DNA of 30,317 nucleotides. Origin: Fimbriimonadia bacterium. Its GTDB lineage: Bacteria; Armatimonadota; Fimbriimonadia; Fimbriimonadales; JABRVX01. The stretch covers positions 1 to 30,317 of the forward strand of contig JBGPGO010000028.1 of the NCBI GenBank assembly GCA_041483895.1, read 5' to 3'. Positions within the stretch are counted from its first letter, which is position 1; every line of letters starts with the position of its first letter. Below the pieces are notes generated by a model. The model saw only the letters and a program-made list of their open reading frames with translations, did not search any database and was not told where the DNA came from. The position numbers and the translations under genes are program-made. This document shows positions 1 through 30,317 of this stretch, piece after piece.

Positions 1-684
1 TGCGACTGAGGAATCCCTTTCCGGAGTCCCTGGCGGCCACAATCGTTGGCGGATGCCGAGAGGTTCTGAAAGGGATTCCTCGCTTCGCTTCGGAATGACA
101 GCCGTCCTCTCCACACACCGACCACGTTGTCATTCCGAAGGAGCATGCGACTGAGGAATCCCTTTTTCGGCGGGTTGCAAGGAGTCATAACGGAGGCGTC
201 AAAGATCAAGTACGATGGCCTACAGAGAGTACTATGTGTATATCCTTGCCAGCGAATCGGGGACGTTATACGTTGGTATGACGAGGGATCTCGTTTTTCG
301 GGTGTCCGGGCACAAGGCGGGAACGGGCTCCAAGTTCACGGCGCGCTACAAGGTGACGAAGCTTGTCTACTACGAGGTGACCTATGGTCCGTTGGAAGCG
401 ATTGCACGGGAGAAGCAGATCAAGGGTTACCGGCGAGAGAAAAAGGTCAAGTTGATTGAATCGATGAATCCGGGTTGGAGGGATTTGGCCGATCCTAGCT
501 GACTTGGGAAAGGGATTCCTCGCTTCGCTTCGGAATGACAGCCGTGCTCTTCTACACACCGACCACGTTGTCATTCCGAAGGAGCTTGTGACTGAGGAAT
601 CCCATTCAGGACTCTTCAGTGGCTGCGCGAGCACGAGGCAATCCCAGCGTTTTGAAAGAGATTCCTCGACAGGCTCGGAATGAC
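1..684. repeat. REP-like palindromic repeat array flanking the GIY-YIG gene (truncated by the window start)
   Basis: Left arm TGTCATTCCGAAGGAGC(A/T)TG(C/T)GACTGAGGAATCCC at 128-162 and 569-603 (partial at 1-17). Right arm GGGATTCCTCGCTTCGCTTCGGAATGACA at 72-100 and 512-540, variant at 658-684. Arms are mutually complementary at both ends. Unit 69-162 recurs almost identically at 509-603. Confidence 0.93.
215..502 (+). CDS. Small stand-alone GIY-YIG nuclease family protein
   Basis: YYVYIL...LYVGMT (GIY-YIG motif variant), R..H, and AIAREKQIK; 95 aa. Confidence 0.92.
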   Translation: MAYREYYVYILASESGTLYVGMTRDLVFRVSGHKAGTGSKFTARYKVTKLVYYEVTYGPLEAIAREKQIKGYRREKKVKLIESMNPGWRDLADPS

Positions 685-685
685 G

Positions 686-1357
686 TTAGTCCGTCCACCA
701 GGCCCGGTGCAAAACCGCCGGGTTCCATTTGTTGATGAACTTGGCGTGGCAGTCCGCGGCGGCGACGTTATAGCCGCCCTGATGGACACCATTCGGCTGA
801 GGGAACCATTGCGGGCTGTCCGGGTAACGGTTCCACCACATCGATCCCTTGCCGCCATCCACGCTGTTCCAATCGCCCCATTCGTCCGTCGGATCCAGGT
901 CGTCGATCTGGTACCCAAAGTCATAGAACGTGATCGTGTTGGCGGGGCTGTGCACTTTCCGGAGCGAGATCTTGGCTCCCGGCTGGCTGACGATGACGGC
1001 GCTGAGGATGTAGTCGACATGCATCGTGTAGGGCGGCCGCCAGTCCAAATGCTTGGCGGCGGGACACTTCACGATATCTTTGCTCTTGATGTACCGGAAA
1101 TAGGCCGGATACCACCCGGGCTGATTGGGAAACACCTTTGGATCGTATACGACCCACCCCTGCATCATCGGGAAGCTCGTCCAATCGTCTAGGTACATCT
1201 GCTGCCCGTAGGCAAGCTGCTTCACTCCGCTGAGGCAGGACGTGGCAATCGCTTTGGTACGCGCGGCGGCGAAGACGGGGAACAAGATTGCTGCCAGAAT
1301 CGCGATGATTGCGATAACCACCAGCAGCTCGATCAAGGTAAAGGCTCTTCGGTTCAT
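686..1357 (-). CDS. Prepilin-type N-terminal methylation domain protein, DUF1559/H-X9-DG family
   Basis: N-terminal RRAFTLIELLVVIAIIAILAAILFPVF; C-terminal HQGGYNVAAADCHAK (H-X9-D, Cys in place of Gly). Confidence 0.92.
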   Translation of the reverse strand: MNRRAFTLIELLVVIAIIAILAAILFPVFAAARTKAIATSCLSGVKQLAYGQQMYLDDWTSFPMMQGWVVYDPKVFPNQPGWYPAYFRYIKSKDIVKCPAAKHLDWRPPYTMHVDYILSAVIVSQPGAKISLRKVHSPANTITFYDFGYQIDDLDPTDEWGDWNSVDGGKGSMWWNRYPDSPQWFPQPNGVHQGGYNVAAADCHAKFINKWNPAVLHRAWWTD

Positions 1358-1385
1358 TAGGATATCACCATGAGTGCGAATGTCT

Positions 1386-1398
1386 TATTGTACTGCAG
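1386..1398 (-). promoter_or_regulatory. Putative -10 region CTGCAGTACAATA, shared by both DUF1559 genes
   Basis: Identical 13-mer containing TACAAT, 29 nt upstream of the start codon; same distance at 2374-2386. Confidence 0.6.
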
Positions 1399-1423
1399 TT
1401 CTAATAAATTAGGAAGAGTTTTG

Positions 1424-1485
1424 AAAGCCCTCCCCTTTTTTCAGGCGACAGCCTGGAAAAGGGGGAGGGTTGGGTGGGGGTTCTT
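1424..1485 (-). repeat. Dispersed 62-bp palindromic repeat (CCCCACCCAACCCTCCCC...GGGGAGGG), copy 1
   Basis: Reverse complement matches 27583-27644 at 60/62 positions; internal hairpin. Confidence 0.9.
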
Positions 1486-1580
1486 CCTTCCGTGTCGGGG
1501 TCTAGGGTCGCGGTCAGACAAGGGATATCGGCGGACGTGAATTCCGACGCATCGCCCCGCCGCATATGGCTCGCCAGCCC

Positions 1581-2345
1581 TTACTGACATCCCTTCGCCG
1601 GATCGGGCTGGATCTCCTTCCGCGCGGGCAGATACTGACAAAACAACGGACCCCGGTTGTCCCACACCCCAACGGCCATCAATGGATACCGCTTCACATG
1701 CCCATCGGTGTGGAGAATAATCGATCCGTCGGTATGCTGATCCCCGTGATTGTCGTTGTAATCCGGCCAAAATCCGCCGTTATTGATCGTCTTGGCGCTC
1801 TCGTCATAAAGCAAAAATGTGTTCGACGGATAGGTGATCTTGGATTGGCTGATGGTCGGCCCTTGCCAGTTGGTCTGCGGGAACTGCAGCATGTACATGT
1901 TCATGGAATAGGTGGTCCAAGCGATTTTCGGGTCCCAAACTCCGCCGAAGTATGGATTATATACAGGCCTTGTTTGCGATGGGCAGCGATAAATGGCGGC
2001 GCTCTTTGAGTATGGGTACAGTTGGCCAAGCTTGGGATCGGCGATGTAGTCGCACAGCCAGCTGGTGGCGGGAACGCGATGTTTGGCGGTACAGCTCGGG
2101 CACGAACTGTGGTTGCAGACCCATCCGTGGGTGCCGTCAAACCCGTAGGGCGACGGGAACTTGCTCCCGTTGTCGTCGCAATACATCATGAACGACTTGC
2201 CGAGCTGGCCCTGATTGCTGAGGCAGGTTGATGAAAACGCCGCCTCCCGTGCATGGGCGAATACCGGGAACAGGATGGCAGCCAAGATTGCGATGATTGC
2301 GATGACCACCAGCAGTTCGATCAGAGTAAAGGCTTTTTGGACCAT
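1581..2345 (-). CDS. Prepilin-type N-terminal methylation domain protein, DUF1559/H-X9-DG family
   Basis: KAFTLIELLVVIAIIAILAAILFPVF, YRCPS, HTDGSIILHTDGHVK. Confidence 0.93.
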   Translation of the reverse strand: MVQKAFTLIELLVVIAIIAILAAILFPVFAHAREAAFSSTCLSNQGQLGKSFMMYCDDNGSKFPSPYGFDGTHGWVCNHSSCPSCTAKHRVPATSWLCDYIADPKLGQLYPYSKSAAIYRCPSQTRPVYNPYFGGVWDPKIAWTTYSMNMYMLQFPQTNWQGPTISQSKITYPSNTFLLYDESAKTINNGGFWPDYNDNHGDQHTDGSIILHTDGHVKRYPLMAVGVWDNRGPLFCQYLPARKEIQPDPAKGCQ

Positions 2346-2373
2346 TCCGCACCCGCTTTTCCCGTGGATACCC

Positions 2374-2386
2374 TATTGTACTGCAG
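2374..2386 (-). promoter_or_regulatory. Putative -10 region CTGCAGTACAATA
   Basis: Identical to 1386-1398; 29 nt upstream of the ATG at 2345. Confidence 0.6.
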
Positions 2387-2402
2387 GATTCAGATTTTCC
2401 CC

Positions 2403-2891
2403 CTATGGACCGAAGAGTCTTTCGTCCCACCGAACCGGTTGAAGCTTGCCCATCGTGAGTTTGGCGAAGTCTCTATGATCGGGGTTGAGCAATACGTTCC
2501 GCTGGTGAGGCCATGCGACCGCCCCGGGCACGATGAGGGCGACAGTCTTGCCATCGGCAAGCCAGCCGTCCCCGAGCGACCGGGTATAGGAGAGATCGGC
2601 CCACCAATTCAATTCTAATCGTTCGATATCGGCGGTCGCCACGGCAATCCCGGATGGAATATCGATTTCGACGGCTGCCTGATTGGGAGGAATTACGCCG
2701 ATGTTCGTGTGGGCCAGCTTCTCCAGCAATGCCCCTTCGTATGTCATGCAGGCATATATGACCTGTGTGCCTGGCGAGTTCCATCGGCCGCCTAAGAGCG
2801 CTGCGCCATATCCTGACAGGATCGGATGCCGACGATCGGCGATTCGGTATATCGTGAGAGCGGACCGAAGCTTCCTAACTCGGTACGCCAT
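2403..2891 (-). CDS. RES-domain toxin (ParT/MbcT-like, NAD+-consuming)
   Basis: YRIA...SGYGA..GGRWNSPG..VIYA....GALLE; C-terminal LIVPGAV...NVLLNPDH; overlaps the upstream antitoxin. Confidence 0.9.
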   Translation of the reverse strand: MAYRVRKLRSALTIYRIADRRHPILSGYGAALLGGRWNSPGTQVIYACMTYEGALLEKLAHTNIGVIPPNQAAVEIDIPSGIAVATADIERLELNWWADLSYTRSLGDGWLADGKTVALIVPGAVAWPHQRNVLLNPDHRDFAKLTMGKLQPVRWDERLFGP

Positions 2892-3303
2892 AGAAAATGC
2901 GCCACAACAGTTCCTCGACCTCCCGCGCGCCGAGTTCCGAATAGCTTAGCTCCAAGGGCGTCTCCCCGCCGAGGAGCGGATGGGAGACATTAAGGAATCG
3001 TCGGGCGATCTCGTCGCCATCGAAAACGAACTGCGCCGTGGCGACGATGCGCGCAAGCCGCTCCGTCCGTTCGCTCTCCGCCTGGCTCAGTTTCTTGCGT
3101 TTTGAGTAGGTGCCCCGTGGAACCACCCGGTATATGATCTGGTTCGCGCTCTCCCCCATCGCGACGGAAGATGCCGCGTTTCGCAGGGCGGACTTGGGCA
3201 GCCCCTCCGAAACGGCCTTCCTCAATTCGCCAAGCGTGCGGATCTTCTTTCGAAATCCGCGCCGGCCAGCCATCACCCGTACGATATCTTTCGTATCAAC
3301 CAT
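2875..3303 (-). CDS. Xre/MbcA/ParS-type antitoxin (DUF2384-like)
   Basis: LSQAESERTERLARIVATAQFVF...ARRFLNVSHPLLGGETPLEL...GAREVEELLWRIFYG; directly upstream of the RES gene. Confidence 0.9.
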   Translation of the reverse strand: MVDTKDIVRVMAGRRGFRKKIRTLGELRKAVSEGLPKSALRNAASSVAMGESANQIIYRVVPRGTYSKRKKLSQAESERTERLARIVATAQFVFDGDEIARRFLNVSHPLLGGETPLELSYSELGAREVEELLWRIFYGVPS

Positions 3304-3315
3304 ATTTCTATGCCC

Positions 3316-3324
3316 ATTATAGCA
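3316..3324 (-). promoter_or_regulatory. Extended -10 promoter TGCTATAAT for the Xre-RES operon
   Basis: TGnTATAAT consensus ending 12 nt before the ATG at 3303. Confidence 0.6.
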
Positions 3325-3379
3325 TAGATTGATGTTTAGAAAAAAGGGGATTCGTCTTTGAACTCAGAATAGCTGCAAG

Positions 3380-3516
3380 GTGGAACCGCTCTGTACCTGC
3401 CCCGAATGCGGTCAGAAGTTGGCGAACAGGAAGGGGATGAGATGGACGACGAGATGCTTGCTTGGCTTCAAGAAGCCTACAAGGTCGGTTGCCAGGAGCA
3501 TTTGATGAAGGATTGA
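3380..3516 (+). pseudogene. Internally deleted remnant of a DUF5655-like gene
   Basis: GTG-EPLCTCPECGQKLANR (3380-3430) joined out of frame to DEMDDEMLAWLQEAYKVGCQEHL (3436-3516); both resemble the termini of DUF5655-type proteins as recalled. Confidence 0.55.
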
Positions 3517-3530
3517 TGTACAATGGGACT

Positions 3531-3734
3531 ATGCTGTACGTAGATCGGTTTGGGTTGCAGGATGCGAGCCCGGAGAGTCGCAAGGTCCTCTATGATGCGC
3601 TCCGAAAGCGCACGCCGGAGCAGAAAGTACTGATGGTCTTTGACCGGATCGAGGCTATGCGTCAGTTGCGGGCGGCCACCGCGCGTCTGCGAGAGCGGCG
3701 AAGTGACTACGGATCTGATCGTAGCGGTAGCTGA
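3531..3734 (+). CDS. Small putative antitoxin (MenA1/Rv0078B-like)
   Basis: DASPESRKVLYDALRKRTPEQKVLM; overlaps the downstream nucleotidyltransferase; start placed at ATG 3531, 6 nt after TACAAT (3519-3524). Confidence 0.65.
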   Translation: MLYVDRFGLQDASPESRKVLYDALRKRTPEQKVLMVFDRIEAMRQLRAATARLRERRSDYGSDRSGS

Positions 3735-4281
3735 ATTCTGCCGGAGTCTGGATTCGCTCGGCATAAAGTACCTCATAGGTGGTTCCTTTGCTTCCGGAAT
3801 GTGGGGAGAACCTCGGTACACAAACGATGTTGACATCGAAATTTGGCTCAATCCTTCGAAATCATCCGGCTTTGCGCAAACATTTGATAACGAACGCTAT
3901 ATTCTTACTCCCAGAGAACTTGAAGCCATCTTGAACAGCACTGCACTATACGAGTCGATCCAGGTTCTCGATATTGAGAAGGACGCAAGATTTGACTGCT
4001 ATCTCCAAGGTCGATCACCGATCGACCAAGAAGCTCATGAACACGCGGAGACCGTTACCCTAGATTCATATCCAGTTCGCTTCGCATGCGCGGAGCATAT
4101 CCTTGTCCAAAAGCTGCGATGGTATAAGTTGGGGAACCGTGTGAGCGAGCGGCAATGGCGCGATCTGCAGGGTATCGTTCACGTATCCACAAACTTGGAC
4201 TGGAGTTTGGTGCGGCGCTGGGCAGAAGCATGTGATATCACAGACGTGCTTGCCGAATTGAGAGCGGAAGAGAAGATATAG
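3703..4281 (+). CDS. Pol-beta superfamily nucleotidyltransferase, putative MenT/AbiEii-like toxin
   Basis: GIKYLIGGSFAS..WGEPRYTNDVDI (GS...DxD); C-terminal EHILVQKLRWY...SERQWRDL; GTG 3703 preferred over the ORF-track start 3640. Confidence 0.8.
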   Translation: MTTDLIVAVAEFCRSLDSLGIKYLIGGSFASGMWGEPRYTNDVDIEIWLNPSKSSGFAQTFDNERYILTPRELEAILNSTALYESIQVLDIEKDARFDCYLQGRSPIDQEAHEHAETVTLDSYPVRFACAEHILVQKLRWYKLGNRVSERQWRDLQGIVHVSTNLDWSLVRRWAEACDITDVLAELRAEEKI

Positions 4282-4341
4282 TTTGGAAAAGTGGGACTTG
4301 CGATTCGTTATGCGATAGGGTATTGGCGATCCGTCCAAAGG

Positions 4342-4863
4342 TTACAGGAACTTTTCGTACTCGCTCGGTAATGCGATCCCGAATCGTTCGCACAACACCG
4401 AAACGTCGTGGAAATCTTGCTCCTTCAACGTATAGCCGCTATGAAATCGCACCATCCACTCCGGCGAAATGCACTTCACTTGTCTCCCACCGATAGACCC
4501 AATTCCAGTGAGTGATGCGGCGGGAAACATGACGCCCTTTTCAACGGGTCCATAAAGTCCGTTGCCCTCTTCATCGAATACGATGGCGTGGAAATCGACC
4601 TCATGTCCGCGGTCGTCGCTGAGCACAAAGTTCCACGGACTCGTATCGTCCCGCGGTACGTCAAGGTATCCTTCCGACTCCAAGAAGGCCCGCACCGGAG
4701 AAACATCCTTCTGCTGAACAACGATATCCAGATCTGCGTGAGGCCGCGTCTCCTCGCCGAGAAGAGCATCCACTCCCCAACCGCCGTCGATCCAGATTTC
4801 AATTCCCAAATCATGGACCCACAGGCAAAACTCTACGACATCTTCTGTAGTGATGAATGGCAT
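4342..4863 (-). CDS. Lincosamide nucleotidyltransferase Lnu(A)-like / ANT(2'')-related nucleotidyltransferase
   Basis: WIDGGWGVDALLGEETRPHADLDI and VKCISPEWMVRFHSGY motifs; 173 aa. Confidence 0.82.
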   Translation of the reverse strand: MPFITTEDVVEFCLWVHDLGIEIWIDGGWGVDALLGEETRPHADLDIVVQQKDVSPVRAFLESEGYLDVPRDDTSPWNFVLSDDRGHEVDFHAIVFDEEGNGLYGPVEKGVMFPAASLTGIGSIGGRQVKCISPEWMVRFHSGYTLKEQDFHDVSVLCERFGIALPSEYEKFL

Positions 4864-4904
4864 TCCCTGACTACCCTATTCGAGTATACTGAAACTGAAG
4901 CCTC

Positions 4905-6908
4905 ATGAATTTAACTCTCCTTTTGATTGCTGTGTTCGCCACGGCCACCATCGTCGATAGGCCACCCGCAACCGGCGCGAACTCCTTCTATTCTCCCAAC
5001 CGAGCGCCGCTCCGCCAGACCCCACTCGTCAAGCTTCCCATCACCGCCTTCAAGCCCGCAGGGTGGCTGAAAAAGACCCTCCAACTACAGCGCGACGGAC
5101 TGACCGGACATCTCGGAGAGATATCGGTCTGGCTGACCAAAGAAGATAATGCCTGGCTCAATTCGAGCGGCAAGGGGAAGCATGGCTGGGAGGAAGTGCC
5201 CTATTGGCTGCGCGGATATTCGCGCGTCGGCTATGTCCTGAACGATCCAAACATGATCAAGGAGACCAAAGTGTGGGTCGAAGGGTCGCTCGCCAGCGCC
5301 AGGCCTGACGGCGATTTTGGTCCGATTCAGATCAAGGGGCAGGGCGCGCGAGACCTTTGGGCACAGATGCTGATGCTTCAGGTTCTCCAGTCTTGGTACG
5401 AATATTCGGGAGATTCTCGGGTCATTCCATTCATGACGAATTACTTCCGATGGCAACTCGCGATCCCCGACGACAAATTCTTGACGGACTATTGGGAAAA
5501 CAGCCGTGGAGGAGATAACCTGGCCAGCGTGTATTGGCTCTACAATCGCACGGGCGAGCCCTTCCTGCTGGAGCTGGCCGCCAAGATTGACCGCTGCACG
5601 GCGAACTGGCGGCAGAAAGAAACGCTCCCCAATTTCCACAATGTCAACGTCGCCGAATGCTTCCGCGAACCGGCAACCTTCTATCAGCAGAGCCGAAAGC
5701 CGGAGGACCTTGAAGCGAGCTACCGCGACTTCGACCTCATTCGCCGGATGTACGGCCAAGTGCCCGGCGGCATGTTTGGGGCGGATGAAAATGCCCGTCC
5801 TGGCTTTGACGACCCCCATCAGGCAACCGAGACCTGCGGTTTTGTCGAGCAGATCGGCTCGAACGCGATCATGTCGGCGATTACCGCCGATCCGAAATGG
5901 GTTGCAAATACCGAAGACGTCGCATTCAATTCCCTGCCCGCGGCCTTCACTGCTGACTATCGGGCGTTGCGATACCTGACCGCTCCAAACATGGTGATCA
6001 GCGATGCCGCCAATCATTCGCCGGGCATCGAAAACGGCGGCCCCTTCTTGCTCATGAATCCTTTCAGCAGCCGGTGCTGCCAGCACAACCACAGCAGTGC
6101 TTGGGTCAATTTTCTGGAGGGCACGTGGATGGCTACCCAAGATAACGGCCTGGCTGCGCTCACGTTTTGCGAGGGAGCAGTCACCGCAAGGGTCGGCGAC
6201 GGCAGCGATGTGACAGTGCAATGCAAAACGAAGTATCCGTTTGAAGGCAAAGTGCGGTTGACGATCGAGTGCGCCAAAGAGAATCGCTTTCCGCTCTATC
6301 TGCTGATTCCTGATTGGGCGAAGGGCGCCAGTGTCAAAGTTGCCGGTGAAAAAGTGGCATCAGAGGTCGGCAAATACGTTCGCATCGAGCGCTCTTGGCG
6401 CAATGGCGATAAAGTGGAGATCGACCTGCCCATGAAGCCTCGCACGAAGGTGTGGGACCGATCGAAAGATAGCATCAGCGTTGAATGCGGTCCGCTCACG
6501 TTTAGCCTCAAAATCGACGAAGAGTACAAACAGGTTGAGGGGTTGAAGCACATTCAGGGCGATTCCGGCTGGCAACCGGGCGTCGATCAAAGCAAGTGGC
6601 CCGCTTTTGAGATCCTGCCCAAGACCGCCTGGAATTTTGGGCTCCTCGAGCAGCCAAAACTCAAGGTCATCCATCGGAAATGGCCCGCTGACGATATGCC
6701 ATTCACCATTAACAGCGCGCCGATTGAAATTGAAGCCTTTGGGCGGCGAATCCCGAATTGGACCATAGATAAGAACGGTCTGGTCGCCATACTGCCGCAA
6801 AGTCCGGTCCATACGGATTCGCCCACCGAGCGAATTCTGCTCGTTCCAATGGGAGCCGCGCGCCTGCGCATCAGCGCATTCCCACAGGTAACCGGCTCCA
6901 AGAAGTGA
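4905..6908 (+). CDS. Secreted GH127/GH146-family beta-L-arabinofuranosidase-like glycoside hydrolase
   Basis: Signal peptide; GWEEVPYWLRG, HNVN, TETCGFVE, CCQHN, T.YPF, IPDWA, LVPMGAARLRIS. Confidence 0.88.
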   Translation: MNLTLLLIAVFATATIVDRPPATGANSFYSPNRAPLRQTPLVKLPITAFKPAGWLKKTLQLQRDGLTGHLGEISVWLTKEDNAWLNSSGKGKHGWEEVPYWLRGYSRVGYVLNDPNMIKETKVWVEGSLASARPDGDFGPIQIKGQGARDLWAQMLMLQVLQSWYEYSGDSRVIPFMTNYFRWQLAIPDDKFLTDYWENSRGGDNLASVYWLYNRTGEPFLLELAAKIDRCTANWRQKETLPNFHNVNVAECFREPATFYQQSRKPEDLEASYRDFDLIRRMYGQVPGGMFGADENARPGFDDPHQATETCGFVEQIGSNAIMSAITADPKWVANTEDVAFNSLPAAFTADYRALRYLTAPNMVISDAANHSPGIENGGPFLLMNPFSSRCCQHNHSSAWVNFLEGTWMATQDNGLAALTFCEGAVTARVGDGSDVTVQCKTKYPFEGKVRLTIECAKENRFPLYLLIPDWAKGASVKVAGEKVASEVGKYVRIERSWRNGDKVEIDLPMKPRTKVWDRSKDSISVECGPLTFSLKIDEEYKQVEGLKHIQGDSGWQPGVDQSKWPAFEILPKTAWNFGLLEQPKLKVIHRKWPADDMPFTINSAPIEIEAFGRRIPNWTIDKNGLVAILPQSPVHTDSPTERILLVPMGAARLRISAFPQVTGSKK

Positions 6909-6945
6909 ACTTGGTGGAGCCAAGGGGACTCGAACCCCTGGCCTC
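6908..6945 (-). repeat. att-like 38-bp direct repeat of the tRNA-Ala 3' end
   Basis: AACTTGGTGGAGCCAAGGGGACTCGAACCCCTGGCCTC identical at 6908-6945 and 9184-9221. Confidence 0.93.
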
Positions 6946-7083
6946 ATAGATGCAATAATGACACGAGCGAAGACTGAATTCATCCAATTCGGAGATAATA
7001 GCAGGGGGATTCCTAGTCAAGCTTCGCAGAATAATACCCTTCTATTTCCTAAATAGGCCTTCTTCGCCGAATAACTTTGTTCG

Positions 7084-9090
7084 TTAGTCGACGGACTTCA
7101 GCCCACAACCATGGAGATATTCATATACGGAGTCCAATTCAGTGGGACTTCTCGTCGCGTCTAGCAGATCGCCTTCGGGAACGCAGATCATCATTGCCTT
7201 TCTGTATCTGGTCATGAGCACACGGTACCGGTTCAAGCCCTCGCGGATGGCTTGTTCGCGTCCGGGCGGATCAAATAGATGGTTAGTCGTCGTTCCCACT
7301 TCAATCCACTTCGCTCCTGAAAACTTCCGAACCATCAGCCCTCTATGGTCGTAAACCAAGTCGCCTCCCCAAATTAGCCCAACGAAATCGATTTCTAGAC
7401 CCTGAACCTCAAATTCGCTTAGAGCAACTTCGAGCTGGTTGGACGATCGAACATCGCCTTCCGGCTCAAGAAACCACTTAACATAATCGATGCCTCGCAT
7501 GAAAGAGAATGCCGGTGTTTCGACACCTATTGCGCGAAGTCGTTCGGCTGCACTGCTAGCGACAAGGCCAGTACGTCGTGAGCCTAATTGGTTTTTCCTC
7601 AACCATTGCCTTAATGTGTCACAATTCCTACACAAGTGTATCGGTAGACCCCGCGTCGCAATCTTCGCCGCTGCCACTCGATTACATTCCAGCGCCACAT
7701 TGACCCACTCAGCACTCGCCTCAGAATCAATGCTTCGAAGGCTAACATTCAAGTGGAGGTCCTGTCGAATTACCACACGAGGCGTTTTTTGAAGATTTCG
7801 CGGAAACAGACGAGTACCCGCGACGGCAGGTCCTCCATCCATTGCGGCCGGGGACGCCCATACTCTCCAATTGGGGAATTTCGAAATAGCTCGTCCCCAT
7901 TCCTCAAGCCCCGCTTCACCTTCATGGATCTCTTGCCCTCCGCCAACAAGTGCTACAACAACGGCCCAGCCATCAAGGCGATCCATGATTTCCAGGATCA
8001 TCGATGGCTCGCTGATGTTCCGGCCGAATTTTCGTATATTTCTCTCGCGCGACCAAGCCCGTTGAGCCTCATCAAACACGATCATTCGAGCGACTGGAGC
8101 ACCACCTAATTCATAGGTGTCTTGGACGAAACGATGCATCTCTTGAATGAGAACCTCTAACTTCGCCTTGGTAACCTTTTCACCACGCTCTTTGCGATTC
8201 CGATAGAGAGCTTCTCTGAGAACGTTCACTAGCGGTTTATTCCCGGATAGATAGACGGCTTGCTCCGTTTCGAGCTTGAGGTTGGAAACCACTTCCGCCA
8301 CGCCATTAAGTCCAGTCAGCGTTTTGCCAGCACCAGGGACACCGGTCAGGACGCAAAGTAGCTTTGATCTGCTCTCTTGAGCGGTAGCTACGGCATCGAT
8401 CAGCACTCGCTTTGAACGTTCCAAACTCCCAGGATCCGACCTTGATATGGCAATATTCGCTACAGAATGGCCGTTGAACGCTGCGACTGCAGCTTCAACT
8501 ACAAGGGGGACGGGAAAATATCGACCTTTGGCCCAAATCAATTCGTTGATAGGACGGTTGGTTGCTGGTAGTTTGAAAATAGACACTAAGGCATTAGACA
8601 AATCATTCGGAGAAATGGCCGCCCCACTTTTTCCAATCGATCCATTAAGGCGCGTACCGAATTCGCCAAGTGCAATCGGAAATATCTGCACATCCCGGCA
8701 ATGCTCATGGAAATCGGCGAGGTCGAGCGCGTAATCCTGTGCCTGACGAAGGGCTGCAACCGCAGACGTCGAGCGACCTTGCTTGTATTCAATGACAACC
8801 ACCTTATCACTGTAGAGAATGACTGCATCGAGTCGTCTCCTGATGACAGGTATCGTGTACTCGAATAAGATAACAGCCTGTGCGGCCTCTGGGCAAAAAG
8901 CAATCGCTTCCTTAATGCCGCGTTGAAGAACTGAAATTTGGCTCTTCCAGGATTCCACTTGAAGCGCACTCACGCTTTCAAATCCCATTTGTACTAGGCC
9001 GTTAGTTAATTCACCTATGAGATCGGACGCCTGACACATAACAAATGCGTTGAGACGCCGGTGGACAAGAGCAAATCTATTAGTCCCCAT
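7084..9090 (-). CDS. DUF2075 (Schlafen group-3-like) SF1 helicase with a putative N-terminal PD-(D/E)XK nuclease domain
   Basis: FEYTIP...RLDAVIL...VVIEYK; Walker A GVPGAGKT; Walker B IVFDEAQRAW; EFEVQGLEIDFVGLIWGGDL; NRYRVLMTR. Confidence 0.87.
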   Translation of the reverse strand: MGTNRFALVHRRLNAFVMCQASDLIGELTNGLVQMGFESVSALQVESWKSQISVLQRGIKEAIAFCPEAAQAVILFEYTIPVIRRRLDAVILYSDKVVVIEYKQGRSTSAVAALRQAQDYALDLADFHEHCRDVQIFPIALGEFGTRLNGSIGKSGAAISPNDLSNALVSIFKLPATNRPINELIWAKGRYFPVPLVVEAAVAAFNGHSVANIAISRSDPGSLERSKRVLIDAVATAQESRSKLLCVLTGVPGAGKTLTGLNGVAEVVSNLKLETEQAVYLSGNKPLVNVLREALYRNRKERGEKVTKAKLEVLIQEMHRFVQDTYELGGAPVARMIVFDEAQRAWSRERNIRKFGRNISEPSMILEIMDRLDGWAVVVALVGGGQEIHEGEAGLEEWGRAISKFPNWRVWASPAAMDGGPAVAGTRLFPRNLQKTPRVVIRQDLHLNVSLRSIDSEASAEWVNVALECNRVAAAKIATRGLPIHLCRNCDTLRQWLRKNQLGSRRTGLVASSAAERLRAIGVETPAFSFMRGIDYVKWFLEPEGDVRSSNQLEVALSEFEVQGLEIDFVGLIWGGDLVYDHRGLMVRKFSGAKWIEVGTTTNHLFDPPGREQAIREGLNRYRVLMTRYRKAMMICVPEGDLLDATRSPTELDSVYEYLHGCGLKSVD

Positions 9091-9187
9091 CCTGCGCTAT
9101 TGTACCAAATTTGTCGACGTTAGAGGTACAAGGGTCAGCTGCACACGAAACCGCGGCATCAAAACGTGGCTTCGAATAAATTAAACT

Positions 9188-9263
9188 TGGTGGAGCCAAG
9201 GGGACTCGAACCCCTGGCCTCTTCCATGCCATGGAAGCGCTCTCCCAACTGAGCTATGGCCCC
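9188..9263 (-). tRNA. tRNA-Ala(GGC)
   Basis: GGGGCCATAGCTCAGTTGGGAGAGCGCTTCCATGGCATGGAAGAGGCCAGGGGTTCGAGTCCCCTTGGCTCCACCA; 76 nt cloverleaf, G3:U70, encoded CCA. Confidence 0.97.
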
Positions 9264-9275
9264 ACGAGGAAAACA

Positions 9276-9304
9276 ATTATAACCTATTCCCTATTCTCGG
9301 TCAA
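9276..9304 (-). promoter_or_regulatory. Sigma70 promoter of tRNA-Ala
   Basis: TTGACC-17 nt-TATAAT, ending 12 nt before the tRNA 5' end. Confidence 0.8.
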
Positions 9305-9740
9305 GGCGGTCCCGCAACCCCCGCTCCTGAACCTCGGACCAATAGCCGCACTCCAGCCGGAAGAAAACAGAAGTGTAAGCCACCAACTGCTTCGTCTTGA
9401 GCACGAGAACCCGGTACAACTTTGCCGCCTCGTTCATCTCCCGGATGATCTCATCATGCGGGCGCTCCTCGATGGAGAACGACGCCAATGCTTTCCAAAC
9501 TTCTTCTCCGCCAGAAACTGAACGCAGTTCCCGATCGACAAATACCGTAGGTCGCACGTGCGGCGATTTGCCAACCGAATCCATCACGATGCTCAATACC
9601 GCCCGATGCTCCTCATCCGTCCAAATCGTCTCGATCCACTCCGCGCTCTGCCACGGATAGGCCGCGTCGGCGACCACGATCCAGTTGCGATGCCCCATCA
9701 GCGGCAGCGCCTCCCGCAGCCGGACCCGCCAGTCGCTCAT
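9291..9740 (-). CDS. RbsD/FucU-like domain protein
   Basis: LPLMGHRNWIVVADAAYP...VLVLKT...YTSVFFRLECGYW; ATG 9740 overlaps the upstream stop (ATGA). Confidence 0.7.
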   Translation of the reverse strand: MSDWRVRLREALPLMGHRNWIVVADAAYPWQSAEWIETIWTDEEHRAVLSIVMDSVGKSPHVRPTVFVDRELRSVSGGEEVWKALASFSIEERPHDEIIREMNEAAKLYRVLVLKTKQLVAYTSVFFRLECGYWSEVQERGLRDRLDRE

Positions 9741-10408
9741 GACAGCGTCCGGTCCAGAAGCTGCTTCCTCTCTCGCCAATCCGGCAATATCGAAGCGAAC
9801 AGTTGGTAAAAGGCCGGCGAATGGTTCGGCACTTTCAGGTGGCAGAGCTCGTGAAAGATCACCGCGTCCAGGCACTGCACTGGACCTCGAATCAGCTCCG
9901 TGTTCAGCGTCACTTTTCCATCAACATGGCAGCTTCCCCACCGCTGCTTCAAACGCTTCAAGACCAGTTTTGGATACTCGACATCCGCCCAACCGACTCG
10001 CTCAAAGCAGAGCGCGAGCCGTTCCGGAAACAGCTCGTTTGCGCGTTCGGAATACCATCCATACATCATGGTTTCCACGTGGTCGGGTGTGGCCGGTTCC
10101 GTGGTCGCGACAATCAGATCCTTCCCGGCGAGCTCGACGGCTTTCCATAACGCGGTATCGAGCCTCAGACGATACTGGGCGCCCAGATACAGGTGCATCT
10201 CGCCATGCGTGAATTGCCTAGGAGCGGGAGGGGGATTGCGCCGGTAATGCTGCAGCTTCGCCTGAATCCACCGGCGCTTCTCATTCACAAATTCTTGAAT
10301 GTCCGACTTCCGCACCCAACGCGGCGCGCGCACGATGACGCGAAGGTCCGGGTTGACGATGATTGCAATCGTCTTGCGGCGCGAATACTCGATCGTATAA
10401 TCCGTCAA
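9737..10408 (-). CDS. YgjP/DUF45 (SprT-like) zinc metallo-hydrolase
   Basis: SRRKTIAI...VRAP, KQRWGSC, AVIFHELCHL..PNHSPAFY. Confidence 0.9.
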   Translation of the reverse strand: MTDYTIEYSRRKTIAIIVNPDLRVIVRAPRWVRKSDIQEFVNEKRRWIQAKLQHYRRNPPPAPRQFTHGEMHLYLGAQYRLRLDTALWKAVELAGKDLIVATTEPATPDHVETMMYGWYSERANELFPERLALCFERVGWADVEYPKLVLKRLKQRWGSCHVDGKVTLNTELIRGPVQCLDAVIFHELCHLKVPNHSPAFYQLFASILPDWRERKQLLDRTLS

Positions 10409-10427
10409 CCCTTCGCCCTCCTAAGCC

Positions 10428-11768
10428 CTATCTGCTCGGCCCACTTGAAAAGAACCCAATGAACATGGCGTTCAAATCATAAATACCGATGTTTCCGTCC
10501 GCATCCGCGTCATAGCTTACGACGTAGTCTGCCCAATTCGGCGGACAGGCGCCGAAAATTGTCGAAGTATAGGACAAGAAAATCCGGTTTATGTCTCCAA
10601 CATCGATCTGAGAATTTAGATTCGCGTCCCCGCCGATCAGTGTGAGCGTCCCGATATCGGTGGTGCCGCCGGAAAGCGTTACACCGTTCTTTTGGACCGG
10701 TATGAAGCCGTGCCCCATCGCAGTATACACGGGCTGGGTGTAGGTTGTCGTACCGTCGGTGCAATCGAATCGGCCGATATACCAATGGCGCGGGTATACG
10801 ATGACGTTGTATGTGCCGTTCTCCAGCGACCGCGTCGTAAACCGGCCGGCGCTATCCACGTTGACTGTTTCAATCATCACCGGAGTGCCATTTGCCGGAT
10901 CGACGAAGTATATGTCGAAGGCCTGCAATCGGGTCTGGTCATCCTGAAAGTAGAACTGCGGAACATCTCCTTGCCAGCCCTGCACATTGATAGTCCCCTT
11001 GACGACGGTGGCATTGTCGCCGGAACGGTCGACAATGCAGTAGGCGATGTGGTACAGGTCCCTGCCCTGCTGCTCATTCTCAGTCCAACCGCTGTAGTTG
11101 TATGGCGCCGAAGAGCCCATTGCGTCATATCCTGCGCGGAGGTCAGCTTCCCAGCCCGGCAACACAAAAGACTTGGTCTCGAATGACGTGTACGCCGACC
11201 CGATGCCGGTCTTGCGCCAAGCGTTGTTTCCGCTGCTGCCCCCCGGCGCCCCCACAAACTGCGAAATGTTGCCGTCCACACCATACACCGCGGCCCAATA
11301 GTTCCCCGGAGCTAGGTCCAGGGGCGGAAGGACCGGAACGGTAGCCACCTTGTCCACGATAAAGGTGTTCGCGCATGTTTTGCTGGAGGAACTCGCGACG
11401 AGCAGCGCATATACGCCGACACCCGTCGTCAACACCGAGCCTGGCTTGTTGCCATTGTCCGAATAGATGATGTAGCCGTAGGTCGTCGGGATCGAACCGG
11501 CTTTCTCGAGGAAATTGATCTCGATACCATCCATCGATATCGCTTGGGAGATATGAAATCGAAACGCCGACCAACGCTCCTCCTTCCCTAGCCCCAGATT
11601 GCCCGAATCCATGGTTACGCGCAAAAGGCTTGGGTTTTTCGGGTCTGGAGGACCCGAGCGCGCGTCCAGCGCCCAGGTTGGCGCGCCGGAACTCGCGATG
11701 ATCGTGGCAACCTGGGCACAAATCACCACCGGCAACAATAACAGGCAGATTGAAATAACTCGGAGCAT
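10428..11768 (-). CDS. Secreted hypothetical protein with C-terminal Ig-like plus dockerin/EF-hand-like module
   Basis: Signal peptide; GGDANLNSQIDVGDI and DADADGNIGIYDL Ca-binding-like repeats. Confidence 0.75.
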   Translation of the reverse strand: MLRVISICLLLLPVVICAQVATIIASSGAPTWALDARSGPPDPKNPSLLRVTMDSGNLGLGKEERWSAFRFHISQAISMDGIEINFLEKAGSIPTTYGYIIYSDNGNKPGSVLTTGVGVYALLVASSSSKTCANTFIVDKVATVPVLPPLDLAPGNYWAAVYGVDGNISQFVGAPGGSSGNNAWRKTGIGSAYTSFETKSFVLPGWEADLRAGYDAMGSSAPYNYSGWTENEQQGRDLYHIAYCIVDRSGDNATVVKGTINVQGWQGDVPQFYFQDDQTRLQAFDIYFVDPANGTPVMIETVNVDSAGRFTTRSLENGTYNVIVYPRHWYIGRFDCTDGTTTYTQPVYTAMGHGFIPVQKNGVTLSGGTTDIGTLTLIGGDANLNSQIDVGDINRIFLSYTSTIFGACPPNWADYVVSYDADADGNIGIYDLNAMFIGFFSSGPSR

Positions 11769-11818
11769 GTTTGATGTATGCGATTCAACAAGGATTCTCG
11801 GCTATGAATTCCCGTCTA

Positions 11819-14500
11819 TTATAACGACAGTTTCGCGGGATCGCCGGGCACCGGCTCCAATGCCGGTCTCCCAACCAGGGCTTCTCCAGGCAAATTGCCC
11901 GTCACAGGCGGCAGCGTAATGACATTGGTACCCATCGCTGTTCGGAACATCTCCACCGTCTCCTTGCGGCAAGCCATTAGCAATATCTGGTGTGATTGGG
12001 ATATTTCACTCACCGCATCCACGCATTGGGCCGCCCGATGGTCATCGAAATTGACCAGGATATCGTCCATGATGACCGGGAGGGCCTCCTGGGTGGCCGC
12101 CAGCTCTACCAAATACGCGAATCGAATGGCCAGAAACAGCTGCTCCCGCGTTCCCCTGCTGAGCGCGGTCGGCTCCCACCATCGATCGTCCGCGCCCCGA
12201 ACCCGGATCGTATTCTGGTCGATCGGCGCCAGTACATGAGTGTATCTTCCGTCGGTAATTTGTTGGAATATGCGTCCGGCGTGGCGGAGAACCGCCGGTT
12301 GCTTTTCTTGCTCGTATGTCTTTCGCGTCTCATCAAGCAGGTCCAACGCCAATACAATTGCCGCCCACTCCAATCCGGCCCCCCGCAATCGATCCAAGGC
12401 GTCCTGCTCTTTCGATCGAACCTCCGCCAACGATCCCATCTGTTCGATGTCGGCGATGCGCCTGCGTATCTCCCCAAGCTCACCTTGAATCGCATCATGT
12501 CGGTTTTGGAGATTGTCTATGTCTCGCCGCAATTCCTCACAGTGGGATCCCAGAACGAATTCATCGGTTCCAGCAAGGGATTCGATTGCGGCGTCATCCG
12601 GATGCATGAGGTGTCCGATGATTTGGTTCCAAAACGCCTTGGCCTTGTCCTCGATCTCTTTCCGCTTCCGTTGCTGCTCGTCCAACTGCCGAAGCTGATC
12701 GACATCTTTCGCCCCCGCTTGCGAAAGAATTTCGCCGATTCTTTGAAGGCAATTCTGTAGTTGGTCTTTCGTCGCACCGATATCGGCAGCGAATTTTGCC
12801 GCCGGCTCAACCGCCTCATGGTAGGATTGCAGCCGATTCCGAAATTCCAAAAGCGCCGCATTGCGATCTTTTGGGATCGGAACGTCCATTCTTTCAGCCA
12901 AGGAACGCAAATCCGATGAGAATCCCTCAATTGCCCGGTGCAGGCGATTTTGCTCCTCGACCAGTTCCTTCCGTTCCCTTTTCTGCCGTTCAGCTTCCTC
13001 GCTGACCCGCGCCAAATCCTCAAGTTCATCCCCAAAACGGTCGGCATCAAGGATGGTGGGATCGGGGGCGATTCCGAGGCGCGCCGCAATCATGTTAACC
13101 TCCTCACGAATCCGATCCGCTTCAGCGGCTTTCCTAACGAGGTCACTGTGGGCTTCGGCCACAGATACCGCCGACCCCCCAGCGCGCAGGACGGCGCCCA
13201 ACCCTGCCGCAACCACCCCGATTGCAAGCATTACCGCCGCGTTCATCATCTGCCCCAGCAACAGAAACAGGATTCCCATCGCTGCGACCAAAGCCACGCC
13301 AACGAAAATCGGCCAGGGTTTTCCCCGGGCCTGGTTGACCAACTCGAGTTTGTCCTCTGCCCGAGTGCGGTCGGCCTGTGTTGTGTCTCTTTGATGGATG
13401 TTGGTCCGCAACTCACGCAGCAGAGTCCGTTTTTCGTTGATTGCCGCCACATCAGCGTCGGCTTGGTCCGGATCCGATGATGGTAACCTGCTCAGCTTGT
13501 CTTCGATGTCTTGCAATCGTTGGTCCTGTTGTTCCGCCAAGTGGTTCCGTTTGATGATGTCATCGATTTCGGCAGCGAGCGGTCGAATGACGAGGTCCGG
13601 CGCCAGTCTTCGGAGCGCTTCTTCATAACTCAATATCTTCGCGGAAAGCCCGCCTTCCTCCGATTGCAGTCGCTCAAATTCGTCCAGACTATTCACAGCG
13701 AATCCTTCGATTATTGGCAAGCATTCCAGCTCACGGAGTGCTTCCCGGTATTGGCGGCAAGTCGGGATGGCTTCAAGATCACCTTGCATCCTGTGGAGTC
13801 CCCGGCTCTTTGTTTGGGCATCTTCACGGTTTGCCTTTTGCTCCGATTCCAACGTCTCGCGGTCGCCGATCAGATCGTCATATTCCTGTTTCGCCTGGGC
13901 AATGGTTCTCAGCCGATCTCGGATATCGCCCAACTCGCCGAGAATTTGCTGAAATCTGCGGCTCCCCTTGCGGCCACGCTCGGAAAAGATTTCGTCCGCC
14001 GCCGACGTTAAGACTTTCCGGCACTCCTCAATATTGGCGCCCCCCAGTCCGGCCATCGCGCTGAAGAGCATCCGTGAAACCTGACCTTCTAAATGAGATA
14101 GCTCGTCAAGCCCAAACGCGAACACCTTTTCATAAGTTTCGGCATCACAAAATGACAACATCCGCAAGAACCGTGCGGTCGCGTCCGAACCCGCTTCGTC
14201 CGTCACCCGAAACCCGTTTTGTTCCTCGGTACGAATGAGGTCAAGCAAGGCGCCGTCCGCCATCCGTACCATCATCCGGGCGGAAAGACCGCCGCCGGTA
14301 ACGGGCTTGCGCAGAACTTCCTTTTTTCCGCCAATAGATTCCTTAACAAGCTTTCCGAACAGAATCCAGCGGCAGCATTCCAACAGCGTCGTCTTTCCGG
14401 TCTCGTTATCGCCGGCCAGAAGTGTTACCCCCGGTTTCAGATCCAATCGAAAATCTGAAATCGAGCCGAAACTATCGATGTGAAGCCGTTCGATCCTCAT
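11819..14500 (-). CDS. YhaN-like (AAA_27) SMC/Rad50-type coiled-coil ATPase with a central transmembrane hairpin
   Basis: MRIERLHIDSFG, Walker A GDNETGKTT, signature LSRGTREQL, Walker B LPVIMDDILVNFDD; ATG 14500 overlaps the upstream stop (ATGA). Confidence 0.88.
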   Translation of the reverse strand: MRIERLHIDSFGSISDFRLDLKPGVTLLAGDNETGKTTLLECCRWILFGKLVKESIGGKKEVLRKPVTGGGLSARMMVRMADGALLDLIRTEEQNGFRVTDEAGSDATARFLRMLSFCDAETYEKVFAFGLDELSHLEGQVSRMLFSAMAGLGGANIEECRKVLTSAADEIFSERGRKGSRRFQQILGELGDIRDRLRTIAQAKQEYDDLIGDRETLESEQKANREDAQTKSRGLHRMQGDLEAIPTCRQYREALRELECLPIIEGFAVNSLDEFERLQSEEGGLSAKILSYEEALRRLAPDLVIRPLAAEIDDIIKRNHLAEQQDQRLQDIEDKLSRLPSSDPDQADADVAAINEKRTLLRELRTNIHQRDTTQADRTRAEDKLELVNQARGKPWPIFVGVALVAAMGILFLLLGQMMNAAVMLAIGVVAAGLGAVLRAGGSAVSVAEAHSDLVRKAAEADRIREEVNMIAARLGIAPDPTILDADRFGDELEDLARVSEEAERQKRERKELVEEQNRLHRAIEGFSSDLRSLAERMDVPIPKDRNAALLEFRNRLQSYHEAVEPAAKFAADIGATKDQLQNCLQRIGEILSQAGAKDVDQLRQLDEQQRKRKEIEDKAKAFWNQIIGHLMHPDDAAIESLAGTDEFVLGSHCEELRRDIDNLQNRHDAIQGELGEIRRRIADIEQMGSLAEVRSKEQDALDRLRGAGLEWAAIVLALDLLDETRKTYEQEKQPAVLRHAGRIFQQITDGRYTHVLAPIDQNTIRVRGADDRWWEPTALSRGTREQLFLAIRFAYLVELAATQEALPVIMDDILVNFDDHRAAQCVDAVSEISQSHQILLMACRKETVEMFRTAMGTNVITLPPVTGNLPGEALVGRPALEPVPGDPAKLSL

Positions 14501-15753
14501 TCGGTGGTCTCCCGGAGAAGTCGGATGCACTGTTCTTCCGCGGCCCTATATAGGTCGCCGATCTCTGATTCCGAAAGGACCGAAATGTCGCGCGCTCGGT
14601 TATAGAGCGGAGCCACCAGCTCGCGAATTCGTTCCAAACCCTCGTCGCTGCCCTGTCTGACCTCGCTCAGTTGCAGCAGCATTCCCAAGAAGGTATCCGC
14701 CTGCGCCAGCGTGTTACGATCTACCGGCAATCCGGCCTTCACTTCGAGCCGTAGAGGCCAAATCCGGGGTTCGTCGTGCCGCGTTGCTTCTCTCACTTCT
14801 TCAAGGGCGGTCTGGATGTCCGCCGGCCGTAGCAGACGGTCGCCAAGACTCCCGCTTCCGGTTGCGGAAAGCCTGCAGATGAGGTCCCTTCCACTAGCCT
14901 CGAACGCGGCGGCTCTGCACCGTCCAACGGAAGCTTCAACGAAATCGTCAAGCGTCTCCATACCATCGATCGACACACTCAATTCCGCATGACGAACAAC
15001 GTCCAGCGGCACGTGCTCCGGCGTGATAGTCCCACCGACAGCTTCCACCAAGTAGCATCCGCGTGCGCCCGACTCCTTTGCGTTGCGTCCTTGTGGATTC
15101 CCGGCATAAATCACCACAGGTTCACATTGGCATAAGACCTTATGTTTGTGAATGTGCCCGAGTGCCCAGTAGTCCGCGCGATCCAGCGAAAGGTCTCGTA
15201 AGTCGCACGGGGCGTACGGGTCGTGTTCCCGATCTCCTCCCACATTGCAATGCAGGATTCCGATCGTGAACAGATCGCCGTCCCTTTTCGGAAACTTCGC
15301 CGCAAGATTGTCCCGAATGTCGGTCTTTGCATGACTCATTCCGACGATTCGTGCCTTGTCCGTGATAATAGTCTGAGGCTCATCCGAGCGCAGGAACCTC
15401 ACGCTCTCAGGCCAGCGCAAATGCTTGAGCCATTCGCCGCTTGGATCGTGATTGCCAAACGCGACGTACGCGCCGATACCGCAGTCGCTTAGGCGTTCGA
15501 AACCTTTCTTGATGCTCAATTGGGCTGCCAGATTTGAGTAGGTTTGATCGAAGGCGTCACCGGCCAGGAGGAAAAAGTCGACCTTTTGATCCGCCGCTAA
15601 TTGAATAGCATTCTCGAAGGCTTTGAACGTGGCCGAGTAAATCCGCTCGTTCAGATCGCTTCGAGCGCGATCCACAAGCCCCAGCGGACTGTCCAAATGA
15701 AGATCGGCGGTGTGCAGAAATGAGATGCGGTCTGAGATGGCGTCCCTCAACAA
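14497..15753 (-). CDS. YhaO-like Mre11/SbcD metallophosphoesterase (start uncertain: TTG 15753 or ATC 15738)
   Basis: FLHTADLHLDSP, LAGDAFD, GNHD, ILHC, YWALGHIH, YAGNPQGR. Confidence 0.9.
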   Translation of the reverse strand: MLRDAISDRISFLHTADLHLDSPLGLVDRARSDLNERIYSATFKAFENAIQLAADQKVDFFLLAGDAFDQTYSNLAAQLSIKKGFERLSDCGIGAYVAFGNHDPSGEWLKHLRWPESVRFLRSDEPQTIITDKARIVGMSHAKTDIRDNLAAKFPKRDGDLFTIGILHCNVGGDREHDPYAPCDLRDLSLDRADYWALGHIHKHKVLCQCEPVVIYAGNPQGRNAKESGARGCYLVEAVGGTITPEHVPLDVVRHAELSVSIDGMETLDDFVEASVGRCRAAAFEASGRDLICRLSATGSGSLGDRLLRPADIQTALEEVREATRHDEPRIWPLRLEVKAGLPVDRNTLAQADTFLGMLLQLSEVRQGSDEGLERIRELVAPLYNRARDISVLSESEIGDLYRAAEEQCIRLLRETTE

Positions 15754-15755
15754 AC

Positions 15756-15829
15756 TGGAGCGGGTGAAGGGAATCGAACCCTCACGACCAGCTTGGAAGG
15801 CTGGGGCTCTACCTTTGAGCTACACCCGC
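15756..15829 (-). tRNA. tRNA-Gly(TCC)
   Basis: GCGGGTGTAGCTCAAAGGTAGAGCCCCAGCCTTCCAAGCTGGTCGTGAGGGTTCGATTCCCTTCACCCGCTCCA; 74 nt, encoded CCA. Confidence 0.97.
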
Positions 15830-15839
15830 ATCTGCTGGG

Positions 15840-15869
15840 ATACTATCCAAAAAGCCGTGAGGAATGCAA
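15840..15869 (-). promoter_or_regulatory. Putative sigma70 promoter of tRNA-Gly
   Basis: TTGCAT-18 nt-TAGTAT just upstream of the tRNA. Confidence 0.55.
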
Positions 15870-15873
15870 CCGC

Positions 15874-18800
15874 TTAGGGCGGTCCGTCCAGACCGAAGTG
15901 GATGAACACGATGTTCATATCCGGCAAACCGACAGATCCGGAGCCGTCGAGATCCACCGTGCCCGCATCGGTTTCGCCGAACTGAACGAAGATCAGGTTG
16001 AGGTCCTCGAGGTTTATGTGATTGTTGCTGTCCGCGTCTCCGCAGTCTGGCAGATCGATGTCCGTGACGCCGGTTCCGTCCACCGTCACGGACGGGACAA
16101 TCACTCGCAGCCAACGATCCGCCTTGACAGCCACCGTGTATGTGCCGGGCGCAACGCTGACGACGATGTTGCTCTGAGCATCCGGATGGACGGTACTGGA
16201 AGCGATCACCGATCCTGAAACCGGATCCCGAAACTCGACATCCACCGACACGAGGGTGGGATCGCCGACATACGTTTCCAAATCCAAGCGCCCGGAGAAA
16301 AGCACATTCGTCCCGGAGTTACACATGAATCGCGTTATCTGAATCTGGTCGACGCCCGCGATCGTGACCGAATTGTTCGGATTGTCCGAAATCGTGAACC
16401 TAAGCTTCATGTTTGCCGTCGGCTGCACAATGTCGCTGACGATGAAATCGTACGAAATCCACACCCGGCCGACGATTGGCCCTTGCGGAAGGTAATCGCC
16501 CGGTACGAATGTGTGAACAGGTACCCACGTCTGCCCGCCGTCATTGGAAATATCCAAGAACAGATGGTCGTCATCGCCATTATTGTACAGCCAGGATTCG
16601 AAGCTGACTTGGCCGTTGTAGCCGTTGAGATCGAATGTGGGAGAAGTCAATATCGTCGGACCGCCATCCAGGTCACCGTATCTAGCACCGCCGCCGGAAA
16701 CGCCAAGACCGGTCATCCAGCATTTATTTCCGCTATCGTAAGGGCTGTCTGAGAATGGCCGGGCCAAATCCCCCGGACCGAAGTACGAGTAGTTGGGGAT
16801 TCCACGGATCCAACCGCCTGTAGAGACTGAAATGTTCTGTACCTGCCAGCCCTTGTCGGTCTCGCAATCGTCGTAGAAGATCACCCGCGTATCGACCGAG
16901 TAGATCACCACTTCTGGGCTGAAACGCCCGTCGGCGGGATAATAGGCCATTACGCCTTCCAAGGTGTCTACCGACAGATACCATCGGACAATCGTTCCGC
17001 ATGGCTGGGCCGGGAAGGTGGCGAGGACCGGATTGATAGAACCCAGCGGAATGTCGGAATACGGCCCGCCGTTAACGGAAAGGTGCAGCATCACGGTATC
17101 CATGTCCGGATGGTTGATGCCGGGCGAAATCAGCGCGGTGGCAGTATGGATCGTGTTCGGTGTGGTGAATCCGGCCGGGATATTTACTTCGAACCGCACC
17201 AGCGGCAGATTTGGGGCTCTGAGATTGTGCTGCCCGAATCCGGCCTTGATCTCATTCCAATGCGGCGTCCCGTTGGAGAGATCGCCATCATCATCATCCA
17301 AAGTGAGGACGTCGATCGTCATCATGGGCGAAATCTGATACGGGCGGACAAGCAGCGCCCCCAAATAGAGTCTCCTGACGACATCGAGCGCAGCGGTATC
17401 CCCAATCGTAGCGGCCAACTGATCCTTCGTGTGCCAAAACGCGCCGGCAATCACCTGTCCCGCGGTATGCGACTCCGTCGCTTCCCCCGAGGGATATTGC
17501 TCGGTAGTCGTTTCCAGATTGCGGAGCGGCAGTGAGCCGGGGCCGTTGGCCTCGCGGAATATCTCCGGATCGTTTGCAAAGAGCGCGGACAAGAGATCCG
17601 CGAACCCCTCGTGAAATGAGTTCAACAGGATCGGAAAATTAGGCTGAGCTCTTGAAACAATGTAATGCCCGTATTCGTGATAGATCACGGAGGAATAGGC
17701 TCCGTTTACCCACCCTTGAATGAAATCTGCCGGCGCGAAATTCAACTCGATGAAATCGAAGTCGCCGAGCTGCGAGGAGTATGGGTTGTTCACTTTCGCC
17801 ACAATCGGATAATCGATGCCTGGGAAGTTCGGCTCGATCGATTTCACAAAATCGTGTACTTTGGTTACGTGAATCATCGCGTTGACTTGGGCCGTCTGGG
17901 CGGCTTTCTTGCCCGGGTTCAGGGTGAAGTCCGCCGGACCGGGAGGCGTGACCGTCACCGTCCGGCTTTCGTCAATATTGTCCGTGTTGTCGACAGATAC
18001 CCATAAGCCCTGGTCAACGGTCGCGGTCACATCCGCCTCAACAGTGCCCAGATGCGGAAGCACGAATGTACCGTCGGGATTCGTGAAGGTGTAGTTGCCG
18101 TCGTAATCGAACACTCTCGCGCCCGGAACCGGTTGCAGCGTAGGCGCGTTGCCCAAAATGTCCGGCCGCATTCCCGGCGTAGCATTCCCCATTACTGTGC
18201 CGCCGATATCTGCCTGAAGAATAAGGTTCACGTCGTCAAGCTTATCGCCGGTTGTGGCGTCTATGAATAGCAGATGGTGATATCGCAGCCTTGGATTTCG
18301 GCTAACGACACGAACCTGGTAGGCCATTCTCGGCGTCTCCCCACGGGTAAACAAGATGGGCTCGACCGATTCGATGCTCACATCCTTTCGCACCACCCGA
18401 GCGGCAGCGTTTGCCGCCCCGTTACCGGAAAGCACGAAACCACCAGGAAGTCCCGACGGGTCCGTCCCGGACATGGCGCCGACAACCAAAACCATTTGGT
18501 TATCGATGTCGTTCTTGATGAGGCACGCGAGGTATCCGTTCAGGACGGGGACGGTATCGACATATTGACGGAAATAGACTACCGTGAACTTTCCGTTCAT
18601 CACGTCCTGCTGCCCATCGAAATGGACGTCCGCCACATTGATGGAGAACAACGGGCCCGCGTATTGGTTCACGAATGCCTGGGCAGTTTGCTTGGGAGAG
18701 GATCCGCCGCCGAACGATCGGCCCCAAATGCGCCAATCTGTCGGGCTGGCTTCGGAATAGGCAAGGCCCGGATAGGCGGACAACAACTGACTCAGGCCTG

Positions 18801-18912
18801 ATGCATTGGGCGTAGCCAGGGAACGGGATCCGCCGATAGCCAGCAGCGCGGCGATCCCAAGCATGCGCACCGTCCGTGCGCCAGCTCCTTTTCGCAATTC
18901 AGATCTATTCAT
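15874..18912 (-). CDS. Large secreted zinc metallopeptidase (M4/M36-like, FTP/PepSY-like propeptide) with C-terminal Ig plus dockerin-like module
   Basis: Signal peptide; propeptide VYFRQYVDTVPV...FIDATTG; VIYHEYGH (HEXXH) and SFHEGFAD; C-terminal GDADSNNHINLEDL / DLDGSGSVGLPDM. Confidence 0.85.
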   Translation of the reverse strand: MNRSELRKGAGARTVRMLGIAALLAIGGSRSLATPNASGLSQLLSAYPGLAYSEASPTDWRIWGRSFGGGSSPKQTAQAFVNQYAGPLFSINVADVHFDGQQDVMNGKFTVVYFRQYVDTVPVLNGYLACLIKNDIDNQMVLVVGAMSGTDPSGLPGGFVLSGNGAANAAARVVRKDVSIESVEPILFTRGETPRMAYQVRVVSRNPRLRYHHLLFIDATTGDKLDDVNLILQADIGGTVMGNATPGMRPDILGNAPTLQPVPGARVFDYDGNYTFTNPDGTFVLPHLGTVEADVTATVDQGLWVSVDNTDNIDESRTVTVTPPGPADFTLNPGKKAAQTAQVNAMIHVTKVHDFVKSIEPNFPGIDYPIVAKVNNPYSSQLGDFDFIELNFAPADFIQGWVNGAYSSVIYHEYGHYIVSRAQPNFPILLNSFHEGFADLLSALFANDPEIFREANGPGSLPLRNLETTTEQYPSGEATESHTAGQVIAGAFWHTKDQLAATIGDTAALDVVRRLYLGALLVRPYQISPMMTIDVLTLDDDDGDLSNGTPHWNEIKAGFGQHNLRAPNLPLVRFEVNIPAGFTTPNTIHTATALISPGINHPDMDTVMLHLSVNGGPYSDIPLGSINPVLATFPAQPCGTIVRWYLSVDTLEGVMAYYPADGRFSPEVVIYSVDTRVIFYDDCETDKGWQVQNISVSTGGWIRGIPNYSYFGPGDLARPFSDSPYDSGNKCWMTGLGVSGGGARYGDLDGGPTILTSPTFDLNGYNGQVSFESWLYNNGDDDHLFLDISNDGGQTWVPVHTFVPGDYLPQGPIVGRVWISYDFIVSDIVQPTANMKLRFTISDNPNNSVTIAGVDQIQITRFMCNSGTNVLFSGRLDLETYVGDPTLVSVDVEFRDPVSGSVIASSTVHPDAQSNIVVSVAPGTYTVAVKADRWLRVIVPSVTVDGTGVTDIDLPDCGDADSNNHINLEDLNLIFVQFGETDAGTVDLDGSGSVGLPDMNIVFIHFGLDGPP

Positions 18913-18992
18913 CGTTTTGCCGATCTGTCAGGCGGGTTGGAAATCAATTGCGGCAGGTGCAAACAGGCGCACCGCCAGCCCAGTGCTTATAC

Positions 18993-19021
18993 ATGGTAGC
19001 CCAAAACCTTCGATTGGTCAA
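18993..19021 (-). promoter_or_regulatory. Sigma70 promoter of the metallopeptidase gene
   Basis: TTGACC-17 nt-TACCAT. Confidence 0.6.
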
Positions 19022-19056
19022 GGGTGAAAACACAAGATTCTGCCCTTAAAGTAGGA

Positions 19057-19275
19057 TTAAATGGCTCTAAGGACCTTGCCGCTTCGGATACACCGCGTGC
19101 AAACCCGGAGCCGGGCCGTGGATTTACCGTCGTTGAGGATGGCGTGGAACGACTGGAGGTTGGGTTTAAATGTGCGCTTCTTGCGCTGAGCCTTCAATTT
19201 CCATTGGCCTGAGTGCTTGTGCCGGATGTGGTTTCCGTGCATCAGGCCCTTTTTGCAAATATCGCAAACGTACAT
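19057..19275 (-). CDS. rpmB: 50S ribosomal protein L28 (zinc-binding CxxC form)
   Basis: CDICKKG...GN...H......RTFKPNLQ...RLRVCTRCIRSGKV; ATG 19275 preferred, TTG 19284 possible. Confidence 0.93.
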   Translation of the reverse strand: MYVCDICKKGLMHGNHIRHKHSGQWKLKAQRKKRTFKPNLQSFHAILNDGKSTARLRVCTRCIRSGKVLRAI

Positions 19276-19338
19276 TTCTCGCAACGTCCTTCCGTATACT
19301 TATGGGAGAGACATGAATTCTACCCTAACCAACAAGAC

Positions 19339-20505
19339 ATGCCGCACCTAACGGAAGACATCTTACAGACTGCGGGCTCATTTATGCGACAAGTGGCGCC
19401 CATCTCGCCGGAAGATAGTATCGGCAGAGCCGCCGAGGTTCTTCGATTCGGCTCGTCTTCCGCCCTGCCCGTCACGGAATATGACGACCCAATCGGCATC
19501 GTCGATGAAAGTTCGCTCCGTGCCGCCATTCTCGACGGTGGCCCGGATCGGGCTGTTTTCGAGGTTATGCGGACCGATTTTGACCGTCTGCCCATGGTCG
19601 CATCCATTCAAGAGGCCGAACGGGCGCTGGAAAATTCGGACCATCAGGCGCTGGTCGTGATCGACGGCGACGGCCGCTATGTCGGCATGCTGTCGGCCGC
19701 GGACCTGCTTGCGCGCAGCTCCAACCCCTATCGGCCCGCCACAATCGGAGGGATGGCCACCCCATTCGGCGTGTACCTGACGACCGGCGCGGTGGACAGT
19801 GGCAAACGCGGCTGGGCGCTTGCCGCGACGGGCGCCTTTCTGTTCCTCACCTATGTTGCGGCAAACCTGCTCGTTCTCGGGCTCGCGTGGCTGGTTCAGG
19901 CGGGGGTGGGCATCCACGTTTTGGATTGGGCCGCTTCCATTCATCCGAACGCCGTCGCCCGATTCACGCAATCCGCGTTGTCCGGCTCCGTGCTAATTTG
20001 CTTCCTGCTGCTGCTTCGATCGACACCACTGGCCGGCATCCACGCCGCGGAGCACAAGGTCGTGCACGCCGTTGAGCGCGGCGAGCGGCTGACCCCCGAA
20101 GTGGTGGACCGCATGCCAAGAGTACATCCCCGGTGCGGAACGAATCTGGCCGCCGGCGCGGGACTGTTCCTGTCCCTTTCCAGCATCTCTTACGGACGGG
20201 AATATTCGGAGCTGGGTCTATTGGCGAGCCTGGTTCTGACGCTTATGTTCTGGCGGCCTTTGGGCCAGTTCTTGCAGGCGGTGGCGACCACGAAGCCGCC
20301 GAAGCGCAAGCAGGTCGAGCAAGCGATTGACGCCGCGGAAGAGCTTATCGTCAAATCGCAGCGCCTCGGCAACCCGCGGGCAAGTTTCGCCCGGCGTTTG
20401 CTGCACAGCGGCCTTCCGCAGATCCTGCTCGGGGTGTTCGCCATCGCCGGTCTGCTGGAGCTGATTCAGTTCGTGTTCGGCTTCGATATCCCGATCTTGG
20501 GTTAA
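19339..20505 (+). CDS. CBS-domain plus DUF1385 membrane protein
   Basis: Tandem CBS repeats at the N-terminus; IGGMATPFGV, HAAEHKVVHA, RVHPRCGTNL, ATTKPP; ATG 19339 avoids overlap with rpmB. Confidence 0.85.
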   Translation: MPHLTEDILQTAGSFMRQVAPISPEDSIGRAAEVLRFGSSSALPVTEYDDPIGIVDESSLRAAILDGGPDRAVFEVMRTDFDRLPMVASIQEAERALENSDHQALVVIDGDGRYVGMLSAADLLARSSNPYRPATIGGMATPFGVYLTTGAVDSGKRGWALAATGAFLFLTYVAANLLVLGLAWLVQAGVGIHVLDWAASIHPNAVARFTQSALSGSVLICFLLLLRSTPLAGIHAAEHKVVHAVERGERLTPEVVDRMPRVHPRCGTNLAAGAGLFLSLSSISYGREYSELGLLASLVLTLMFWRPLGQFLQAVATTKPPKRKQVEQAIDAAEELIVKSQRLGNPRASFARRLLHSGLPQILLGVFAIAGLLELIQFVFGFDIPILG

Positions 20506-20591
20506 GGGACCCGTGGACAAGAGGCCCCGGTTCGGTGTATAACGATAGGCACCGATCTGTTGCCGGCAATGGGGCCGGGGGGGAGTTCTGC

Positions 20592-22568
20592 ATGACCGCA
20601 TCCGTCCGAAGCGAAACGGGAACGAAGATGTTGCCGAAATTGGAACTGCTGCGATTCATGACCTTGTCTCGCGAGGGGGATCGCCGCGAGGCGATATTGA
20701 AGCGCCAATCCAAGGGCTGGTTTCATATTGCCGGCATGGGTCATGAGGGGATAGCGGCGCTCGCCTTCCACATGCAGCCGGACGACTATCTATTCCCCCA
20801 CTATCGAGACCGCGCGCTTGTCCTTGCACGAGGGACAACGAACTACGATCTGGCATTGGCATTTTTCGGAAAGGCCGAATCCGGTTCCGGCGGGCGGCAG
20901 ATGCCGGGTCACCACTCGGATCGAAAACACAACATTTTCTCCATGCCGTCCCCCGTTGCAGCCAACCAGCTGCCGTCTGTCGGTACAGCGTGGGCGATGC
21001 AGTTGGATGGGAAGAAATCGATTACGATCGCCAGCATAGGGGACGCCTCCATCCGAGAGGGCGAGTTTTATGAAGCGGTCTCCTTCGCCATCGAGCGGAA
21101 GCTGCCGAGCCTCTTTTTGGTCCAGGACAACCGATACGGCATCAGCACCAACACGGACAACATGAACCCGCTGCGTCTTGGCGTCTTCGGCGATCAGCAC
21201 GTGTTGCATCTGGACGGACGGAACGTGAACGAGGTGTACGAAAAGTCTGGCCTGGCGGTGGTGAAAGCGCGCTCCGGTGGCGGTCCCACAATTCTTTGGA
21301 TTGAAGTGGATCGCCTGGAGTCCCACAGCTCGTCCGACGATCAGCGGGTTTACCGGCCCACGGAAGACATTGAGGCGATGATGGCCCGCGACCCATTGAG
21401 ACACCTCGTGGACGAGCTGATCGCTTCCGGCGAACTGACCAACGAACGGTGGGAGGCGATGCAGACCGAGATCAGGACCGAAGTGGACGCGGACTATCAG
21501 CGCGCGGAAAAGGCGAAAGACCCGGATGGCAAGCAGTACCTTGTGCAACTCTACGGAGACGCAATCAAAGCCGAAGCGCCGCCAATCGAGGCCGGGAAAA
21601 CCACGACGATGGTCAAGGCGATTGGCGAAACCCTGATGCAGGCGCTCGCCAGCGACAGCCATCGGGTGATGTTCGGCGAAGACGTCGAGGACCCGAAAGG
21701 CGGCGTTTTCGGTTTTACGAAAGGCTGTACGGACGCCTGCCCGAAGCAGGTGTTCAACTCGCCGCTGGCTGAGGCCACAATTGCCGGAGTGGCTGTCGGC
21801 ATGGCCGCGTATGGATGGAAGCCGATCTTCGAGATCCAATTCATTGACTTCATGCCGCCCGCTTGGAATCAGTTCATCACCAACATCGCCACGTTGCGAT
21901 GGCGGACGATGGGTGATTGGACCTGCCCGATGGTGATCTATGCCCCTTACGGCGCCTATCTTCCCGGCGGATCGATGTGGCACAGCCAAAGCAACGACGG
22001 CATTTTGGCGAAGCTGCACGGCATCAACATCGTGATTCCCAGCACGCCGGAGGACGCGGCAGGGCTGTTCTGGACGGCGATCCACGGCAACGACCCGACG
22101 CTGATCCTGGTCCCCAAACATATATTCCGCAAGCAGATGCAGATGCCAGCAAAGTTAGAGGCGGTGCCGCTCGGCAAGGCGCGCACAGTGCGCGAGGGGA
22201 AGGACGTTACGGTAGTCACATGGGGGAACTGCGTCGAGATTTGCGAAGAGGCTGCAGAGAAGTCGCAGGCGCAACTGGAGATCATCGATCTGCGCTCCCT
22301 GGTCCCGTGCGACTGGGCGGCAATCGAAACCTCGGTGGCGAAGACGGGCCGCTTGGTGGTTGTTCACGAGGACAGCCGGACATGTGGGTTCGGCGCAACA
22401 ATACTGGCGGAAATGACCAGCAATCCGGACCGATGGAATCTGTTCCTTTCGCCTCCACAGCTTGTCGCGCGGGCCGACACCCACATCGGCTACAACCCCG
22501 CCTTTGAATATGCCTGCCTGCCGGATGTCGACAAAGTTCTTGACGCGATCCGCGTCACGTTGGAGTAG
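20592..22568 (+). CDS. 2-oxoacid (probably branched-chain) dehydrogenase E1, fused alpha and beta subunits
   Basis: GHEG, PHYRD, TPP motif GDAS..EG...N, HSSSDD, GEDV...GGVF, NSPLAEATIAG, EIQF.DF; SD-like GGGGAG before ATG 20592. Confidence 0.92.
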   Translation: MTASVRSETGTKMLPKLELLRFMTLSREGDRREAILKRQSKGWFHIAGMGHEGIAALAFHMQPDDYLFPHYRDRALVLARGTTNYDLALAFFGKAESGSGGRQMPGHHSDRKHNIFSMPSPVAANQLPSVGTAWAMQLDGKKSITIASIGDASIREGEFYEAVSFAIERKLPSLFLVQDNRYGISTNTDNMNPLRLGVFGDQHVLHLDGRNVNEVYEKSGLAVVKARSGGGPTILWIEVDRLESHSSSDDQRVYRPTEDIEAMMARDPLRHLVDELIASGELTNERWEAMQTEIRTEVDADYQRAEKAKDPDGKQYLVQLYGDAIKAEAPPIEAGKTTTMVKAIGETLMQALASDSHRVMFGEDVEDPKGGVFGFTKGCTDACPKQVFNSPLAEATIAGVAVGMAAYGWKPIFEIQFIDFMPPAWNQFITNIATLRWRTMGDWTCPMVIYAPYGAYLPGGSMWHSQSNDGILAKLHGINIVIPSTPEDAAGLFWTAIHGNDPTLILVPKHIFRKQMQMPAKLEAVPLGKARTVREGKDVTVVTWGNCVEICEEAAEKSQAQLEIIDLRSLVPCDWAAIETSVAKTGRLVVVHEDSRTCGFGATILAEMTSNPDRWNLFLSPPQLVARADTHIGYNPAFEYACLPDVDKVLDAIRVTLE

Positions 22569-22571
22569 CCG

Positions 22572-23735
22572 ATGCCGAGTGTTGCCGTAAAGATTCCCGC
22601 TATGGGCGAGGGGCTGCAAGAAGCGCGCCTCGTCACGATGCTCAAAAAGCCCGGTGAGACCGTAATGCGCGATGAGCCGTTGTACGAGATGGAGACGGAC
22701 AAGGCGGTGATGGCGGTCGAGTCCCCCGTCGAGGGTGTGGTAGAAAAGTGGCTGCATGAGGAGGGGACGGTTCTCCCGATCGGCGCGGAGCTGGTGCTGG
22801 TCAACACCACTGATGACGTTGCCGCGGCAGCTCCGGTAACACGGGAAACGCCGCCGGAGCCAGTCGTCGCGGTTCCGTCCGGCGGCCAGCGGCAGGCCAG
22901 CGGCAATTTGGCCATTCCACCGCGAACGAGAGCGTACGCCAAGGAGAAGGGGATCTCCGATGACGCGCTTGCCACGATTTCGGCGCAAGGCAGCAAGCTG
23001 ATGCCGGAGGACATCGACGCCTACGTGACCGGCGGCGAGAAAACCATTTCCAGCGACAAGTATGTCCAGGAACCGCTCCCAAAACGGCAAACCACCCTGT
23101 CCTACCGCATGAGGCGCGGCGCCGATCTCGTGATTCCAGGCACCATCGAGCGACCAGTGAATTGGTCCGGCATTGAGGCGGTGCGGCAGCGATACAAGGA
23201 CCAGGGCGGCGAATTCCAGCCCTCGCAATACACGATTTTTGCGTATGGCGTGGCGCAGGCGGCGAAGAACCATCCGAAGTTCCGATCCATCTTGCCGAAC
23301 GAGAACGATATTCGCACCTATCACCACATCAATCTTGGTACCGCCGTGGCCCTGCCCGGCGACGAGTTGCTGACGGCGGTTGTGATGGAGGCCGACGCGC
23401 TGGACTTCGTCGGCTTCGCGGGCGCCATGCGCGAGGTGGTGGAAAAAGCGAGGCAGGGGCAGGATCAAGTGTCGGAAAGCACCCAGCTCACGATCACAAA
23501 CATGGCCGGTTACAATCTTCGATCGGCTGTACCAGTCCTCGTATCACCGGCCGTAGCGGTGCTGTTCATGGGCGTGACCTACGACATGCCGATCCCGAAG
23601 GACGGCGGGTTCGATTTCCAGCGAACGGTCAATTTGGGACTAACCTTTGACCACCGGCTCATCAACGGGGTTGGCGCCGCGGAGTTCCTGAATGAAATCA
23701 TCGAGCGGACCGAGAGCGTACAAACGACGCTCTAG
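22572..23735 (+). CDS. 2-oxoacid dehydrogenase E2, dihydrolipoamide acyltransferase
   Basis: Lipoyl motif METDKAV; E3-binding-like PPRTRAYAKEKGI; catalytic TFDHRLING. Confidence 0.92.
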   Translation: MPSVAVKIPAMGEGLQEARLVTMLKKPGETVMRDEPLYEMETDKAVMAVESPVEGVVEKWLHEEGTVLPIGAELVLVNTTDDVAAAAPVTRETPPEPVVAVPSGGQRQASGNLAIPPRTRAYAKEKGISDDALATISAQGSKLMPEDIDAYVTGGEKTISSDKYVQEPLPKRQTTLSYRMRRGADLVIPGTIERPVNWSGIEAVRQRYKDQGGEFQPSQYTIFAYGVAQAAKNHPKFRSILPNENDIRTYHHINLGTAVALPGDELLTAVVMEADALDFVGFAGAMREVVEKARQGQDQVSESTQLTITNMAGYNLRSAVPVLVSPAVAVLFMGVTYDMPIPKDGGFDFQRTVNLGLTFDHRLINGVGAAEFLNEIIERTESVQTTL

Positions 23736-25528
23736 CGGCCCGGCGGGTAGATGGTAAGCGTCCAGTCGCCGATGAGGCTCCAGAAGTAGGCCTTCTTGCG
23801 TCGGATCCCAATGCCGTTGTCTTTGTTCTCCCGCGCGTCGTTGCCATCGGCGTCAAAATAGCGCTGCCACACCTCACCCCAGGTCTTCCCTTCCGCGAGC
23901 AGCTTTTCCCAATTGGCGGGCTCGTCGTTGAACACTTTTCCACGGCCGAGCAGCACCAGGCCGTTGCAGAACATAAGCAACGCCTCCGCCCCTTGGTAGC
24001 GCCCATATCGATCATCCCCGAACGGATAGCGATCGAAATACGGCGGGGTGATGCTGTCGCAGCCGGTGTGCATGAACAGGTTCGGGGTGGGTGGCAAAAC
24101 TTTGTTTTCGTACAGGGTGCGATAGAGCTGGTACTCGCCGAATCCGGCTTCGAAGTCGGCCAGTTCCAACGTGTCGCCCTTGACCTGCCATCCCCACGCC
24201 GGGCCGGTTAAATCCAGGAGCGCTTTGTCATCCTTCGGCCGTCCATATTCGCTGCCCCAAGGTGACGTGTGCGCCTTTATCGCGCGAAGGAACGCCGGCC
24301 GCTTCATCCACGCGACCCAATCGTTCAGGTTGGCATGGGAGCCGACGACATCCAAACCTTTCGTGTCGAGATCGTTCCAAGGTTTGACCGATTGCTTGAG
24401 CGCGGGCACGGACGAATCCCACTCCGTAGAATAGTTGGCAGGCGCCCATCCGTCCGGAACGCCTTTGTTGCGATACGCGTGATCGCGGGTGAAGAATTCG
24501 TAGAGCAACTCGCGCTCCAAGGACGGATCGGACGTCCAGCGCTTATTGGCGTTTGGTACTTTTCCCGAAGCGAAATTGACGGCTTTAGGTCGTCCCTTCC
24601 CGTCTACGAGGGACGGATCCGGGCGGAAGGCAACCAGGGAGGCGTCGATCCGGGAAACGGCGATCTCGGCGCGGCACATGGGATTCGGAAGCTTCTTATC
24701 CTCGTTCGAGCACTCCGAATCGAGCGGCCCGGTTCGAATAAAGCGCATCCCGTCATCGGCAGTTTCGGCCCGGAAGCCTCCATCTTGGACGAAAAAGAAA
24801 TCGGAATAGGCTTTCGTGCCGGTCTCATAATCCTTGGTCGCCACCGCCGTATCGAATGCGGGGAAGGCGGCGCGAAAATAGGGGAGCGGCTTCGACTCCT
24901 CTTGGTACACGGAGTCCCACTTCCCGTCCATGTCGGCGAGGACGATGTCGGCGCTGGTCGCGACCGGTTCGGGATAGCTGACCACCCAATGCCTGCCGGA
25001 TATTTTCTTGCCGGCGATTTCCGTATCGTCATCCCGCTCCCAAAAGTGCTGGCGAACAATGAAGGCATTGGGGAAGCGGCCGATGAGGATCGCGCCCTTC
25101 AGGTCCGGCACGCGGTTAAATACGGATTGAAGAAAATGCCGGACCGCCAGAAGGGTCCGGCCGCCCTGCCTTCGTCTGGTTCCCTCTTCCAGTTGGATGG
25201 AAAGGGCCATCGCATTGTATCCGTCGCCGCTTAGGTCCCGCACGAAACCCTGGATTGACCGCTCCAGCGAACGAGCCCCGCGCAATGGAGTGAGGAGGCG
25301 GCTTTCGACAAGCACCAGAATCGTACCCTTTGGTCCGTTGGCGGGAGATTCATAGGGATATTTCCCCTTTTCCTCGATCCGTTGCAGGGAGCGAATCTCC
25401 GGATATCCATCCTTGTTGATGTCGATCGCGTGCAGGCCGGCTGCCTCCACGGCGGCTCTGGCATCGGCCAGGGTCCCGGCAAAGGAAGGCACGAAAAGCG
25501 CTAGGAGACAAAGGGAAAAGGTCCTCAT
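23732..25528 (-). CDS. Secreted hypothetical protein, possible divergent peptidase C25 (gingipain-like)
   Basis: Signal peptide from ATG 25528; GAILIGRFP, EIAVSRID, IKAHTS and FMHTGC, terminal LIGDWTL. Confidence 0.6.
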   Translation of the reverse strand: MRTFSLCLLALFVPSFAGTLADARAAVEAAGLHAIDINKDGYPEIRSLQRIEEKGKYPYESPANGPKGTILVLVESRLLTPLRGARSLERSIQGFVRDLSGDGYNAMALSIQLEEGTRRRQGGRTLLAVRHFLQSVFNRVPDLKGAILIGRFPNAFIVRQHFWERDDDTEIAGKKISGRHWVVSYPEPVATSADIVLADMDGKWDSVYQEESKPLPYFRAAFPAFDTAVATKDYETGTKAYSDFFFVQDGGFRAETADDGMRFIRTGPLDSECSNEDKKLPNPMCRAEIAVSRIDASLVAFRPDPSLVDGKGRPKAVNFASGKVPNANKRWTSDPSLERELLYEFFTRDHAYRNKGVPDGWAPANYSTEWDSSVPALKQSVKPWNDLDTKGLDVVGSHANLNDWVAWMKRPAFLRAIKAHTSPWGSEYGRPKDDKALLDLTGPAWGWQVKGDTLELADFEAGFGEYQLYRTLYENKVLPPTPNLFMHTGCDSITPPYFDRYPFGDDRYGRYQGAEALLMFCNGLVLLGRGKVFNDEPANWEKLLAEGKTWGEVWQRYFDADGNDARENKDNGIGIRRKKAYFWSLIGDWTLTIYPPGR

Positions 25529-25586
25529 GTGTAGATTAGACGGATAAACGGCCGATTCCATTCACCAATTTTCTCGCCAAAGTGAA

Positions 25587-25615
25587 ATCGGGCGGATCCG
25601 GAGGACCCGCCCGAT
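25587..25615 (-). terminator. Intrinsic terminator-like hairpin after the PEP-CTERM gene
   Basis: ATCGGGCGG...CCGCCCGAT stem followed on the minus strand by TTCACTTT. Confidence 0.6.
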
Positions 25616-25625
25616 AGACTGTTCG

Positions 25626-26165
25626 CTAAGCGCGCCGGCGAAATGCGGCGATCGACATGAGCGCTGCGACGGCAATGCCGGCAATCCCTTTCGGCTCGGG
25701 TACCACATTTGTGATATGCATAGTATCCGTGCCGTCCGGGAATGAGCCATGGACACGGATATGGAAGCCGAACGCATCAACGGCGGCGACGTTCAGATCC
25801 GAATAGCCAAAGTTCAGCGAATCGTTCGGATGAATCGCAAAGCTCTTGTTCGGGTTCTTCCAGCCGGCGATATCGGTGCTGTTCTCGTGATATCCCCAAC
25901 CGTTCTGATTAGGGCCGTCGGCCAGAAGGTTCAGGCTGTTAGCGAGTGACCAGAAACCGAACAGATCCATTACGCTATAGAGGTCCCCGAGGTAGACAAA
26001 GGTGGGATTTGGACCCATCGAGACCGTGAAGGTCTTTCCGGATTCCGCGGACGTAACGAAAATGTCGCTCAGGCTGGTAACTGGTTGAAATGAATTTCTG
26101 CTCTGGGCCATCCCCAGGGACGCGGCACAAAGCAAAAAGGCAATAACAAAAGTGCGTAAACTCAC
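25626..26165 (-). CDS. PEP-CTERM sorting-domain protein (paralog B)
   Basis: Signal peptide; C-terminal VPEP-TM-RRRA; GTG 26165 follows GAGAGGATAGGAAAA, same spacing as paralog A. Confidence 0.88.
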   Translation of the reverse strand: MSLRTFVIAFLLCAASLGMAQSRNSFQPVTSLSDIFVTSAESGKTFTVSMGPNPTFVYLGDLYSVMDLFGFWSLANSLNLLADGPNQNGWGYHENSTDIAGWKNPNKSFAIHPNDSLNFGYSDLNVAAVDAFGFHIRVHGSFPDGTDTMHITNVVPEPKGIAGIAVAALMSIAAFRRRA

Positions 26166-26396
26166 TTTTCCTATCCTCTCTTGAGAAAGACAAGGGGATC
26201 GATCATGTGTGAATCGACACAGCAGACCATCCCGGTACCAGGGCAATGAGAGGAGGCTGCAAGTCCGCCTACGAAGGGTGACTGACTTGGCCTACCCCAA
26301 TCCGACAACTAAGACAATCGGAACGCACTGAATGCGTTTCCGAACCTACCGGTGGGGCATGCAAAATCAATCCAAAACATACCGGCTCGTCTAATT
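26166..26396 (-). ncRNA. Candidate structured 5' leader RNA, copy B
   Basis: Collinear conserved non-coding blocks shared with 27060-27295, with compensatory changes in stems. Confidence 0.6.
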
Positions 26397-26468
26397 GCGA
26401 GCTTGGCTGCATTATACGACGCGATCGGCGATCCTGCCAGGGGCGTGTGAGAAAACCCAGTAATTTCT

Positions 26469-26514
26469 ATAGGACGCATCGGACCGATCGATCTGATCCG
26501 TCCGATCGGTCCGA
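26469..26514. repeat. 9-nt periodic palindrome / terminator-like hairpin
   Basis: ATAGGACGC ATCGGACCG ATCGATCTG ATCCGTCCG ATCGGTCCG; 12-bp perfect stem 26479-26490/26503-26514 just after the paralog A stop. Confidence 0.7.
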
Positions 26515-26522
26515 ATGAAACA

Positions 26523-27059
26523 CTAGACTCTGCGTCGGAAGCCGGCAATAGTGGCGAGGGAGGCAATCGCAATTCCGGCAATCGCGCTGGGTTCCGGTAC
26601 GGCGGTGATGTGCATGGTGTTCGAGCCATCCGGGAATTGCCCAGAAACGCGAATGTGGAAGCCATATCCATCGACGGCCGCGACGTTCAGGGCCGAGTAA
26701 GTGAAGGTCAACGACTCGTTTGGATGGATGGCGTTGCTCTTACTGGGATTCTTCCAGCCGGCGATGTCAGTGCTGTTCTCGTGGTAGCCCCAGCCGTTCT
26801 GATCCGGGCCATTAGCGGCGAGATCCAGGCCGTCGGCAAGCGACCAGAAACCGAACAGGTCGGTCACGGTATACGTAGTGCTGAGATAGTCAAAGGTGGG
26901 GTTTGGGCCCATCGAAACGGTATCTGTCATTCCGGCATTCGAAGACTGCACGAAAATATCATTCAGGCTGGTCACAACTTGAAATGAACTTCTGCTCTGA
27001 GCCATCGAAACGGTCGCGGCGCAAAGCGAAAGGGTTATTGCGATAGCGCGTGTGTTCAA
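26523..27059 (-). CDS. PEP-CTERM sorting-domain protein (paralog A)
   Basis: Signal peptide; VPEP-TM-RRRV; long identical stretches with paralog B (GPxQNGWGYHENSTDIAGWKNP); TTG start. Confidence 0.9.
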   Translation of the reverse strand: MNTRAIAITLSLCAATVSMAQSRSSFQVVTSLNDIFVQSSNAGMTDTVSMGPNPTFDYLSTTYTVTDLFGFWSLADGLDLAANGPDQNGWGYHENSTDIAGWKNPSKSNAIHPNESLTFTYSALNVAAVDGYGFHIRVSGQFPDGSNTMHITAVPEPSAIAGIAIASLATIAGFRRRV

Positions 27060-27295
27060 TGTTCCTATCCTCTCCGGTGATTTGCGTGGGGATCGAACGC
27101 GTGTGAGTGTTCACGGCAGACCATCCCAGTACCAGGGCGATGAGAGGCGGCCGCATGTCTCGTTCAAACTTGGCCAACCTCAAATCGACAACTCAGACAA
27201 TCCAGAACACCGCTTAAACCATTCCGAACCAACCGGTGGATGCGAGCTCGCCTTCATTTACGATGAGATCCGCGATGATACCGGTTCGTTCAATT
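27060..27295 (-). ncRNA. Candidate structured 5' leader RNA, copy A
   Basis: Homologous to 26166-26396. Confidence 0.6.
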
Positions 27296-27309
27296 CAATC
27301 CAGTATTTG

Positions 27310-27498
27310 CTAGAGGACCTTTCGCAAACGGATGTTGACAATCCCAACGGTCATAGCTAGCAGACCTGCCACGCTGCGGGTTTGAGCGGGTTTTTCGCCA
27401 CTCCTATTCTCGGCAGTCTGCGTAGATTGTCGGTTCATCGCGAGCGTCATACCGGCGATTCCAATTGTGAGTGCAATAACAATAATACGGAAATTCAT
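27310..27498 (-). CDS. Small protein with signal peptide and C-terminal TM/basic tail
   Basis: SD GAGGA; hydrophobic N-terminus; ends SVAGLLAMTVGIVNIRLRKVL; co-oriented with the PEP-CTERM genes. Confidence 0.55.
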   Translation of the reverse strand: MNFRIIVIALTIGIAGMTLAMNRQSTQTAENRSGEKPAQTRSVAGLLAMTVGIVNIRLRKVL

Positions 27499-27536
27499 TC
27501 AGTTCCTCTACAACGAGCGCGTTCTGGTTATGGAGG

Positions 27537-27553
27537 TGGCACAGGGCGTGCCA
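27537..27553. promoter_or_regulatory. Palindrome TGGCAC-N5-GTGCCA; sigma54-like -24/-12 element or TF site
   Basis: Minus strand reads TGGCACGCCCTGTGC versus consensus TGGCACGNNNNTTGC; lies in a divergent intergenic region. Confidence 0.45.
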
Positions 27554-27582
27554 AATGAGGTGGTCGGGTGTCCCAGCCTCGA

Positions 27583-27644
27583 AAGAACCCCCACCCAACC
27601 CTCCCCCTTTCCCAGGCTGGCGCCTGAAAAAAGGGGAGGGCTTT
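27583..27644 (+). repeat. Dispersed 62-bp palindromic repeat, copy 2
   Basis: 60/62 identical to the reverse complement of 1424-1485. Confidence 0.9.
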
Positions 27645-27688
27645 TCGAATGAACCATTTCCCAATGCCATTGCGACTAAAGGATCACC

Positions 27689-28222
27689 ATGATCCGAAGA
27701 GAGGACCTCCTGAACAATTTGCGGGTGGCGTCGCCGTGTGATGCATCGTGGGACGAGATGCGGGGCAGCGACAAGGTACGGCATTGCAACCAGTGCCGCC
27801 TCAACGTGTATAACCTGTCCGCGATGAGTCGGGGCGAGGCGGAGCAGACCATCATCGAGCATGAGGGTCGGTTATGCGTCCGGTATTTTCAGCGCGAGGA
27901 CGGGACGGTGCTGACCAAGGACTGCCCGGTCGGGTTTGCCGCAGTCCGTCGGAGGTTCCTTCAGATTTGCGCGAGCGCCGCTGCCTGTGCCCTTGCGGGC
28001 TTGTGTCTCCGTGGGCTTACCGAAGGTTATTCGGAGACTACTGGCAGGTTGGCCAGCAACTCCGATGGGTTCCGGTCTCCACAGGGGGATGCGTCGATCG
28101 GTTCATCCGTCGCCGAGACGGAACCTTCGACCGGTACTATGCCGAATGGCTACACAGACCCGCGACCTATCGGCGGCGCCCTGGCCCCGATGCCGCCGCG
28201 CAAGAACAGCCACAAGCGGTAG
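27689..28222 (+). CDS. Conserved hypothetical protein with Cys-rich N-terminal domain and TM segment
   Basis: LRVASPCDASWDEM.G..KVRHCNQC..NVYNLS.M...RLCVR....DG; SD AAAGGA. Confidence 0.75.
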   Translation: MIRREDLLNNLRVASPCDASWDEMRGSDKVRHCNQCRLNVYNLSAMSRGEAEQTIIEHEGRLCVRYFQREDGTVLTKDCPVGFAAVRRRFLQICASAAACALAGLCLRGLTEGYSETTGRLASNSDGFRSPQGDASIGSSVAETEPSTGTMPNGYTDPRPIGGALAPMPPRKNSHKR

Positions 28223-28247
28223 GCCCCGTCTGCTAAGATCGAAGGCG

Positions 28248-29723
28248 ATGCGAAAAGTCCTCATCGCCAACCGAGGCGAGATTGCCTTGCGAATCATCCG
28301 CACCTGCCGAGAGATGGGCCTTGCGACCGTCGCCGTCTATTCCGAGGCTGATCGGAACGCGCCCCACGCCGTCGCCGCCGACCAGGCGTTTTGCATCGGC
28401 CCTGCGGCCAGCGCCGAAAGCTATCTTGTCATCGCGCGTATTTTGGAGACGGCGCGGAAGGCGGGAGCGGACGCGATGCACCCCGGCTACGGGTTTCTGG
28501 CCGAGAACGGGGATTTTGCCCAGGCCTGCCAGGACGGCGGAATCACCTTCATCGGACCGTCGGTGCAGGCGATCCGAGCGTTGGGCAACAAGATTAGCGC
28601 CAAGGAATTGATGCGCTCGGCAGGCGTGCCATGCGTCCCCGGCACCGACGGCGAGGAACAGTCGTTGGCGATTTTGCAAGCTGAAGCGGAGAAGATCGGG
28701 TATCCGATTCTGATCAAGTCCGCGGCGGGCGGCGGCGGGCGCGGCATGCGGGTGGTTTCTTGCTTGCCAGAATTTGAGGGCGAGCTGGCTGAGGCTAAAC
28801 GGGAGGCGTTGACCTCGTTTGGATCGGACGCGGTCCTCCTCGAAAAGTACATTGCGAATCCCAAGCACATCGAGTTCCAAATATTCGGCGATGGAAATGG
28901 AAACGCAATTCATTTGTATGAGCGCGAGTGCTCGATCCAACGGCGGTATCAAAAGATCATCGAGGAGAGTCCAATTCCGGGGCTTTCGGACGCGTTGCGG
29001 CAGCGTATGGGCGAGGCGGCGGTGGCGGCTGCACAGGCGGCGGGGTACGCGAACGCCGGGACGGTGGAGTTTTTGGTCCATGGAGAAGAATTCTATTTTT
29101 TGGAGGTCAACACCCGGCTGCAGGTGGAGCATCCGGTGACGGAAGAGGTGACCGGGCTGGACCTGGTGCGGATGCAGATTGAGACCGCCTCGGGCAAACC
29201 GCTTCCATCGCAGGACTCTATTCAACCGCGCGGACATGCCATCGAAGCGCGCATCTACGCCGAAGACCCGGAAAACGGCTTTGCGCCATCGATTGGCGAG
29301 CTCGCCTGCTGGCAAACGCCCTCCGGTCAGGGCGTCCGCGTGGACTCGGGGTTTCGTGAGGGGATGCGGGTGCCGGTCTATTACGACCCGATGCTGGCGA
29401 AGCTGATCGTGCGGGCGGAGGATCGGCCGGCGGCTTTGGCGCGAATGACCAGGGCGTTGGAGGAGTTTCACGTTCTAGGCGTCAAAACGTCGATCCCGTT
29501 TTTGCTGGATGTGATCCGACATCCGGACTTTGTGGCGGGCAACGTCCACACGCATTGGCTTGCCGAGCGGTTCGGCGCATGGCGGGAGTGCGACGCGATT
29601 CCGGACGAGGCGCTGATGGCTTTGGCTGCCGCTGAGCGATGCGGGCAGGCTGCTTCGCTTTCGATTACAACGGGCGATGAGGGCAGTCCGTGGCGCTCCG
29701 CGGCAGGCTGGCGGAATATATGA
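28248..29723 (+). CDS. Biotin carboxylase subunit of an acyl-CoA carboxylase (MCC/PCC alpha-like)
   Basis: MRKVLIANRGEIA, HPGYGFLAEN, GGGGRGMR, ERECSIQRRYQK, FLEVNTRLQVEHPVTE, YYDPMLAKLI. Confidence 0.94.
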   Translation: MRKVLIANRGEIALRIIRTCREMGLATVAVYSEADRNAPHAVAADQAFCIGPAASAESYLVIARILETARKAGADAMHPGYGFLAENGDFAQACQDGGITFIGPSVQAIRALGNKISAKELMRSAGVPCVPGTDGEEQSLAILQAEAEKIGYPILIKSAAGGGGRGMRVVSCLPEFEGELAEAKREALTSFGSDAVLLEKYIANPKHIEFQIFGDGNGNAIHLYERECSIQRRYQKIIEESPIPGLSDALRQRMGEAAVAAAQAAGYANAGTVEFLVHGEEFYFLEVNTRLQVEHPVTEEVTGLDLVRMQIETASGKPLPSQDSIQPRGHAIEARIYAEDPENGFAPSIGELACWQTPSGQGVRVDSGFREGMRVPVYYDPMLAKLIVRAEDRPAALARMTRALEEFHVLGVKTSIPFLLDVIRHPDFVAGNVHTHWLAERFGAWRECDAIPDEALMALAAAERCGQAASLSITTGDEGSPWRSAAGWRNI

Positions 29724-30160
29724 CCTATCGCTGCAAAGGTCAGATGATCGACCTCTCCACGGTGGTGCAGTGCCCGAATGCGAGCGTTGTTGACGGAGTC
29801 GTGGAATTGTCTTTCGAGGATCGAATTGTTCGCATCCCAGTACTGTTGGAAAGGAATGCCATCACAGTCAGCTATCGCGGCCGGGTGTACCGATTTGAAC
29901 GGGAATCGGCCGGCCAGTCCGGCGCGCACCATCATGCATCCGACGGCGTGATGACCTCGCCCATGCCCTGCCTCGTGACCAAGGTGTGCGTGAAGCCGGG
30001 GGAGACGGTCGCGAAGGGGCAAGAGCTGTTAGTGTTGGAGGCGATGAAGATGGTGCAGTCGATCACCGCCCCGTTCGCGGGCAGGGTTGCGAAAGTGAAC
30101 GTGACAGAAGGATCGATGATTCAAGAGGGGATCGCGATGGTGGCGGTGGTTGCCGAGTGA
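29720..30160 (+). CDS. Biotin carboxyl carrier protein
   Basis: SPMP...LEAMKM biotinylation motif; ATG overlaps the upstream stop (ATGA). Confidence 0.9.
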   Translation: MTYRCKGQMIDLSTVVQCPNASVVDGVVELSFEDRIVRIPVLLERNAITVSYRGRVYRFERESAGQSGAHHHASDGVMTSPMPCLVTKVCVKPGETVAKGQELLVLEAMKMVQSITAPFAGRVAKVNVTEGSMIQEGIAMVAVVAE

Positions 30161-30175
30161 AAGGCTCCAGAATTT

Positions 30176-30220
30176 CCCCCCACCCCAACCCTCCCCCGCA
30201 AGCGTGTTTAGACCGGGGAG
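30176..30220 (+). repeat. Degenerate third copy of the CCCCACCCCAACCCTCCCC...GGGGAG repeat
   Basis: Shares the C-rich arm and GGGGAG closing arm with 27583-27644; different loop. Confidence 0.65.
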
Positions 30221-30317
30221 ATAGTTTACTGGTGTTCGGAGACATGGTTTACACATGATTGTCCTGGTTTTTGTCCGTTCTAAGATTAATCTGACCGATC
30301 CGTTTGGCGCAAAACCA

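Follow-up and report, generated by a model that had tools for sequence, protein, structure and literature searches.

A duplicated, structured 5' leader of two PEP-CTERM genes in a Fimbriimonadia bacterium: a probable, family-restricted switch of translation initiation

Introduction

The SMK box (SAM-III) riboswitch is a translational OFF/ON switch with anti-Shine-Dalgarno (anti-SD) and anti-anti-SD helices. In the leader of the MS2 maturation gene a long-range SD helix closes over several hairpins, with a folding-delay window; this is a phage RNA and, to our knowledge, it has no anti-anti-SD arm.

In T-boxes, UGGN starts a 7-nt bulge between two helices, and class II members sequester the ribosome binding site (RBS) in a two-state manner (PMC7778990, in the part available). 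For CsrA, the available portion of PMC4347634 gives a SELEX consensus in which ACA is 100% conserved and GGA is preferred in loops. Proteobacterial PEP-CTERM genes have a PrsR site and a sigma-54 -24/-12 promoter, on average 71 nt from the start codon (PMC1569441); the regulation described in the accessible sections of that paper is sigma-54 transcription, and a riboswitch is nowhere mentioned in them. A literature search found no RNA-level control of PEP-CTERM genes, and no paper on an Armatimonadetes RNA motif or riboswitch or on a Fimbriimonas noncoding RNA.

Here we follow up a first-pass annotation of a contig from a Fimbriimonadia bacterium; the window is the whole stretch of DNA analysed, 30,317 nt long. 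Two PEP-CTERM genes in it are each preceded by a structured leader which, by analogy, appears to work like known SD-sequestering switches. As in the SMK box, an upstream arm would compete with the SD for one anti-SD, and the closed junction would be shut by the SD helix; unlike the SMK box, the leaders have no Rfam match, no SAM-related gene and no core common to two genera. The likeness to the MS2 leader, an SD helix closing over hairpins, is analogy only. With the proteobacterial element the locus shares predicted sigma-54-type sites and a long non-coding region before single PEP-CTERM genes; as far as the available text of PMC1569441 goes, however, that element is DNA upstream of the start, whereas the leader is about 190 nt long, lies downstream of the candidate promoters and shows signs of RNA covariation. 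We conclude that the leader is a real, uncatalogued, family-restricted cis-regulatory RNA, probably acting as a switch of translation initiation. Competing SD helices in a structured leader would give a surface-protein system that is still poorly understood, in a lineage that has received little study, a further level of control, at translation.

Results

Two paralogous PEP-CTERM genes in tandem

The two genes are:

Gene A, 26523..27059, minus strand: 178 aa, TTG start, signal peptide, Ig/CBM-like beta-sandwich, PEP-CTERM tail.
Gene B, 25626..26165, minus strand: 179-aa paralog of A, GTG start; VPEP tail seen by eye.

They lie in tandem at a spacing of 894 nt and their proteins are 70% identical. 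The non-ATG starts proposed in the first-pass annotation were borne out: TTG (A) and GTG (B) give a 20-residue signal peptide, as in the homologs, which were found in 61 of 228 genomes of the class. A signal peptide together with a C-terminal PEP, a transmembrane helix and a basic tail, the features that define PEP-CTERM proteins, was found. With 17.1 bits gene A exceeds the cut-off of the PEP-CTERM model TIGR02595 (16 bits), and the sister-genus protein P0003 scores above the cut-off of PF07589; gene B gave no PEP-CTERM HMM match above threshold and has the same tail as A by alignment.

The product of gene A was modelled as a confident beta-sandwich (pLDDT 97.5). Its fold neighbours are generic Ig/CBM-like proteins (best VIA Z 7.4, without a clear match; best ESM Atlas value 0.82), and Foldseek with the protein model returned nothing at E<=0.001. 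As modelled, the fold offers no clue to a ligand for the leader.

A public DNA contig, whose run may be the source sample of the window, covers positions 26158-27157 unchanged; the duplication is therefore unlikely to be an assembly artefact. Contigs of four out of 21 public DNA runs over the leaders showed no differences and yielded no new variants; none of the public runs listed for this sequence was of RNA.

Layout of the leaders and candidate promoters

The first-pass annotation had described an ordered series of blocks common to both leaders, and all of them were found on the minus strand in that order and at those positions. The features are:

Leader A, 27060..27257, minus strand: 5' UTR from a weakly predicted sigma-54-type start to the TTG; conserved core 27239-27062.
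Leader B, 26166..26413, minus strand: 5' UTR from the predicted start to the GTG; conserved core 26355-26168.
Block 1 and hairpin P2 of A, 27203..27239, minus strand: arms conserved, interior diverged; block 1 is 27239-27222.
Block 1 and hairpin P2 of B, 26319..26355, minus strand: block 1 is 26355-26338.
Block 2 of A, 27186..27202, minus strand: alternative 8-bp helix (4 G-U) with the P5 5' arm, excluding P5.
Block 2 of B, 26303..26319, minus strand.
P3/P4 of A, 27144..27181, minus strand: anti-anti-SD helix with a variable hairpin; 5' arm 27181-27173, 3' arm 27151-27144.
P3/P4 of B, 26250..26298, minus strand: 5' arm 26298-26290, 3' arm 26257-26250.
Anti-SD CCUCUC of A, 27142..27147, minus strand.
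Anti-SD CCUCUC of B, 26248..26253, minus strand.
UGGUAC hexamer of A, 27129..27134, minus strand: the sister-genus leaders have it too, downstream of their anti-SD.
UGGUAC hexamer of B, 26235..26240, minus strand.
P5/P6 hairpin domain of A, 27088..27127, minus strand: 3' arm can alternatively pair between the SD and the start codon.
P5/P6 hairpin domain of B, 26194..26233, minus strand.
SD GAGAGG and invariant 3' extension of A, 27062..27074, minus strand: SD 27074-27069; TTG at 27059.
SD GAGAGG and invariant 3' extension of B, 26168..26180, minus strand: SD 26180-26175; GTG at 26165.
Candidate sigma-54-type promoter of B (GG-N10-GA), 26423..26441, minus strand: PWM score 9.0, about the 90th percentile of random windows (8.9).
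Predicted canonical sigma-54 promoter, 27537..27555, minus strand: upstream of a 62-aa ORF and gene A; PWM score 14.3, 99th percentile 12.6.

A sigma-54 PWM, derived from 32 loosely matching -24/-12 seeds that lie upstream of related genes, was used to score promoters; rpoN is present in the genome. The site of B, of moderate strength, is overlapped by a sigma-70-like match (26440-26411). The start of leader A was placed by alignment to B, the aligned GG-N10-GA site before it being weak and outside the four best PWM matches; the GG-N10-GC sites of the sister genus likewise score below the top four. A transcription start downstream of the conserved blocks had been named beforehand as an argument against a leader RNA; the candidate promoters instead put the predicted start upstream of block 1.

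The leaders are conserved block by block

From block 1 to the SD extension, leaders A and B align over 176 columns, of which 131 are identical; among the fourfold-degenerate sites of the two coding sequences, 31 of 66 are (Fisher P=1e-4). The outcome that would have counted against selection, a leader identity no higher than at neutral sites, was thus not observed. Identity is concentrated in the blocks (16/17, 16/17, 12/14, 38/43 for block 4, 8/9, and 13/13 for the SD), and the diverged parts, as counted by eye, match at about 4 of 14 positions inside hairpin P2 and about 4 of 13 in the last linker. The main indel, 11 nt long, sits in the loop of P4, as the first-pass annotation had noted. 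Judged from this alignment, the blockwise conservation reflects selection, rather than age or a conversion tract.

Mutually exclusive helices

In the P3-state structure 24 of 24 pairs are kept in both copies, two of them changed on both sides (U-G/A-U in P3 and C-G/U-A in P6) and two on one side. The substitutions had been taken to preserve pairing, and this held for the pairs themselves; the covariation of two copies was not significant, since 120 of 500 shuffles scored as high.

The 3' arm of P3 and the anti-SD share four bases, which makes P3 and the anti-SD:SD helix mutually exclusive; the alternative pairing of CCUCUC with the SD GAGAGG, proposed at the outset, was confirmed in the sequence. 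A switch of two helices only was too simple a picture. Both copies also share the alternative helix of block 2 with the 5' arm of P5 (8 bp, 4 G-U). A third compensatory change lies in a further alternative hairpin, which spans blocks 4-5. The predicted probability of the anti-SD:SD helix was 0.98 in B and 0.00 in A, which keeps P3 with its SD about half unpaired.

In constrained folds the freed 3' arm of P5 pairs with the bases between the SD and the start codon, and this predicted pairing may be the reason why these bases are invariant. The ensemble with both P3 and P5, in which the RBS is fully open, lies above the free ensemble by 3.5 (A) and 5.6 (B) kcal/mol, so that both copies are predicted to be partly or fully closed at rest; in copy B a local hairpin still covers the SD in the P3+P5 ensemble. 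Against shuffled sequences, copy A was not more stable (MFE z=+1.0) and copy B was (z=-2.3). UGGUAC was not consistently unpaired in the predicted folds.

A second leader of the same plan in a sister genus

Homologs from a sister genus, in two other genomes of the same family (G225 and G226) and on two metagenome contigs (L192 and the truncated L191, which begins inside the UGGUAC hexamer), have a conserved structured leader of their own. A covariance model (CM) built from three of these leaders finds the fourth at E=3e-12. In the three-sequence alignment 90% of the cells are paired and five pairs are changed on both sides; the covariation score was reached by 0 of 500 shuffles and the pair count by 2 of 500, for a structure derived from the same sequences. 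The covariation is confined to two local hairpins, and the two switch helices never vary or break once. The leaders have MFE z values of -2.4 to -3.9, and fourfold sites among the sister-genus genes are 36-58% identical.

The plan of these leaders (a 5' arm, the anti-SD CCCACC, UGGUAC, hairpins and the SD GGUGGG) parallels that of the window. The 5' arm pairs over 9 bp with the anti-SD region, CCCACC complements GGUGGG, and the SD helix closes a multi-hairpin loop. Between CCCACC/GGUGGG and CCUCUC/GAGAGG three paired positions differ, on both sides of the long-range helix. Since a second genus has a covarying leader of the same logic, the feature is better supported than by the two copies alone.

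All five full leaders (5 of 5) contain a distal 6-bp anti-SD and then UGGUAC, a descriptor made post hoc from these same sequences, which represent two lineages. None of 64 other PEP-CTERM upstream regions in this genome fits it (10 contain just the anti-SD), nor does any of 32 regions upstream of homologs in other families (the anti-SD by itself occurs in 1). The chance of UGGUAC at that place is about 0.0008, before correction for the post-hoc choice.

Fourfold sites between the two genera are saturated (26-44% identical), and little neutral similarity is therefore expected. The sister-genus CM, in which the long-range helix was one column off, gave nothing at E<=10 against leaders A and B, and a corrected model (R3) gave only partial matches over the sister-genus leaders (E>=0.089). 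Between the two leader types nhmmer found no match, and the pairwise scores were reached by 11 to 228 of 300 shuffles. In a quick tree of 52 proteins each genus forms a clade outside the main group of 39 rows, and the genera are not resolved as sisters. Common descent of the two leader types is likely; convergence of the two genera on an SD lock is possible.

Range of the leader

In this genome only two copies were found by BLAST, and the next best nhmmer match had E=1.6. BLAST over the 228 class genomes gave a match at E<=0.5 in 70; in the 227 other genomes no match exceeded 39 nt (best E=0.013). One unpublished genome, G011, enters this tally only and supports no claim made here. The core pattern, with 3 mismatches allowed, matched 1 of 401 phylum genomes, this genome itself. 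Exact 17-mer scans returned at least 120 genome-contig and 3 viral stretches, and none of those listed extends past the seed. Model R3 gave no credible match in 150 relatives and 150 phylum genomes, one other match lying inside an ORF.

Marginal CM matches were rejected in G017 and G300, where they fall within long ORFs, and in G203, where the match is antisense over a gene end. CM matches in G110 and G200 are partial.

The sister-genus pattern matched 8 times in 228 class genomes, two of these being G225 and G226, against 14 times for the reversed control. Nine viral matches to this pattern were discarded, as none was supported by the CM with the long-range helix one column off. Guided by the protein, a scan of metagenomes gave two loci (L192 and L191) and a scan of viral contigs none. 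Among the genomes searched, the leader was not found before other genes or in other families. The known range is six copies in one family, which limits the general weight of the finding.

Comparison with known RNA families

Over positions 24500-29000 of the window, Rfam 15 gave two matches at E<=5. They fall at 27581-27656 and so not over the leaders, and neither reaches the gathering threshold. No match was obtained over leader B at E<=10, or over the four sister-genus loci at E<=5. The leader is uncatalogued in Rfam and belongs to none of the families tested; the 224-motif set of PMC5737381 was compared through Rfam only. The first-pass annotation had recognised no known riboswitch consensus and had held an Rfam match to be the counter-evidence; none lies over the leaders.

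Proposed mechanism and its trigger

It is very likely that translation initiation is controlled here at the RNA level, all possible triggers taken together. By sequence and computed folds, the anti-SD has two exclusive partners, the P3 arm or the SD, and the 5' arm of P5 likewise pairs either with its own 3' arm or with block 2; once released, the 3' arm of P5 can pair between the SD and the start codon. A fully open RBS requires P3 and P5 together, and P3 is predicted to be the first to form during transcription. In the mechanism that we propose, a binding partner would hold the P3+P5 fold against the two closing helices while ribosomes load. Such a switch would add a translational check beneath sigma-54-type transcription. 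The blocks may be nearly invariant because most of their bases would serve two helices.

As trigger we tentatively favour an RNA-binding protein or a small RNA (sRNA) acting near UGGUAC: on the predicted folds, the structured 5' UTR would hide the SD of a gene for a small secreted, PEP-CTERM-anchored surface protein and free it when flipped by this partner. A short recognition site is favoured over an aptamer because only the hexamer appears to survive between genera whose fourfold sites are saturated. A protein or sRNA trigger also fits the short cross-genus motif, the double-duty blocks and the range of one gene family. The analysis brought up no candidate trigger; an antisense scan gave only four two-mismatch matches besides the loci themselves.

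Alternatively, control may be free of any ligand, by a kinetic lock, in which P3 forms during transcription and gives ribosomes a brief interval to load until the long-range SD helix closes, as in the MS2 maturation leader, or by thermal melting of the closed fold; we consider this somewhat unlikely. Folding of co-transcriptional prefixes of B is consistent with a kinetic lock, as P3 has a probability of 0.44-0.87 before the SD is made and the anti-SD:SD helix 0.96-1.00 once the SD is complete. The sister-genus SD helix closing a multi-hairpin loop agrees with it as well, the L192 model shifts between folds with temperature, and dual pairing would account for the conservation of the blocks without a ligand. 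However, P3 of copy A stays at 0.93 throughout, the SD helix of B is not predicted to melt from 25 to 55 C (0.93, 0.98, 0.92), and the cross-genus hexamer would go unexplained.

A new class of metabolite or second-messenger riboswitch would have as its aptamer the junction around UGGUAC closed by the anti-SD:SD helix, perhaps in two tandem units, the first spanning block 1 and the 5' arm of P3, the second reaching from P3 as far as the SD. The long, near-invariant blocks (38/43 in block 4) and a junction closed by an SD-containing helix are what such a class would show. The competing helices look like an expression platform, and the promoters predicted upstream would place it in a 5' UTR. Both putative units are closed in the lowest-energy fold of B, and the SD-closed and SD-open states are near-isoenergetic (within 2-3 kcal/mol) in two of three sister-genus leaders, with gaps of 1.9 (G225) and 2.6 (L192) kcal/mol, compared with 6.7 in G226. 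Against it, no aptamer-sized core common to both genera was found by CM, HMM or pairwise comparison, only the hexamer and the pairing logic, and in the genomes searched the leader was found before this gene family only. R3, over 150 relatives and 150 phylum genomes, brought no further credible match and the core pattern, over 400, none at all; no Rfam similarity was seen at E<=5 or 10, and the regulated protein gives no ligand clue. This reading is in our view unlikely: a metabolite riboswitch is possible and not favoured, and a protein or sRNA trigger or a ligand-free lock fits better. Equally doubtful is a broader version, an undescribed class of riboswitch or trans-activated RNA confined to one family, in which three compensatory changes would have swapped the anti-SD/SD pair round UGGUAC and which would be doubled in tandem here, both modules shutting translation on a signal such as a second messenger. 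Of the translational riboswitch first proposed, the structured, selected cis-regulatory leader with its exclusive helices stands and is supported by the sister genus; nothing found supports the metabolite sense or an aptamer. If a small molecule were the trigger, the leader would represent a new riboswitch class.

The blocks might instead be conserved as DNA (promoter, activator site or operator) or by patchy gene conversion, the RNA pairings being incidental; in a partial form, blocks 1-2 would act as DNA and the part from P3 to the SD as RNA. In favour of this, the near-palindromic blocks 1 and 4 look like a TACYRG motif found upstream of these genes (28 and 19 matches per strand compared with 11.5 expected), and copy A is not unusually stable. 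These explanations are improbable, given the compensatory changes, the loop-confined indels and the covariation in the sister genus, whose score no shuffle reached. Moreover, each genus keeps the complement of its own SD, promoters score best upstream of block 1, and identity alternates from block to diverged loop and linker, unlike in a conversion tract.

Direct control by CsrA would have the protein bind the GGA in block 4 and at the SD, free the 3' arm of P5 over the RBS and so repress. csrA (PF02599 above cut-off) is present in 3 of 3 family genomes, and in this genome it adjoins ORFs that we take to be flgL- and fliW-like. The leaders resemble those remodelled by CsrA/RsmA in being GGA-rich, and A and B match the SELEX consensus, as given in the available part of PMC4347634, at 10 of 12 positions, compared with at most 9 of 12 in 64 controls. 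This control is nevertheless quite improbable, as the mismatch falls in the ACA that PMC4347634 gives as 100% conserved, most predicted folds place GGA in a stem, not in the loop that CsrA prefers according to that paper, and ANGGA occurs 0 times in A and B. The site is not kept in the sister-genus leaders either (8, 6, 5 and 7 of 12; GGA lost in L192).

A near-leaderless upstream ORF, in which the progress of the ribosome (for example at Pro-Pro) selects the helix, would be a further form of control. The first-pass annotation had stated that no reading frame is conserved; the statement applies downstream of block 1 and not to block 1 itself, where an ATG at the predicted 5' end of each transcript sets one common frame (PPVGSE); beyond the block the frames diverge. 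All five full leaders (5/5) have an ATG or GTG within 7 nt of the predicted start that opens 25-47 codons and stops before the SD; between A and B a 39-nt indel is in frame, and the sole change in block 1 is synonymous. Yet the starts are themselves predicted, the stop positions differ, and the three sister-genus leaders read the anti-SD in three different frames, which makes such a leader peptide very improbable.

A T-box-like sensor, in which UGGU would pair with the NCCA end of an uncharged tRNA, is suggested by UGGU in all five full leaders and by the two-state RBS sequestration of class II T-boxes (PMC7778990, in the part available), but is extremely improbable, because neither A nor B has the antisequestrator bulge geometry described there, three sister-genus leaders show it only at the rate expected by chance (0.36-0.71 in shuffles), no Rfam T-box match was found over the leaders and the gene has no amino-acid function.

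The locus offers testable material for deciding among these triggers: two paralogs predicted to be differently tuned, an SD pair that is swapped in the other genus, and a single conserved hexamer that can be mutated.

An open reading frame upstream of leader A

One further candidate gene lies between the canonical sigma-54 promoter and leader A:

62-aa ORF, 27310..27498, minus strand: candidate gene only.

Its product gave no Pfam family at cut-off, and it has hydrophobic N- and C-terminal stretches and a basic tail.

Within its genome, the structured leader is confined to the gene A/gene B pair

PEP-CTERM-like tails were found at the end of 66 ORFs when the whole genome that holds the window was scanned (ORFs of at least 150 codons), and several of these ORFs sit in tandem arrays. 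Among the 66, the structured leader was limited to the gene A/gene B pair.

Promoters and upstream motifs of the gene family

In the predicted sigma-54-type promoters upstream of gene A/B homologs, GA recurrently replaces GC at -12. These GA-type promoters are sometimes preceded, 23-28 nt upstream, by a TACYRG motif, a candidate lineage-specific activator site. Examples lie upstream of homologs such as L044, L047, L039 and L046, and in the window at 26462-26457 and 27305-27300.

A conserved inverted repeat of the TTAGC-N3-GCTAA type was found in the sister-genus loci L034 and L035, upstream of the promoter, between it and a divergent nucleotidyltransferase-like ORF, which the repeat adjoins; it is possibly a regulator site.

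A small ORF precedes gene A:

27310-27498, minus strand: 62-aa ORF with its own SD, hydrophobic stretches at the N- and C-terminus and a basic tail

The predicted canonical sigma-54 promoter immediately precedes this ORF, for which a Pfam search returned no family reaching cut-off. The product would resemble a PEP-CTERM protein lacking the PEP motif and the body.

Flagellin genes showed an apparent GTG or TTG start in 8 of 8 cases (loci L224-L231, from the window's genome and the two sister-genus genomes G225 and G226); non-ATG starts may be common among regulated genes of this bacterial family.

Repeats, hairpins and other secreted-looking proteins

25587-25615, minus strand: 13-bp terminator-like hairpin, 3' of gene B
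26385-26402, minus strand: weak terminator-like hairpin within the 5' extension of gene B
26478-26514: 37-nt REP-like palindrome, 3' of gene A
27581-27656: second long inverted repeat

A scan of one strand of the window's genome, allowing at most 7 mismatches, yielded seven copies of the palindrome, pieces of which also occur in other contigs of the sequencing runs compared. Over the second repeat, many unrelated contigs of those runs pile up to a high depth; it is probably another dispersed repeat.

15874-18912, minus strand: large secreted-looking protein
10428-11768, minus strand: large secreted-looking protein

Both carry C-terminal repeats that we take to be dockerin-like, and one of the two contains a HEYGH protease-like motif.
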